64,000 nucleotides of DNA from assembly GCA_963663385.2 (NCBI GenBank), contig CAXXXD010000003.1, positions 1,568,001 to 1,632,000 of the forward strand. The letters run 5' to 3'. Numbering within the stretch: position 1 is the first letter of the stretch; each line of letters starts with the position of its first letter. Positions 1 to 64,000 of the stretch are shown in pieces. A program made the translations under genes and the position numbers. The stretch comes from Oceanispirochaeta sp. Lineage in GTDB: Bacteria > Spirochaetota > Spirochaetia > DSM-2461. The notes under the pieces are model-generated. The model was not told where the DNA came from, did no database searches, and saw only the letters and a program-made list of their open reading frames with translations.

Positions 1-484
1 TTCTCCCGCCTTTCAGCTCTCTCAGGGAACCTCTGTCATTGTACAGAAAATCAAAGAGGGTCTCTTCCAGACCATCCTTGTTCAGAATCAGCATGCCCAT
101 CAGAATGCCGTCCCCGCTATATCTGAAAATCCTGTGTTCCAGCAGGTTAGCTCCGGAATCGTACATCTGCTCTGACAGTACAGTGCCGTTCGGGTCATAC
201 TCGTTGATTTCTCTCAACACATTCTTGTAATAGTAGGTTTCAAGGAGGTTATTACCGGCGTCACCGCTCCTCTGCTCTTCCCAGCGTTTAATTTCCTTCC
301 CGTTCTGGAAAAGGGTTTTAACACTCCCTCCCGGATCCTCTTCTGTTTTAAGGTACCACTCTTCCTCTCCCGTAACCTTTTCCAATGGTTCCAGGCGGCT
401 GCCCAGCCCATCGGAAAGGTAAAAGCTATCGGAATACAGGGAAACCCCTGCTAATAGGAACAGGACAAAAGGGAGGCGGCCCAT
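1..484 (-). CDS. Exported hypothetical protein with MORN/YwqK-like beta repeats (partial, runs off the window)
   Basis: Translated by hand (not in the ORF track): ATG at 484, 3 nt after the ftsY stop; MGRLPFVLFLLAGVSLYSDSFYLSDGLG... has a signal-peptide-like start and 'EYDPNGTVLSEQMYDSGANLLEHRIFRYSGDG' repeats; no stop before position 1. Confidence 0.7.
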   Translation of the reverse strand, partial: MGRLPFVLFLLAGVSLYSDSFYLSDGLGSRLEPLEKVTGEEEWYLKTEEDPGGSVKTLFQNGKEIKRWEEQRSGDAGNNLLETYYYKNVLREINEYDPNGTVLSEQMYDSGANLLEHRIFRYSGDGILMGMLILNKDGLEETLFDFLYNDRGSLRELKGGR

Positions 485-487
485 TAA

Positions 488-1411
488 TCAGATCGCCAGC
501 AGATCGTCCAGGTACTGTTCGGCATTGAACTCGGACAGATCGTTCAATCCTTCTCCATGCCCTACAAAAGAGACGGGGATTTTCAGTTTTTTATTGATAG
601 CCACAACCAGGCCCCCCCGGGCAGTTGCATCATACTTGGTTAAAATAACCGCATCCACACCAATGGCTTCATGGAAGATCTCCGCCTGCTGCAGACCGTT
701 CTGACCTGTTGTGGCATCGATAACAAGAATCTTTTTGTACTCCCCGTCCCCTTTCAGGTTTGAAGAGATTATCTTGTTGATTTTCATCAGTTCGTTCACC
801 AGGTTCTTCTTGTTATGCATCCTTCCGGCTGTATCCGCCAGAATAAGCTCTTCACCCTGAGAGTGGGCAGATGCAATGGTATCGTAGATAACTGCTCCCG
901 GATCGGATCCGTGTTTCTGGGCTACAACCCGGAAACCGGTTCTTTCTCCCTGAATCTTAAGCTGATCGATAGCAGCTGCACGGAAAGTATCCCCTGCACT
1001 TAAAACAATTTTGGAAAATCCTTTTTTCTTATAGTACTCTGCCAGTTTGGCTATGGTGGTTGTTTTACCCACACCGTTTACACCGAGAACAAGGAAAAGG
1101 TTCAAGTCATCCCTGGAAGGCATGAGATCTGTCGTAATAAGGTGTTCGGAAACAACCTGTTTCAGTTCGGCCAGTATGGTATTCTTATCTTTCAGTTTAT
1201 CCTTTTTGACCCTGGTCCTCAGTTCATCAACCAGTTCCATTGTAACGACACCGCCCATATCACCTGAAATCAGAACTTCTTCAAGTTCTTCATAGAATTC
1301 TTCCAGATTCCCGCCGGATCTGGAGAAAAGTTCTGCAATCCGGCTGCCCAGGTTACCTTTTCTGGCAGTGGTATTTTCTGTTTTTTTATTATTTTTTTTC
1401 CAATTAAACAT
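488..1411 (-). CDS. ftsY: Signal recognition particle receptor FtsY
   Basis: GVNGVGKTTT, DTFRAAA, DTAGR, DATTGQNG and TKYD..ARGG SRP-GTPase motifs. Confidence 0.97.
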   Translation of the reverse strand: MFNWKKNNKKTENTTARKGNLGSRIAELFSRSGGNLEEFYEELEEVLISGDMGGVVTMELVDELRTRVKKDKLKDKNTILAELKQVVSEHLITTDLMPSRDDLNLFLVLGVNGVGKTTTIAKLAEYYKKKGFSKIVLSAGDTFRAAAIDQLKIQGERTGFRVVAQKHGSDPGAVIYDTIASAHSQGEELILADTAGRMHNKKNLVNELMKINKIISSNLKGDGEYKKILVIDATTGQNGLQQAEIFHEAIGVDAVILTKYDATARGGLVVAINKKLKIPVSFVGHGEGLNDLSEFNAEQYLDDLLAI

Positions 1412-1421
1412 GAATTCCTCG

Positions 1422-2900
1422 CTAATCCTCTGTGGATTCTTCAGCAGCTTTTATATAATCCTTCAACTTGAACAGCGTGTTTATCAATAAAGCACCGCTG
1501 ACTGTAACGCCTCCCAGAAAAAAGTTATAGGAAGACTCGGATGCTTTTTGAGCATCCAACGCTTTTTCATAGCTGCTCTGACTGCCTGTTGTATTCCAGT
1601 CCAGTGCGTAATTATAATACATATTGTATTGGTTTTGGTAAATGCCATAGATGATAAGAGGAGCTCCCATTGATAGGCTGAACCAGCCGAGAGAGCGATA
1701 GAATCGGCTTTTGGCATCATCAAACGCCTGCTGCCTGTTATACTTCTCCTTACTCAGTTCGACGGTAATACTGTTTCCGTCAAGCTCCCAGGAGGGAGAA
1801 TGAAAAGATTCATACCCGTCCAGGCTGATTTTTACATCATTTGAAAAGTCCGGGCCGGGGACAGCAAGCGGTGTATACCCCATCCAACTGGATCCGAAAT
1901 AGACATCTGCACCGGGAGGATCGGAGAAAAAGTACATTTTTTCAGATTCCTCTTTCTCCAGCGCTACATCCAGTTCGACACGGCCCATTCCAGGCAGATA
2001 AATCTGCTGACTCCGGGATGTATAACCGTCTTCACTGACTTTAAGAGTGGCATAACCGGGTTGGGCAATTTTCGTCAGGGCATTCCCCACACCTATGACT
2101 TCCCCGTCCAGAGAAACGATACAGCCGGGAGGATCCGTGTGCACCTGCAATTCCGACCAGGTTCGCCCCAGAACTTCTATCCGCATCTCGCCGGCGGCTT
2201 TTCGGATAATGGAATTCAGCTCATCTTCCTGTCCTACACCGGACCAGGAGTAAACAGGATCCTCCTGAACCCGGCTGTAACAGTTAAGCTCCAGAAAAAA
2301 AAGCTCATCCAGTCTTTCCAGTTTTCCCGTCAGAAGTATATCCAGGTTATTCTTCTCCATAAAACGGGTAACCTGCCGGTCCCTGGGACAGCTGTCAAAA
2401 TCCATGTACTCTACAGGAAGAATATCCTCCAGTTCAATAAGATCAGCATCCAGCCGGTACCAGGCTTCCTCTTCCTGCATTTTCTCCCTGATGGATTCGC
2501 TGTAACCATTATAGGTCTCGGTTTTCTGCTCATCACTATTGTCAGAAAAAAGCAGTTCATCTCTCCGGGTATAAAGAGCATCAACGGTGTTTCGGGTTTG
2601 ATTGATCTGGTCATTAATATAGGAGGATTTAAGGAAGTCTTTCTCTTCCAGGGATAGGTTATGTTCAGTTATATCCCGTAGTTCCTCTTTTAATAACTGG
2701 GGCAGGCTATCGCTCAGATATTCAAACCTGTCATCCAGGTTTGAAACGGCCAGCCGGCAAATGCCGGCAACCCAATGATCCTTGTTCACCCTTATGTTGT
2801 CAGGAATCAGAGACCCCTCCCGAGCGTTCAATCCCCGGGTATTGAAAGTTAGAATCGATAAGAAAAAAAAGGTGAACCGGAGGATTGAAATTCTACTCAT
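1422..2900 (-). CDS. PEGA-domain membrane/exported protein
   Basis: Signal peptide; two PEGA-like units (TDPPGCIVSLDG; SDPPGADVYFG..GYTPL); C-terminal hydrophobic helices. Confidence 0.75.
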   Translation of the reverse strand: MSRISILRFTFFFLSILTFNTRGLNAREGSLIPDNIRVNKDHWVAGICRLAVSNLDDRFEYLSDSLPQLLKEELRDITEHNLSLEEKDFLKSSYINDQINQTRNTVDALYTRRDELLFSDNSDEQKTETYNGYSESIREKMQEEEAWYRLDADLIELEDILPVEYMDFDSCPRDRQVTRFMEKNNLDILLTGKLERLDELFFLELNCYSRVQEDPVYSWSGVGQEDELNSIIRKAAGEMRIEVLGRTWSELQVHTDPPGCIVSLDGEVIGVGNALTKIAQPGYATLKVSEDGYTSRSQQIYLPGMGRVELDVALEKEESEKMYFFSDPPGADVYFGSSWMGYTPLAVPGPDFSNDVKISLDGYESFHSPSWELDGNSITVELSKEKYNRQQAFDDAKSRFYRSLGWFSLSMGAPLIIYGIYQNQYNMYYNYALDWNTTGSQSSYEKALDAQKASESSYNFFLGGVTVSGALLINTLFKLKDYIKAAEESTED

Positions 2901-3258
2901 TTCCCCTGCCGGCCCGGTTGATCGCCGAAATGAGTCTCTTTCTCTGAAAAGGTTTAACTATATAATCTACCGCGCCGAGTCTTATGGCCTGTATTATCTT
3001 TTCCTGATCACTTAAGGAGGAGCACATAATGACCCGGCAGTCCGGGTAGGCCTTTTTTAGGCTTTTCAGAGCCTCTACACCGTTCATCCGGGGCATGATA
3101 ATATCCATCAGAACCAGATCGGGTAGAAGGGACTTATAGCGGGAAAGGCATTCAATGCCGTCTCCCGCCTCTCCGATCACGATATGACCGCTTTCGCTAA
3201 CGATATCAGAGATGATTGATCGCATGAATGGCAGGTCATCCACAATCAGGATTCTCAT
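2893..3258 (-). CDS. Single-domain response regulator (CheY-like)
   Basis: ILIVDD, LMDIIMP (phospho-Asp), VKPF; ATGA overlap with the prfB stop. Confidence 0.9.
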   Translation of the reverse strand: MRILIVDDLPFMRSIISDIVSESGHIVIGEAGDGIECLSRYKSLLPDLVLMDIIMPRMNGVEALKSLKKAYPDCRVIMCSSLSDQEKIIQAIRLGAVDYIVKPFQRKRLISAINRAGRGNE

Positions 3259-4365
3259 CCCTGCGAGTTTCCCGACCAGAGGTACTGCAGATAAGCTTCA
3301 ATAAAAGGATCCAGATCCCCATCCATTACATTCTGGATGTTGCCGGTTTCCCATCTGGTTCTAAGATCCTTAACCATTGTATAGGGATGGAAAACATAGG
3401 AGCGGATCTGGGATCCCCAGCCTATCTCCTTTTTTTCCGCCGCAGAAGCAGCCCTTTCTTCATCCTGCTTCTGTTTATAATACTCATACAAACGGGATTT
3501 CAGCATTTTCATGGCAATTTCACGGTTTTTCAACTGACTTCGCTCATTCTGACACTGAACCACAATATTCGTCTCCAGGTGAGTCATACGGATCGCACTG
3601 CTTGTCTTGTTAACATGCTGACCGCCTGCTCCGGAGGCCCTGTAGGTATCAACACGGATATCCTCGGGTTTGATATCCACCTCGATGGTATCATCAATCA
3701 CAGGTGAAACATATACAGAGGCAAAGGATGTATGCCTTCTGGCATTGGAGTCAAAGGGTGATATTCTTACCAGACGGTGTATACCTCCCTCGCCCTTCAG
3801 ATAACCGTAAGAGTAGTCGCCGTCAACCTGAAAAGAGATGGATTTGATGCCGCCTTCAGCCTCGATCAGATCCATAACTGTTATTTTATATCCTTTCCGC
3901 TCAATCCATCGGTTATACATCCGGTATAGCATACTGGTCCAGTCACAGGCTTCCGTACCGCCGGCACCGGAGTGGATTGTAACAAACGCAGAAAGGACAT
4001 CTGTCTCTTCACTGAGAAGTTCAAGGGAGTTAAGCTGATCAAAAACTTTCCGAACACTGTCCAACTGGCTTTGAATCTCACCTTCAAGGGATTCATCACC
4101 CTCTTCTACGGCCAGTCCAAAGAGTTCCATCAGGTCCTCCATATCAGTAACCAGTTTTTCCCATGGTTCATATTTATTTTTCAGTCTTTTTAACTGTGCC
4201 AGTTTTTTTTCGGCACTTTCGCGATCATTCCAGAAATCGGGATCTCCCGATTCGATTTCCAGTTCACGGGCTGCGCTTTTCAGTTCAGCCGTGTCAAAGT
4301 CGCCTCCAGGTATCCGTAATCTCCCCGTTAAGGGATTTCAACTGAGATGAGATATCACTTAGCAT
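3255..4365 (-). CDS. prfB: Peptide chain release factor 2, translated through a programmed +1 frameshift
   Basis: SPF and GGQ motifs; ATG at 4365 with GGAGG RBS; 23 codons end in CTT TGA C, and the +1 frame continues open into ORF 3255..4142. Confidence 0.96.
4293..4307 (-). other. prfB +1 frameshift cassette GGAGG-CGA-CTT-TGA-C
   Basis: Internal SD-like GGAGG (4303-4307) 3 nt upstream of CTT TGA C (4299-4293), the canonical RF2 autoregulatory signal. Confidence 0.95.
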
Positions 4366-4654
4366 TTGTGCCTCCGTTATTTTTATCTTTTAAAATATTG
4401 CGTCTCCACCGTTTTTCCGTTAATGAAGTAATAACAAGTTTCCCTTCTATAGGATATTGATAGATTCTGATAGAATCATAAAAATCCGTTGCCCTGTCCA
4501 GATCCAGTTTTAAACGGGACAAATTGTTCTCGTTTATACTCAGGGATTCAAATGTATTTTTTTGAATTTGTTTAAATCCGTAACGGAAGAGCAAGTTCTG
4601 AACAACCTTTTCACTATCTTCGTTCCCAAGATCAATTACAATGGATACAAACAT
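4355..4654 (-). CDS. Stand-alone Cas2-like (Cas2/VapD ferredoxin-fold) protein
   Basis: About 100 aa; MFVSIVID (strand 1 ending in Asp), LLFRYGFKQIQKNTFE (compare YG..RVQ.SVFE), DSIRIY; alternative start at 4660. Confidence 0.72.
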   Translation of the reverse strand: MFVSIVIDLGNEDSEKVVQNLLFRYGFKQIQKNTFESLSINENNLSRLKLDLDRATDFYDSIRIYQYPIEGKLVITSLTEKRWRRNILKDKNNGGTNAK

Positions 4655-4663
4655 GATCATTAT

Positions 4664-4692
4664 ACTCTATTTGCGTCTTGCCAGGCTGTCAA
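4664..4692 (-). promoter_or_regulatory. Sigma70-type promoter for the Cas2-like/prfB operon
   Basis: TTGACA (4692-4687) - 17 nt - TAGAGT (4669-4664), directly before the start codon(s). Confidence 0.65.
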
Positions 4693-4699
4693 TACACAA

Positions 4700-6451
4700 T
4701 TAAAACAATGTGACTTCACCGCTGCTTGCGCCCTCTTCTTCCAGAGCAAAAGAACTTGTAATATCGGCCTTTTTCTTGTGAATAAAAATCGTAAACTTAT
4801 CAATAAGATCCTTTATTTCGTTTCCCCGCAGTTTCCACTCCGAATAGGGACTGGCCGCAAGGGCATGATCGAGTTTTTCCTTGTATTGATTCTTCTGGGT
4901 ATCTACAATCCCGGTTACATCGTACAGTTTTTTCATAAGATCCTTCATTGTACGCAGATCTTTTCTTGTCATCTGATAGAATTCATCAAAAGCCTGTCCG
5001 GCTTTCACAATTTCCAGGGTACAGTAGTCTACTTTCTCATGGGAATCCGAAACCCCTTCAAGCCCTTTTCTCAAATCTACTATAAATTGTTCAAGCTGGG
5101 CTGCATCATCCGTAAAATCCTTGAAATAGTCGTTAAATAACCTGTCGGTACTTTTCCTGAAATCACCAATGATGCGTGTAAGAACTTCAACATTCTGTTC
5201 TATCGAGTCTGTACGATTATTAATATTCTCAATAATGAAATTCATATTCTCCAGATGTGGGAGTTTGGCTGCCTCAACCCGACTGGATATGTTGATTGTC
5301 TTGACCCAGTTGATTATCCGCACAAATCCGTTGGATGATTCTTCCAGCTTACCTATCTCCTTTAAAAGATGACTCAGATTCTTTTTAAGAGACTCCCTGC
5401 TGAACCCTTTACGGAATATTTCCGAATTCTGAGAGATGGATTTCTGAAACTCCCGTATCTTCAGAGAATAGGAATCATTCCCTGACTGATTCAGGAAAGT
5501 CTCTCCGGATTTCTGAATGGTCAGCATCATTTCGGACAGATCATCCGATTTTTCCTGAAAGAGTTTATAGGTTTCATCAATTCCCTCTCCGATTTCACTC
5601 AGGATATCTTTACAGAACGAGTAAACCTGGTATTGATATGTCAGATAATCCAGCTCATCCTCTGTACTGACACTGCTTACCTCCAATCCTTTCTGAAACG
5701 AAAGGATTACATGATCAATGGACTGCCTTACAATATCGTGCTTCTGAACCTCCTGAATAATATGGTAAAGGGGGTCTCTGATACCCCCGACTCCTTTCTG
5801 GAGTTCTGATACAAGGATATGGATTTTATCCTTATACTCCTTGATAAGCTTCAGCATATTATTCAGATTTTCAGCGATTATATCCATTGCCTGATTCAAA
5901 TCGGATTTATCACTGTCAATATTGGACAGAAAGGAACGGAATACCCGATCCATATTTTCACCATGGTCTTTCAGTCTGTTACTTAGATAGGCTGAATCCT
6001 TCGATACCGCCTGAAGTTCTTCCGTTATATAGGGAAAAGCACCTCCGTTCTTACCAGCCTTGAGAGCGGTTACCATGGCATTGAGCGAAATCAGTTCCAG
6101 CTCTGCCGAATCATCCTCGATAACCTTGATATGTTCCTCAAAGAGGCTGGATTTTTTGAGTTCAACCTCCAGATTATCAAGAAAGCCGGAATCTTTTTCG
6201 GATAGTTTCGTAAAGATGATACCTTCCGAACTGACAATATTCTGAAGATAGGCAACTGATTCCTCCATGTCATCCAGCCCGCAGAAAGCGTTCTTCTTCT
6301 GCATATCCGAAGTATCTAGTGACCTGAATTTCTCATCCATCAAATCAAGAATCCGGGGATAGTTATCCGCCATCCCCATATAGACATTTCCGAGTTCCGC
6401 AACGATGTATTCCAGATTTTTAACTATTCTGATTTGATTTTCATTATCCAT
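4700..6451 (-). CDS. Soluble MCP-like (methyl-accepting chemotaxis) coiled-coil protein with two degenerate signalling-tip motifs
   Basis: [29 protein letters not shown] and [22 protein letters not shown]; no TM helix; last gene of the che cluster; start assumed at MDNENQ (6451). Confidence 0.7.
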
Positions 6452-7520
6452 TTGCTGCTTTCCTGACAACTTCCGGAGCAATTTTATTCAGGGGAAGAAC
6501 AGAGTGTACCGCTTGCCTTTTGATTGCTTCATTGGGCATTCCGAAAACAACGCAGCTGGCTTCATCCTGGGCGATATTGAAGGCGCCGGCCTCTCTCATT
6601 TCATCCATGCCCCGTGCTCCGTCATCACCCATTCCGGTCATGATGACTCCAATCGCATTTGGTCCCGCATAGCGGGCGGCCGAACGGAACAGAACATCGA
6701 CCGAAGGTTTATGGCGACAGACAAGGGGGCCTTCCTTGGTTTCAACATAATACCGCGCCCCCTGACGTTTCAGGAGGAGATGGCGGTTTCCGGGGGCAAT
6801 CAATGCCCGGCCACGGTATACTACATCATTGTTCTCCGCTTCCTTTACTTCGACCTGACAGAGACCGTTCAGGCGTTCTGCAAAGGACTTTGTAAAATGT
6901 TCCGGCATATGCTGAACGATGACAATACCCGGCGAATTTACCGGCATGGCTTCCAGAAAGACCCTGAGAGCTTCCGTTCCGCCTGTAGACGCCCCGACAA
7001 CAACAATTTTCTCAGTCGTATCGATAGTCAGGGGCCTATGTGATTTTGCCAGAATGGCATCGGCTGTTAATTTGGGAGGAACAGGGCCGGCGGGAACCTT
7101 TTTTTTAATTTTCGCTTTTGTTGAGGAAGCCGCCCGTATAACATCGCATATACGTATCTTCGATTCCTGCAGAAACTCTTTGGTTCCGACTTTCGGTTTC
7201 TGAATAATTTCCACAGCACCCAACTCAATAGCTGTAATAGCATTCTGACCACCCTTTTCTGTTTTACTGGAACAGATTATGGTAGGGATAGGATTTTCCG
7301 CCATCAGCTTTTTAAGAAAAGTCAGCCCGTCCATCTGGGGCATTTCAATATCCAGGATAATGACATCCGGTTTATTCTTTGCGATTTTTTTTTCACCTAT
7401 AATGGGATTCGGAGCTGTATCAATAACGTCAATGTCTTTCTCTTCTGCAATCAGTTGAGTGAGAGTCTGCCTGACAACAGCGGAATCATCAATAATCATA
7501 ACCTTGATTTGTGTTCCCAT
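6444..7520 (-). CDS. cheB: Chemotaxis methylesterase CheB (receiver + methylesterase)
   Basis: N-terminal REC domain; GASTGG, QHMP and MTGMGDDG catalytic motifs. Confidence 0.96.
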
Positions 7521-7531
7521 AAAATGCTCCT

Positions 7532-8380
7532 CTATGAAATTGATTTCTGATAGATTGTAGGTGCGACAGATAAATAGGGTAAATTTAAACCTGTGATGGT
7601 TTCCGAATGCCCCAGAAACAGATATCCTCCGGGATGCAAGTGATTATACAGCTGCATCAGGATTTTTTTCTGTTTCTCCTGGGGAAAGTAGATCAGTACA
7701 TTCCGGCAGAATATGACATGAAATTTCTTATTGATCCGGTAATCATTATCCATTAAATTAAGCTGACGGAACTGCATATTTTCCTGCAGAAAAGGTTTTA
7801 CCTTAACCTGTTCGCTGTTCTTATCTTTGCTTCGTAAAAAAAATTTCTTTTTTTGAGCAAGAGGAATATTCTCTATCCGGGACTCATGGTAGATTCCCCG
7901 CCGCGCTTTCTGCAGAACTTCCTGGGAGATATCAGTTCCAAAAAGGGTAAAATGCAGCTGAGGATGTTCGAAACGGATCTGATGAAGCACCATGGAAAGG
8001 GTGTAAACTTCCTCTCCAGTGGAACTGGCCGATGACCATATATCCAGGTGTACAGGCTGATTCGTCTGAAGAAGCGGGAGAACAACATTGTTTTCCAGAT
8101 AGATAAAGTGATCCGGTTCCCTGAAAAAATCCGTTTTATTCGTGGTAACCACATCAATCATAAAGGGCAGCTCGTTTTTCATCCCCTTTTCACTGAACAG
8201 GAAATCACAGTAATCACTATATGAATTAATTGAAAGGGTCCTCAATCGTTTATGTAACCGGGATTCCAGCATAACCTTTTTTATTTCAGGCATCCGGATT
8301 CCCAGCTCATCTTCAATGAACTTGCTTAAACGCTTGAAATCCTTCTGCTTCAGTTCCGGTCTGTCATAACCTTCTGTCAT
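7532..8380 (-). CDS. cheR: Chemotaxis methyltransferase CheR
   Basis: [36 protein letters not shown]. Confidence 0.95.
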
Positions 8381-10479
8381 CAGTTAACTTCCTTCCGGGC
8401 CAGAATGGATATTCTGTTAACATCCAGAATCAGTGCAACAGATCCGTCGCCTAGAATTGTAGCGCCGGTTATATAGCTTACACCCTTATAGAGTTTGCCC
8501 ATATTTTTAATAACAGTCTGATGATCCCCTATAACCTCATCCACCACCAGACCGGCCAGATTATTCTCGGTCTGAACCATAACCACATGCTCCCTCTGGG
8601 GAAGTTCACTGTCATCCAGAAAAATCTCCCTCAAGCGGATATAGGGAATCATTGAGTCCCTGTATTCCATCAAACGTTTTTTACCGTGTTTCGCACGGTC
8701 TTCACTGGTCAGTTCCAGACAGGCCTGAACGGCTGAAAGGGGAAAAACATATTTATCATCTCCGATACGGACGAGGAGACCTTCGATGATAGCCAGGGTG
8801 AAGGGAAGATTCAAAGAGAAGACAGTTCCTTCACCCGGTTTACTGTCGATAGAAATCAGACCGCCCAGCGCATCGATCTGTCTTTTAACAACATCCATGC
8901 CAACGCCCCTTCCGGAAACACTGGTTACATTGACAGCCGTGGAAAAACCGGGCATAAAAATCAGATCAAAAATCTCTTCATCACTCAGGTCGGCATCCGG
9001 TGAAACAAGCCCTTTTTCAATACCCTTTTTCAGAATCGCATTTTTATCCAGCCCCTTGCCGTCATCCCGAATCTTAAGGATAACATTGGCACCGGAATAT
9101 TTCGCTTCAAGGGTAATGGTACCGCTCGCCCCTTTTCCTTTTTCTTCCCGTACGGAAGGGGCTTCTATTCCATGATCAATGGAATTCCTGATAAGGTGAA
9201 TCAGGGGATCATTCAATTTTTCAATAACATTTTTATCCAGCTCTGTCTCACCTCCCAGAGTTACCAGCTGAATCCGTTTATCCAGGGAGGAAGAGAGATC
9301 TCTGACCAGCCTTTTAAACCGGGAAAATGTCGTGCCGATAGGAACCATTCTTAAACTCATGGTATTGTCCCGCAGATCAGAAGTCAGTCTTTCTATCTGT
9401 TCCGCCAACGAAGAGAGAGAGGATTTCTTTATCTGTGTAGCCAGCTGGGAAAGGCGGGCCTGAGCTGTTACGAGCTCTCCAACCGAATCCACCAGATTAT
9501 CCAGTTTTTCACTTTTAACCCTGATGGAACTGGAACCTGAATCACTCATGGTCTGTTTCAGGGTTTTGGTAATTTTCTGCTCTTCCAGGGCTGATTTGAT
9601 TTCGGCATCGCTGACCAGGCCTTTTTCAATCAGGACTTCTCCCATTTTTTTACGGGAATTGAGGACATCCTCCAGCTGTTCATTGCTGACCAGCCCCTTC
9701 TCCATCAGGATTTCTCCCAACTTCTTACCGCTGCCCGGATTGATGATGTCATGCCAGTCGGCAACAATCGAAACATCCACAGAGGAGGAAGAATCCAGAA
9801 AGATAAAGACATCTTTAATCTCATCAATACTATACTCAGAGATAAGAAAGATTTCCCACCTTATATAGGATTTATGAGGATTGTACTCCTCCAGCAGGGG
9901 TATTTTATCCGGATGACAAACGCTGTGATACTCCCCCAGGGATTCAAGTTCCTTCAAAAGAAGCAGAGGATTCGTACCGCTCAGGAAAATATCTTCGGAG
10001 GGTCTGAAATCGATCCTGTAGGTATTGAGGGTTTTATCATCAGCTTTGGTTTTCTCTGATTCTCTTCCTGCCTTGATATTTGATGCAGGAACGGATTCGA
10101 CACCAGCCAGTCTATTCAATTTTCCTACAATATCATTGGAAATTTCCTGAAACTCCGGGGTACTGTCCGATTCCGCTCCCAACATACTGGTTATATGGTC
10201 ACGACTTAACAAAGTCAGATCAATCAACTCTTTTGAAACTTTCATGTTTCCTTCCCGGACGCCGTCCAGGATTGTTTCAACTGAGTGGGTAAAACTGGAG
10301 ATTCCGTTAAAATCGAACATTGAGGCAGAGCCTTTAATTGTATGTATCGATCTGAAAACGGCTGCTATGGTTTCAGGATCATCGGGTCTATCTTCCATCT
10401 CCATAAGAAGATCTTCCAGATTCCCCAGTAGTTCGTATGCTTCTTCTTTAAAAGTTTCCTTGAACTGATTCTGATTCAT
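8380..10479 (-). CDS. cheA: Chemotaxis histidine kinase CheA with an MshEN-like insert
   Basis: Hpt FRSIHTIKGSA; HLIRNSIDHG, DDGKG, SGRGVGMDVV; C-terminal CheW domain; the ORF track's TTG start at 10497 is less likely. Confidence 0.96.
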   Translation of the reverse strand: MNQNQFKETFKEEAYELLGNLEDLLMEMEDRPDDPETIAAVFRSIHTIKGSASMFDFNGISSFTHSVETILDGVREGNMKVSKELIDLTLLSRDHITSMLGAESDSTPEFQEISNDIVGKLNRLAGVESVPASNIKAGRESEKTKADDKTLNTYRIDFRPSEDIFLSGTNPLLLLKELESLGEYHSVCHPDKIPLLEEYNPHKSYIRWEIFLISEYSIDEIKDVFIFLDSSSSVDVSIVADWHDIINPGSGKKLGEILMEKGLVSNEQLEDVLNSRKKMGEVLIEKGLVSDAEIKSALEEQKITKTLKQTMSDSGSSSIRVKSEKLDNLVDSVGELVTAQARLSQLATQIKKSSLSSLAEQIERLTSDLRDNTMSLRMVPIGTTFSRFKRLVRDLSSSLDKRIQLVTLGGETELDKNVIEKLNDPLIHLIRNSIDHGIEAPSVREEKGKGASGTITLEAKYSGANVILKIRDDGKGLDKNAILKKGIEKGLVSPDADLSDEEIFDLIFMPGFSTAVNVTSVSGRGVGMDVVKRQIDALGGLISIDSKPGEGTVFSLNLPFTLAIIEGLLVRIGDDKYVFPLSAVQACLELTSEDRAKHGKKRLMEYRDSMIPYIRLREIFLDDSELPQREHVVMVQTENNLAGLVVDEVIGDHQTVIKNMGKLYKGVSYITGATILGDGSVALILDVNRISILARKEVN

Positions 10480-10486
10480 TATAAAC

Positions 10487-10765
10487 CTACTTTTCAATCA
10501 ATGATGAAAAATCGCAAAGTACAAACCGTTCCCTTACGGGAGAGCTGATATTAACGATTTCCATGGATCGCCCGTTATCCAGACAGGACTTATTCAAACT
10601 GTACAGCAGCTGAAGCGCTGCAAAATCAATATCTGTGACTTCTGAGAAATCCAGTTGTATGTTGCTTTTTTCATCAACAGCCTTCAACAGATCAGTATGA
10701 AGAGATTCCACCTTTTGAATATTCAGATTCCCGTCAAGCTTTACTTTCTCTTTTTTCGGAGGCAT
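10487..10765 (-). CDS. STAS-domain protein
   Basis: LDGNLNI...LDFSEVTDIDFAALQLL pattern; lies between cheY and cheA. Confidence 0.85.
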   Translation of the reverse strand: MPPKKEKVKLDGNLNIQKVESLHTDLLKAVDEKSNIQLDFSEVTDIDFAALQLLYSLNKSCLDNGRSMEIVNISSPVRERFVLCDFSSLIEK

Positions 10766-10767
10766 AT

Positions 10768-11133
10768 CTACTCTCCAATGACTTTTTTAATAACAGCCAG
10801 AACTTTATCGCTGTCAAAGGGTTTAACGATCCAACCGGTTGCCCCCAGGGATTTCCCTTTTTCCATAATGGATTGTTGAGATTCCGTAGTAAGAACAAGG
10901 ATGGGCGTAAATTTATGGCGGTCTGTTTTTCTGAGCGCCTCAATCAGACCAAGCCCGTCAAGATTAGGCATATTAACATCGGTAATAACCAGATCTGCGT
11001 CTGTATTCACAAGGATATCAAGAGCTTCCTTTCCATCGGCCCCTTCAATAACATTGTATCCGCCTTCCTTAAGAAAAAACTTCAGGCTTTCTCTAACTGT
11101 GCGGGAATCATCCACTATCATTATTGTTTTCAT
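10768..11133 (-). CDS. cheY: Chemotaxis response regulator CheY
   Basis: IVDDS, ITDVNMP, LTTES, GATGWIVKPF; inside the che operon. Confidence 0.92.
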   Translation of the reverse strand: MKTIMIVDDSRTVRESLKFFLKEGGYNVIEGADGKEALDILVNTDADLVITDVNMPNLDGLGLIEALRKTDRHKFTPILVLTTESQQSIMEKGKSLGATGWIVKPFDSDKVLAVIKKVIGE

Positions 11134-11171
11134 TCGTTACTCCTGAAATATAGTTACTCTATTCTTTCTGT

Positions 11172-11657
11172 TTATTCAGCTATTTTTTCCTGCCCGGCTA
11201 CCATAGTAACCTCATTTACAGTCAGTACTTTATCAATATCCAGAACAATCAGAAACTCCTCATCCTTCCGGCCCATGCCCTTAATAAAGGCCGTATCTAT
11301 TTTTGTACCGATATAAGGGGTGGGTTCTATCTCTTCATCGTTCATTTCGATAACTTCTTTTACCGAATCCGTCAGCAGCCCCATGGTAACGGATTCATCA
11401 TCCAGCAGAACCTCTGTTACAATGATGCTGGTATCGATATCCTTAAGGGTTTCTCCCAGTCCGAATTTCAATTTAAGATCGATAACAGGAACGACGCTGC
11501 CCCGGAGATTGATAATCCCCCTCATAAAATCGGGCATCCTGGGAACTTTCGAAATAGTAGTGAATTCCTGAACCTCTTTTACATTAAGTACATTTAAAGC
11601 ATATGTTTCTTCATCAATTGTAAAAGTCAGGTACTGAGTTGTATTGCTGTCATCCAT
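11172..11657 (-). CDS. cheW: Chemotaxis coupling protein CheW
   Basis: QYLTF, GIINLRGSVVPVIDL, GLLTDSV. Confidence 0.95.
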   Translation of the reverse strand: MDDSNTTQYLTFTIDEETYALNVLNVKEVQEFTTISKVPRMPDFMRGIINLRGSVVPVIDLKLKFGLGETLKDIDTSIIVTEVLLDDESVTMGLLTDSVKEVIEMNDEEIEPTPYIGTKIDTAFIKGMGRKDEEFLIVLDIDKVLTVNEVTMVAGQEKIAE

Positions 11658-11724
11658 GAAGTTCTCCTCAAATATTCCAATTTATAAATAATTCTAGACT
11701 CAATTCAATAGCAATTCCAATAAA

Positions 11725-12318
11725 TTAAAACAATACAATATCATTACTGTCTTTTTTAATGATAAATGAATCTTCGTATTTTTTCTCATCCTTGGCAATA
11801 TGGCGGATATTCCTTGCAGATTTCAGCTTCTTTACCAGAACCCGGCCCTCTTTCGGGAAAAAAAGAATTTTCCTCCCCAAGGAACCTCCTGTATCGGATG
11901 AGAGTACCGGGATTTCTTCATTTTCAAGGAATTTCAAGGCGAAAAGGATATTCATTTGACCAATGCCTTTCCCATCCTCTTTCATTTCAAACATATCGCT
12001 TCCGCCGAATACCTTGGCTTTCAGATTAATCTTCCGGGACCCCATTTTTAACAGACTGTTTATCAGGATTTCCATGGCGTAAACACCATAACGGGTCTCG
12101 TCTTTAAGGAGCAACTGAGTATCCCTAAGGGATACATCCGTTTCCGGCAGGAGAAAATGATTCATCCCGCCCCAGTGATTCATCGTGTCAAAAAGTGTTA
12201 CTGAAACACAGGATCCTAATACTGTAGAGATAATTACATCTTCCTGACTGGCCATATATTCACCTGGATGAAGGGTGACATTCTTCAGGTTGAATCTATG
12301 ATAAAAACTATGGTACAT
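11725..12318 (-). CDS. cheD: Chemoreceptor glutamine deamidase CheD
   Basis: TVLGSCVSV, GGMNHFLLP, AKVFGG, DTGG..GRKI. Confidence 0.93.
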   Translation of the reverse strand: MYHSFYHRFNLKNVTLHPGEYMASQEDVIISTVLGSCVSVTLFDTMNHWGGMNHFLLPETDVSLRDTQLLLKDETRYGVYAMEILINSLLKMGSRKINLKAKVFGGSDMFEMKEDGKGIGQMNILFALKFLENEEIPVLSSDTGGSLGRKILFFPKEGRVLVKKLKSARNIRHIAKDEKKYEDSFIIKKDSNDIVLF

Positions 12319-12322
12319 CGAA

Positions 12323-12664
12323 TTAACCGGAATACTTCATAACAGCGGGGTCTTTAAAGAATTCCCTTACACTCTCCTGCAGTTCAGGGATATGTTCATC
12401 AAAGTAATAACCGTTTCCGCTCTGCTTCATTTCCAGCTCCATTTCAGCAGCAATGCGATGTATGGAAACAGCCCCTATACAACCGGCGATTCCTTTGATT
12501 TTATGGAGGAATTCAGCGCTTGCCTGAATTTGTTCGTTACTCCTTTCCTCCCGGGTTTTTTTCAGAAACTCCGGGATATCCTGAATAGCCATTTGAAGCA
12601 GTTCAGTAGAAAGGGAAACATCGTTTTCCGTGTATTTCAGAAGATCATTTTCGTTAAATATCAT
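12323..12664 (-). CDS. Stand-alone Hpt-domain protein
   Basis: FLHKIKGIAGCIGA matches the Hpt H-x-x-K-G motif; all-helical, 113 aa. Confidence 0.8.
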   Translation of the reverse strand: MIFNENDLLKYTENDVSLSTELLQMAIQDIPEFLKKTREERSNEQIQASAEFLHKIKGIAGCIGAVSIHRIAAEMELEMKQSGNGYYFDEHIPELQESVREFFKDPAVMKYSG

Positions 12665-12727
12665 TATTCTATCCGGATAAAAACTGGGATTATATTAGAA
12701 TTGTACTCCTTTTTAATAGGGGTGCAA

Positions 12728-14521
12728 CTATTTTTTCTTATTGAAAGCATCCTGGAACTCTTCCCAGGCCTTATTTCTTTGTTTTAAATTGTACATATGG
12801 GAGCGATCCACATTCTGTTTCCTGCGGTAGGGTTTAGTGGAAGGAACATCATACTTCCTGCGGTAGGGAGGATTCTCTTTCGTTTTTGTACCTGCTGCAC
12901 CATAGAGAGCTTCCTGCCGACTCTTACGCAATTCGACAACCTTTTCACTTAATTGTTCATTCTCATCGGCAATTCCGGTATACTGGCTGACAAAGCTCTC
13001 GTATTTTCCGGATATTCTAAGCATAAACCGTTTCCACCAGGAGAGATAGCTGTAGGATTCGTTAAAAATATCGAGAAGATAGAGATTCAGAAGATAATCG
13101 GCATCTTTAAACCGGATCATACCGTCATCAAAAAAATTATTCATAAAATCTTTTATTTTATTTACATCTCTCACTTTTTTGAGGTCTTTAAAATAGTGAA
13201 CGATACCTTCAGAAACAATTTTCGGCTTATTAAGAAATTCAAAGAGAATGGGAGAGTTCTTACTTATCTGTTCCATCACATCATCCTTGAAGCTGTCCCT
13301 TGTGTAAAAAACCGTAATTTTATCCTTATTCTTTGTACGGAGCATTCGCTCCATCAGTTCCACATAGTAGAATTTCAGATCCTTGGACTGTATGGACAGC
13401 TCAGCTCTGAAGTAGGGATAAACATGGTCCCGATGGAGATATTTATCAGCAATATATAAAATTACGGGAAGGCCAATTTTCTGGTGAACCTTTACAACCG
13501 TTTCGTAAAAAAGGTCTTTGAAGCCGGACCATTTCTTTTCATAGGGTGTCAATAAGTCCAGTAGTTCCTCGGGAGTGGTAAGAAAATTCTCCTTTTTCAG
13601 GATCTCCAGGCAGATCTCTTCAATAACTAACTGTTTTTCCTTGCTTTCCTCCCTTTCTTTCTCCTCCTCTGTTTCCGCATTAACCAGGTAGAACTGAAGG
13701 ATCTCGGAAGACTGCATAACCGATGGACTTATATGCTTGATCCGCAAAAGGATATCATCTTTATTCCTGATTATCTCCGCAGACATTTTTTTCCAGAAAC
13801 CCTGATCCCTGGAAAACTGTTTTTTCTGGATATCACTGATTTTCAGATCCATATAACGGGAAACCGTGGACAGGAAAGTAGGGTTTTTCAGAGCATTTTT
13901 AATTCGGTTATAACAGATTTCAACTATGTACTCCATCGAATGGGAGGTAAAAAGCATAGTCCCGCCGGATTTAAGGGGCATTGTAAAAATTTTATCGTTT
14001 TCTTTCAGTTTCTGCACATATTGTGGACTGAGCACATCGGGATACTGGGTTTCCACCAGATCAAAGGGGATGCGGAAATTCATTTTTTCCATCTCTTCAA
14101 GGGAAATAAATCCTCTGCTGTCATCCAGCATCAGCCTCTGAATTTCATCTTCTATCAGATGCTTATAGAAATCCCTGGAATCCCTGTTGGTTATAATAAT
14201 CCTGTCAGGCTTCAACTCACCCTGATCATTCCTGAATTTTAAAAGGCCATAATGGGCGTTACGGATTTTCTTCATCAGGACTTCAATCTGATTGTTGGCA
14301 AACAGAATATCCTTTCCTGCATGAAGAACAAACCTGTTGTAATCCAGCATAGTATCGTAGAAATCACAGATTCGATGAAAGATCCGCCGCTGTTCCTGAG
14401 TAAAGCTCCCCACCTGGGAAAGAAACTCTTCTCTCTGGGACAGATCCATCTGAAAAACCGTTGGCAGATTGGATGCCCCCTCGTCCTTCTGTTCCTCTAC
14501 TGCATTTTCCTCTTCGTTCAT
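12728..14521 (-). CDS. Hypothetical protein (597 aa, helical)
   Basis: Long ORF; no motif recognised. Confidence 0.8.
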   Translation of the reverse strand: MNEEENAVEEQKDEGASNLPTVFQMDLSQREEFLSQVGSFTQEQRRIFHRICDFYDTMLDYNRFVLHAGKDILFANNQIEVLMKKIRNAHYGLLKFRNDQGELKPDRIIITNRDSRDFYKHLIEDEIQRLMLDDSRGFISLEEMEKMNFRIPFDLVETQYPDVLSPQYVQKLKENDKIFTMPLKSGGTMLFTSHSMEYIVEICYNRIKNALKNPTFLSTVSRYMDLKISDIQKKQFSRDQGFWKKMSAEIIRNKDDILLRIKHISPSVMQSSEILQFYLVNAETEEEKEREESKEKQLVIEEICLEILKKENFLTTPEELLDLLTPYEKKWSGFKDLFYETVVKVHQKIGLPVILYIADKYLHRDHVYPYFRAELSIQSKDLKFYYVELMERMLRTKNKDKITVFYTRDSFKDDVMEQISKNSPILFEFLNKPKIVSEGIVHYFKDLKKVRDVNKIKDFMNNFFDDGMIRFKDADYLLNLYLLDIFNESYSYLSWWKRFMLRISGKYESFVSQYTGIADENEQLSEKVVELRKSRQEALYGAAGTKTKENPPYRRKYDVPSTKPYRRKQNVDRSHMYNLKQRNKAWEEFQDAFNKKK

Positions 14522-14655
14522 TTCTGCTTTGTGTCCTGTCTTTCATCCTCAAATTTCTTTAATCTCCTGTTGGAGACCATTCTCATCAGGCTTCTCAGGA
14601 TAACGGAGACACCCACAATAAATAGAAGGGATGAAAGGATTCGTCTAAGTACCAT
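14518..14655 (-). CDS. Small single-TM protein (45 aa), probably leaderless
   Basis: MVLRRILSSLLFIVGVSVILRSLMRMVSNRRLKKFEDERQDTKQK; ATGA overlap with the next gene; promoter 5 nt upstream. Confidence 0.6.
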   Translation of the reverse strand: MVLRRILSSLLFIVGVSVILRSLMRMVSNRRLKKFEDERQDTKQK

Positions 14656-14660
14656 AATTT

Positions 14661-14689
14661 ATTTTACACACAGTTTTTTTTTATTTCAA
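14661..14689 (-). promoter_or_regulatory. Sigma70-type promoter
   Basis: TTGAAA - 17 nt - TAAAAT, then 5 nt to the ATG at 14655. Confidence 0.6.
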
Positions 14690-14699
14690 ACAAAAGAAT

Positions 14700-16886
14700 T
14701 TATCCCTTTTCCTTATGGGAGATAAACCAGCAACGGTGAGAGGCCCCCTTTCTGGCAAAATCAGGAGATCCCGTCCAGGAGGATTCCTCTGAGATAGAAT
14801 ACTCTTTCTCCAGCGCAGGATCCATTTCAAATCGTCTGTAATTGTTGGAGAATATCAGGACCCCCTCTTTATTCAGGCAGTTCATAGCTTTGTGAATCAT
14901 ATCCGTATGATCTTCCTGCACCTGCATGACATTCTGCCGGGATTTTGAGTTGGAAAAAGTAGGGGGATCCATAAAAATCATATCAAAAGTATCTTTGCAT
15001 CCGCCCAGCCATTGCTGTACATCCTCCCTGATAAACCTGTGGTCATCCGGATTGAACTTGTTTAAAAGAAAGTTGTCCCGGGCCCATGTCAGATAGGTGG
15101 CTGAGGTATCCACCGATGAAACACGGGAGGCACCTCCGGCGGCAGCCATTACGCTGGCGGTTCCGGTATAGCAATACAAGTTCAGAAAAGTCTTTCCTTC
15201 CGAATGATCATGGATATATTTTCTCACATTCCTGTGATCCAGAAAAATTCCGGTATCGAGATAGTCTGAAAAATTCACCCAGAAACGGCAGTCTCCTTCA
15301 TTAATCAGATAACGGTCCCCCGCTCTTTCTGAGGATCCGTACTGGCTTTTCCCTCTCTGCCGTTTTCTCCGTTTGATGTATACCGCATTCTCCGGCAGAT
15401 TCAGCAGTGAGGAAAGGATGGCGACAGCCTGGTGAAGCCGCTTCCGGGCCCTGTTCTCATCAATGCCGGAGGGAGCGGCGTATTCCTGCACATGGATCCA
15501 TTTATCTTCATAGAAATCCACTGCAAAATTAAAATTGGGGAGGTCTGCATCATACAGCCTGTAACAGCTGATTCCCTCTCTCTTCTTCCATTTTCTGAAC
15601 TGCTTCAGATTCTTTTTCAGGCGATTCTGAAACTGCTCTGCTTCAGGTGTAAGCTGATCGGCCTCAAGGGATACCGGAACCGGTACGACAGGTGCTCCTT
15701 CTTCCCTGCTGCGGGATGAACTCCCGAAAAGGGTATAGTGGTAAAGGCTGCATTTAATCGGACCATTCATAATCCTGTTCTTCCGGTCTGCCTTCAGGCC
15801 GATGGAACGCAGGAGGCTCTCATCATCAGAAATAACTGACATATGCCAATCCTTCAAATCGGGATCCCTTGCAATATCCCCCAGGTTTCTGTAAAGAGAG
15901 TGAAGCATTCCCTTCTCGCCGATACGCTGACCGTAGGGGGGATTTGTAACCAGAAGACCGGGGGCAGATTTCATTTTTTCAGTCAGTCTGAAATCTTTCA
16001 AATCTTTTTTTTCAAGGTGTATAAGACCTTCCAGACCGGCTCGTTTGATATTCTGGAGGGCTGCGGCAATGGCGGTTTTATCATTATCGTATCCCACTAT
16101 TTGAGGAAGAGAGGAAATCCCCTCCTTCCACTTCTCCTCAGCTTTATCAAAAACAGTTTCCCAGAGGTCAGGATCGTGAGACAGCCAGTGAAAAAAACCG
16201 TAATCGGAACGGTGCATTCTGGGTGCTATGCCCACGGCCATAAAAGCCGCTTCAATAAGGAGGGTTCCGCTTCCGCACATGGGATCGATAAGGGTGCCCC
16301 CCTCTCCGGCAATCCGGGGCCATCCGGCCCGTGACAGAATGGCGGCAGCCGTATTCTCTCTCAATGCCGCTTTGGCAGCATCCAGTCTGTAACCGCGTTT
16401 ATGCAGCCCCTCTCCTGCCAGATCAAGGTAGAGAGTCCCTTCTTCGTTATGGATATGAACATGAACCGCAATATCGGGGTTATCCCGCTGTACATTGGGC
16501 CGGTCTCCGGTTTTATCACGCCAATAATCCACAAGACCGTCTTTACTCTTTAAAGAAGCCGACTTGGGTGGAATTTTCGATTTCCCGCTAACCGTACAGG
16601 AACAGGCAACCGTATTGCTGCAAAGCATAACAGTATCCCATTCAATTCCCCTTGCTGCGGTATAAACATCTTCCTGACTGTTGCATTCGAAATCCTGCAG
16701 ATGCAGGAGTATCCGGCTGGCCGAACGGCTCCAGAGAAGAAGAGTGTACAACTCCTCCAGAGTACATTCTGCCATATGCCCTCCGGGGCTTCTTTTCAGA
16801 ATCGATCCACCGGCCTGGAGGATTTCCTCTTCCAGGAGGTCCTCCAGATAGACAGGGCAGGTCGCAAATATTTTAAATTTCATCAT
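14700..16886 (-). CDS. rlmKL: Bifunctional 23S rRNA methyltransferase RlmKL
   Basis: THUMP region, LHKRGYR, DPMCGSGT, TNPPYG; second MTase domain YRLYDAD, DTGIFLDHR, DPPTFSNSK. Confidence 0.93.
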   Translation of the reverse strand: MMKFKIFATCPVYLEDLLEEEILQAGGSILKRSPGGHMAECTLEELYTLLLWSRSASRILLHLQDFECNSQEDVYTAARGIEWDTVMLCSNTVACSCTVSGKSKIPPKSASLKSKDGLVDYWRDKTGDRPNVQRDNPDIAVHVHIHNEEGTLYLDLAGEGLHKRGYRLDAAKAALRENTAAAILSRAGWPRIAGEGGTLIDPMCGSGTLLIEAAFMAVGIAPRMHRSDYGFFHWLSHDPDLWETVFDKAEEKWKEGISSLPQIVGYDNDKTAIAAALQNIKRAGLEGLIHLEKKDLKDFRLTEKMKSAPGLLVTNPPYGQRIGEKGMLHSLYRNLGDIARDPDLKDWHMSVISDDESLLRSIGLKADRKNRIMNGPIKCSLYHYTLFGSSSRSREEGAPVVPVPVSLEADQLTPEAEQFQNRLKKNLKQFRKWKKREGISCYRLYDADLPNFNFAVDFYEDKWIHVQEYAAPSGIDENRARKRLHQAVAILSSLLNLPENAVYIKRRKRQRGKSQYGSSERAGDRYLINEGDCRFWVNFSDYLDTGIFLDHRNVRKYIHDHSEGKTFLNLYCYTGTASVMAAAGGASRVSSVDTSATYLTWARDNFLLNKFNPDDHRFIREDVQQWLGGCKDTFDMIFMDPPTFSNSKSRQNVMQVQEDHTDMIHKAMNCLNKEGVLIFSNNYRRFEMDPALEKEYSISEESSWTGSPDFARKGASHRCWFISHKEKG

Positions 16887-19800
16887 TTAATCAGAATAAA
16901 CTCCACTCTACGATTTTTCCACCGGTTTTCAAGATCGCTGTGAGGAACAATCGGGATTGTACCGCCCCGGCCGATTACATCCATACGGGAATCCTGTATG
17001 CCAAGTTCACTCAGGGCGTTTCGAACCGAAGCGGCCCTGTTCAGTGAAAGGGGCTGCAGTTCGTCCTTCTCCTCTTTGGCAGCTCTTGCCGGGTTGTCAT
17101 AATACTCACTTACAGCATGTCCTTCAACAACAATTTTATAGCTTCCGTATTTCCTGAGTACCTCAGCCAGCCTGTTTAGAACATCCCTGTTTTTTGCTCC
17201 CTGCTCACCGCTTGTCACCAGTGTAGCCTTATAAGGTTCAAATGTGATATTGGAGATCATGACCTTCAGGTTTTCCCCGTCCCGTATGACAAGGATATCC
17301 ACAGGAATATCTCCCCGGCTTATAGTGGAATGCCCCAGAAGATCGGTAACCTGAAGTTCGTAGGGATAGTCCTCGGCAGACTGTACCAGTTCCCCCTGAC
17401 GGGAACGACCGTCCCATATGATCCTTTCGGAGGGACGCCCTTTTCCGCCAAAAGAGATAAACTCATTTCCTTTGGGATCACGGATCACCATCTCCCAATC
17501 TCTTATTGGAGAAATATCCTTAACGGCAATAGCTATTTTAAGTTCGTCAGCCACATTGTCATCATCGGGAGAAAAGGGTCTGGGAGAAAGGTTTACTTGT
17601 ACCTGAGGGGCAGAATTATCCACAGCGAATTCACGGCTTTCGGCCACGGGACGGTTTCCCTTGGCGTAAACGACTTCCAGAGATCCGCGGCACACCCCTT
17701 CTGTCAGGGTTCCCGCATTATTGCGGCCGTCCCAGCTCAGAGTGGATGGTACGGAACCCTCTCCTCTGATACTTTTCACACTGCTGCCGGATTCATCAAG
17801 GATATTCAGAACCCATCGGTCAATGCCGACCGGATTGGTTACATGAGCCGTGAAAACCTGCTCGGGCAGTTCCTCCGAAACCGGAGAGAAAATGGTATTT
17901 TTTGCTGTCAGATAAACAGGAGTGGGTTTGGTATCCACTTCTATACCACGGATTTCCACCCTGCTGGTATTGCCTGCTGAGTCTGTAGAACTGACACTGT
18001 AGTTGTAGATCCCGTCGGGTGCCATATTCCCGTTCTCATCCGTACCGTCCCAGTCCAGGCTCTCAAGGTTCTCTTTCCAGAACCAGCTTCTGACTGTCTG
18101 ACCGGTTGAATCCTTAAGCTCAGCCTCAAATCCCTGTTCCGTACTGGAAACCTGGGAAATCCGGATTATATCCTTATTGCCGTCTCCGTCGGGAGAGAAA
18201 AGGGTTGTACTGGCACTGCTGCTTATGCGGGGTGCCTCCGTATCTTTCAGGAATTCCGTGGAACGGGCCCTGGGTTTGTTCCCCTTGGCATAAACAGCCC
18301 GGATTTCGGCTATATACAATCCATCCGCCGCAGCCGCACCTTCGTTATTTTTACCATTCCATACATATTCAGAAGATGGGGCCCCGGTTCCTGTCCAGGT
18401 TTTAACGGGCGAAGCATCTCCTGATTCATCAGCAGAGAGAACCGATAAGGTCCAGTCCGTAATGTTTTCCGGGTCATCAATAACAGTGTACAGAGTCAGA
18501 CTATCTTTAACACCATTGCTGTCAGGAGAGAAAGCTCCTTCGCTGACTGAGATCTGAACAGACATTTCCCTGGTATCCAGCTGTATACGGTGGGGGCTGG
18601 AAACACCGCGGTTTCCCGCTTTGTCCATTGCTTCAAGAACCATATAATAGGAACCGTCTGGTATGGGTTTACCCTGGTTATCACTGCCGTTCCATACAAC
18701 TCTGGGATCAGCTTTTCCTCTCCAGAAAAAGGATTTGACCGTTTCATTATTTTCATTGCGGATAAAACCTTCCCAGTAATCCTCTTCTGTTGTATTCAGA
18801 TCGAGGGTCAGAGAGTACTGCCCTTCCTCTTCATTCAGTGTCAGGATGCTGTTTCCGCTTATATTTCCCCTGGGAGCTGTTGTATCCACGTTGAACCAGG
18901 GAGAAAGGGCTTCCGGTTTGTAACCGTTCTGATAGCGGACCGTCAGATACCCCTGATACTTACCTTCTTTCAGATACCCGCCGGCCTTGTCTTCACCGGT
19001 ATAGGGAATCGTTTCGGGGACTTCCAGAACGCCTTCCTGCCGGCTGTTATAGCTCCAGGCGGTATTGCCGCGGGCATCCAGAACCCGCAATTCCCACTCC
19101 ATAATACCGGCTGTTACGGGGATTCCCGCTCCAAAACGGATGGAATCTATTCCTTCCGTATTCCCCGGAGAAAGGTAGGAGTTGTCTATTGTCAGGTTAA
19201 CAGGGGGTTTTTCCGTATTAATCAGGATATCAACCAGAGACTCTTCCACGGTATTTCCTGCAGGGTCCGTGGAGTTGATTATATAGCTGTAAACACCATC
19301 GGGGACAATGGTTCCGGCATCATCTTTCCCATCCCACTCAAAAGAAGCGGGGGAACCGTTTTCCCAATGAAAAGTTCTGACAGGAGCGCCGGACAGATCC
19401 CGGATCTCACCTTCCCACAGATTTTCCGATGAACCTTCCTGCTGTATAGTCAGAACATCCTTGCTGCCGTCGCCATCGGGAGAGAATATAAGGTCAATCC
19501 CCTCCTGTTTTGCCAGAGTTATGGCAGGCTGAACCGTATCGATTTCAAAATGGTTGGATCCTGTTTCCGAAACATTGTCGTTATCATCCCAGAATTGCAG
19601 ATTGTAGGTATATTTTCCATCGGGAGCCTTCTCTCCCGAATCCATGACACCGTCCCAGCGGAACGATTCAGGAAGGGTCGTCCCCTTCTTCTCGGAAAAC
19701 ATGCGGTCAAAAATGTTTTTGAAGGACTCATTTTCAGGCCGTTCATCCTTGTTCCGGAATTCCTTGACTATATCACCGTCCTCATTCCGGACTGCCATAT

Positions 19801-20905
19801 AATATCCCATAACATAGCGCTCGTCATCAACGGTGAAGGGCATATTGATTTCATCCTGAACACCGTTCAGATCGGGAGAGATATACACTGTATCCCCCTG
19901 CTCCAGAACGATTCTGGGTGGATTGGAATCTCTTACGCCGAATGGCATGGTTGCGCCGATCCCTATCCCGTAAATATTGTCGTAAAATGGGGCATAGGCG
20001 GTCTGCATTTCGATTTCGCTGGTCTGCTGTTCGGTTTTTTCCTTGCTTCCGCCTTTGAAGCTATAATTATAGTAAATCCCCGCCGAAGGGATGAGAGTCT
20101 GATAGTTGCCATCCAGAAGATCCGTGAGAATCATGGAGGAAGAGAGGGCTATGCGAAGATTATTCTGAATTCGGAATTCCTGTCCGACTTCAAGACGGAA
20201 ATCTGAAAATGCCGGAAAACCGACATCTCCGGTCATGGACCAGAGAAATCCCTTCTTCTCTATAAGGTCAAATCCGGCTCCCACATTGAGACTGAGGTTT
20301 TCGGGAACAGCTTCAAAGTAACTGGTACTTGAACCATATTCCCAGCCGATCCCGTTGAGAGATCCTCCCCATTCCAGATTTTTGAACCGTCCCATGGTAC
20401 CCGGTTTATGAATAAAGCCCAGATTTAAACCGGCCCCCCAATCCAGATCGGTACTCAAGGCTCCGTCTATACCGAAACCTGCGTAAAGGTCCTTATATAT
20501 TTCCTTTGAAAAGGCTACATCCATGGAACCGAATGTTCCAAAGTTCAATTCCGTATTACTAAAATCACTTGTTGTGGCAAAACGCAGGGCTCCGGTCAAT
20601 ACCCCGTATTTTCCGGGATAAGATATGGCCGTACTGACGGCATGTCCCATACCTTCCATGCTGCCGTTCCATTCCTGAAGATTTATATACCCCAGATCCA
20701 GAATGAGCCGTTGAAAATTTCCTGCTGCCGCCGGGTTCAGTGAGACTGCCTGGGGCGTATCCATTCTGGTTACGGACGTTCCGCCTCCCAGAAAAAGGGG
20801 GGAGTAAAGGGATTTGACCAGTTCCCCGGAAGAATCCGCGTATATTCCTGTAAAACAGAGTATTAGTGTGAGTATTAATACTATCCTGCGGCTATTCTGT
20901 TTCAT
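16883..20905 (-). CDS. Large exported protein: putative N-terminal beta-barrel region, about 8 FlgD-Ig/CHU_C-like repeats, C-terminal OmpA-like domain
   Basis: Signal peptide; repeated FSPDGDG..D and W[DN]G.D..G...PDG.Y motifs; C-terminal VEGH...LSLNRA..VR...KNRRVEF. Confidence 0.85.
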   Translation of the reverse strand: MKQNSRRIVLILTLILCFTGIYADSSGELVKSLYSPLFLGGGTSVTRMDTPQAVSLNPAAAGNFQRLILDLGYINLQEWNGSMEGMGHAVSTAISYPGKYGVLTGALRFATTSDFSNTELNFGTFGSMDVAFSKEIYKDLYAGFGIDGALSTDLDWGAGLNLGFIHKPGTMGRFKNLEWGGSLNGIGWEYGSSTSYFEAVPENLSLNVGAGFDLIEKKGFLWSMTGDVGFPAFSDFRLEVGQEFRIQNNLRIALSSSMILTDLLDGNYQTLIPSAGIYYNYSFKGGSKEKTEQQTSEIEMQTAYAPFYDNIYGIGIGATMPFGVRDSNPPRIVLEQGDTVYISPDLNGVQDEINMPFTVDDERYVMGYYMAVRNEDGDIVKEFRNKDERPENESFKNIFDRMFSEKKGTTLPESFRWDGVMDSGEKAPDGKYTYNLQFWDDNDNVSETGSNHFEIDTVQPAITLAKQEGIDLIFSPDGDGSKDVLTIQQEGSSENLWEGEIRDLSGAPVRTFHWENGSPASFEWDGKDDAGTIVPDGVYSYIINSTDPAGNTVEESLVDILINTEKPPVNLTIDNSYLSPGNTEGIDSIRFGAGIPVTAGIMEWELRVLDARGNTAWSYNSRQEGVLEVPETIPYTGEDKAGGYLKEGKYQGYLTVRYQNGYKPEALSPWFNVDTTAPRGNISGNSILTLNEEEGQYSLTLDLNTTEEDYWEGFIRNENNETVKSFFWRGKADPRVVWNGSDNQGKPIPDGSYYMVLEAMDKAGNRGVSSPHRIQLDTREMSVQISVSEGAFSPDSNGVKDSLTLYTVIDDPENITDWTLSVLSADESGDASPVKTWTGTGAPSSEYVWNGKNNEGAAAADGLYIAEIRAVYAKGNKPRARSTEFLKDTEAPRISSSASTTLFSPDGDGNKDIIRISQVSSTEQGFEAELKDSTGQTVRSWFWKENLESLDWDGTDENGNMAPDGIYNYSVSSTDSAGNTSRVEIRGIEVDTKPTPVYLTAKNTIFSPVSEELPEQVFTAHVTNPVGIDRWVLNILDESGSSVKSIRGEGSVPSTLSWDGRNNAGTLTEGVCRGSLEVVYAKGNRPVAESREFAVDNSAPQVQVNLSPRPFSPDDDNVADELKIAIAVKDISPIRDWEMVIRDPKGNEFISFGGKGRPSERIIWDGRSRQGELVQSAEDYPYELQVTDLLGHSTISRGDIPVDILVIRDGENLKVMISNITFEPYKATLVTSGEQGAKNRDVLNRLAEVLRKYGSYKIVVEGHAVSEYYDNPARAAKEEKDELQPLSLNRAASVRNALSELGIQDSRMDVIGRGGTIPIVPHSDLENRWKNRRVEFILIK

Positions 20906-21015
20906 GAAAACCTCCTGAACTTGTAATTTCCGGCAAGAATCACTATGTTAACCATTATAATTTAATCAACACAATAACCCTATTGTAACAAAAAACAACA
21001 ATTACGGAGAGTATT

Positions 21016-21771
21016 ATGGACAAAAAAAAGAAAGAACCGTGGTTTTCGGATGAATGGTTCTGGGAAACATACGGCCCTTTGATGTTTGACGAGAACCGCC
21101 TCTCCGAAACAGCCGGGGAAGTGGACGGGATAATCCGCCTGGCAGAGCTTCCTGAAAAGGCGGAGATTCTGGACTGCTGCTGCGGTATGGGACGGCACAC
21201 CATGGAGTTCGCTTCAAGGGGCTATAAAATGACCGGTGTGGATTTGAGCAAAGTCTATCTTGACAAGGCAGTCCGGGAAGCAGCCGAAAAGGAACTGGAT
21301 ATCCGGTGGAGCCGTATGGATGTAAGAGACCTGGATTATATAAACCGTTTTGACAGTGTTATCAATATGTTCTCCTCATTCGGCTACTTTGAAGATCCGG
21401 ACGATGATCTGCTTCTTTTGAAAAAGATCCGCAGGGCTCTTAAGGAAAAGGGAACCCTCTTTATCGAGATGTGGGGAAAAGAAGTGCTGGCCAGGGATTT
21501 TGAAGAGAGGGTATGGTTTGAAAGAGAAGGCATTAAGATTCTTCTGGAATACTCTGTGGATCTGAACTGGACGGAACTGCATAACCGCTGGCTTTTCTAT
21601 CAAAACGAAAAAATGACAGAGTACACCTTTCATCACAGGATATTTTCCGCTTCCGAAATGGCCTCTCTTCTATGGCAGGCGGGGTTTGAACAGGTCGATA
21701 TATACGGCAGCTTCAAAGGAGATCTTTACGATCACAAGGCGGAGCGGCTAATTCTGGTTGCCCATAAATAG
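21016..21771 (+). CDS. Class I SAM-dependent methyltransferase
   Basis: ILDCCCGMGRH, GVDLS, DVRDL, FSSFGYF. Confidence 0.9.
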   Translation: MDKKKKEPWFSDEWFWETYGPLMFDENRLSETAGEVDGIIRLAELPEKAEILDCCCGMGRHTMEFASRGYKMTGVDLSKVYLDKAVREAAEKELDIRWSRMDVRDLDYINRFDSVINMFSSFGYFEDPDDDLLLLKKIRRALKEKGTLFIEMWGKEVLARDFEERVWFEREGIKILLEYSVDLNWTELHNRWLFYQNEKMTEYTFHHRIFSASEMASLLWQAGFEQVDIYGSFKGDLYDHKAERLILVAHK

Positions 21772-22797
21772 GGTGTATTCCGAGCCGGGACTCAAACTGA
21801 AGCTGTCGCGAAGATTGGAGCTGATGTAAACCATATTGTCTTCATCCACCATGATAACCCCGGTATCTTCAAGAGTTTCGGCCAGGGCCATGCCTTTTTT
21901 GATACCGAGGGAAAACAGGGCCGTGGATAAACCGTCTGCCATCAGACTGTCCTTATGGACAATGGTAGTGCTTATCAGACCGTTATCGACAGGATAACCG
22001 GTACTGCTGTCCAGTATATGGTGGTAGCGAACACCGTCTTCCATGAAAAACCTTTCGTAGATACCGGATGTTACAATAGCTTTTTCTTCCGTGCTCAGGA
22101 TACCGAGGTATTCCCCCCGGACCTCTCTGGGATCCTGTATCCCGATTTTCCAGGGATCCCCCGAAGACTTTTCTCCCATAATCAGAACATTGCCGCCCAG
22201 ATTGATAATAGCCCTTTTCACCCCTCGGGCAAGTAACAGAGACCTGACACGATCGGCTGCATATCCCTTGGCTATTCCGCCCAGATCAATCTGCGTACCC
22301 TTTTTATCAAGATAGACAGAGCTGCCTTCAATTCGTATGTTTTTATACCCGACCCCGGTCAATACGTCCTGCAGTTCCGATGCCGAAGGAACGGCGGCAT
22401 GATCCGATCCGATCCCCCAGAGGGATACCAGTGCTCCCACAGAGGGATCAAAACGACCTTCGGAGAGTTTTGCTATTTTCAAGGCAGATTCAAGTACAGT
22501 GAGGACCTCTTCTTCTGCCTGAATGCCTGCAGCGGGATTCTGATTAATCCTGCTGAGGTTGCTTCCGTCCAGATTTACACTCATACTCCGTTCAATAGTA
22601 TCGATCAGGGCAAAAGCATCAGCCAGAATGCTGTCCGGATCTGATTTCTCATCCCATTCCTGGAGTGTTATCATGCAGCTCGTACCCAGTAAAAATTCAT
22701 TACCCTGACGGGGCTCCTGAATTTTCTGTTTTCCGCAGGATACAGCCAGTAACAGGATAGATATATATAAACTGATAATTCTGAAGTTCTTTTTCAT
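21748..22797 (-). CDS. apbE: FAD:protein FMN transferase (ApbE/Ftp) lipoprotein
   Basis: Lipobox LLAVSC; DLGGIAKGYAAD, TSGIYERF, YHHILD, ADGLSTA. Confidence 0.93.
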   Translation of the reverse strand: MKKNFRIISLYISILLLAVSCGKQKIQEPRQGNEFLLGTSCMITLQEWDEKSDPDSILADAFALIDTIERSMSVNLDGSNLSRINQNPAAGIQAEEEVLTVLESALKIAKLSEGRFDPSVGALVSLWGIGSDHAAVPSASELQDVLTGVGYKNIRIEGSSVYLDKKGTQIDLGGIAKGYAADRVRSLLLARGVKRAIINLGGNVLIMGEKSSGDPWKIGIQDPREVRGEYLGILSTEEKAIVTSGIYERFFMEDGVRYHHILDSSTGYPVDNGLISTTIVHKDSLMADGLSTALFSLGIKKGMALAETLEDTGVIMVDEDNMVYISSNLRDSFSLSPGSEYTLFMGNQN

Positions 22798-22961
22798 GCG
22801 GGTGATTATGAAAGGGAAGCATAAAAATGTAAAGTTACTACTGGAGTATTCAAAAAAAGAGTAGCGATTTACCGGCCCTCTATGTTAAGCTGTTTTCTGC
22901 CGAAATTCAAATAGAAATAATGTAAATTTGAATCTGCTGCTCATAAATGCGCTCTGGAGCT

Positions 22962-25016
22962 ATGATGAAAGTAAAAAGCAAACTCATTCTGCTGAACCTG
23001 GCTGTATTTACCCTTTTCTCGTCAACTTTTTTTGTTTTCTATTTTTCTGCCGTCAGATTAATGGATCTTAAGGATTTACAGAAGGAGATTAAAGAACTCA
23101 GAAGCACAATCCTCCGGTATGAATATGCCAATAATGCCCTGTTGGTCTCAAAGGATATCCCTGTCAATGGAATCGGGTGGCTTTACGATGAACTGGGCAG
23201 GGATCTTGACAGCCTGTCGGAACAGAAAACCCTGAAATACCTTGATGACCTTACAGCCAAAAAGATTCAGGATAATTACACGTTTATCAAAGGCAGGAGT
23301 TTTGATCGGTACTTCAGTAATATACACAGTGAAATTATCCGCTTTAAACCCATGATACCGGATACATCCATAGAGATGGTATATCAGAACTGGAAGAACG
23401 GTATCACCATTGACAGGGAGCTCTATGACAGGATAATGACCACAAGGCTCAGGATTACAGAATATATTAACTGGTATCACCCTTTTTCTGAACAGTTCCG
23501 GATTATTACCAACGAAGTGTATAATACAATTGCGATTCAAATCAGGCGGATCCTGTTCCGTACAGGGCTGACACTCTTTCTGAGTCTGTTTGTTTCCATA
23601 GTATTCATTCTCCTGGTTTATAAAAATATGATTCAGAAAATCCGGAACGTACGTACAGGAATAGAGCTGATATCGGGGGGCAACTTAAGCACCCGAATCC
23701 GGATAGAATCAAATGACGAGCTGGCAACAATGGGTGAGAATTTCAATACCCTGACTGAAACAATCTGGCAGAGGTTGAATACGGTTGGAAAGATTATTCA
23801 TGATATCGGACAGTCATTGACGGAAAATCCCGATCCGGGTCATCTGGAGAGAACCATCCTTCAACTGGCCATTGAGAATACACAGGCTGAAAATGGAGCT
23901 TTTTACAAACATATAAAGGAGAGGCAGGTTCTTGTCCCCGTCCACAGGACCGACCGATTCGCCCTTCCCTATGATGAAGGACAATACCGGGAGGAAGTTC
24001 CCATTGGAAAAACCATTCTGGGTATGTCCGCCGTATCAGGGGAGCCGTATTTTGTAAAGGAACCGGGAGGCCATAACCTTATTCCCCAGAGAACAAGCTT
24101 CGACAGACACTTCATATCCTCCTGTATCATTCTGCCACTGATTTCGGAAAGGGAAGTTGTAGGAATTATCTGCCTTGAGAAAAACAGCGACAGAAACCGG
24201 TTCAGGGATATGGATTTCTCCAATATTCAATCGTTTATCGAATTCAGCGCCGTAACCCTTAAAAACCTGGAAAAATATTCAGAACTCCTTCAGTCTACCG
24301 GTTTGAACAGGGAAATGCAGATTGCATCTGATATCCAGAAGAGCCTGCTGCCTCCCAAAATTCCCAAAGTTCCCAATTTTGATATTGCTGCGAACACATA
24401 CTCCGTAAAAGGTATGAGCGGTAATATCTATGATTTTTTTCAGGTTGATAAGAGCCGCTGGCTGTTTTGCATGGCAGAAGTAAAAGAGATGGGGATCGCG
24501 TCATCCATGATGCTGGTTATCCTCAGAACACTGGTACGTATTCTTGTCAGGGTGGATCAGGAACCAGCGGAGCTGCTTGAAGATCTTCTACGGAATTTCA
24601 GGGAAACAACCGGTTTGGATACTGAAATCAGTATAAATCTCTGCCTGATGGAACCGGGAGATAAGCGTTATTCCTACTGCGGAACGAAAGAACAGAATAT
24701 GCTTGTGTTTTCCGATAAGAACGATACCATGAATCTTGTTAAAGCAGAAATAAGCGATCATAACGAATATAAAACCATAAAGGGACAATTGGGAGATAAG
24801 GATTACCTTGTACTTATGACTGATGGGTTTTACAAATCAGTCAATAAATCCGGGGAGGCTTACGGCTGGGATCCGGTTCGGCAGATTCTTAGAAAATATA
24901 AACAACGGAACAGCCGCTGGCTTCAGGAAGCCATTGTAAAAGATATCAGTTTTTTCGAGAAAGAGATGGAGCAGCACCAGGACAGGACCATGTTCATAGC
25001 AGGTTTCAGGGAGTAG
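22962..25016 (+). CDS. Membrane HAMP-GAF-SpoIIE/PP2C protein with degenerate catalytic motifs
   Basis: Two TMs, HAMP (NDELATMGENFN), GAF, A..IQKSLLP; SGNIYD and AEVKEMG in place of SGDxYD and DVxGxG. Confidence 0.85.
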   Translation: MMKVKSKLILLNLAVFTLFSSTFFVFYFSAVRLMDLKDLQKEIKELRSTILRYEYANNALLVSKDIPVNGIGWLYDELGRDLDSLSEQKTLKYLDDLTAKKIQDNYTFIKGRSFDRYFSNIHSEIIRFKPMIPDTSIEMVYQNWKNGITIDRELYDRIMTTRLRITEYINWYHPFSEQFRIITNEVYNTIAIQIRRILFRTGLTLFLSLFVSIVFILLVYKNMIQKIRNVRTGIELISGGNLSTRIRIESNDELATMGENFNTLTETIWQRLNTVGKIIHDIGQSLTENPDPGHLERTILQLAIENTQAENGAFYKHIKERQVLVPVHRTDRFALPYDEGQYREEVPIGKTILGMSAVSGEPYFVKEPGGHNLIPQRTSFDRHFISSCIILPLISEREVVGIICLEKNSDRNRFRDMDFSNIQSFIEFSAVTLKNLEKYSELLQSTGLNREMQIASDIQKSLLPPKIPKVPNFDIAANTYSVKGMSGNIYDFFQVDKSRWLFCMAEVKEMGIASSMMLVILRTLVRILVRVDQEPAELLEDLLRNFRETTGLDTEISINLCLMEPGDKRYSYCGTKEQNMLVFSDKNDTMNLVKAEISDHNEYKTIKGQLGDKDYLVLMTDGFYKSVNKSGEAYGWDPVRQILRKYKQRNSRWLQEAIVKDISFFEKEMEQHQDRTMFIAGFRE

Positions 25017-25020
25017 ACAG

Positions 25021-27144
25021 ATGAAAATACAGAGTAAAATAAGTCTTGCAAGTTTTCTCCTGATTATGGGATTACTCCTGTCGTCAGCCCTTTTTTTCAT
25101 CAGGATTTTTACGGTTTACCAGCTTAAGGAATACTCGGAAAAAACGGTAGAAGTGGAAATATCAATGCACCGGTTTATCAACAGGAATTTATCCCTTTTT
25201 ACAGAGCCGGCTCCTGCTATCGAAATGACTTCAGCCTGGTTTGACGATCTGATAGCCTTCAACGACGATCTGGACATCGTTCTGAATTCTCCCCTAATCA
25301 AACGTCTCAGTAAGGACTATCAGAAATTGATCGGCACAAGAAAGACATCCTGGGAAGAGATGATTCATAATGTTATAAATCCCCTTCAGCTGGATATGAA
25401 TAAATTCAGCGGATCCAAGCTCGGACTGGAGTCCGGAAAAGACGGGTTTTATACAACTCTGCTCAAGAAAAAGACGGAAGGCGATACGATAGCGGTCAAA
25501 GAGCTTGAAACCATCCAGGATCATCAGGACAATTTATATATCCACCTTTCAACCTTCTCTTTTAAGCTGGAATCCCTGATTGAACAATCCGACAGGGAGA
25601 TTGGCTTATATACCCAGAACAGTATCATTATGACCATTATAACCGTTTCCCTTATTCTTCTTGGTATTCTCGTCTTCAGTTTCCGGGTATCCAACAATCT
25701 GGTGCGCCGTATTACAGAAACGAATAAACATGTACAGGACATTGCACAGGGACGCCTCAATTTTGATATGGATAAGAAAAAGGACAAGGATGAGTTTGAT
25801 GAACTTCTCCGCAATTACAATATTTTTTCCAGAATACTGTCAGACAGGCTGGATTCGCTGAAGTACCTTTTACAGGATATCGGAAATACGCTTGGAACAG
25901 AGACGGATATCACACAGCTTCAGGAAACCATAGTTGAGCTGGGAATGGACTCCATCAGCGCTGACAGCGGGATGCTCTTTCTGGCGGATGCCGAATCAGA
26001 ATCTCTTGAACTGGTTCAGCGGACAGGATTCTGCCCTCCCCCCTTCCATATGGATAAAAGAATAACCATGAACCGCTCCAATGTTGAAAACTACTATGAG
26101 ACCCATCGTGTTGATAAATCTTCTCCCGTTTTCGGGGCTGTTATGACAGAAGGATCGGGGCTGTTTATCAAAGATAACGAGACAGAACGTATATTCCCGC
26201 AGAATTGCGATCCCTATGAATGGCTTTTCATCTCCTCTCTGGTTGCCCAGCCGCTGATTGTTTCCAACCGTCTTCTGGGGATGCTTGTTTTTTACAAAAC
26301 GAAACAGGGAGAAACATTCTCAGACCTTGACTATACATTCTTCCGGGCCTATACGGACTATACGGCCCAGTCGGTGGATAATGTTTACAAATACCATACT
26401 CTCCTGGAGAACAGGGAAATACAAAAAGAGATTGACGTAGCTGCGGGTATTCAGAAAAGGCTCCTCCCCGAAAATCTCCCGGCCTTCAACACTGGTTCGG
26501 CAAAGATTTATTCCCTTCCCGCAAGAGGAATAAGCGGTGACTATTTTGACGCCATAAAACTGGATGAAACCAGAATCCTGTATACGATTTGTGATGTTGC
26601 CGGCAAAGGTGTTCCTGCGTCCATGCTGATGATTATGATCAGGACGATCCTTCATACAATCAGTCACAAACACAAATCCGCCCATACTCTTCTGAAAGAA
26701 CTGAACTATCATATCGCCGGAAGAATCGGAGTGGATCAGTATGCGACAATGGCTGTTTTCATCCTTGATACCGGAAAAAATGAGATTTCCTACTCCAATG
26801 CGGCTCACCATCCCCTTTACCTCTACAGAAAGAGGGAACAGCAGTTCAGAAGCTTTGACACGGAAGGGCTGCCTATTGGAGTGGACAAACAGGGACAATT
26901 CGGACACAAAAGGATAAAGCTTCACAGGGGTGACTATATATTCCTGTTTACAGACGGACTCCCCGAAGCCCGTAACAACCTGGGTGAAGAGTTATCCAAT
27001 GACAGGCTCCTCCTGTTCCTTGCAAAGAACTCACACAGGGAACCGGAAGAACTGACTGATGCTGTAACAGGATTCATCAATAAATTTGCCTCAGGGGCCA
27101 AACAGCATGATGACCAGACATTCCTGGCACTCAAGATTTCCTAG
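25021..27144 (+). CDS. Membrane HAMP-GAF-SpoIIE/PP2C phosphatase
   Basis: Two TMs, HAMP, GAF; intact SGDYFD, CDVAGKG, FTDGL, HDDQT. Confidence 0.9.
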   Translation: MKIQSKISLASFLLIMGLLLSSALFFIRIFTVYQLKEYSEKTVEVEISMHRFINRNLSLFTEPAPAIEMTSAWFDDLIAFNDDLDIVLNSPLIKRLSKDYQKLIGTRKTSWEEMIHNVINPLQLDMNKFSGSKLGLESGKDGFYTTLLKKKTEGDTIAVKELETIQDHQDNLYIHLSTFSFKLESLIEQSDREIGLYTQNSIIMTIITVSLILLGILVFSFRVSNNLVRRITETNKHVQDIAQGRLNFDMDKKKDKDEFDELLRNYNIFSRILSDRLDSLKYLLQDIGNTLGTETDITQLQETIVELGMDSISADSGMLFLADAESESLELVQRTGFCPPPFHMDKRITMNRSNVENYYETHRVDKSSPVFGAVMTEGSGLFIKDNETERIFPQNCDPYEWLFISSLVAQPLIVSNRLLGMLVFYKTKQGETFSDLDYTFFRAYTDYTAQSVDNVYKYHTLLENREIQKEIDVAAGIQKRLLPENLPAFNTGSAKIYSLPARGISGDYFDAIKLDETRILYTICDVAGKGVPASMLMIMIRTILHTISHKHKSAHTLLKELNYHIAGRIGVDQYATMAVFILDTGKNEISYSNAAHHPLYLYRKREQQFRSFDTEGLPIGVDKQGQFGHKRIKLHRGDYIFLFTDGLPEARNNLGEELSNDRLLLFLAKNSHREPEELTDAVTGFINKFASGAKQHDDQTFLALKIS

Positions 27145-27202
27145 ACTGTAAGTTTTTTGATACCAGCGTTTTCTGCCAGACTTTGCGTTTATAATAGACC
27201 GT

Positions 27203-27285
27203 CCCCTCTCAATCTCCCGCCCTCTTTCTATCTCCAAAGGGAAAAGTAGATGCTTTTACCCCCTCTTGGAGAGGCAGGGGGAAGC
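27203..27285. repeat. Intergenic C/G-rich palindromic repeat cluster; contains CCCCTCTCAATCTCCC, also found inverted at 55365-55380
   Basis: Exact 16-bp match between two intergenic sites 28 kb apart; neighbouring degenerate hairpin variants. Confidence 0.55.
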
Positions 27286-27333
27286 CGGGAGAAGTCATAT
27301 AAGTTCCCCCTGATTTACAGGAAATGAATTATA

Positions 27334-27900
27334 TCAGTGAGGAGTCGTTCTGTTGGACAGGGCTCTTGCAACCAGAAAGATACCGCTGAAGAGAGAAAGG
27401 GTTCCTATTATCCGGAACAGCAGCAATGCTGAAAAAACAGGTGCAAAACAGAGAAGTATACCCATAAGCACTGTCAACAGGCTTCCGATCCGTTCCCGCC
27501 TGTCCTTTGAACGGAAATCCGGATTTAAAAGATCCTGCATGCTGTTTATAATCAGAAATATTCCCCCTGCAATAAGCGGTATTCCCATCCCGATTTTTGC
27601 AAAGCTGAAGGGGTACCACAGTATAAAAATACCAGCAATAAGCATCAGAATACTCCTGACAAGAAGCTTCCACCAATGATCTTTAACGCTGCTGAGCTTG
27701 AAAGCCAGAACCGTCTGCCCCAGACCGAGCATAAACAGATAAAGTCCGAACATAACAGACATGAATATCAAACCGACTTTGGGGAAAATCAGCAGAATTA
27801 TTCCTGCAAGGGAAACAATCCCCCCCTGTATAAGGGGGTATAACCAGAGACTTCTGTAAAAATCACCGCTCTCACCGGCATCTTCAATAGTAACCTTCAT
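27334..27900 (-). CDS. HdeD/DUF308-family membrane protein
   Basis: About 6 TM helices with the repeated G.LL...P pattern. Confidence 0.75.
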   Translation of the reverse strand: MKVTIEDAGESGDFYRSLWLYPLIQGGIVSLAGIILLIFPKVGLIFMSVMFGLYLFMLGLGQTVLAFKLSSVKDHWWKLLVRSILMLIAGIFILWYPFSFAKIGMGIPLIAGGIFLIINSMQDLLNPDFRSKDRRERIGSLLTVLMGILLCFAPVFSALLLFRIIGTLSLFSGIFLVARALSNRTTPH

Positions 27901-27903
27901 ACA

Positions 27904-28353
27904 CTACTCCAAAACTTTTACCAGCACCTCCGGTTCCAGTCTGAAGGAAGAACCTTTTCCCTCCAGAAAATGATGTTTCTGCATCAGATGGAGAGACAAA
28001 GCTGAAACCATAACGGAAGAACCATTAGCAATATTCTTAATCTCAGTCGTGATCTTTCTATGGATCCCGTCTTCAAAAGGACAGGCAAGATGCCCACGGG
28101 CTTCCGTAGTCTGAACCAGCCATTTTTCATCTATGGTAATCGGCTCGCCCAGACCATTGCGTCCTTCTTCCATAAGATTCTTCAGAATTTGCACCGTATC
28201 GTCAAGATCCAGTTTGTAATAGCGCATCAGTTCTTCATCTTCCGTGATGATATCCTGAAGCGGCCTTTTATCTTCGCCCAGGAATCCGTCTGCGGTGATA
28301 ACACCCGGAAACATATTCTCCTGGGCTTTTCTCATGTTAGGTGACATTTTCAT
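27904..28353 (-). CDS. Hypothetical soluble protein, co-oriented directly after nqrF-like gene
   Basis: GGAGG RBS before ATG at 28353; ARGHLACPF and LHLMQKHHF motifs. Confidence 0.8.
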   Translation of the reverse strand: MKMSPNMRKAQENMFPGVITADGFLGEDKRPLQDIITEDEELMRYYKLDLDDTVQILKNLMEEGRNGLGEPITIDEKWLVQTTEARGHLACPFEDGIHRKITTEIKNIANGSSVMVSALSLHLMQKHHFLEGKGSSFRLEPEVLVKVLE

Positions 28354-28377
28354 GATTCGCACCTCCTGCTCCTGATA

Positions 28378-29490
28378 TCAGGCAAACTTATCATAATATA
28401 TCTTTTCCAATGGGATATTATTGGCGGTCATTACATTATTGCAGGCATTGATCATCCCGGGGCTGCCGCACAGGTATCCTTCCATATCCTTATCAGGACC
28501 AATTTTTTCTTTAATATAACGATCAAGAACATCTGTAATCAGTCCGGTATCTCCGGTCCAGTTATCTTCAGGCTGCGGTTCGGATAGAGCCGGTATAAAG
28601 TGAAAATTCGGCAGCCGTGCTTCGAGTTCCTTCATTTCATCCAGATAGAACATATCCTTCAGGGAACGGGCCCCGAAGAAGTACCAGACATCCCGATCGG
28701 TTATTTCCCTGTCTGCCATATCATGCAGAATGGATTTGAAAGGAGCCATCCCCGAACCGCCTGCGACACAGACCATAACAGCCTTTGTATCCGATCGCTG
28801 AAACTCTCCAAAGGGACCGATCAAATCCATGGTATCCCCTTCTTTCAGATGCTTATGAACATATGTTGTCGCTATTCCGCCGGGAACCAGACGGATAAGC
28901 ACCTCTACCCTGTTGTTATCCAAGGGACGGGAAGACATGGAATAGGCTCTCTGGGTTGTTCCCTTTACTTTGTCGTAAGGAGGAATCACAACCTGTATAT
29001 ACATCCCCGATTCAAAATTTATTGTATCCTCTCCCAGATCAAAAAGGACTTCCTTTATATCGTAGGTCAGATCCCTGATACTTATGACTTTGGCCTTGAA
29101 CTGTTTTACATTAAAGAGAGAGTCGGGAATCTCAATACTGATATCCGCTTTTACCTTAACCTGACAGGAAAGGCGGATATTGTCGGCAATTTCCCGGTTA
29201 GACAGATAGGGAGTTTCTGTCGGGAGATGGGGACCTATATTGCTTAGAACCCGGCATTTACAGGCTCCGCAGCTTCCTCTTCCCCCACAGGCGGAAGGCA
29301 GGAAAATACCTTCCGAAGCCAGAAGGGAGAGAAGCGGTTCACCTCCTTTTACATTCAGTTCCTTCTTTCCGTTGTTTATGTCAATTTTCACCTCGCCATA
29401 GTTATTGACAATGCTGTCCACAATGGCAATCAAAGCTGCCAGAACAGCTGATATACCGGCAATGGTTAAAGGTGCTATAATAAAACTCAT
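28378..29490 (-). CDS. nqrF: NqrF-like NADH oxidoreductase (TM anchor, 2Fe-2S, FAD, NAD domains)
   Basis: PSACGGRGSCGACKC, RLSCQV, RAYSMSS, AGGSGMAP, YLCGSPGM. Confidence 0.85.
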   Translation of the reverse strand: MSFIIAPLTIAGISAVLAALIAIVDSIVNNYGEVKIDINNGKKELNVKGGEPLLSLLASEGIFLPSACGGRGSCGACKCRVLSNIGPHLPTETPYLSNREIADNIRLSCQVKVKADISIEIPDSLFNVKQFKAKVISIRDLTYDIKEVLFDLGEDTINFESGMYIQVVIPPYDKVKGTTQRAYSMSSRPLDNNRVEVLIRLVPGGIATTYVHKHLKEGDTMDLIGPFGEFQRSDTKAVMVCVAGGSGMAPFKSILHDMADREITDRDVWYFFGARSLKDMFYLDEMKELEARLPNFHFIPALSEPQPEDNWTGDTGLITDVLDRYIKEKIGPDKDMEGYLCGSPGMINACNNVMTANNIPLEKIYYDKFA

Positions 29491-29514
29491 CCTGTTTAAA
29501 CCTCCCTTTCCGTT

Positions 29515-30108
29515 CTACTGAACACTCAGCATTCCGGAGAATCCAATAAAAGCCATTGCCATGAATCCAATTGTAATCAGGGTAATACCCGGACCTTCCA
29601 GACCCGCCGGAACAGGTGATTTCATCAGTTTCTTCTGAATGGCGGCCAGGGCCATAATAGCCAGCCACCAGCCCAGTCCGGAGCCCAGTCCGTAAAAAAG
29701 GGTTTGAAGAAGATCGTATTGACGTATCTCCATAAAGAGGGCCACACCCAGAATGGCGCAGTTAACTGTAATCAGAGGCAGAAAGATTCCCAGAGAGAGA
29801 TACAGAGCAGGAGAAACCCGGTCTATTACCATTTCAAGAATCTGAACCGTAGCAGCAATAACAATGATAAACACGATATATCGCAGATAGAGCAGATTCA
29901 GCGGAATAAGTAGATAATTCAGAACAGCCCAGTTTATGACAGCCGTTATGGCAAGAACCACCGTAACGGCCATCCCAAGTCCATTGGCAGATTTAATATC
30001 CTTGGAAATGGAAATAAACGAACACATGCCCAGAAAATTGGATAGTAGGATATTACTGGTAAATATGGAAGCAAAGAGAAGAACCACTGGGTGTATGTCA
30101 GGAGTCAT
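29515..30108 (-). CDS. nqrE: NqrE/RnfA-family membrane subunit
   Basis: FLGMCSF, LGIFLPLITVNCAILG, GPGITLITIGFMAMAF.GFSG. Confidence 0.85.
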   Translation of the reverse strand: MTPDIHPVVLLFASIFTSNILLSNFLGMCSFISISKDIKSANGLGMAVTVVLAITAVINWAVLNYLLIPLNLLYLRYIVFIIVIAATVQILEMVIDRVSPALYLSLGIFLPLITVNCAILGVALFMEIRQYDLLQTLFYGLGSGLGWWLAIMALAAIQKKLMKSPVPAGLEGPGITLITIGFMAMAFIGFSGMLSVQ

Positions 30109-30716
30109 TTTGCCCCTCCTTTCTTAAGCATAATCGATTTTACGATCCAGAGAAATGTTCCCAGGAGAAAAAAGGCGCTGGGGGCCATAACCATAATGGT
30201 CCATTTTATAAAACTGTCCGGCAGTACGGGAAAACCGAAAAGTGTACCGAATCCCAGCAGCTCCCTGATAAAAGCAATTATCATCAGAACCCACATATAA
30301 CCCAGACCGGATGTAACACCGTCCCAGAACGACAAGAATGGGCTGTTTGACTGGGCGAAAGCTTCTGCCCGCCCCATGATAATACAGTTTGTAATGATCA
30401 ACCCTACATAGGGCCCGAGGGATTTGCTGATTTCAGGCAGGTAGGCCCGCAGGAGTATATCTACAATAATCACATAGAAAGCTATAATAAGAGTCTGAAC
30501 AATCATTCGAACCTTTCGGGGAATCAGACTTTTCAGAAGTGAAACCGTAAAATTGGTAAAAGCGGATACAAAAACCAGTCCCAGAGTCATGATCATGGTA
30601 TTGGCCATGTTATTTGTCACAGCCAGGGTAGAACAGATTCCCAGAATCTGTATAAAAACCGGATTATTATGCCAGATATTCTCTTTAAGTATGGCGGAAG
30701 GGCTTTTTTCGTTCAT
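30105..30716 (-). CDS. nqrD: NqrD/RnfE-family membrane subunit
   Basis: NNPVFIQILGICSTLAVT, VGLIITNCIIMGRAEAFA, APSAFFLLG. Confidence 0.87.
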   Translation of the reverse strand: MNEKSPSAILKENIWHNNPVFIQILGICSTLAVTNNMANTMIMTLGLVFVSAFTNFTVSLLKSLIPRKVRMIVQTLIIAFYVIIVDILLRAYLPEISKSLGPYVGLIITNCIIMGRAEAFAQSNSPFLSFWDGVTSGLGYMWVLMIIAFIRELLGFGTLFGFPVLPDSFIKWTIMVMAPSAFFLLGTFLWIVKSIMLKKGGAK

Positions 30717-31318
30717 TGATCCGCACCTCCCTTTTTCAGAATCTCCAATTGGGAATTTAGAATTTTTTCAACGGATTGACTGGTTTGGGAAGCGCCTGTT
30801 ATACCGTCGACAACCCCGTTGGCAGAGTCGGTATCTTTTTGGCCGCTTCCTTTGCGTACCGTTATCCGCCCCTCAACAATCCTCTCATTGCGGAACTGCT
30901 CCTTAAACCAGTCCTCGTCAATTCGTCCGCCCAGACCGGGGGTCTCATTGTGAGAGATAATCTCAAGCCCCCTGATGGTTTTAAGATCCTTATCCACAGC
31001 CAGGATGCCGCTGATAGTTCCCCACAATCCCGGACCACTGTAATACTTGACAAGAATAGACGTGCTATTCAAATCGGTTTTCATCAAATCCCCGGGATCC
31101 GGAATTTTATTAAAACGCATCGCATATTCAGATAAGACGGCTTCTTTATCAGAGGGAAGGATCCCCAGAGCTGACAGAACAGCCGCCTGAACAGCTATCT
31201 CCTTATTCTCTTCAACACGGGCTGAAGTTGCACCATTGGCCAGAGAAAGGAGAAAGACAAAAAAGAATGCTGTTACAAATGTAAAAAGGACTGTATAGGT
31301 TAATCCGTTTTTCTTCAT
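30713..31318 (-). CDS. nqrC: NqrC/RnfG-family FMN-binding subunit
   Basis: N-terminal TM; GPGLWG, HNETPGLGG, VDGITGAS flavinylation motif; ATGA overlap with nqrB. Confidence 0.85.
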   Translation of the reverse strand: MKKNGLTYTVLFTFVTAFFFVFLLSLANGATSARVEENKEIAVQAAVLSALGILPSDKEAVLSEYAMRFNKIPDPGDLMKTDLNSTSILVKYYSGPGLWGTISGILAVDKDLKTIRGLEIISHNETPGLGGRIDEDWFKEQFRNERIVEGRITVRKGSGQKDTDSANGVVDGITGASQTSQSVEKILNSQLEILKKGGADQ

Positions 31319-32223
31319 TTTCCGCCCCCCTTTTCTGTTTTGGAAGGAGTAGACCATTCATCAAGAAGTGAGGCAAAAGTATTCCCCATCAGGACTCCGA
31401 AGCTGGTTCCCTCCGGAAAAAGTGAAAATATCCTGACCAGACAGGTTACGGTTCCTATAAGGATGCCGTAAAGAATCTGTGCCCTGTTTTTTTTGGGAGC
31501 CGATACGGGATCCGTAGCCATAAAAACAATAACAAAAAGAACACTACCCGACAGAAGAGCTTCCAGAGGAGGAAAAGAAGCGGGTATCCCCGCAAAAAAC
31601 AGGATTGTGGAAAGAACACCGAAGCTGAGAACCGAAGACAATATGATACGCCAACTGGCTGTTTTAGTAAAAATCAGATACACCGCTGCCAATACGATAA
31701 GTATGATGGCGCTCTCTCCAAGGGAGCCGGAGCGGATTCCCATTATAAGATCAGCTATATCCGGCAGTCCGCCGCTGCGCATGACTTCCAGGGGAGTAGC
31801 GGTACTGACGGCATCCACCCCTGCCCTTCCGAAATGCCCCGGAACTTTCCAGGAAGATGTCATATAGGAGGGGAATGTTATGTAGACAAACAGACGCCCC
31901 GTAATAGCCGGATTAAAGATGTTTCTTCCGAATCCCCCGAAAATACATTTACCGAAGAGAACCCCGAAAACAATACCTATAACAGCTAACCATAAAGGGA
32001 CCAGGGGGGGCATGGAAAGGGCGTATAAGCCGCAGGTTACCAGAACCGCCTCGGATACTTTCTTCCCTCTGGACTTCATGAAAAAGTATTCCGTTCCAAT
32101 CCCTGCTGCAAAAACAACTAAATGAATCAGGAGAGAACGAAGCCCGTAAAGGTATACGGAAAATATCATGATTGGTATAAGCGAGTAGAGGACCCGCCGC
32201 ATCATGATCTGTTTTTGAAACAC
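31315..32223 (-). CDS. nqrB: NqrB/RnfD-family membrane subunit (short N-terminus)
   Basis: FGGFGRNIFNPA, DAVSTATPL, GSLGES, FMATDPVSA, PEG; GTG start with GGAGG RBS. Confidence 0.85.
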   Translation of the reverse strand: MFQKQIMMRRVLYSLIPIMIFSVYLYGLRSLLIHLVVFAAGIGTEYFFMKSRGKKVSEAVLVTCGLYALSMPPLVPLWLAVIGIVFGVLFGKCIFGGFGRNIFNPAITGRLFVYITFPSYMTSSWKVPGHFGRAGVDAVSTATPLEVMRSGGLPDIADLIMGIRSGSLGESAIILIVLAAVYLIFTKTASWRIILSSVLSFGVLSTILFFAGIPASFPPLEALLSGSVLFVIVFMATDPVSAPKKNRAQILYGILIGTVTCLVRIFSLFPEGTSFGVLMGNTFASLLDEWSTPSKTEKGGGK

Positions 32224-32421
32224 TTTATAACCTCCGGGTAAGAACAAGGTTCAATATCTCCCTGAGGAGAACTGTTCTTTAATAATAAAATGATCATAAA
32301 TAAAATTTCAAAAAGAAATCAATCAATTTTTTATTTTATTATATCTGATATTTGATTCGAAAGATGTTTTACATTTATATTTCAAGAGTATCTTATGAAA
32401 CAGAATAATGAGGGAATTCCA

Positions 32422-32838
32422 ATGATTAAGGCAATCGTGCAGGAAATTTCAAACAGGAAAACAGTATTCCGGATACTGGGCAGCGATGGTCAATGCAGCT
32501 CCGGATCCTGTGAAAGATGCCAATGCTCACGCTCAATAAAAAGGGTATCCCTCTCTTCGGAGAGCTGTCCGAATCTTGAAAAGGGTATGAAGGTAGAACT
32601 GCAAAGGAGTCCTGTCTACAGGCTCCATTTCGCACTAATGATTGTTCTGCCCCTTGCGGTTCTTGCTGTTGTGCCCATCCTGCCTGTATGGAACAGTACT
32701 TTAAGCAAAGAGGCTCTTAATGCGATTTCACTGGGATCCGGTTTCGGGACTTTTCTGGTTACTGCGGTTTTAATAAAGTTTTTCGGTAAAAAAGAAACCG
32801 TTACGGTGCTTCCCATACAGGAGGATCACCGGGATTAA
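32422..32838 (+). CDS. rseC: RseC/MucC-family protein
   Basis: N-terminal Cys cluster CSSGSCERCQC, GMKVEL, two C-terminal TMs; alternative start at 32395. Confidence 0.7.
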   Translation: MIKAIVQEISNRKTVFRILGSDGQCSSGSCERCQCSRSIKRVSLSSESCPNLEKGMKVELQRSPVYRLHFALMIVLPLAVLAVVPILPVWNSTLSKEALNAISLGSGFGTFLVTAVLIKFFGKKETVTVLPIQEDHRD

Positions 32839-34166
32839 TCCAGGCGGCAGCTATTGGCATACCGGCTCATATCCACCCACTCGGCATCAAGCCGGGAAAC
32901 AGGGATTTTTCCTTTTTCATAGACTGCCGGATTCCCCCTGTCCAGAAATGGTTCGATTTTCTGCCAGGAAAGTTCCGTCTCCTCTGCACTTACAAAAAGA
33001 GTCTGGTCCCCTTTCAGGGCATCCAGAAGCAGTTTCTGATAGGCCTCAGGTACTGCACCTTCAAAAGTATCGGCGTAACAGAAATCCATATCTGTGGTGG
33101 TAATCTCCATTTCACTGCCGGGGATCTTGGTCGAATGATCAATAAAGATTCCGGACCGAGGCTGAATATGAAATATTATCCGGTTGTTATCCAGTTTCCC
33201 GTCCTTATTGAACAGGAGGGGGGGAACTTTTTTGAATGTAATGGCAATACTGGTCTGTTTCTCGCCTACGGCTTTACCCGTCCGGATATAGATCGGCATC
33301 CCCGACCAGCGGAAAGTATCAATGGAAAGTTTCATTTCCGCATAGGTTTCCGTCTGGGAATTCCCGGATATTTTCGATTCCAGACGGTATCCTTCATACT
33401 GCTGGATATGACACTCCTTAACCGTCAGCGCCCTGAGTATATTCAGTTTCTGATGCCGAATGCTCTCAGGCTCCAGAGAAACTGGGGCTTCCATGGTTAT
33501 CAGGGCCAGCAGCTGTAGAAGATGGTTCTGTATCATATCCCGGATAATCCCGGATTTATCAAAGTAGGCTCCCCGTGACTCTACTCCGATCTCCTCAAAG
33601 GCATTAATCTGTATGGATTCAATATAGGAGCTGTTCCATACTGGATAGAATATATTGTTGGCAAAACGGAAAACCAGAATATTCTGAACCGCCTCCTTGG
33701 CCAGATAATGATCTATCCGGTATATCTGTTTTTCAGTATAGAATTCCTTAAGATGCCGGTTCAGTTCCCGGGCGGTCTGATAATCGCTGCCGAAAGGCTT
33801 CTCAATGATAATACGCACATTGTAACGAAAGCCGCTCCTGTAGAGGGCTTCAGCGGTTTTTCCGTATACTCCGGGGGGTAGTGCCATAAAAACTATGATC
33901 TGGGAAAATTCACCACAGGAACAGACCTTCTCATAGAGTCCGTCCATTCCCTGATGATAGGAAAAAAAAGAGGCGAATTTCCCGGGGACAGCAATATGCT
34001 CCCGGAAGGAGACATCCGAGTAATCAGTCCGTCCCGAACCGATTACCCGGCAGTCTCCGGCTATGGATCCATTTTCCAGCAGCCTGATCAATGCGGGAAT
34101 CAGCTTTCTTTTTGCCAGGTCCCCCGATGCGCCGAGTATGACGATTGCCGCACTGTTCACTGCCAC
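32835..34166 (-). CDS. zwf: Glucose-6-phosphate 1-dehydrogenase
   Basis: GASGDLAKRKL, EKPFG, RIDHYLAKE, RDMIQNHLLQ. Confidence 0.95.
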   Translation of the reverse strand: MAVNSAAIVILGASGDLAKRKLIPALIRLLENGSIAGDCRVIGSGRTDYSDVSFREHIAVPGKFASFFSYHQGMDGLYEKVCSCGEFSQIIVFMALPPGVYGKTAEALYRSGFRYNVRIIIEKPFGSDYQTARELNRHLKEFYTEKQIYRIDHYLAKEAVQNILVFRFANNIFYPVWNSSYIESIQINAFEEIGVESRGAYFDKSGIIRDMIQNHLLQLLALITMEAPVSLEPESIRHQKLNILRALTVKECHIQQYEGYRLESKISGNSQTETYAEMKLSIDTFRWSGMPIYIRTGKAVGEKQTSIAITFKKVPPLLFNKDGKLDNNRIIFHIQPRSGIFIDHSTKIPGSEMEITTTDMDFCYADTFEGAVPEAYQKLLLDALKGDQTLFVSAEETELSWQKIEPFLDRGNPAVYEKGKIPVSRLDAEWVDMSRYANSCRLD

Positions 34167-34182
34167 TGTAAACCTCCAAAAA

Positions 34183-35886
34183 CTATTTTTTCTGTATTTT
34201 TGCCCAGGAGTCCTTCAAGGCTACGGTTCTGTTGAATACGGGAGTTTCACTGCTGTGATCCTTATTATCCGCAATAAAGTACCCCTGTCTCAGAAACTGA
34301 AAGGACTTTCCTGCCGGGGTTTCCGCCAGAGAAGGTTCAACGATACATTTTTTGACAATCAGAGACTCCGGATTAAGATAATCCTTATAATCCTTCCCCT
34401 CCTCCATGTCATCCATGTTTTCCAGAGTAAAGAGGTTATTATACAGACGAACTTCCGCCTCCCGGCCTTTTTCCGCAGAAACCCAGTGAAGGGTTCCCTT
34501 CACCTTTCTTCCATCGGGGGAATCACCTCCTCTGGTAGCCGGATCGTAGGTACACCGCAGTTCGACAACTTTGCCCTTTTCATCTTTAATGACCTCGTCA
34601 CAGGTTATGAAATAGGCATGTTTCAGACGGACTTCCATACCCGGAGCCAGTCGGAAGAACTTCCGGGGAGGCTCTTCCATAAAATCATCCTGCTCAATGT
34701 ATATTTCCCGTCCGAAAGGCACCATCCGGCTGCCTGCTTCGGCACTTCCGGGGTTGTTTTCCGCTTCCAGTTCTTCAATCTGTCCCTCGGGGTAGTTTGT
34801 GATAACAACCTTCAGGGGATCGATAACAGCCATGGCGCGATCCGCCGTTTCGTTCAGTTCCTCCCGTATGATATACTGCAGAAAGTTTATATCCACCAGG
34901 CTGTTTACCTTGGATACACCTATCTCGCTGCAGAAACGGCGGATGGATGCCGGCGTATAACCTCTGCGTCTGAATCCGGAAAGGGTTGGCATTCTTGGGT
35001 CATCCCAGCCGTTTACGTAATTCTCTTTAACCAGTTCCAGGAGTTTCCTTTTGCTCATTACGGTATAGCTGATATTCAGTCTGGCGAATTCCACCTGCCG
35101 CGGGTGACAGGGAGCGCTCACATTCTCCAGAAACCAGTTGTAAAGGGGACGGTGGTTTTCAAACTCAAGGGTGCAGATCGAGTGGGTTATCCCCTCGATG
35201 GCATCCTCATACCCATGAGCAAAGTCATACATAGGGTAAATATTCCATTTATCCCCGGTTCTGTGATGACTGGCTTTTCTGATCCGGTACATGGCGGGAT
35301 CCCGCATATTCATATTCTGATGGGCCATATCTATTTTTGCCCTGAGGATACACTCGCCCTCCTCCAGCTCGCCGGCCCGCATTTTTTCAAAAAGTTCCAG
35401 GTTTTCCTCTACAGACCGGTTTCTATAGGGAGAGTCCGTACCGGGAACGGTGGGAGTCCCCCTTGTTTCACGGATCTTATCAGCGGTCTGGCTGTCCACA
35501 TAGGCTTTTCCGCTATTGATCAACTCAAGGGCCCAGGCATACAGCTGATCGAAGTAGTCCGAGGCAAAGTAGATTTTCCTGTCCGCATTGAAGCCGAGCC
35601 ACCGTACATCCTCCACAATAGAGTCTACATATTCCTGTTCTTCCTTGGAAGGATTGGTATCGTCAAACCGGAGTTTGCAGACTCCGTTATAATCTTCTGC
35701 TATCCCGAAATTCAGACATATGGACTTTGCATGCCCGATATGAAGGTATCCGTTGGGTTCAGGGGGGAATCTTGTTTGAACCGTGTGAGGAACCTTCCCG
35801 TCTTTAATATCGTCGTTGATTATCTGACGAACAAAGTCCACACCTTTTTTTGATTCGTTTTCCGTATTTTCGCTCAAGTTAGCCAT
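34183..35886 (-). CDS. glnS: Glutaminyl-tRNA synthetase
   Basis: [41 protein letters not shown]. Confidence 0.96.
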
Positions 35887-35969
35887 TCCACACCTCTACT
35901 AAAGTTGCGGTACCCGAAGGGCACCAAATAAGAAATGATTTTATCACAAACCCTTTTCAGGTAGAAGTA

Positions 35970-36239
35970 CTAGACGTTAATCTGATGCCCCCGCCCCTTC
36001 TTTTCTTTAACGACCCCGACCCTGTTGAGGATGGCATCCAGCCAGGTATCCGCCTCCGCCCTTGTGGGAAAAGACTTCGAATACACCTTCCGGTTGGATT
36101 TATCCGCCAGGCTTCTGTCCCGCTCCTCAACATGGGAAGAGGAAAAGACCCACACGCCCTTATTGTTGTAGCTCTTGTAGGTTATGGAAAAGATGTTTTC
36201 AAGATTAACATAACTGCCGTCATCAACTTCAATAAACAC
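35970..36239 (-). CDS. Hypothetical protein
   Basis: GTG start with AGGAG RBS; 89 aa. Confidence 0.65.
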   Translation of the reverse strand: MFIEVDDGSYVNLENIFSITYKSYNNKGVWVFSSSHVEERDRSLADKSNRKVYSKSFPTRAEADTWLDAILNRVGVVKEKKGRGHQINV

Positions 36240-36327
36240 AACAGACTCCTTTAATGCGGCTTGTAATCAAGCGGCATTATAAGTTTATATTAGGGGTATC
36301 TATCGGTGCAAGAGAGGATTGCCTGTT

Positions 36328-37284
36328 ATGAAAATTGTTTTTCCGGATGCCGGTTCCCTGGGATCCGATCTTGATCTTTCCATCTTCCGTAAGGCGGGAG
36401 ATTTTTTCCATTGGGAAAACACAGCTAAAGAGGAGCTTCCTTCCCGCATCCGGGAGGCAAATGTAATCATTACCAACAGGGTTAACCTGGGAGAGGCAGA
36501 GCTGAAAAATGCGCCGGATCTTGCCCTGATTACCCTGACTGCCACCGGATATAATAATGTGGATATCGAATACTGCCGCAAACGGAAAATCGCTGTTGCC
36601 AATGTGGCCGGGTACTCTACCGAAAGTGTCGCCCAGCACACATTGGCCATGCTGCTTTATCTGTTGGAGCACACCCGCTATTACGATGATTACATCAGGG
36701 AGCAGAGGTACCTGGCAGATCAGCGTTTTGCGGATGTATCAAAGCCATGGAACGAGATAGCCGGAAAGAACTGGGGTATTATCGGCATGGGCAGTATCGG
36801 ACGGAAAGTCGCTTCCATAGCCGAAGCATTCGGAGCCCGCGTCTGTTATGCCAGTACGTCCGGGATAAAACGGGACGAGGCCTATGAAGCTGTGACGCTT
36901 GAGGAACTTCTAAGGCGATCGAATATTGTTTCCATTCATGCGCCGTTAAATGAAAATACGGAGAATCTTATCAACAGAAGCAGGCTCTCACTCATGAAAA
37001 AAAGCGCCATACTCCTTAATCTGGGCCGCGGAGCCATTGTCAATGAAGAGGATTTGATTGAAGCCCTCAAGAGTGATAAGATTGGCGCAGCCGGACTGGA
37101 TGTGCTCAGGGAAGAACCGCCGCAGAAAGATTCGGACCTTCTGGGTCTGATTGATACGGGGAAACTCCTGGTAACGCCTCATAATGCCTGGGGCAGTCTG
37201 GAATCGCGGCGCAGACTGGTCCGGGAGGTATTTGAAAACATCCGGGCCTTTGCCGGCAATGAAAAAAGAAACAGGATTGTATAA
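36328..37284 (+). CDS. D-2-hydroxyacid dehydrogenase (glycerate dehydrogenase/hydroxypyruvate reductase-like)
   Basis: ATGYNNVD, GIIGMGSIG, SIHAPL, NLGRG, TPHNAW. Confidence 0.92.
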   Translation: MKIVFPDAGSLGSDLDLSIFRKAGDFFHWENTAKEELPSRIREANVIITNRVNLGEAELKNAPDLALITLTATGYNNVDIEYCRKRKIAVANVAGYSTESVAQHTLAMLLYLLEHTRYYDDYIREQRYLADQRFADVSKPWNEIAGKNWGIIGMGSIGRKVASIAEAFGARVCYASTSGIKRDEAYEAVTLEELLRRSNIVSIHAPLNENTENLINRSRLSLMKKSAILLNLGRGAIVNEEDLIEALKSDKIGAAGLDVLREEPPQKDSDLLGLIDTGKLLVTPHNAWGSLESRRRLVREVFENIRAFAGNEKRNRIV

Positions 37285-37308
37285 GGAACAGCTGTCAGGG
37301 AGATAAAC

Positions 37309-38682
37309 ATGAAAAAAATCGTAGTGAAATTCGGGGGATCCAATCTGAAAACCCGTGAAGATATTCAGAAGATTGTAGAGACCGTCAAGATCTACAACAG
37401 ACCTCTTGTTATTGTAGTATCGGCATTTTACGGTATTACCAACTATCTGACAGAAGGAATCTGGACAGTCCGGAACGACAATAAACATATTCATAAAATG
37501 ATCAATTACCTCAAAACGATGAAAGAGGATACCATAGAGCAGAACATTCAGGATTCTGCAACCAAGGAAGAAGCCTACAGGCTGATTTCCGAACGGCTGG
37601 ATCAGGTGGAACGGTTTCTTCTGGGAATCCACTACATAGGGGATATTCCCAACTTCATTCAGGACAGGATACTCAGCTACGGAGAAAAGTTAAGCTCCCT
37701 CCTTCTGACCATAATTCTGAAATACAACGGTATTGATGCCGAGGAGTGCCTCCCCGAAGATATGGGTCTGATGACCGACGGGGAATTCCGGAATGCCACC
37801 ATAGATTTCGACAAATCCATCTCCCAGGTCAGCAAAGCTTTAAAAGCTGACAAGGTTTTTGTTGTGCCCGGGTTTTACGGAATCTCCGAAGAGGGCAAAA
37901 TAACCCTCCTGGGAAGAGGCGGGAGCGACTACTCGGCGGCCGGCATCGCCCGCTGTATCAAAGCGGAGTCCCTGGATATCTGGAAAGATGTTAACGGGTA
38001 TATGACGGCAGATCCTAAAATGGTAAAGCAGCCCAGACGGGTTAAGAAACTCAGCTATACCGAAGCGGCGGAGCTGTCCTACTTCGGGGCCAAAATACTC
38101 CATCCCAGAACGGTAGAACCCCTGGAAGACATGGGTATACCGGTCCGGATCTTCAATATTGATAAAAAAAAGCGGGACCTGGATCCCCTCTCCTTTATAT
38201 CCGGAAAATCGGAAACCGGAACGGAACCGGCCAAAAGCGTTACCTGCAGCGATGATTTTGCCATCCTTAGAATAAGCGGTCCCGGGGTGGGAATAAAGCC
38301 TGGCATACTGGCCAAGGTTACGTCCTGCCTGGACGGACGCTCTATCAATATCAAGTCGGTTGTGACATCCCAGACTGCCATTAACCTTTACCTGGAATCT
38401 GCCGACCTGCCCCGGGCCGCCCAACTGGTCAGGAGCCTGAACAACAGCACCATAACTCATCTGACGGAAATTGACGATATGGCTATAGTCGCACTCGTTG
38501 GATCGGGAATTGTTCATGAACCGGGTATCGCAGACAGGATGCTCAAGGCACTGGCGGAAAAAAGGATCAATACACAGATCGTATCCATCGGCGCATCGGA
38601 TGTAGCCTCCTATGTAGTTGTAAAACGGACTGATAAAAAAGAGGCGGTCCGTTCCATACATAAAGAGTTTTTTGAAAACTGA
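37309..38682 (+). CDS. lysC: Aspartate kinase with two ACT domains
   Basis: VKFGGS, VVSA, LGRGGSDYSA, KDVNG, ELSYFGAKILHP. Confidence 0.9.
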   Translation: MKKIVVKFGGSNLKTREDIQKIVETVKIYNRPLVIVVSAFYGITNYLTEGIWTVRNDNKHIHKMINYLKTMKEDTIEQNIQDSATKEEAYRLISERLDQVERFLLGIHYIGDIPNFIQDRILSYGEKLSSLLLTIILKYNGIDAEECLPEDMGLMTDGEFRNATIDFDKSISQVSKALKADKVFVVPGFYGISEEGKITLLGRGGSDYSAAGIARCIKAESLDIWKDVNGYMTADPKMVKQPRRVKKLSYTEAAELSYFGAKILHPRTVEPLEDMGIPVRIFNIDKKKRDLDPLSFISGKSETGTEPAKSVTCSDDFAILRISGPGVGIKPGILAKVTSCLDGRSINIKSVVTSQTAINLYLESADLPRAAQLVRSLNNSTITHLTEIDDMAIVALVGSGIVHEPGIADRMLKALAEKRINTQIVSIGASDVASYVVVKRTDKKEAVRSIHKEFFEN

Positions 38683-38718
38683 TTCCTGTACTGACTCAAG
38701 AACGGAAAGGAGCCTGAA

Positions 38719-39453
38719 ATGAAATACAAACTGGAAACCATCCCCGTATGGGATGCCTTCGGAGAGGAGGGTGAGTGCCCCTTCTGTCTATTAATGGAAA
38801 AGGCCCGGGACCGGTATGTTAAATACTATCTTGGGAACTCGGCCATGAACCCGGAAACCCGTGTTGAAGTCAATAGAAGCGGTTTCTGTCCGGAACACTT
38901 CAGTCAGCTCCTCCTGGCCCGGAATCCCCAGCACCTGGGATTGATTGCCCATACCCATCTGCAGGACTGGATGACAGATATTAACAAATCCTTCCCCGGA
39001 GGAAGCGGAAAAAGTTTTCTGGGAAGTCTGAACAGAAAAGGGACTTCTCCTGCGGCACTTTTTTCCGATCATGTGGATGAACGGAAGAACAGCTGTCTGA
39101 TTTGCGACCGGATCGACAGAACCCTCAAGCGCTATACCTTTACAACGATTTATCTGTGGAAACAAAAAGAAGAGGATTTCCGGGATACCCTGGCTGAATC
39201 CAGGGGCTTCTGTCTTCCCCATATGAAGGAGCTGCTTCTGATGGCCGAAGAAATCCTGAGTGCTAAGGAACAGGCGGAATTCTTCCCGTTTATCAAAGGA
39301 ATTCAGGAAAAGAATCTCAAGCGCCTGGAAGAGGAAATTAACTGGTTTACCCAGAAGTTCAAATCAGAAAATCATGACAAGCCCTGGGGAACCGCAGAGG
39401 ATGCCCACTACCGGGTTGTTCAGAAGCTGACAGGAAAAATTACATTTCACTAA
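38719..39453 (+). CDS. DUF6062-like protein with duplicated CxxC...GFCxxH motifs
   Basis: ECPFC/GFCPEH and SCLIC/GFCLPH; MKY..ETIPVWDAF start. Confidence 0.75.
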   Translation: MKYKLETIPVWDAFGEEGECPFCLLMEKARDRYVKYYLGNSAMNPETRVEVNRSGFCPEHFSQLLLARNPQHLGLIAHTHLQDWMTDINKSFPGGSGKSFLGSLNRKGTSPAALFSDHVDERKNSCLICDRIDRTLKRYTFTTIYLWKQKEEDFRDTLAESRGFCLPHMKELLLMAEEILSAKEQAEFFPFIKGIQEKNLKRLEEEINWFTQKFKSENHDKPWGTAEDAHYRVVQKLTGKITFH

Positions 39454-39487
39454 AGGGGATTCCCCTTTTCCCGATGAATTCACACTG

Positions 39488-39519
39488 AAAAAACCTCCGG
39501 ACTGACCGGAGGTTTTTTT
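39488..39519. terminator. Bidirectional intrinsic terminator
   Basis: AAAAAA-CCTCCGG-ACTGA-CCGGAGG-TTTTTTT between convergent genes. Confidence 0.9.
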
Positions 39520-39531
39520 AATGATTAAAGA

Positions 39532-42177
39532 CTATTTCTGCAGTTCAGCCAGATAGACACCCATCTTTTCTATGGCATTGCGGAACTCTTCCATTTTCTC
39601 CTTCTCCTTGGCGATTACCGCCTCGGGGGCATTGGATGCAAACTTGTCATTGGACAGTTTCTTTTCTGTCTGGATCAGCAGCTTTTTATTCTTGTCCAGG
39701 TTTTTCTGCAGCCGGGCTTTCTCCTTATCCACGTCAATAAGATCACGGATAAAGAGGTAGGCTTCAAATGACTTGCCAACCGCCGCAACAGCGCCCTCAT
39801 GGTGTTCTCCTTCCGCCAGTACGGCAAAGTCATCGGATTTAAACAGGGACGAAACCAGACTGCCTTCTGTAGCCAGGAAACCGGCAAAGGCATTATCTTC
39901 TGTTTTTACCCTGACCTTGATAGACCTGGAGGGTGGAATATTAAACTCGGACCGAAAGGTACGTACAGCCTGAACCAGCTCCTGCATCTGCGCAAACTGG
40001 CCTTCCAGATCACTGTTATCCAGACCGGAATCCGCTTCAGGATAGGGGGCTACAATAAGAGGACCGTCAGTACCGGGGATTTTCTGATATATCTCTTCGG
40101 TCAGAAAGGACATAAACGGGTGCAGCAGACGCAGTGACTTGTTCAGAACGTCCAGAAGGATTGTAACAGCACGATCCTTTTCAGATTCGTCCTTACTATA
40201 GAGGTACAGCTTACTGGCTTCTATATACCAGTCACAGAAATCATTCCAGAAAAACTCATACACACTATGAGACATGTCATCAAAACGGTAAGCTTCCACC
40301 GCCTTTTCCACACTGCGGATAGCGCCGTTCAGCCGGTGATAGATCCATCTGTCAGCAGCTTTCAATTCTACCTCGGAAGGATCTTTCAGCTCCCGTCCCT
40401 CCAGGTTCATCAGGATGTAACGGGCGGCATTCCAAACCTTGTTGCAGAAACGGCTTCCCAGTTTGATATCATCCATATCCAGAGGGATATCCTGTCCCTG
40501 GGCGGAAAGATAAGCCAGGGTAAACTTCATGGCATCCGCTCCGTATTTGTCCACTATATCAAGGGGATCGATCCCGTTTCCAAGGGATTTGGACATTTTC
40601 CGCCCCTGCTTGTCCCTGACAAGGGGGGTAATATAAATATCCCTGAAAGGAGCTTCTTCAAGGAACTCCTCCGATGCCATTATCATCCTTGCCACCCAGA
40701 AAAAGATAATATCGTATCCCGTAACCAGAGTGGATGTGGGGAAAAACTTTTTCAGATCGTCCGTTTTTTCAGGCCAGCCCAGAGTGGAGAACGGCCAGAG
40801 CCAGGAGCTGAACCAGGTGTCCAGAACATCGGGGTCCTGTTTCAGATCAGAACAGCCGCAGCGGCTGCACTCAGTGGGATCATTTCTATCTACAATCAGG
40901 TGACCGCACTCACTGCAGGTCCAGGCGGGTATACGGTGCCCCCACCAGAGCTGCCGGGAAATACACCAGTCACGGATTCCGCCGAGCCAGTGTTTATAGG
41001 TATTTTCCCAGCGTTTGGGATAGAATCGGATCCGGTCATTTTCCCAGGCGTTCATGGCCTTTTCCGCCATGCCTTCCATCTTAACAAACCACTGATCCGA
41101 CATGTAGGGTTCAATCACCGTATTACAGCGGTAGCAGTGTCCCACCTGATGGGGCTGATCCTCGATTTTAGTCAGGAATCCTCCCTCTTCCAGAGCTTTA
41201 ATGGTGGCTTTCCGGGCTGTTTTAACATCCATCCCCACAAACTGTTCGGGAACATTTCCGTTAAGAGTTCCATCCCCGTTCAGTATATTGATCCGTTCCA
41301 GATTATGTCTGTTTCCGATCTCCCAGTCGTTGGGGTCATGGGCCGGGGTGATTTTCACGGCACCAGAACCGAAATCCATTTTACAGTAACTGTCGGTAAT
41401 AATTTCTATTTTCCGGTCTGTAAGGGGCAGGTCAAGTGTTTTGCCTACCACATCCTTATACCGTTCATCATCGGGATGAACGGCAACTGCCGTGTCCCCG
41501 AACATGGTTTCAGGCCTGGTTGTGGCTACTTCGATAAATCCGCTTCCGTCAGTGAGGGGGTATTTCACATGGTGCAGGGCTCCGGGAGCCTCTTCGTGCT
41601 CAACTTCATCATCCGCCAGAGCCGTACCGCAGGAGGGGCACCAGTTAACCAGGTACTCACCTTTATAAATCAAATCCCTTTCATAGAGGGTGACGAAAAC
41701 TTCACGGACCGCTCCGGAGAGACCATCATCCATGGTGAATCGTTCCCGGCTCCAGTCGCAGGATGCCCCGATTTTTTTCAGCTGTCTGGTGATGATGCTG
41801 TGGTGCTCGTCCTTTACCTTCCAGGTTTCCTCAAGGAATTTTTCCCTGCCCAGATCATGCCTGGACTGACCCTTGGCCTTCAGTTTGCGTTCCACCACAT
41901 TCTGTGTGGCAATACCGGCGTGATCCGTTCCGGGAACCCAGAGTGTGGGTCTTCCCTGCATGCGGTGATAGCGAATCAGAATATCCTGGAGAGAGTTGTT
42001 AAGACCGTGCCCCATATGGAGAACACCGGTAACATTGGGGGGCGGGATAACTATGACAAAGGGGTCTTTCGAATCGTCCCCGGCAGGCTGAAAATACTTT
42101 CCTTCCTCCCAGAACTGGTAGATTCTGTCTTCGAATTCACCCGGATTATAAGTTTTCTCAAGTTCAATAGCCTTCAT
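39532..42177 (-). CDS. valS: Valyl-tRNA synthetase
   Basis: PPPNVTGVLHMGH, DWCISRQLWWGH, KMSKS, C-terminal coiled coil. Confidence 0.97.
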   Translation of the reverse strand: MKAIELEKTYNPGEFEDRIYQFWEEGKYFQPAGDDSKDPFVIVIPPPNVTGVLHMGHGLNNSLQDILIRYHRMQGRPTLWVPGTDHAGIATQNVVERKLKAKGQSRHDLGREKFLEETWKVKDEHHSIITRQLKKIGASCDWSRERFTMDDGLSGAVREVFVTLYERDLIYKGEYLVNWCPSCGTALADDEVEHEEAPGALHHVKYPLTDGSGFIEVATTRPETMFGDTAVAVHPDDERYKDVVGKTLDLPLTDRKIEIITDSYCKMDFGSGAVKITPAHDPNDWEIGNRHNLERINILNGDGTLNGNVPEQFVGMDVKTARKATIKALEEGGFLTKIEDQPHQVGHCYRCNTVIEPYMSDQWFVKMEGMAEKAMNAWENDRIRFYPKRWENTYKHWLGGIRDWCISRQLWWGHRIPAWTCSECGHLIVDRNDPTECSRCGCSDLKQDPDVLDTWFSSWLWPFSTLGWPEKTDDLKKFFPTSTLVTGYDIIFFWVARMIMASEEFLEEAPFRDIYITPLVRDKQGRKMSKSLGNGIDPLDIVDKYGADAMKFTLAYLSAQGQDIPLDMDDIKLGSRFCNKVWNAARYILMNLEGRELKDPSEVELKAADRWIYHRLNGAIRSVEKAVEAYRFDDMSHSVYEFFWNDFCDWYIEASKLYLYSKDESEKDRAVTILLDVLNKSLRLLHPFMSFLTEEIYQKIPGTDGPLIVAPYPEADSGLDNSDLEGQFAQMQELVQAVRTFRSEFNIPPSRSIKVRVKTEDNAFAGFLATEGSLVSSLFKSDDFAVLAEGEHHEGAVAAVGKSFEAYLFIRDLIDVDKEKARLQKNLDKNKKLLIQTEKKLSNDKFASNAPEAVIAKEKEKMEEFRNAIEKMGVYLAELQK

Positions 42178-42326
42178 TATCCCATCCTTAAAAAATGTAT
42201 CACCGAATAGTACATAATAGAGGCTAAAAAATCAATCTGTATGGGAAAAGAGGAGCAGGCCGGTTATAAATATTCCCTATTGAAATAGGCGCAAAGACAG
42301 GGCATAATACAGGTTTGCGAGGTTAT

Positions 42327-42749
42327 ATGGCAACGGAACATACAGAAACTGCAAGGGAACTACTCAAAAGAGGCAGCTATGCCAGCATTGCCATCACAGA
42401 CGGAAATGAACCTTATATCATAGCCCTTAATTACGGACTCGATGAGGAAGAGGACATCCTCTATTTTTGCACGGAAAAAAGCGGTATGAAACTGGATTTC
42501 CTTAAAAGCAACTCCTACGTCTGCGGCTCCGTAATTATTGGAACAGAGAGAGGATCCGACGAAGCATACTCCTCTTTCGAATCCTGCATCTTCAGGGGTA
42601 TTATGGAAGTCATACATAACAGCGAGGAACAACAGAGAGCGGTAAAAACGATCCGTTATCGTCCCGATACTGCTGCCATGACAAATCCCATGATCATGCG
42701 CCTGGAAATTGAGGAGATGGAAAGACGAAACAGAAACATGCCCCGCTGA
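42327..42749 (+). CDS. Pyridoxamine 5'-phosphate oxidase-like (NimA-like) flavin-binding protein
   Basis: PYIIALNYG, LYF...G.KLD.LK.N..VC, FESCIFRG. Confidence 0.8.
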   Translation: MATEHTETARELLKRGSYASIAITDGNEPYIIALNYGLDEEEDILYFCTEKSGMKLDFLKSNSYVCGSVIIGTERGSDEAYSSFESCIFRGIMEVIHNSEEQQRAVKTIRYRPDTAAMTNPMIMRLEIEEMERRNRNMPR

Positions 42750-43325
42750 TCAGCGCTCGTCTATCAGAAGTCTTCCCATAAGCCTTTTAGGCACATGGTG
42801 CACATCATTTTCATCCCGATAGTAAGCGGTACTGCCCTGCTCTTTCATATCTTCCAGAATGACCTTTTCTCCGGAATACCCGAATGCCATAACCAGACAG
42901 GGATCCTGGTGTTCTTCCAGCCCCAGAGCAACCTTCACGGAACTCTTCCCGAATGACCCGATCATACAGCAGCCTACACCTTCCGCCGCTGCTCCCAGAA
43001 CCATACTCTGCCCCACGATACCATGGTCACAGCTTGGGTTGGCGCTTATCTGTTTATCCAGCACAATAACCACATAACCAGTGGGCTGCTCATTCTCTGC
43101 CGGTCCATCCCAGTCTTCCAGAGCCTTGGCCCATGCCAGCAAAGGAAACAGCTTATCCCGGTTTTCCTTTTTTTCTATGGTGATGAACTTCAGAAACTGC
43201 ATATTTCCGGAACTTGGACTGAGACGGGCATACTGTACCATCCTGTTCAGAAAACCCTCAGGCAGGGGTTTCTGATCGAATCGTCTATACGTTCTGGCGC
43301 GGCTGATCAATTCGATAAATTTCAT
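42750..43325 (-). CDS. Nitroreductase-family protein
   Basis: RTYRRF, SPSSGNMQ, GVGCCMIGS, HHVPKR. Confidence 0.88.
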   Translation of the reverse strand: MKFIELISRARTYRRFDQKPLPEGFLNRMVQYARLSPSSGNMQFLKFITIEKKENRDKLFPLLAWAKALEDWDGPAENEQPTGYVVIVLDKQISANPSCDHGIVGQSMVLGAAAEGVGCCMIGSFGKSSVKVALGLEEHQDPCLVMAFGYSGEKVILEDMKEQGSTAYYRDENDVHHVPKRLMGRLLIDER

Positions 43326-43350
43326 TGATTTTCTCCTTTTACCGAATTAT

Positions 43351-43387
43351 AAAAAAAAGAAACGGCCCCCGCAAGGAGTCCGTTCCT
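43351..43387 (-). terminator. Intrinsic terminator after secF
   Basis: GC-rich stem (GGAACGGACTCC/GGGGGCCGTTTC) followed by a T-run on the minus strand. Confidence 0.7.
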
Positions 43388-43423
43388 GTTATTACAAATC
43401 CGGGACGAAAAATCGGACAGGAT

Positions 43424-44482
43424 TTATTTTTTCTTCTTTTTCTTCTCTTTGGTTTTCTTCTTTCTGGCAGTAGCTTCGGCTATCTCCTCGGCTGTCTGTT
43501 TAACAGCGTCTTCCTTGGGAGCCGCTTTTTTTTCCGGAGCAGTTTTTACCGCAGCTGGCTCCCTGGCACTGGAAGAAGCTACCGCTTTCGCTTTCTTCAC
43601 CTCTGCATCATGCCAGCCCAGAAGGATAGTGGATGCAATAAAGATAGAAGAGTATGTACCGACGATTATACCGACGATCAGACTCAGAGCAAAAGTCCTG
43701 ATGGTCCCCGTTCCAATCAAAAAGATAAACAGTACCGCAATAAAGGTTGTAAAAGAAGTAATCAGGGTTCTTCTCAGAGACTGGGTAATGGAAATATTGA
43801 TAATTTCCATAAACTTTTTGTCCTTGATAAGTCTTGTGTTTTCCCTGATTCTATCGAAAATAACAATTGTATCATTCAATGAGTAACCTACGATGGTCAG
43901 TACCGCAGCAATGGTAGCTGTTGAAAACTCCAGCTGCATTACACCGATAAATCCCATAAGGAACAGCACGTCATGAACAATGGCCACAATAGCGGAAACA
44001 GCATAATTCAAACGGAAACGGAACCAGATATAAATCAGGATCAGCGTCATTGCCACAATAGTCAGAAAAAATGTCTGGGATGACAGGTTTCCGGCCAGTC
44101 GGGCACCGACAAACTCGGTTGAAAGCACCTCTACAGAAGAGGCCCCGAACTTATCTTCCAGAGAAGACTTGATCTTCTCTTCTGCGACTGCCTGAAAGTT
44201 TTTAACACTTTCATCTTCACCTACACGAATCATGTAGTTGTTGTCTGCAGGATCACCGATGGTCTGTACCTGCAGGGCGTCAATTCCGCTAAGGGCAGCC
44301 TTTACATCCGCAATATCATCTGCCCCCTTAACCTCAACCCTCTGGCTGAGACCTGACCGGAAATCAATACCGAAGTTGAAACCGCCCTGAACATATGTTC
44401 CTGCCCAGAAGAGGACAATCAAACCGACGGAAACAGCCAGCCAGATAAATCTGCTTTTGGTGAAATTAATAACTTTATCCAT
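43424..44482 (-). CDS. secF: Protein translocase subunit SecF
   Basis: GIDFRSG, HDVL, GYSLNDTIVIFDRIRE, RRTLITS, GTYSSIFIA; TAATG overlap with secD. Confidence 0.95.
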   Translation of the reverse strand: MDKVINFTKSRFIWLAVSVGLIVLFWAGTYVQGGFNFGIDFRSGLSQRVEVKGADDIADVKAALSGIDALQVQTIGDPADNNYMIRVGEDESVKNFQAVAEEKIKSSLEDKFGASSVEVLSTEFVGARLAGNLSSQTFFLTIVAMTLILIYIWFRFRLNYAVSAIVAIVHDVLFLMGFIGVMQLEFSTATIAAVLTIVGYSLNDTIVIFDRIRENTRLIKDKKFMEIINISITQSLRRTLITSFTTFIAVLFIFLIGTGTIRTFALSLIVGIIVGTYSSIFIASTILLGWHDAEVKKAKAVASSSAREPAAVKTAPEKKAAPKEDAVKQTAEEIAEATARKKKTKEKKKKKK

Positions 44483-46206
44483 TATTTGCGCCCCCAACCG
44501 ATGCTGATACTATCTCTTTTCATCACATCAGTTCCGAAATCGAAAATCAGACGGGAAACAAAAATGGCTGTAAAGAGTGAGCAGACGATACCGACAGCAA
44601 GAGTAACGGCGAATCCCTGAACGGGGCCTTTACTGAGCTGTGACAGAAAGATCGCTGCAATAAAAGTTGTAATGTTGGCATCCATAATCGTCCAGAAAGC
44701 CTTCTTGAAACCGGCTTCCACGGCGGCTGCCCGGGATTTTCCCAGAGCCAGTTCTTCACGGATACGTTCAAATATAATAACGTTGGCATCCACCGCCATA
44801 CCCACATTAAGAATAAGACCGGCGATACTGGTCATTGTCAATGTCATATTAAAAGAGGATAGAATGGCAACGATAAAAACCAGGTTTAAAATAAGAGCCA
44901 GGTCGGCAACCAGTCCGGCGCCTTTATAGTAGAGAAGCATGAAAACAAATACGGCGATAAATCCGTACATAATCGCTCTCAAACCGGATTCAATGGCATC
45001 GCTTCCGAGGGACGCTCCGACAGCCTGTTCATTGATGATTTCGAGATCAACAGGAAGAGCTGCAGTTCTGAGAACCAGTTCAAGGTCGTTGGCTTCAGCT
45101 GTATCAAACCCTGTAATTCGGACTGAATCCCTGATGGGTTCGGAAATCCTTGCTGCAGCCTTTACCTTTTCGTCCATTACGACGGCCAGTGTTTTTCCGG
45201 TATTATCAGAGGTAAATTTGTAGAAAATCTCTCCTCCTTCAGAATCCAGATTAAAAATAACATTAGGCTGTCCCGTTACCTGATCGGCAATGGTATCGGC
45301 CTGCTGAATATGGCTTCCTTCCAGACCTACTTCTTCATTAATGACAATGTATCTCTGAAACTGATCGATTCCGTAGCTGTCTTTCTTATAGAATCCGAGA
45401 ACCTTAAGACCCGCTTCAAGCAGTTCCGGATCGGCAGGCCGTCCGTTTTCAAAAACCGCACCGGGATTGGCGGCAACATACTTGGCTATCCTGCTCGTGG
45501 CCGCATCATCAACGATATGAAAGTTCAGGGTACCTTTTCCCATCAGAAATGAGTTAACCCTTTCAGGATCGACTTCACCGGGAATCTCTATAAGGATCTG
45601 ATCATTGGACTGTTTCCGGATGGAGGGTTCTGTAACACCGAACTTGTCAATTCTGTTATTCAGGATTTCCATTGCCAGAGTAATGGCATCCTGCAGATCC
45701 TGTTCGGAAGGAGTTTCACCCAGGCGTTCCGCCAGGCTGTCTTCATCCGCCTGAACAACGACACTCATACCTCCGGACAAGTCCAGACCCAGAAGAAGTG
45801 TTTTATTCTTCATCTCTTTCAGACCGAGGATATCGTCTCTATAGTGCTGTTCAAGTGTATTAAACACTTCGTTACCGGATTGAAATCCCTGCAGAACATT
45901 CTTGACAGTCCACTCGGCAGGAAGATCTTTCTTTTCCAGTTTATAATTTTCTTTGGCCTGATCAATCAGAAAACTGATATCTTCAGGGAATAATGCATCA
46001 GGATCATCCTTAACCAGTACGGTAAGGGTTTCCAGATCTTCAGATGCCGTAACTTTGGCATATTTCTGAATTTCTTCCTTTGATCCATTTGCAAGCGTTT
46101 TCTTTTCCTGAGGGGTAAGAAAGTACCATTTAACTGTCGGTAACAGGAAATACGCACCTAACCCCAGAAAGAAAAGAACAACGACGAATCTCAATCGTTT
46201 GTTCAT
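44482..46206 (-). CDS. secD: Protein translocase subunit SecD
   Basis: LGLDLSGG, RIDKFGVTEP, GMAVDANVIIFERIREE, DANITT. Confidence 0.96.
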   Translation of the reverse strand: MNKRLRFVVVLFFLGLGAYFLLPTVKWYFLTPQEKKTLANGSKEEIQKYAKVTASEDLETLTVLVKDDPDALFPEDISFLIDQAKENYKLEKKDLPAEWTVKNVLQGFQSGNEVFNTLEQHYRDDILGLKEMKNKTLLLGLDLSGGMSVVVQADEDSLAERLGETPSEQDLQDAITLAMEILNNRIDKFGVTEPSIRKQSNDQILIEIPGEVDPERVNSFLMGKGTLNFHIVDDAATSRIAKYVAANPGAVFENGRPADPELLEAGLKVLGFYKKDSYGIDQFQRYIVINEEVGLEGSHIQQADTIADQVTGQPNVIFNLDSEGGEIFYKFTSDNTGKTLAVVMDEKVKAAARISEPIRDSVRITGFDTAEANDLELVLRTAALPVDLEIINEQAVGASLGSDAIESGLRAIMYGFIAVFVFMLLYYKGAGLVADLALILNLVFIVAILSSFNMTLTMTSIAGLILNVGMAVDANVIIFERIREELALGKSRAAAVEAGFKKAFWTIMDANITTFIAAIFLSQLSKGPVQGFAVTLAVGIVCSLFTAIFVSRLIFDFGTDVMKRDSISIGWGRK

Positions 46207-46227
46207 TTACACATCTCCGGTAAGCAA

Positions 46228-46605
46228 TTATTTTTTTTCGGCTTTTTCTTTCTGGTCTTTCTTGTTGTCTTTCTTCTCCGCTTCTGCATTCAGTACGGCA
46301 GATACGGCAGACTTGTTGAATTCCAGCTTGGTATTCTCATCAACCTTGATGATCACAGTCTCATCTTTTACAGATTGGACCGTACCTCTGATACCGCCGA
46401 TAGTAACAACCTTATCGCCCTTTTTCATGGCATTGATCATTGCCTGGGTATCTTTTTGTTTCTTGTTCTGGGGCCGGATAATCAGAAAATAAAAAATTCC
46501 GATTACCAGGGCAAACGTTACTAAACTGGTGGTCATAGATCCCGCAGAAGAAGCTCCTGCTCCAGCGGGGGCGCCCATCAGTAAAGCCAGATTAAAATAT
46601 TCCAT
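46228..46605 (-). CDS. yajC: Preprotein translocase subunit YajC
   Basis: FYFLIIRPQNKK, GDKVVTIGGIRG. Confidence 0.95.
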   Translation of the reverse strand: MEYFNLALLMGAPAGAGASSAGSMTTSLVTFALVIGIFYFLIIRPQNKKQKDTQAMINAMKKGDKVVTIGGIRGTVQSVKDETVIIKVDENTKLEFNKSAVSAVLNAEAEKKDNKKDQKEKAEKK

Positions 46606-46674
46606 AATATTCTATCCTCGGATTTTAAAGATTTGGTAAAATTATCACAGAAAATCTGTTCCCGTCAAGAAACG

Positions 46675-46968
46675 TCAAATCCTCTTGACTCGGCTTATTC
46701 CTTCCGGAACAATAAACACACCGAAGAGTCTTTTCAATTCCTCAACAGATGAATACCGGGACCCGCAATCTGCATTGTAGCTCCTCAGAACAGCCTCCTG
46801 ATCTTCAACGCTCCCCTTATAGAGGGCTTTACTGAATGCCTGCTTATACAGTCCTTTTTCCAATAGCTGACCAACGTCCATGCTACCGTACTTATTCAGA
46901 TTGCCCTTATCAACTATGGAAGAGTTTCCCGAGTATCCGATGGTATTGCTGAATTCCTCGATTTTCAT
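46675..46968 (-). CDS. Hypothetical protein
   Basis: 97-aa ORF with GAGG RBS. Confidence 0.75.
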   Translation of the reverse strand: MKIEEFSNTIGYSGNSSIVDKGNLNKYGSMDVGQLLEKGLYKQAFSKALYKGSVEDQEAVLRSYNADCGSRYSSVEELKRLFGVFIVPEGISRVKRI

Positions 46969-47043
46969 CTAAACCTCTCTGCTTGAATGATTCTATCAGC
47001 ACTGTAATAAAAAGTATACAGATAATTTCAATTGTTTCGGCCC

Positions 47044-47073
47044 AAAAAAAGGGGAAGCTTAACGCCTCCCCTT
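47044..47073 (-). terminator. Intrinsic terminator after groEL
   Basis: GGGGAGGC-GTTAA-GCTTCCCC-TTTTTTT on the minus strand. Confidence 0.8.
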
Positions 47074-47105
47074 CCCTTAAACAGGTAGGACTGCATCAGG
47101 GGGAA

Positions 47106-48854
<1,749 letters not shown>

Positions 48855-48873
48855 GGAATATTTAGCTAAATAA

Positions 48874-49638
48874 TTATGAAAATTTTCCGGAATGATAACC
48901 GGGAAAGCGAATCTCGCCGGCCAGAACGGTTTTGGTCATTCCGGAAGACAGCTCTTTGACAGTAAGAAAACCTTCTTCTGAAAGCCCTTCAATTCGGACA
49001 GAAATATCCTTTCCCTCTTCTGCGGAGCCCTCCCGGAAGACAACAACTCTGTTTAAACCGTAAAGCCGGGCGTTTATTTTCCGTTTCCAGTCGGTTGATT
49101 CATATACAGCCCGCAACTCGGCCAGAAGAGCGGGGAGAACAAAACCCGGCGAACACTTTTTATCCGTATTCTGGGCAATCGAAGTGGAAGATCTTTTAAA
49201 TTCTCCTTCAAACCTGCTTTGCAGACAGTTCAGTCCAATTCCGACATCAATGTATTCCTTCCGGGATTCACAGAGGATGCCGGAAATTTTCTTACCGTCC
49301 ACAAGTACATCATTGGGCCATTTAATCCGGGAATCCAGGCCGTATTCTTTCCGAAGCAGCTCTGAGATGCCAAGACCTGTCAGAAGGGGGATCCGATAGG
49401 GAGGGTGTTTCATCATTCCCGCTTCCAGCTGCAGAGTCATCAGGAGATTCTGATCCGATTCGGATTCCCATTTCCGTCCGGGGATCCGGCCCCGTCCCTT
49501 CTCCTGAAACCCTGTGAACAGGACTGTCCCGTGACCATATTCACGCAGGGATGTAATATCGTGCATTGTGGACCCGGTTATATCCTTATAAAATACAGGA
49601 GACGGTCCGAAGGGATTATTCACTTCAGTTTTTATCAT
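48874..49638 (-). CDS. birA: Biotin--acetyl-CoA-carboxylase ligase (no HTH domain)
   Basis: GST, QEKGRGR, KWPNDV, KKISGILCE, GIGLN. Confidence 0.92.
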   Translation of the reverse strand: MIKTEVNNPFGPSPVFYKDITGSTMHDITSLREYGHGTVLFTGFQEKGRGRIPGRKWESESDQNLLMTLQLEAGMMKHPPYRIPLLTGLGISELLRKEYGLDSRIKWPNDVLVDGKKISGILCESRKEYIDVGIGLNCLQSRFEGEFKRSSTSIAQNTDKKCSPGFVLPALLAELRAVYESTDWKRKINARLYGLNRVVVFREGSAEEGKDISVRIEGLSEEGFLTVKELSSGMTKTVLAGEIRFPGYHSGKFS

Positions 49639-49712
49639 GAAAAGGATTATACCGGAATTGTATTTTATAAAACAGGTTGATCTTTCCGGCGACTTAGATT
49701 AATAAATAACAT

Positions 49713-50354
49713 ATGCTAAAAAAGACCTTCCTTCTGATTGCCCTGTTAACCGGTTTTTTTTCCCTGACCGGTCAGGAAGCCAGAGATATGTTCAGAGCCA
49801 TAGCCAATGCAGATTACCTGACGGCCGAAAGCCTGCTTGCTCAGGGGCTCGACCCCAATGTCAGAGATGGAAGGGACAGATCTGCTCTTCATTTGGCCAT
49901 TTTATATGAAAATGATCAGATCGGCGCCATTCTGGTTCTGGGAGGAGCCGATACGGACGGATACGACAGCGATGGAGACTCACTCCTCTACCTTGCCGTT
50001 CTCAGGGGGATGGAACAGACCGCTACCGCCATGATTCGAAATGGCGCCGATCCGAATTTTATTAATCAGTACGGCAACAGTGTCCTGGTAATGTCCATTA
50101 TAAAAGGTATGATACTGACATCCCGGGAGCTTGTCCTTCACGGGGCCGAACCCAATACGGTCTCCAATGCGGGAATATCCTGTTTGATGCTTTCTGTAAA
50201 GAAAGGGCTGAGGGAAACAGCCGAAGAGCTGGTCATAAGAGGTGCAGAGGTAAATGTTCATGACAGCAACGGCTACACTCCCCTCATGATAGCCACATGG
50301 CGTCAGTATGAAACCCTCCGCAGGCTGCTCATAGAGTACGGAGCCGTTAAATAA
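49713..50354 (+). CDS. Exported ankyrin-repeat protein
   Basis: Signal peptide; repeated GA(D/E)(P/V)N / SALHLA / TPLMIA units. Confidence 0.88.
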   Translation: MLKKTFLLIALLTGFFSLTGQEARDMFRAIANADYLTAESLLAQGLDPNVRDGRDRSALHLAILYENDQIGAILVLGGADTDGYDSDGDSLLYLAVLRGMEQTATAMIRNGADPNFINQYGNSVLVMSIIKGMILTSRELVLHGAEPNTVSNAGISCLMLSVKKGLRETAEELVIRGAEVNVHDSNGYTPLMIATWRQYETLRRLLIEYGAVK

Positions 50355-50385
50355 AACCAATCCTCAAGTTTTTATTAAAATAATC

Positions 50386-50443
50386 TTGCATAATACTGGC
50401 AATGGCTGTATGTTTATACAAAATTAAGGAATAAATATACGAC
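50386..50443 (+). promoter_or_regulatory. arg promoter with tandem ARG boxes
   Basis: TTGCAT - 17 nt - TATGTT; 18-bp boxes 50405-50422 (core TGTATGTTTATACA) and 50426-50443 (core GGAATAAATATACG), 3 bp apart. Confidence 0.75.
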
Positions 50444-50451
50444 ACAGTAAT

Positions 50452-50925
50452 ATGAATAGCAGAACAGCAAGATTGAAGTCCATAAAACGGATTATAAGTG
50501 AATACCATATAACAAGTCAGGAACAGCTCCTTGCCTTCCTTGAGAAGGAAAGTGTCAGTGTTACTCAGGCAACACTGTCCCGGGACTTGAAACTTCTCAA
50601 GGTAGGAAAAGTTTCGGACGGTAACAATGGATACTATTATACCCTTCCGCGCAATAGAAAAGAGATGGAAACAACCCAGCAGTATCTTCATGATATAACC
50701 AGGGGTTTCCTTTCCATCAGTTTTTCCGGGAACCTCTGTATCATGAAAACTCTGGCAGGTCATGCCGATACTGTAGCGATAGCTCTGGACAACCTTGAGA
50801 TGGATGAAATTCTCGGCACCATTGCCGGAGACGATACAATTCTTATTGTCCTGAAGGAAAATCTCAGCAGCAAACAGTTTGTTTCCGTTTTAAAAAGTAC
50901 GATTCCCGAATTGGAGTTGGAATAA
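50452..50925 (+). CDS. argR: Arginine repressor
   Basis: SQEQL, TQATLSRDL, GTIAGDDTI. Confidence 0.96.
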   Translation: MNSRTARLKSIKRIISEYHITSQEQLLAFLEKESVSVTQATLSRDLKLLKVGKVSDGNNGYYYTLPRNRKEMETTQQYLHDITRGFLSISFSGNLCIMKTLAGHADTVAIALDNLEMDEILGTIAGDDTILIVLKENLSSKQFVSVLKSTIPELELE

Positions 50926-51956
50926 TGAAAGCAGCCATACTGGGAACAACCGGATACACAGGGCAGATCCTTCTCAGGCAGTTAAGCTGCCATAAGGATA
51001 TAGACACTCTCATCCCTGTATCCTCATCAAGAGCAGGTGAGTCCGTCCTTAAAGCGGATCCCGGTCTCCACCCTTCTGTTACAGACAAAATGGATACAGG
51101 AGACTATGTGTCTGTCGAAAAAGCAGCCGCTTTGAAACCGGATGTGGTTTTTGCCGCCCTGCCCCATCTTGCTTCGGCCGAATTCTGCGCGCCATTTCTG
51201 GGTAAATCCGTAGTCATAGATCTCTCTGCGGATTTCAGAATTGAAGATCCCGTGCTTTTTCAGAAAGCCTATGGAGAAAAACCGCCCCGTGAGGATCTTC
51301 TGGATCAGGCAGTATACGGACTTTGCGAATGGTACGGCGAAAGGATTAAATCATCCGATCTTATAGCTAATCCCGGATGTTATCCAACCGCATCCCTGCT
51401 ACCCCTCCTTCCGCTTGCCTCAAAGGGCCTTTTAAAATCTGATCCGGTTATCAATGCCTTATCCGGGATTTCCGGAGCAGGAAGGAAAGCCCGGATCGGG
51501 AACCTTCTGGTGGAAAGATCGGAGAACATCTGCGCCTACTCTCCGGGGACACAGCACAGACACTCCTGGGAGATCTGGAAGGAGCTGCAGAAAGCCGACA
51601 GTTCCCTTCAATTACAGTTCATTCCTCATCTTGTTCCCATGAAGCGGGGAATGGCCATTACAACTTCTGTTGCAGTGGATCCTTCTGTGGATGACACGGT
51701 ACTGGAACAGATATATGCAAAGGCATACGGTTCCGCCCCCTTTGTAAAAATAGCCTACCCGGGTATTCCCGAAACGAAGCAGGTATGGGGCTCCAACCGC
51801 TGTGATATCAGCTGGCATCTGGAAGAAAACAGGCTCATCCTTTTCTCTGTTATCGATAATCTGATAAAAGGCGCTTCCGGTCAGGCTGTACAGAACATGA
51901 ATATCCGTTTCGGTTTCAATGAAACCGAAGGACTGAACCTGCATGGTGAAATATAG
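50925..51956 (+). CDS. argC: N-acetyl-gamma-glutamyl-phosphate reductase
   Basis: GTTGYTG, IDLSADFR, ANPGCYPT, SGISGAG, DNLIKGASGQA. Confidence 0.96.
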   Translation: MKAAILGTTGYTGQILLRQLSCHKDIDTLIPVSSSRAGESVLKADPGLHPSVTDKMDTGDYVSVEKAAALKPDVVFAALPHLASAEFCAPFLGKSVVIDLSADFRIEDPVLFQKAYGEKPPREDLLDQAVYGLCEWYGERIKSSDLIANPGCYPTASLLPLLPLASKGLLKSDPVINALSGISGAGRKARIGNLLVERSENICAYSPGTQHRHSWEIWKELQKADSSLQLQFIPHLVPMKRGMAITTSVAVDPSVDDTVLEQIYAKAYGSAPFVKIAYPGIPETKQVWGSNRCDISWHLEENRLILFSVIDNLIKGASGQAVQNMNIRFGFNETEGLNLHGEI

Positions 51957-52735
51957 TGAAGACAGTAATAATAAAAATCGGCGGTAAACCCGCTGAATCC
52001 CGGAAGGCGATAGAAGGACTTTCCCGGGAGATAAAACAGATGCAGGACAAAGGTTCCTACCGTTTTATATTTGTACACGGCGGGGGGACGACTGTCTCGG
52101 CCATACAGAAACAGTATGGAATAGAGCCTGTTTTTGTTGACGGCAGGAGAAGGACTTCTGCCGGAGAAATGGATCTGGTCGATATGGGACTGGCGGGAAA
52201 AGTCAATAAATCCCTGGTGAGGACCTTTCATCTAAACGGTTTGAATGCAGTAGGTTTGTGCGGATCCGACGGGGGTACATTTCTTTCGGCAGACGCAGTG
52301 GGAAACGGTAGGGAGGAGAACAGAACCGGATCCATAATCCATACGGATGACCGGCTGTTGAACCTTCTTCTGGACTCAGGCTATTTTCCTGTTGTCAGTT
52401 CCGTATGCAGTGATTCCTGCGGCAGGGGTATGAATATAAATGCCGACGAGGCAGCCCTTGCCATAGCCGGATCCCTTCAGGCCGAAAGTTTGATCTTTAT
52501 TTCCGACATCCCCGGGATTATCATTAAGAAAGAAGTCCGCAGCAATATGAATGAAGCGGAGATAGAAAAGTATATAGCCGAAGGAGATATTCAGGGCGGT
52601 ATGATTCCTAAAGTCAGGTCTTCCCTGGCAGCATTACGAGGCGGTATCCGGCGGATTCAGATAACCAATTATGAAAAACAGGGTGATTTGAAACTGATTA
52701 CGCGCGGAGAAAAAGGAACCACAATCGTACTTTAA
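51956..52735 (+). CDS. argB: Acetylglutamate kinase
   Basis: KIGG, VHGGG, NINAD, GGMIPKV. Confidence 0.94.
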   Translation: MKTVIIKIGGKPAESRKAIEGLSREIKQMQDKGSYRFIFVHGGGTTVSAIQKQYGIEPVFVDGRRRTSAGEMDLVDMGLAGKVNKSLVRTFHLNGLNAVGLCGSDGGTFLSADAVGNGREENRTGSIIHTDDRLLNLLLDSGYFPVVSSVCSDSCGRGMNINADEAALAIAGSLQAESLIFISDIPGIIIKKEVRSNMNEAEIEKYIAEGDIQGGMIPKVRSSLAALRGGIRRIQITNYEKQGDLKLITRGEKGTTIVL

Positions 52736-52752
52736 GCATAGGAGATTACTAC

Positions 52753-53967
52753 ATGAATGATACTTGTGACACGGCCATGATCAAAAATCCCCCTTTTCCA
52801 AAAAATTATGCAGATACCTTTCTGCAGATTGAAGGGGGCGAAGGGGTATATTTATTTGATACAGCCGGTAAAAAATACCTGGATTTCGGTTCGGGGATTG
52901 CTGTAAACGCCCTTGGTTACGGCCGGGAAGACCTGGCTGAGATAGCGGCATCACAGATGAGGAAACTGATCCATATTTCCAATCTCTACACAACCGAGCC
53001 GGCGGTTAAGCTGGCGGAAGCTCTCACCGCCGCGGGTGATTTTGCGGCTGTTCATTTTGGAAACAGCGGCGCTGAGGCCAATGAAGCGGCTCTGAAATAT
53101 GCCAGGCTCTATTCGCTCACAAGAAAGGGAGAAGGCCACCATAAATTCCTTTCCTTCTCAAACGGATTCCACGGCCGGACAATGGGAGCCCTCAGCGTTA
53201 CGGCAACCGAAAAATATAAAAAACCTTTTACCCCCCTGCTGCCTGGATGTGATGTGATCGACTATAACAGCGTGGAACAGCTCAGGGAATTAAAAAACCC
53301 TGACGAATATGCCGCCGTGATAGTGGAGGTTGTTCAGGGAGAGGGAGGTCTTGTATCCCTATCCGATGAGATGGTCCGGGAACTGAACAGCTTCTGCGCT
53401 GAAAATGACGTGCTTCTTATTGCGGATGAAATACAGACAGGAGTGGGCAGAACAGGATCTGTGTTCGCTTCAGCCGGAGCCGGGCTGAAGGCTGACATTA
53501 TAACCCTTTCAAAACCTCTGGCGGCCGGACTGCCCCTATCCGCCACACTGATCCCTTCCAGAGTCAACGATCTGCTGAAGCCCGGTGATCACGGGACAAC
53601 CTTCGGAGGGGGACCTGTAACAACAGCTGTTGCCTTTAAAATCTGGGAGATCCTGACAGATCCGGCTTTTCTGCAGTCTGTTAATGAAAAAAGTTCCATT
53701 CTCAGAAAGCTTCTGCAGGAAGAACTGGAAAAACAGGGGCTTAAGGGGGAAATCCGCGGGAAAGGCCTTTTATGCGGACTGGTTCTTGATGTGATAACAG
53801 CCGAGAAAATCCCCGTACTGCTTAATGCCTGCCGGGAAAAAGGGCTTCTGCTTCTGCGTTCCGGCAGTAATGTCATCAGGATGGCCCCCCCTCTCATTAT
53901 AAATGAAAAAGAACTCCGGGAAGGAGTCAATATACTTTTTAATACAATCAAGGAGATTGAAAAATGA
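52753..53967 (+). CDS. argD: Acetylornithine aminotransferase
   Basis: NSGAEANE, FHGRT, QGEGG, DEIQTG.GRTG, HGTTFGG. Confidence 0.92.
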   Translation: MNDTCDTAMIKNPPFPKNYADTFLQIEGGEGVYLFDTAGKKYLDFGSGIAVNALGYGREDLAEIAASQMRKLIHISNLYTTEPAVKLAEALTAAGDFAAVHFGNSGAEANEAALKYARLYSLTRKGEGHHKFLSFSNGFHGRTMGALSVTATEKYKKPFTPLLPGCDVIDYNSVEQLRELKNPDEYAAVIVEVVQGEGGLVSLSDEMVRELNSFCAENDVLLIADEIQTGVGRTGSVFASAGAGLKADIITLSKPLAAGLPLSATLIPSRVNDLLKPGDHGTTFGGGPVTTAVAFKIWEILTDPAFLQSVNEKSSILRKLLQEELEKQGLKGEIRGKGLLCGLVLDVITAEKIPVLLNACREKGLLLLRSGSNVIRMAPPLIINEKELREGVNILFNTIKEIEK

Positions 53968-55238
53968 AAGACAATAACATTAAGAAAATCGCCCTGGCCT
54001 ACTCCGGAGGACTGGATACATCCATAATCATCCCCTGGCTGAAGGAAAACTATAACAATGCGGAAATTATCGCAATTTGTACCAATGTAGGACAGGATGA
54101 AGACTGGGACGGAATGGAACAGAAAGCCCTGAATGCGGGGGCTTCCAAATACTTTCTGGCAGACCTGAGAGAAGAACTGACTACCGATTACATTTACCCC
54201 ATGGTAAGGGCCGGAGCCATTTACGAAGGCCACTACCTTATGGGAACATCCATAGCCAGACCGCTGCAGGCAAAATATCAGGTGGATATAGCCCTTCAGG
54301 AAGGCTGTGACGCCCTCTGTCACGGGTGTACGGGAAAGGGAAATGATCAGGTTCGTTTCGAATTGACCTATAAAGCTCTGGCTCCCCACCTGAAAGTAAT
54401 CGCCCCCTGGAGAATCTGGGACATCAGATCCAGAGAAGATGCCATTGAGTTTGCGGAGAAACGCGGCATCAACCTGGGAAACATCTCAAAAAAGAATATT
54501 TATTCCAGAGACTGGAATATCTGGCATATGAGTCATGAGGGAGGCGATCTGGAAGATCCCTGGAACAGACCTCAGGATCCCATGTTCCAGCTGACGAAAT
54601 CTCCCAGGGAAGCTCCGGATGAAGAAACGGAAGTGATTATAGACTTTGAAAAAGGTATCCCCGTTGGTATCAACGGGAATAAGATGGAGGCTTACAAGCT
54701 GCTCCAGGAACTGAACAAACTGGCTTCCGTGAACGGAATCGGCCGGGTGGACATTGTTGAGACCAGACTGGTGGGGATGAAGAGCCGCGGTGTATACGAA
54801 ACTCCTGCGGGGACACTCCTGCACATAGCTCTGAGAGACCTGGAGATGTTTACCATCAATAACGATGCCCTGCATATGAAACACAAACTGGCTATCGATT
54901 ATGCAGACCTTCTTTATGCGGGAAAGTGGTACACAACAGCCCGGTATGCCCTGGAAGAGTTCATGAAAAAAACCACCGAATACACAACCGGATCGGTCAG
55001 ACTGATACTCTATAAGGGCAGCGCCACTGTAGCAGGAAGAAAATCTCCCTACGCCCTCTATCTGGAAGACCTGGCGTCCTTCGGTGAGTCCAGCTACGAT
55101 CACCACGATGCGGAAGGATTTATCAACCTCTATGGTCTGTCCACCGGTGTCACGGCAATGGTTCAGAAAAAACTGCAGGATGATTCCGGGCAGGCTGTGG
55201 AAATCAAGGCAACCGCGGCATCTTTCCATGACAAATAA
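53964..55238 (+). CDS. argG: Argininosuccinate synthase
   Basis: AYSGGLDTS, HGCTGKGNDQVRF, KSRGVYETP. Confidence 0.97.
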   Translation: MKDNNIKKIALAYSGGLDTSIIIPWLKENYNNAEIIAICTNVGQDEDWDGMEQKALNAGASKYFLADLREELTTDYIYPMVRAGAIYEGHYLMGTSIARPLQAKYQVDIALQEGCDALCHGCTGKGNDQVRFELTYKALAPHLKVIAPWRIWDIRSREDAIEFAEKRGINLGNISKKNIYSRDWNIWHMSHEGGDLEDPWNRPQDPMFQLTKSPREAPDEETEVIIDFEKGIPVGINGNKMEAYKLLQELNKLASVNGIGRVDIVETRLVGMKSRGVYETPAGTLLHIALRDLEMFTINNDALHMKHKLAIDYADLLYAGKWYTTARYALEEFMKKTTEYTTGSVRLILYKGSATVAGRKSPYALYLEDLASFGESSYDHHDAEGFINLYGLSTGVTAMVQKKLQDDSGQAVEIKATAASFHDK

Positions 55239-55264
55239 GTTTTTACCATAAAAATATTTACAAG

Positions 55265-55300
55265 TATAAAAAACCTGCCCTTTCGGGCAGGTTTTTTATA
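55265..55300 (+). terminator. Intrinsic terminator after argG
   Basis: TATAAAAAA-CCTGCCC-TTTC-GGGCAGG-TTTTTTATA. Confidence 0.9.
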
Positions 55301-55353
55301 CACATACAGTGGGAACGGGATTTAAACCCGGAATTAATGAAACCCGTTTATTG

Positions 55354-55380
55354 TCTCCCCTTTGGGGAGATTGAGAGGGG
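55354..55380. repeat. Palindromic repeat unit TCTCCCC-TTT-GGGGAGA-TTGAGAGGGG
   Basis: Perfect 7-bp hairpin; 16 bp identical (inverted) to 27203-27218. Confidence 0.55.
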
Positions 55381-55444
55381 CCTGGTATTGAAATTCCGGC
55401 AGTATTCCGCCTATGATGAAACATAAAATAGATGGAGGAATAAT

Positions 55445-57022
55445 ATGTCTCTTGAATATAAAAACCTTGATAAGACAGCAGCTTTTACCAGTCTCAAAGA
55501 AAAAAATGAAAAGGTGTCCCTTAAGGATCTTCTTACGGCAGATCGTATCAGAGAGTGCCGGATACCTGCAGGAGGCGGCCTGGAATACAATTACGCAGCC
55601 AAAAGCGTAAACGATTCCCTGTTGTCCGCTCTCCAGGCTTTAGCTGAGGAGCAGCAAATAATTGAAAAGTATAAAGAGCTTCTTAACGGGGCATTTGTAA
55701 ATACAGGGGAAAACAGAATGGTCCTGCATCAGCTTACACGCGGACAACAGGGCATGGATGTTCTTTTTGAAGGAAAGAATCAGAGGGAGTTCTACACTTC
55801 CCAGCTTGACCGGATCAGGTCCTTTGTTAAAGACATACACAGCGGAAAAATCAAAGGTTCAACCGGCAAGGTATTTGATACGGTAGTACAGATCGGAATC
55901 GGCGGTTCCGACCTGGGCCCCAGAGCCCTCTACCTTGCTCTGGAGAATCTCTGTGAATCTTTCATGAAGGCCCATTTCATCTCCAACGTTGACCCCGACG
56001 ATGCCAATGCGGTACTGTCCGGCCTGAATCTTGAAACCTCCCTGTTTATCCTGGTTTCAAAAAGCGGAACAACCCAGGAAACACTGGCAAACAGGAATTT
56101 TGTCATTGAAAAAACAAAACAGGCCGGGATCAGGGGCTTCAACCCTGCCGTCCACATGATTGCCGTAACAAGCGAAACCAGCCCTCTTGCGGGATCTCCC
56201 GACGTTCTGGATTCCTTCTATATGGATGATTTTATCGGCGGACGCTACTCTTCAACCAGCGCCGTTGGCGGAGCTGTTCTGTCTCTGGCTTTCGGAACCG
56301 AAGTATTCGAGGAGATCCTGAAGGGAGCCGCAGAGGCCGACAAGCTGGCTCTGAATCCTGAGATGAAGATGAATGCTTCCATGATGGATGCCATGATCGG
56401 TGTTTATGAAAGGAATATTCTCGGATTTCCCTCAACCGCCGTACTGCCCTACAGCCAGGCCCTTTCCCGCTTCCCCGCGCATCTGCAGCAGATGGATATG
56501 GAAAGCAATGGTAAATCTGTCAACCGCGCAGGAGAGGCTGTTGACTATGCGACAGGCCCGGTAATATTCGGGGAACCCGGAACAAACGGACAGCATTCTT
56601 TTTACCAGCTCCTGCATCAGGGAACCGATATCATACCCCTTCAGTTTATCGGATTCCGTAACGCTCAGATTGCGTCGGATCTGGACTATGAGGGATCAAC
56701 CAGCCAGCAGAAACTGAAAGCGAATCTTGTCGCACAGATTGTTGCTTTTGCCAAAGGAAAAGACGACAGCAACCCCAACAAGAACTTTGCCGGAGAGCGT
56801 CCTTCTTCCGTCATTACAGGTGATCAGCTGACACCGGCGGCGCTGGGAGCGCTGCTGGCACACTTTGAGAATAAAGTAATGTTTCAGGGTTTTATCTGGA
56901 ATTTAAATTCCTTTGACCAGGAAGGTGTTCAGCTGGGCAAGGTGCTGGCCGGCAAGGTGCTGGCCGGCGGCGAGGATATGGATCCCGTTCTGAAGGCCTA
57001 CACGGATCTTCTTTCCATATAG
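55445..57022 (+). CDS. pgi: Glucose-6-phosphate isomerase
   Basis: IGIGGSDLGP, SKSGTT.ET, GGRYS, MESNGK, GTNGQHSFYQLLHQG, FDQEGVQLGK. Confidence 0.97.
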   Translation: MSLEYKNLDKTAAFTSLKEKNEKVSLKDLLTADRIRECRIPAGGGLEYNYAAKSVNDSLLSALQALAEEQQIIEKYKELLNGAFVNTGENRMVLHQLTRGQQGMDVLFEGKNQREFYTSQLDRIRSFVKDIHSGKIKGSTGKVFDTVVQIGIGGSDLGPRALYLALENLCESFMKAHFISNVDPDDANAVLSGLNLETSLFILVSKSGTTQETLANRNFVIEKTKQAGIRGFNPAVHMIAVTSETSPLAGSPDVLDSFYMDDFIGGRYSSTSAVGGAVLSLAFGTEVFEEILKGAAEADKLALNPEMKMNASMMDAMIGVYERNILGFPSTAVLPYSQALSRFPAHLQQMDMESNGKSVNRAGEAVDYATGPVIFGEPGTNGQHSFYQLLHQGTDIIPLQFIGFRNAQIASDLDYEGSTSQQKLKANLVAQIVAFAKGKDDSNPNKNFAGERPSSVITGDQLTPAALGALLAHFENKVMFQGFIWNLNSFDQEGVQLGKVLAGKVLAGGEDMDPVLKAYTDLLSI

Positions 57023-57047
57023 ACCTTTTTTCTTTAGAGTTTATTAA

Positions 57048-57087
57048 AGCAGGATGACAAGGAAGACAGTCATCCTGCTATTTTTTT
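57048..57087 (+). terminator. Intrinsic terminator after pgi
   Basis: AGCAGGATGAC / GTCATCCTGCT stem followed by ATTTTTTT. Confidence 0.8.
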
Positions 57088-57188
57088 ACAGAAATCAATG
57101 GATTGTTTCATACCCGGGAAATACAGGTAACAGGAAAAAAAGGACCGGAGGAATATTTATGTGATCCTTCGGCCCCCCTTTGAAGGCT

Positions 57189-57962
57189 CTACTCTTTCCA
57201 GGGAAAAATCGTCCCTTTCAGGGTTCGTTTCCCGATTTTTTCCCTTTCTTCCCTTAACAGGGCATTCCAGGGAATTTTTTTTCTGTCCGCATCAGGAGTC
57301 TCTTCCAGATAATCATATTTCATCATCAACAGCTTCATTCCGCTCTCCAGAAGCACCAGGATCCCGCCGATACCTGGCAGGATAAAGGCCAGAACAATAG
57401 ACAGGGCGGCATTAAACACCAGTCCGATTAAGAGAAACAGGGCAACAGCCGTATTATCAAAAAGAAGGATAAAGCATTTTTTCAGTATCTTCCGGACATC
57501 CCTGTCAAGGCTGTTCAGAACGGGGAAAAAGTAAACGGATCCCAGACTGACCAATACAAAGATCCAGAAAAGGAATGCCATCCCGATCAGTCCCATCATA
57601 TTGCCGATCTGACTATAAAACCTGAAACCGATAAAACAGACAAAGTAAAAAGCCAGGGCCGCCGCTCCGAAAAAGAGACTCTGCTTCCAGGTTTCCTTTA
57701 TATAGCGTACAATATCCTTAATTTCAGGAGAAGTATAATAGATCAGATCTTTTATATACCGGGAGGCTCCCCCGATATAGATAAAAATAGCCAGAACCCC
57801 CGCTACAAGAACAGCCATACTAAGTAAGGGAATTCCGACTAGCCATTGGGGAACAAATATCGGGATAATCAGCAGCACGATCATACCTAGGTTGACAAGA
57901 AGAATCCTTCCCATATTATCCCAGGTATCCCAGAATGCCTTTTTAAATAAAAAACCAATCAA
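57189..57962 (-). CDS. Multi-pass membrane protein (DUF624/YesL-like)
   Basis: About 5-6 TM helices; TTG start with GGAG RBS. Confidence 0.7.
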   Translation of the reverse strand: MIGFLFKKAFWDTWDNMGRILLVNLGMIVLLIIPIFVPQWLVGIPLLSMAVLVAGVLAIFIYIGGASRYIKDLIYYTSPEIKDIVRYIKETWKQSLFFGAAALAFYFVCFIGFRFYSQIGNMMGLIGMAFLFWIFVLVSLGSVYFFPVLNSLDRDVRKILKKCFILLFDNTAVALFLLIGLVFNAALSIVLAFILPGIGGILVLLESGMKLLMMKYDYLEETPDADRKKIPWNALLREEREKIGKRTLKGTIFPWKE

Positions 57963-58009
57963 AATCAGTCTCCTTAATATTTATTTTATAAATGTACCAA
58001 ACAAAACTA

Positions 58010-60136
58010 CTAATTTAAACCTTTCATGGAAAGGGAAATCCTTTTACGTTTCAAATCTACCTCCAGAACACGGACTTCCACTTTCTGGCCGACTTTTACA
58101 ATCTCCGAGGGATCATTAACAAAACGGTCCGCCAGTTGGGATATATGAACCAGACCGTCCTGGTGTACTCCGATATCCACAAAAGCACCAAAAGCAGTCA
58201 CATTCGTCACAATCCCGGGAAGAACCATCTCCTCTGCCAGATCTTCCGGCGTTTCCACATCTTCAGAGAATTCAAAAACAGAGAAGGATTCTCTCGGATC
58301 CCTTCCCGGCTGTTTCAATTCATTAAGGATATCCTGGATTGTCTCCTTCCCGCAATCGCCGCTGATATAATCCTGCCATTTAAGATTTTTCAATCCGGCA
58401 GATTCATGAATAAGCTCACTCAGTTTTACGCCCAGGTCGCTGGCAAAGCGGGCAACCAGAGCATACCGTTCCGGATGGATACCCGTGTTATCCAGCGGAT
58501 TCTCGCCGTTTCGTATACGCAGAAATCCCGATGCCTGTTCAAAAGCCTTAGCGCCTACACCTTTGACTTGTAAAAGCTCCTTCCTGTTTTTAAAGGGACC
58601 GTTTATTTCCCTGTGGGCAACAATGGAAGCGGCAGATTTTCTGTTTAGCCCGGAAACGTAGGATAACAGCTGAACACTTGCGGTATTCAGCTCCACCCCG
58701 ACTTTATTTACACAATTAACAACGACCACATCCAGGGCGTCCTTCAAGGATTTCTGGTCCACATCATGCTGATATTGACCGACACCTATGGCACAGGGAT
58801 CAATTTTAACCAGCTCTGCCAGAGGATCCATCAGCCTGCGGCCTATTGAAACAGCTCCCCTGACCGTTATATCATGGTTGGGGAATTCTTCTCTGGCTGC
58901 TTCCGAAGCCGAATAGACAGATGCCCCGCTCTCACTGACCATAATGACCGGTATGTCCTGCAGACAGCCAAGATTCCGGCAAAAAGATAGAATCTCCCTT
59001 CCCCCGGTTCCATTTCCGGTTGCCACAGCCTGGATTTTATACTTTTTGACAAGACCGGCTATCCTGGTTCCGGCCTCTTCTGTTTTATTATAGGGAGCAA
59101 GCGGATAGATAACATCATTGTACAGAAGATCTCCCTGCGCATTAAGACAGACAATCTTGCATCCGGTTCTTAATCCCGGGTCAACAGCCAGAATGTTTTT
59201 CTGTCCCAGAGGAGCATCCATCAGAAGCTCCTTCAGATTCTCCGAAAAGATCCTGATGGCCTCTGTATCGGCAGACTCTTTAAGACTTTTCCGGGTTTCG
59301 GTTTCAAGGGACGGAGCCAGGAGTCTTTTGTAGGAATCCTGCATCACCTCCTCCACAAGTTTATGCCAGCGGGAAGCATCCAGACCGCTCTCTCTTTCCA
59401 GACGACTAAGGGCTGTCTGCTCTTCCGGTTTTATTTTAACCCTGAGTACACCCTCATTCATACCACGGTACATAGCCAGGATCCGGTGAGAAGGAATACG
59501 GTCAACCGACTCGCTCCAGTCAAAATAATCACGGAATTTCTGTCCCTCCTCCTCTTTTCCTTTAATTATGGAGGACTGAAACCGGGAACGATTTCTGAAG
59601 AGCTGGCGTAAAGTCTCCCGTACGGCTCGGTTTTCATTTATTTCTTCTGCCAGTATATCCGAGGCGCCGGAGAGAGCTTCTTCCCAGCTTCCGGCCTGGT
59701 TTTCAGATCCGAAATATGCGGATTTTTCTATTTTATCCAGGGGCGTATTTTTTCTGATAAGATCGGCAAGGGGTTGAAGCCCCTTCTCTCGGGCTGCCAT
59801 GCCTCTTGTTTTTTTGCGCGGCTTATACGGCAGATAGAGATCTTCCAGAGCTGTACTGTCCTGAATAGACATAATCTGTCTTTTCAATTCATCCGTCAGT
59901 TTACCCTGGGATTCTATTGTTTTCAGGATTGTCTGTTTCCGCTTTTCCATTTCCCGGAGCTTTTCAGCCGTTTCCAGGACATTCCTGATCTGGACTTCAT
60001 CAAGATTTCCCGTTCTTTCTTTTCTGTAACGGGCCATAAAGGGAACCGTAGCCCCTTCGTCAGCCATCTTCAGGATTTCATTAACCGATTCTTTACGAAG
60101 ACCAAGATCTTCTGCTGTTTTGATTACTAGATTCAT
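58010..60136 (-). CDS. tex: Tex-family RNA-binding transcription accessory protein
   Basis: GATVPFMARYRKERTG, DPGLRTGCK, IGVGQYQHDV, C-terminal S1 domain. Confidence 0.95.
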   Translation of the reverse strand: MNLVIKTAEDLGLRKESVNEILKMADEGATVPFMARYRKERTGNLDEVQIRNVLETAEKLREMEKRKQTILKTIESQGKLTDELKRQIMSIQDSTALEDLYLPYKPRKKTRGMAAREKGLQPLADLIRKNTPLDKIEKSAYFGSENQAGSWEEALSGASDILAEEINENRAVRETLRQLFRNRSRFQSSIIKGKEEEGQKFRDYFDWSESVDRIPSHRILAMYRGMNEGVLRVKIKPEEQTALSRLERESGLDASRWHKLVEEVMQDSYKRLLAPSLETETRKSLKESADTEAIRIFSENLKELLMDAPLGQKNILAVDPGLRTGCKIVCLNAQGDLLYNDVIYPLAPYNKTEEAGTRIAGLVKKYKIQAVATGNGTGGREILSFCRNLGCLQDIPVIMVSESGASVYSASEAAREEFPNHDITVRGAVSIGRRLMDPLAELVKIDPCAIGVGQYQHDVDQKSLKDALDVVVVNCVNKVGVELNTASVQLLSYVSGLNRKSAASIVAHREINGPFKNRKELLQVKGVGAKAFEQASGFLRIRNGENPLDNTGIHPERYALVARFASDLGVKLSELIHESAGLKNLKWQDYISGDCGKETIQDILNELKQPGRDPRESFSVFEFSEDVETPEDLAEEMVLPGIVTNVTAFGAFVDIGVHQDGLVHISQLADRFVNDPSEIVKVGQKVEVRVLEVDLKRKRISLSMKGLN

Positions 60137-60155
60137 ACCTCACAGTATATCAGGA

Positions 60156-60578
60156 TTATCGATCCCATTGAAGGTAAATTTCGGATCCTTCCTTACGGAT
60201 TATCAGGGTTTCGCTCCACCGGCTCGTCCCCCCCGGATAAACGGAACGGATTCTGAGGAACACCATTTCCGATTTCACATTGGAAAGAGAAAATGTATTC
60301 CCCCGCAACGTCCAGTTCTGAAGAGAAGAGTTAAAATCCGCTTTATCCGATACCTGCACCTCGTAACTCCTGGCTCCCTTGACTTCTTCCCAGCTCAGCA
60401 ATACCGGCAGAGTGGCCCGGGAGGACTCCAGAAGGATTTTCGGCCGTGACATATATAAAGGTTCATCATTCAATGACCGGGGGGACTCTACTGCTGTTCT
60501 GCAGGAAAAAAACAGACATGTGATCATAAAAGAAAGTATAGCTATTTTGACATTTTTAAACATTTTGTAATTAAACAT
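60156..60578 (-). CDS. Putative lipoprotein with an FN3-like domain
   Basis: LFFSC lipobox; LSWEEVKGA.SYEVQV...LRIRSV..SRWS. Confidence 0.6.
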   Translation of the reverse strand: MFNYKMFKNVKIAILSFMITCLFFSCRTAVESPRSLNDEPLYMSRPKILLESSRATLPVLLSWEEVKGARSYEVQVSDKADFNSSLQNWTLRGNTFSLSNVKSEMVFLRIRSVYPGGTSRWSETLIIRKEGSEIYLQWDR

Positions 60579-60670
60579 TCTCTACCTGAAAATAAAAATT
60601 TTCAGACAATATAATCCTTTTATAACGAGGCTGTAAAGGTCTGACCTGAAAGACAATTTTGTAATTAAAC

Positions 60671-60704
60671 TTGACATGTTATTTAAGTAAACGTATCGTA
60701 TAAT
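60671..60704 (+). promoter_or_regulatory. Sigma70-type promoter of the BMP ABC operon
   Basis: TTGACA - 17 nt - TATCGT, with an overlapping TATAAT. Confidence 0.6.
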
Positions 60705-60733
60705 TCAGAATATAGAAACCCTAAGGAGAAATT

Positions 60734-61777
60734 ATGAAAAAACTGTCGATTCTTTTTATCGCTTTTTTCTGCCTTGCTTCCTTCGCTTTTGCCGGCGGAC
60801 AGCAGGAATCAGCCGGTACAGATAGCGCTGCCGCTGTAGAAAAAAAGATGTCTATTACAATGGTTACCGATGTCGGAGGAGTTAACGACCAGTCTTTTAA
60901 CCAGTCCGCATGGGAAGGTCTCCAGAAAGTAGGAGACGATCTTGGAGTAAACGTATCCTACAAAGAATCAAAACAGAATGCCGACTATGCTCCTAATATG
61001 GAAACTGCCGTTGACGGTGATAATGATCTTATCTGGGCTATCGGTTTCATGATGGCAGATGCTATTCTCGAAGCGGCTCAGAACAACCCTGAACAGAACT
61101 TTGCTATTATCGACAGCGCATTCGAAAATACTCCCTCAAACCTGGTTGGTGTTGTATTTGAAGCAGAACAGTGTTCCTACCTGGTTGGTTATATTGCCGG
61201 TAAAATGTCTCAGACCGGAAAAGTCGGTTTTATCGGCGGAATCGAATTCTTCCTGATTCAGGAGTTTGAATATGGTTTCAAGGCCGGTGTAAAACAGGCT
61301 GGAGCGGATATCGAAATTCTGACACAGTATGCTGAATCCTTCACTGATGCTGCCAAAGGTAAATCCATTGCCAACAGTATGTATCAGCAGGGTGCGGACA
61401 TCATTTTCCATGCTGCCGGCGGTGTTGGAAACGGTCTGATCGAAGCTGCCAAAGAGCAGGGTAAATGGGCGATCGGTGTTGACAGAGACCAGAACGACCT
61501 GGCTCCCGACAACGTTCTGACCTCTGCCATGAAAAGAGTTGACAACGGTATCTACAATCTGTCCAAAGACCTGGTAGACGGAAAATTCCCCGGAGGATCT
61601 ACTGTTTCCTACGGTCTGGCCGAAGGCGGTGTAGGAATTGCACCCACCAGTGCAAAACATGTTCCCGCGGACATCCTTGCAGAAGTTGAAAAGCTCGAGA
61701 AGCTGATCATTGATGGTGCATTTGTTGTTCCCAATACAGCAGAAACCTACGAAGCTTATACTCCTGTAAAACTTTAA
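60734..61777 (+). CDS. BMP-family (PnrA/TmpC-like) nucleoside ABC substrate-binding protein
   Basis: TDVGGVNDQSFNQSAWEG, GADIIFHAAGG, IGVDRDQ, LTSAMKRVD. Confidence 0.92.
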   Translation: MKKLSILFIAFFCLASFAFAGGQQESAGTDSAAAVEKKMSITMVTDVGGVNDQSFNQSAWEGLQKVGDDLGVNVSYKESKQNADYAPNMETAVDGDNDLIWAIGFMMADAILEAAQNNPEQNFAIIDSAFENTPSNLVGVVFEAEQCSYLVGYIAGKMSQTGKVGFIGGIEFFLIQEFEYGFKAGVKQAGADIEILTQYAESFTDAAKGKSIANSMYQQGADIIFHAAGGVGNGLIEAAKEQGKWAIGVDRDQNDLAPDNVLTSAMKRVDNGIYNLSKDLVDGKFPGGSTVSYGLAEGGVGIAPTSAKHVPADILAEVEKLEKLIIDGAFVVPNTAETYEAYTPVKL

Positions 61778-61805
61778 TTACAGGAAATATAATTATTTAA
61801 CAAAA

Positions 61806-61844
61806 AAGGGGCGCCCTGTAAGTCATCTTATCGGGCAGCCCCTT
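61806..61844 (+). terminator. Intercistronic stem-loop (partial terminator or mRNA stabiliser)
   Basis: AAGGGGC-GCCC...GGGC-A-GCCCCTT; weak U-tract. Confidence 0.5.
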
Positions 61845-61868
61845 AATTTATCTATCCGGAGGGGCTCT

Positions 61869-63395
61869 TTGAATAATTACGATTCAAATCAAATCGTGGT
61901 TGACATGAAAGGGATCACTCAGAAGTTCGGAACCCTGGTTGCCAACGACAATATAAATCTGACAGTACATAAAGGAGAGGTCCATGCCCTTCTCGGTGAG
62001 AATGGTGCAGGAAAGACCACATTGGTAAACTCTCTATACGGGCTCTATCATCCGACTTCCGGTGAAATTTTCATCAATGGCGAAAAAGTCATAATGGACA
62101 ATCCCAATGTTGCGATTCAGCATGGGATTGGTATGGTTCATCAGCATTTTATGCTGGTTCAGCCTTTTACAGTAGTAGAAAACATCGTTTTAGGGATGGA
62201 ACCCCATAAGTACGGTGTTCTTGATATGAAAACAGCAACCGAAAAGGTTGTAGCTCTATCTGAGCAATATGGATTATCTATAGATCCGAATGCCTGTATC
62301 CAGGATATTACAGTCGGAATGCAGCAGAGAGTGGAAATCCTTAAAACCCTGTATAGAGGAGCCGACATACTCATCCTGGATGAACCAACGGCTGTTCTGA
62401 CTCCCCAGGAGATTCTGGACCTTATTCAGATTATCAACAATCTGACAGAACAGGGAAAGACGATTATCATTATCACTCATAAACTGAAAGAGATAAAAGA
62501 CGTTTCGGATTTCTGTACAATAATCCGGCGCGGAAAAAGAATAGATACGGTTAAAGTTTCCGATGTTACCGAATCCGATCTGGCATCCATGATGGTGGGA
62601 CGTGAAGTCAATTTTAAAGTGGACAAGGAAGAGAGAACGCCCGGAGATATTGTTCTGGAAGTAAAGAACCTTTATGTAAGGGACAACAGAGATATCCCGG
62701 CTCTGAGAGGATTGAACCTGACCGTACGGAAAGGGGAAATTGTCGGAATTGCCGGAGTAGACGGAAACGGCCAGAATGAACTGGAAGAGGCTCTGATGGG
62801 TATCCGCAAATCCGAATCCGGTTCCATCAAGGTTGACGGCGTGGAAATGATCGGGAAAACACCCAGGGAAATTCTGGACAGCAGGGTTGGCACGATTCCC
62901 TCCGACCGGCAGAGACGGGGTCTTGTTCTTGATTATACCATTGCGGAAAACATGATTATTGAAAACTATAAAAAGGAACCTTTCTCAAAAAGAGGCTGGC
63001 TTCAGTTTGATGCCATCAAAAACTTTGCAAAAAAACTGGTAGAAGAGTTTGATGTCCGGCCGGCAGACGAAAATTACCGTTCAGGTTCCCTTTCCGGCGG
63101 TAATCAGCAGAAAGTTATTATTGCCAGAGAGATCTCCAACAACCCCGATCTGCTTATTGCGGTTCAGCCGACAAGAGGTCTGGATGTGGGCGCTATCGAG
63201 TATGTTCATAAATCCCTGGTTGCCCAGAGGGACAAAGGAAAAGCCGTACTGCTTATCTCCCTTGAACTGGATGAGGTTATCAATGTATCAGACAGGATTG
63301 CCGTGATTTACGAAGGAGAGATAGTGGGCGAAGTAAAGGCCGATGGAGCAGATGAAAACGAGCTCGGGCTGATGATGGCGGGAGGAAGCAGGTAA
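61869..63395 (+). CDS. Nucleoside/sugar (CUT2-type) ABC ATP-binding protein with two NBDs
   Basis: GENGAGKT, ILDEPT, LSGGNQQK, QPTRGLDVGA. Confidence 0.93.
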   Translation: MNNYDSNQIVVDMKGITQKFGTLVANDNINLTVHKGEVHALLGENGAGKTTLVNSLYGLYHPTSGEIFINGEKVIMDNPNVAIQHGIGMVHQHFMLVQPFTVVENIVLGMEPHKYGVLDMKTATEKVVALSEQYGLSIDPNACIQDITVGMQQRVEILKTLYRGADILILDEPTAVLTPQEILDLIQIINNLTEQGKTIIIITHKLKEIKDVSDFCTIIRRGKRIDTVKVSDVTESDLASMMVGREVNFKVDKEERTPGDIVLEVKNLYVRDNRDIPALRGLNLTVRKGEIVGIAGVDGNGQNELEEALMGIRKSESGSIKVDGVEMIGKTPREILDSRVGTIPSDRQRRGLVLDYTIAENMIIENYKKEPFSKRGWLQFDAIKNFAKKLVEEFDVRPADENYRSGSLSGGNQQKVIIAREISNNPDLLIAVQPTRGLDVGAIEYVHKSLVAQRDKGKAVLLISLELDEVINVSDRIAVIYEGEIVGEVKADGADENELGLMMAGGSR

Positions 63396-64000
63396 TGTCA
63401 GAAAAGAAGAAACTTACAGATTCACCTGTCTGGATTACAATAATATCGATTACCCTGGGACTTGTGTTCGGTGCTATTATACTTCTACTGATTGGGTACA
63501 ACCCTTTAAAAGCCTATTCTGTAATTATTACAGGTATTTTCAGTAAACCCAAATATATGTCCTGGACAATAATTTACGCTACTCCGATTATACTGACCGG
63601 TCTATCTGTTGCCTTTGCCTTTAAGACCGGGCTTTTCAATATAGGTGCGGAAGGACAGTATATAGTTGGAGCCGTTACGGCTGCTCTGGCAGGATACTTT
63701 TTTCACCTTCCCTTATTTCTTCATATCCCTTTTGTAATTATCCTCAGTATAGCAGCCGGTGCCTTCTGGGGTAGTATAGCCGGTTACCTGAAAGCCAAAT
63801 ACGGAGTAAATGAAGTTATTTCTACCATAATGCTCAACTGGATGGCTTTCTATCTGAACAACTTCATTGTTCTTCATGAAGGAATCAAAAGAGAAGGTTC
63901 CGAATCCACCAATAAAATCCAGAATACGGCCCAGTTAATATTTGCCAACAACTGGAAAGGAACAGATGCGGGCCTGGCTTTCAGAAAGGCACACCCCTTC
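63395..64000 (+). CDS. ABC transporter permease (partial, runs off the window)
   Basis: TAATG overlap with the ATPase gene; translated by hand: TPIILTGLSVAFAFKTGLFNIGAEGQ, GVNEVISTIMLNW. Confidence 0.9.
   Translation, partial: MSEKKKLTDSPVWITIISITLGLVFGAIILLLIGYNPLKAYSVIITGIFSKPKYMSWTIIYATPIILTGLSVAFAFKTGLFNIGAEGQYIVGAVTAALAGYFFHLPLFLHIPFVIILSIAAGAFWGSIAGYLKAKYGVNEVISTIMLNWMAFYLNNFIVLHEGIKREGSESTNKIQNTAQLIFANNWKGTDAGLAFRKAHPF

Follow-up and report, generated by a model that had tools for sequence, protein, structure and literature searches.

A single-copy Cas2-family gene of spirochaetes that in one class lies ahead of prfB and is inherited outside CRISPR loci

Introduction

Cas2 is usually treated as travelling with cas1, and the CRISPR-independent roles proposed for it come from Cas2s that are still in cas operons. 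The Cas2C of Leptospira interrogans (PDB 7f84) is one of these: the sections of PMC9510766 that concern it report a DNase activity, a metal-independent RNase activity and a proposed role outside CRISPR. The nearest precedent in kind for a Cas adaptation protein found outside CRISPR loci is solo-Cas4, which, in the relevant part of PMC5704561, is described as mostly vertically inherited, independent of the CRISPR-linked form and of unknown function. It belongs to a different protein family, is broadly distributed in archaea and also occurs on mobile elements, whereas the family described here was found in two classes of spirochaetes only. The Cas2-like fold itself is known outside CRISPR in VapD (9kan, 6zi0) and in the central domain of PaaX (8a39).

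Here we analyse a small Cas2-like gene in a 64,000-nt stretch of an Oceanispirochaeta sp. genome (contig CAXXXD010000003.1, positions 1,568,001 to 1,632,000), referred to in full as the window. A first-pass annotation of this DNA had taken the gene for a domesticated, CRISPR-independent Cas2 co-expressed with RF2, a view that is supported by the clade the family forms, its independence of cas1, its loci, its fit to the prfB tree and RNA reads. A description of the family was not found in the literature searched, mainly the main texts of open-access papers, although genes of this kind might appear in supplementary files; nor is it mentioned in the excerpts consulted of PMC4331577, PMC12669027 and PMC3150331.

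Results

Position of the gene in the window

The gene lies on the minus strand at 4355..4654 and encodes 99 residues followed by a TGA stop. An in-frame ATG at 4660 adds two residues, and the open reading frame (4355–4660, minus strand) comes to 101 residues if counted from this first ATG. Translation probably starts at the second ATG, at 4654, since homologues begin with MFVS and the first ATG is upstream of the predicted transcript start. The Cas2 hallmarks that had been read from the translation, namely the strand-1 Asp, YGFKQIQKNTFE and DSIRIY, are present. The gene is followed on the same strand by prfB, encoding release factor 2 (3255..4365, ATG at 4365; TIGR00020, 460 bits), whose short first frame is closed by CTT TGA C at 4299–4293, the usual +1 frameshift site. 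Further along the minus strand are a CheY-like single-domain response regulator (2893..3258, assigned from the look of its sequence), an exported protein with a PEGA domain (1422..2900, PF08308) and ftsY (488..1411; TIGR00064, 310.8 bits). The TGA at 4357–4355 does overlap the start of prfB by 11 nt, as had been noted, and the Shine–Dalgarno-like GGAGG of prfB (4371..4375, minus strand) is embedded in the final codons of the Cas2-like gene.

Upstream and co-oriented is a chemotaxis-type gene (4700..6481, minus strand) with a weak BB0569-like match and an MCP signal domain; it adjoins the Cas2-like gene in just 2 of 80 related loci and is not conserved as a neighbour. By look, the region 4700–12664 is a chemotaxis cluster (cheW, cheY, cheA, cheR, cheB and a cheD-like gene). 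No terminator was found between this cluster and the operon promoter, so read-through from the cluster into the operon is possible. Past ftsY and outside the window, ahead of its first position (G000:C3:1558000-1568500), there are co-oriented lolC/D/E-like, mcsA-like and clpC-like ORFs, again by look, and an Rfam scan of the window gave no match. The GC3 of the Cas2-like gene in the window is 0.33, compared with 0.46–0.51 in the neighbouring genes. Over 105 loci the offset from prfB is small (0.56 against 0.61, correlation 0.89), and the low value in the window therefore gives no sign of recent transfer.

Cas2 fold and predicted dimer

The gene product passes the curated cut-off of the Pfam Cas2 model (PF09827, 31.2 bits against 23.8) and does not reach that of the NCBIfam cas2 equivalog (TIGR01573, 21.7 against 24.5). 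When its AlphaFold model (pLDDT 90.3) was compared with solved structures by VIA-align, the 13 best matches were all Cas2 chains with Z of 8.4–11.2, headed by 1zpw (Z 11.2, rmsd 3.2, 72 residues aligned). They were followed by PaaX at 8.0 and VapD at 7.3 (9kan) and 6.7 (6zi0); these two score below Cas2, and the gene product has no Pfam match to either at E up to 1. Foldseek returned nothing under E 0.001, its best ten rows all being Cas2 or Cas2/3. A search of the single sequence against solved structures gave no match at E up to 1, and the family profile gave weak Cas2 matches only, the best at E 0.007. In the comparison with Cas2 and VapD that the first-pass annotation had proposed, PF09827 is thus matched above its cut-off and VapD is the weaker, structural match.

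That the protein is a toxin of the VapD kind, or what is left of a CRISPR locus in decay, is in our judgement very improbable. VapD has a Cas2 fold, according to the portion of PMC3150331 that deals with it, and superposes on the model with an rmsd of 2.8 over 81 residues; moreover, one divergent family member (L179, G469:C34), located close to the end of its contig, is only 68 residues long, as a pseudogene or through an assembly error. Against this, the structural scores favour Cas2, and the family has neither the antitoxin neighbour of VapD nor the helix-turn-helix fusion of PaaX. No small partner gene lies upstream, where the promoter abuts the start, and prfB follows directly. In addition, the gene is single-copy, vertically inherited, under purifying selection and in a clade apart from the cas1-linked Cas2s, as described below.

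Prediction of a homodimer gave a score of 0.47, compared with 0.01 for the best of three controls, passing a mark that 20 of 30 solved pairs and 1 of 23 single chains also attain. Contact agreement in the model is at least 91% and partner pLDDT at least 80. The pass is likely to have come through likeness to solved Cas2 dimers. The predicted interface comprises residues 4–8, 30–34, 60–68 and 71–79, and residues 80–90 are not named in it. The dimer is predicted to be of the Cas2 type, the strand-1 acidic residue lying on the two-fold axis and strand 5 being swapped to strand 4 of the partner. Interface residues 8, 60, 62 and 63 match those of the Leptospira Cas2C, to which the gene product is 18% identical and which likewise has no array (PMC9510766, in the part cited above). 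That protein differs from the family in being encoded in a full cas1–cas8 operon and in keeping the Tyr-Asp and RVQ/SVF motifs.

Conserved and lost residues

An alignment of 40 sequences from the two classes is free of gaps over the first 88 residues, and E36, L45, K49, D60, R63, Q66, P68 and W83 are invariant in it. In common with the CRISPR Cas2s (1zpw, 6k2e, 3exc, 4es2, 4qdl), the family has the ferredoxin-like fold, the size, the acidic residue of strand 1, the Q and E of QxSVFE and the D-x-x-R before and in strand 4; a dimer with a strand-5 swap like theirs is predicted. Of 110 family members, 96 have D at position 8 in strand 1 and 14 have E, and D is found there in 27 of 27 CRISPR Cas2s. 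One divergent member, P0142, has Ser at this position and may mark a third lineage.

Other features of CRISPR Cas2 have been lost. The aromatic residue before the strand-1 Asp is found in 1 of 110 family members compared with 27 of 27 CRISPR Cas2s, and the Ser of QxS in 11 of 110 compared with, again, 27 of 27. The helix-1 region carries on average 1.75 K+R in the 40 family sequences against 5.1 in the 27 CRISPR Cas2s, a count that takes in loop insertions of some of the latter, and position 13 is acidic in 40 of 40 family sequences where 24 of 27 CRISPR Cas2s have K or R. The hydrophobic terminal strand of the CRISPR Cas2s compared is also absent. In turn, the family has gained Q66–P68 and a C-terminal patch in which W83 (40 of 40) is flanked by K or R on both sides; the median pI is 8.6.

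In a Cas1–Cas2 structure discussed in PMC11021501, the basic residues of helix 1 touch the protospacer backbone. Six residues, including Tyr9, Arg17 and Arg19, are reported to matter for the RNase activity of SSO1404 (PMC9510766, relevant passage only); as mapped by alignment, these three have no clear counterpart in the family, while the Asp, one basic residue and an aromatic do have counterparts. Given this, the replacement of Asp by Glu in 14 of 110 members and the loss of the aromatic, catalysis by the family protein may be gone. The gene product belongs to the Cas2 family but does not pass as an adaptation Cas2 in the tests applied.

Independence from CRISPR and mode of inheritance

As had been claimed, nothing homologous to cas1 or cas4 occurs in the window, nor does an array. 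The same is true of all family loci examined: cas1, cas4 or array-like repeats were found in 0 of 134, the figures for control loci being 27 of 28 and 23 of 28. Among 251 genomes of the class, 46 have both the gene and cas1, 69 the gene alone, 57 cas1 alone and 79 neither, giving an odds ratio of 0.92 (p 0.80; the genomes are not independent, being kin, and include drafts). Thus 69 of the 115 carriers have no cas1 match. In the second class, 8 of the 12 genomes with the gene and 3 of the 5 without it have cas1. The source genome has two CRISPR–cas loci on other contigs, each with its own cas1, cas2 and array. From their look these are of type I-C (G000:C1:338740-343233; cas7, cas4, cas1, cas2, array) and type II (C2:71767-73684; cas9-like, cas1, cas2, array).

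In a midpoint-rooted tree of 68 core columns, which are few, the 40 family rows occupy one side of a branch (SH-aLRT 98) opposite 42 other Cas2 rows, made up of 27 Cas2s from CRISPR loci and the 15 nearest outside matches. A tree of 95 distinct sequences has 34 well-supported splits, of which the prfB tree shares 26 and contradicts 2. dN is 0–0.13 and dS runs from 0.1 to saturation, with dN/dS of about 0.02–0.1 where dS is measurable. The conservation check that had been suggested comes out in favour of a CRISPR-independent gene: the prfB pairing holds in the window's class and the gene follows the prfB tree regardless of cas1; neither a lack of Cas2-fold matches nor nesting in cas1-linked Cas2 clades was observed. 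We rejected the possibility of a CRISPR remnant on the grounds of a single clade, single copy, purifying selection, fit to the prfB tree and occurrence independent of cas1.

The protein could still serve CRISPR in trans as an accessory, act as a decoy for Cas2-targeting anti-CRISPR proteins or be a stand-alone defence nuclease, and we consider this improbable. Its nearest profiles are Cas2 models, and it has been lost repeatedly, repeated loss being common among defence genes. An anti-CRISPR that binds and acetylates Cas2 has also been described (PMC11021501, in the part cited). Against this stand the lack of association with cas1, the presence of a dedicated cas2 at each cas1 locus checked in the source genome, the slow vertical evolution at a housekeeping locus and the absence of the family from the plasmids and viral contigs searched.

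Distribution

The gene is single-copy in the source genome and in all other carriers counted. In the phylum sample it was present once in 41 of 301 genomes, with narrow and broad profiles in agreement, 29 of these belonging to the window's class and the remaining 12 to a second class, in which they make up 12 of 17 genomes. In the class sample it was found, always once, in 115 of 251 genomes. Homologues at 88% identity are named Oceanispirochaeta, and the cultured carriers, going by record name, include Treponema sp. OMZ 840, Oceanispirochaeta crateris and Brucepastera parasyntrophica. In GTDB genomes 387 stretches encode relatives; for the best 80 of these, 77 titles name spirochaete taxa and 3 only 'bacterium'. 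When 1.84 billion representatives were searched in full with the profile, 73 matched, consisting of family members and fragments and then passing straight to ordinary Cas2-like proteins, and a search of the ESM Atlas gave spirochaete clusters only, named Cas2. No fused form was seen among 7998 longer candidates, which is weak evidence. In these searches the family was found in two spirochaete classes only, within which the gene is dispensable and has been lost in many lineages. A record titled Borreliella garinii (L088) has the gene in its typical context and may be wrongly titled; in the small-genome family f5, taken for Borreliaceae, the gene is present in 0 of 22.

Relation to prfB

In the window's class prfB lies directly after the gene in 29 of 29 loci of the phylum sample. 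It does so too in 76 of 76 named loci, after 4 of the 80 with less than 600 nt of downstream sequence had been set aside, and in 11 of 11 when twelve loci were chosen among the weakest-scoring class members (one was too short). This strict position in front of prfB is compatible with a functional tie. We consider it rather unlikely, however, that the protein works on the ribosome, as a partner of RF2 or on RF2 itself, in termination, rescue or mRNA quality control. In favour of such a role, besides the invariant order and the continuous RNA depth across the gene–prfB junction described below, the gene evolves at a rate near that of RF2 (tree length 18.0 against 14.3 for prfB, 95 sequences). 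Its loci in the second class, on the other hand, are without prfB in 12 of 12 cases, and ftsY is about as fixed a neighbour, being no more than 3.9 kb away in 60 of 62 loci, so that the entire operon is frozen. Furthermore, the 20 genomes tested among those of the class without a match all keep prfB with no such gene before it. No column of RF2 tracks the loss: of 125 conserved columns, 88 show no deviation in these genomes and the best deviates in 8 of 20.

The neighbours in the second class vary (TPR, GGDEF, OmpA and DUF3047 among 20 proteins scanned at 11 of the 12 loci), and no partner gene common to both classes was found among them. This absence also bears on a different explanation, in which the dimer is a non-catalytic adaptor for a housekeeping protein and reuses the scaffold role of Cas2 for a partner other than Cas1; we return to it in the Discussion.

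Much weight had been placed on the TGA overlap with prfB, and this does not hold up. An overlap between the two genes occurs in 3 of 96 loci, their spacing ranging from −11 to +122 nt; prfB has its own Shine–Dalgarno-like site in 91 of 96; and the stop codons of the gene are TAG in 29, TAA in 26 and TGA in 25 of 80 loci. Coupling to RF2 through the stop codon or the overlap was accordingly rejected, neither being conserved. The role in translation quality control that the first-pass annotation had put forward is likewise weakened, by the prfB-less loci of the second class, the equally fixed ftsY and the repeated loss of the gene. In one relative (L024) prfB is one continuous frame that lacks the CTT TGA frameshift site, so RF2 autoregulation seems to be lost there, and the Cas2-like gene is kept.

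Promoter and transcript

The operon promoter consists of a −35 hexamer TTGACA (4687..4692, minus strand), 38 nt before the start, and a −10 hexamer TAGAGT (4664..4669, minus strand) after a 17-nt spacer. From this spacing the transcript is predicted to start at about 4657, with a leader of about 3 nt. A promoter scan of the window found 2 sites where 1.9 were expected, which is chance level, so the site counts only through the conservation of its spacing in relatives: 64 of 80 relatives, and 12 of 12 of the most divergent class members, have a −35-like hexamer at 34–36 nt from the start on its upstream side. A Shine–Dalgarno-like 4-mer precedes the gene in 4 of 109 loci and, together with the conserved −35 spacing, this predicts a leaderless start. 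The promoter with TTGACA and almost no leader that had been proposed gains support from the spacing in relatives. A leaderless start was rejected as a special trait of the gene, since a spacing of 34–38 nt is found in 47 of 213 promoter–ORF pairs of the source genome, based on rough ORF calls. Predicted leaderless genes form a clear genome-wide peak at 34–38 nt, and several of them are regulators.

RNA was examined for one relative, L027, in stranded raw reads from three runs, all of a single study. Minus-strand depth begins ~7–14 nt inside the start codon, continues unbroken into prfB and is absent upstream, which supports a single transcript for the Cas2-like gene and prfB in this relative. 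The reads of the divergent gene likewise begin past its start codon; the first transcript base is not fixed by the reads. In two genomes that have lost the gene (L054 and L059) the promoter still precedes prfB. In L059 the site where transcription is predicted to begin still has an ATG, which is 34 nt ahead of that of prfB and in a different frame. We infer that the place before prfB serves a shared constitutive promoter rather than action on RF2.

That the reading frame is mainly a leader whose translation tunes prfB expression, the protein being secondary, seems to us highly unlikely. The gene is first on the transcript, and its dS is below that of prfB in most close pairs and lowest in the 5′ third (0.10–0.16, compared with 0.27–0.32 at codons 55–76). 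Nevertheless, the amino acid sequence is strongly conserved and the fold stable, the gap to prfB is variable, the gene shows no RNA folding signal relative to synonymous shuffles (z 0.20 and −0.49), and in the second class it is kept without prfB.

Discussion

We favour the explanation that the protein is a domesticated solo Cas2 acting on RNA and give it a probability of roughly 0.4, the choice of RNA coming from surface chemistry and family precedent only. It would be an offshoot of Cas2, inherited vertically in spirochaetes outside CRISPR loci, whose product would form a Cas2-type homodimer with the acidic pair at the dimer axis. The holding of prespacer DNA and the service to Cas1 would have been lost, the former because helix 1 is without its basic residues. 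The new basic-tryptophan C-terminal patch would then most simply be an RNA-binding surface, and any nuclease activity is proposed to be weak at most. The protein would thus be a dispensable housekeeping factor in RNA handling or turnover, kept at a steady level by the operon promoter. Against an action on RNA, the conserved patch could equally bind protein, and residues of the catalytic type are relaxed or unmatched.

These points lead to the non-catalytic adaptor introduced above, which we regard as a less probable but serious competitor. Cas2 is non-catalytic in E. coli adaptation (as stated in the part of PMC9510766 consulted), D is exchanged for E in 14 of 110 members while length is fixed and no gaps are seen over 88 residues, and an invariant Trp would suit a protein interface. 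It is opposed by the lack of a conserved co-located partner in the two classes, by the weak evidence from the search for fused forms and by the acidic residue at position 8 in 110 of 110 members. Compared with either, it is considerably more doubtful that a Cas2 adaptation protein was recruited early in spirochaetes as a ribosome- or RF2-linked factor in termination or mRNA quality, which would make it the first core Cas protein in translation.

The databases label genes of this family 'CRISPR-associated protein Cas2', so counts of CRISPR in spirochaetes can be inflated by them. More generally, the vertical inheritance, single copy and loci free of cas1 and arrays set the family apart from CRISPR Cas2, and we have here a natural and ancient cas1-free Cas2 clade under housekeeping-level constraint. 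With such a clade, clean natural deletions and cultured carriers, the function of Cas2 without Cas1 becomes directly testable.
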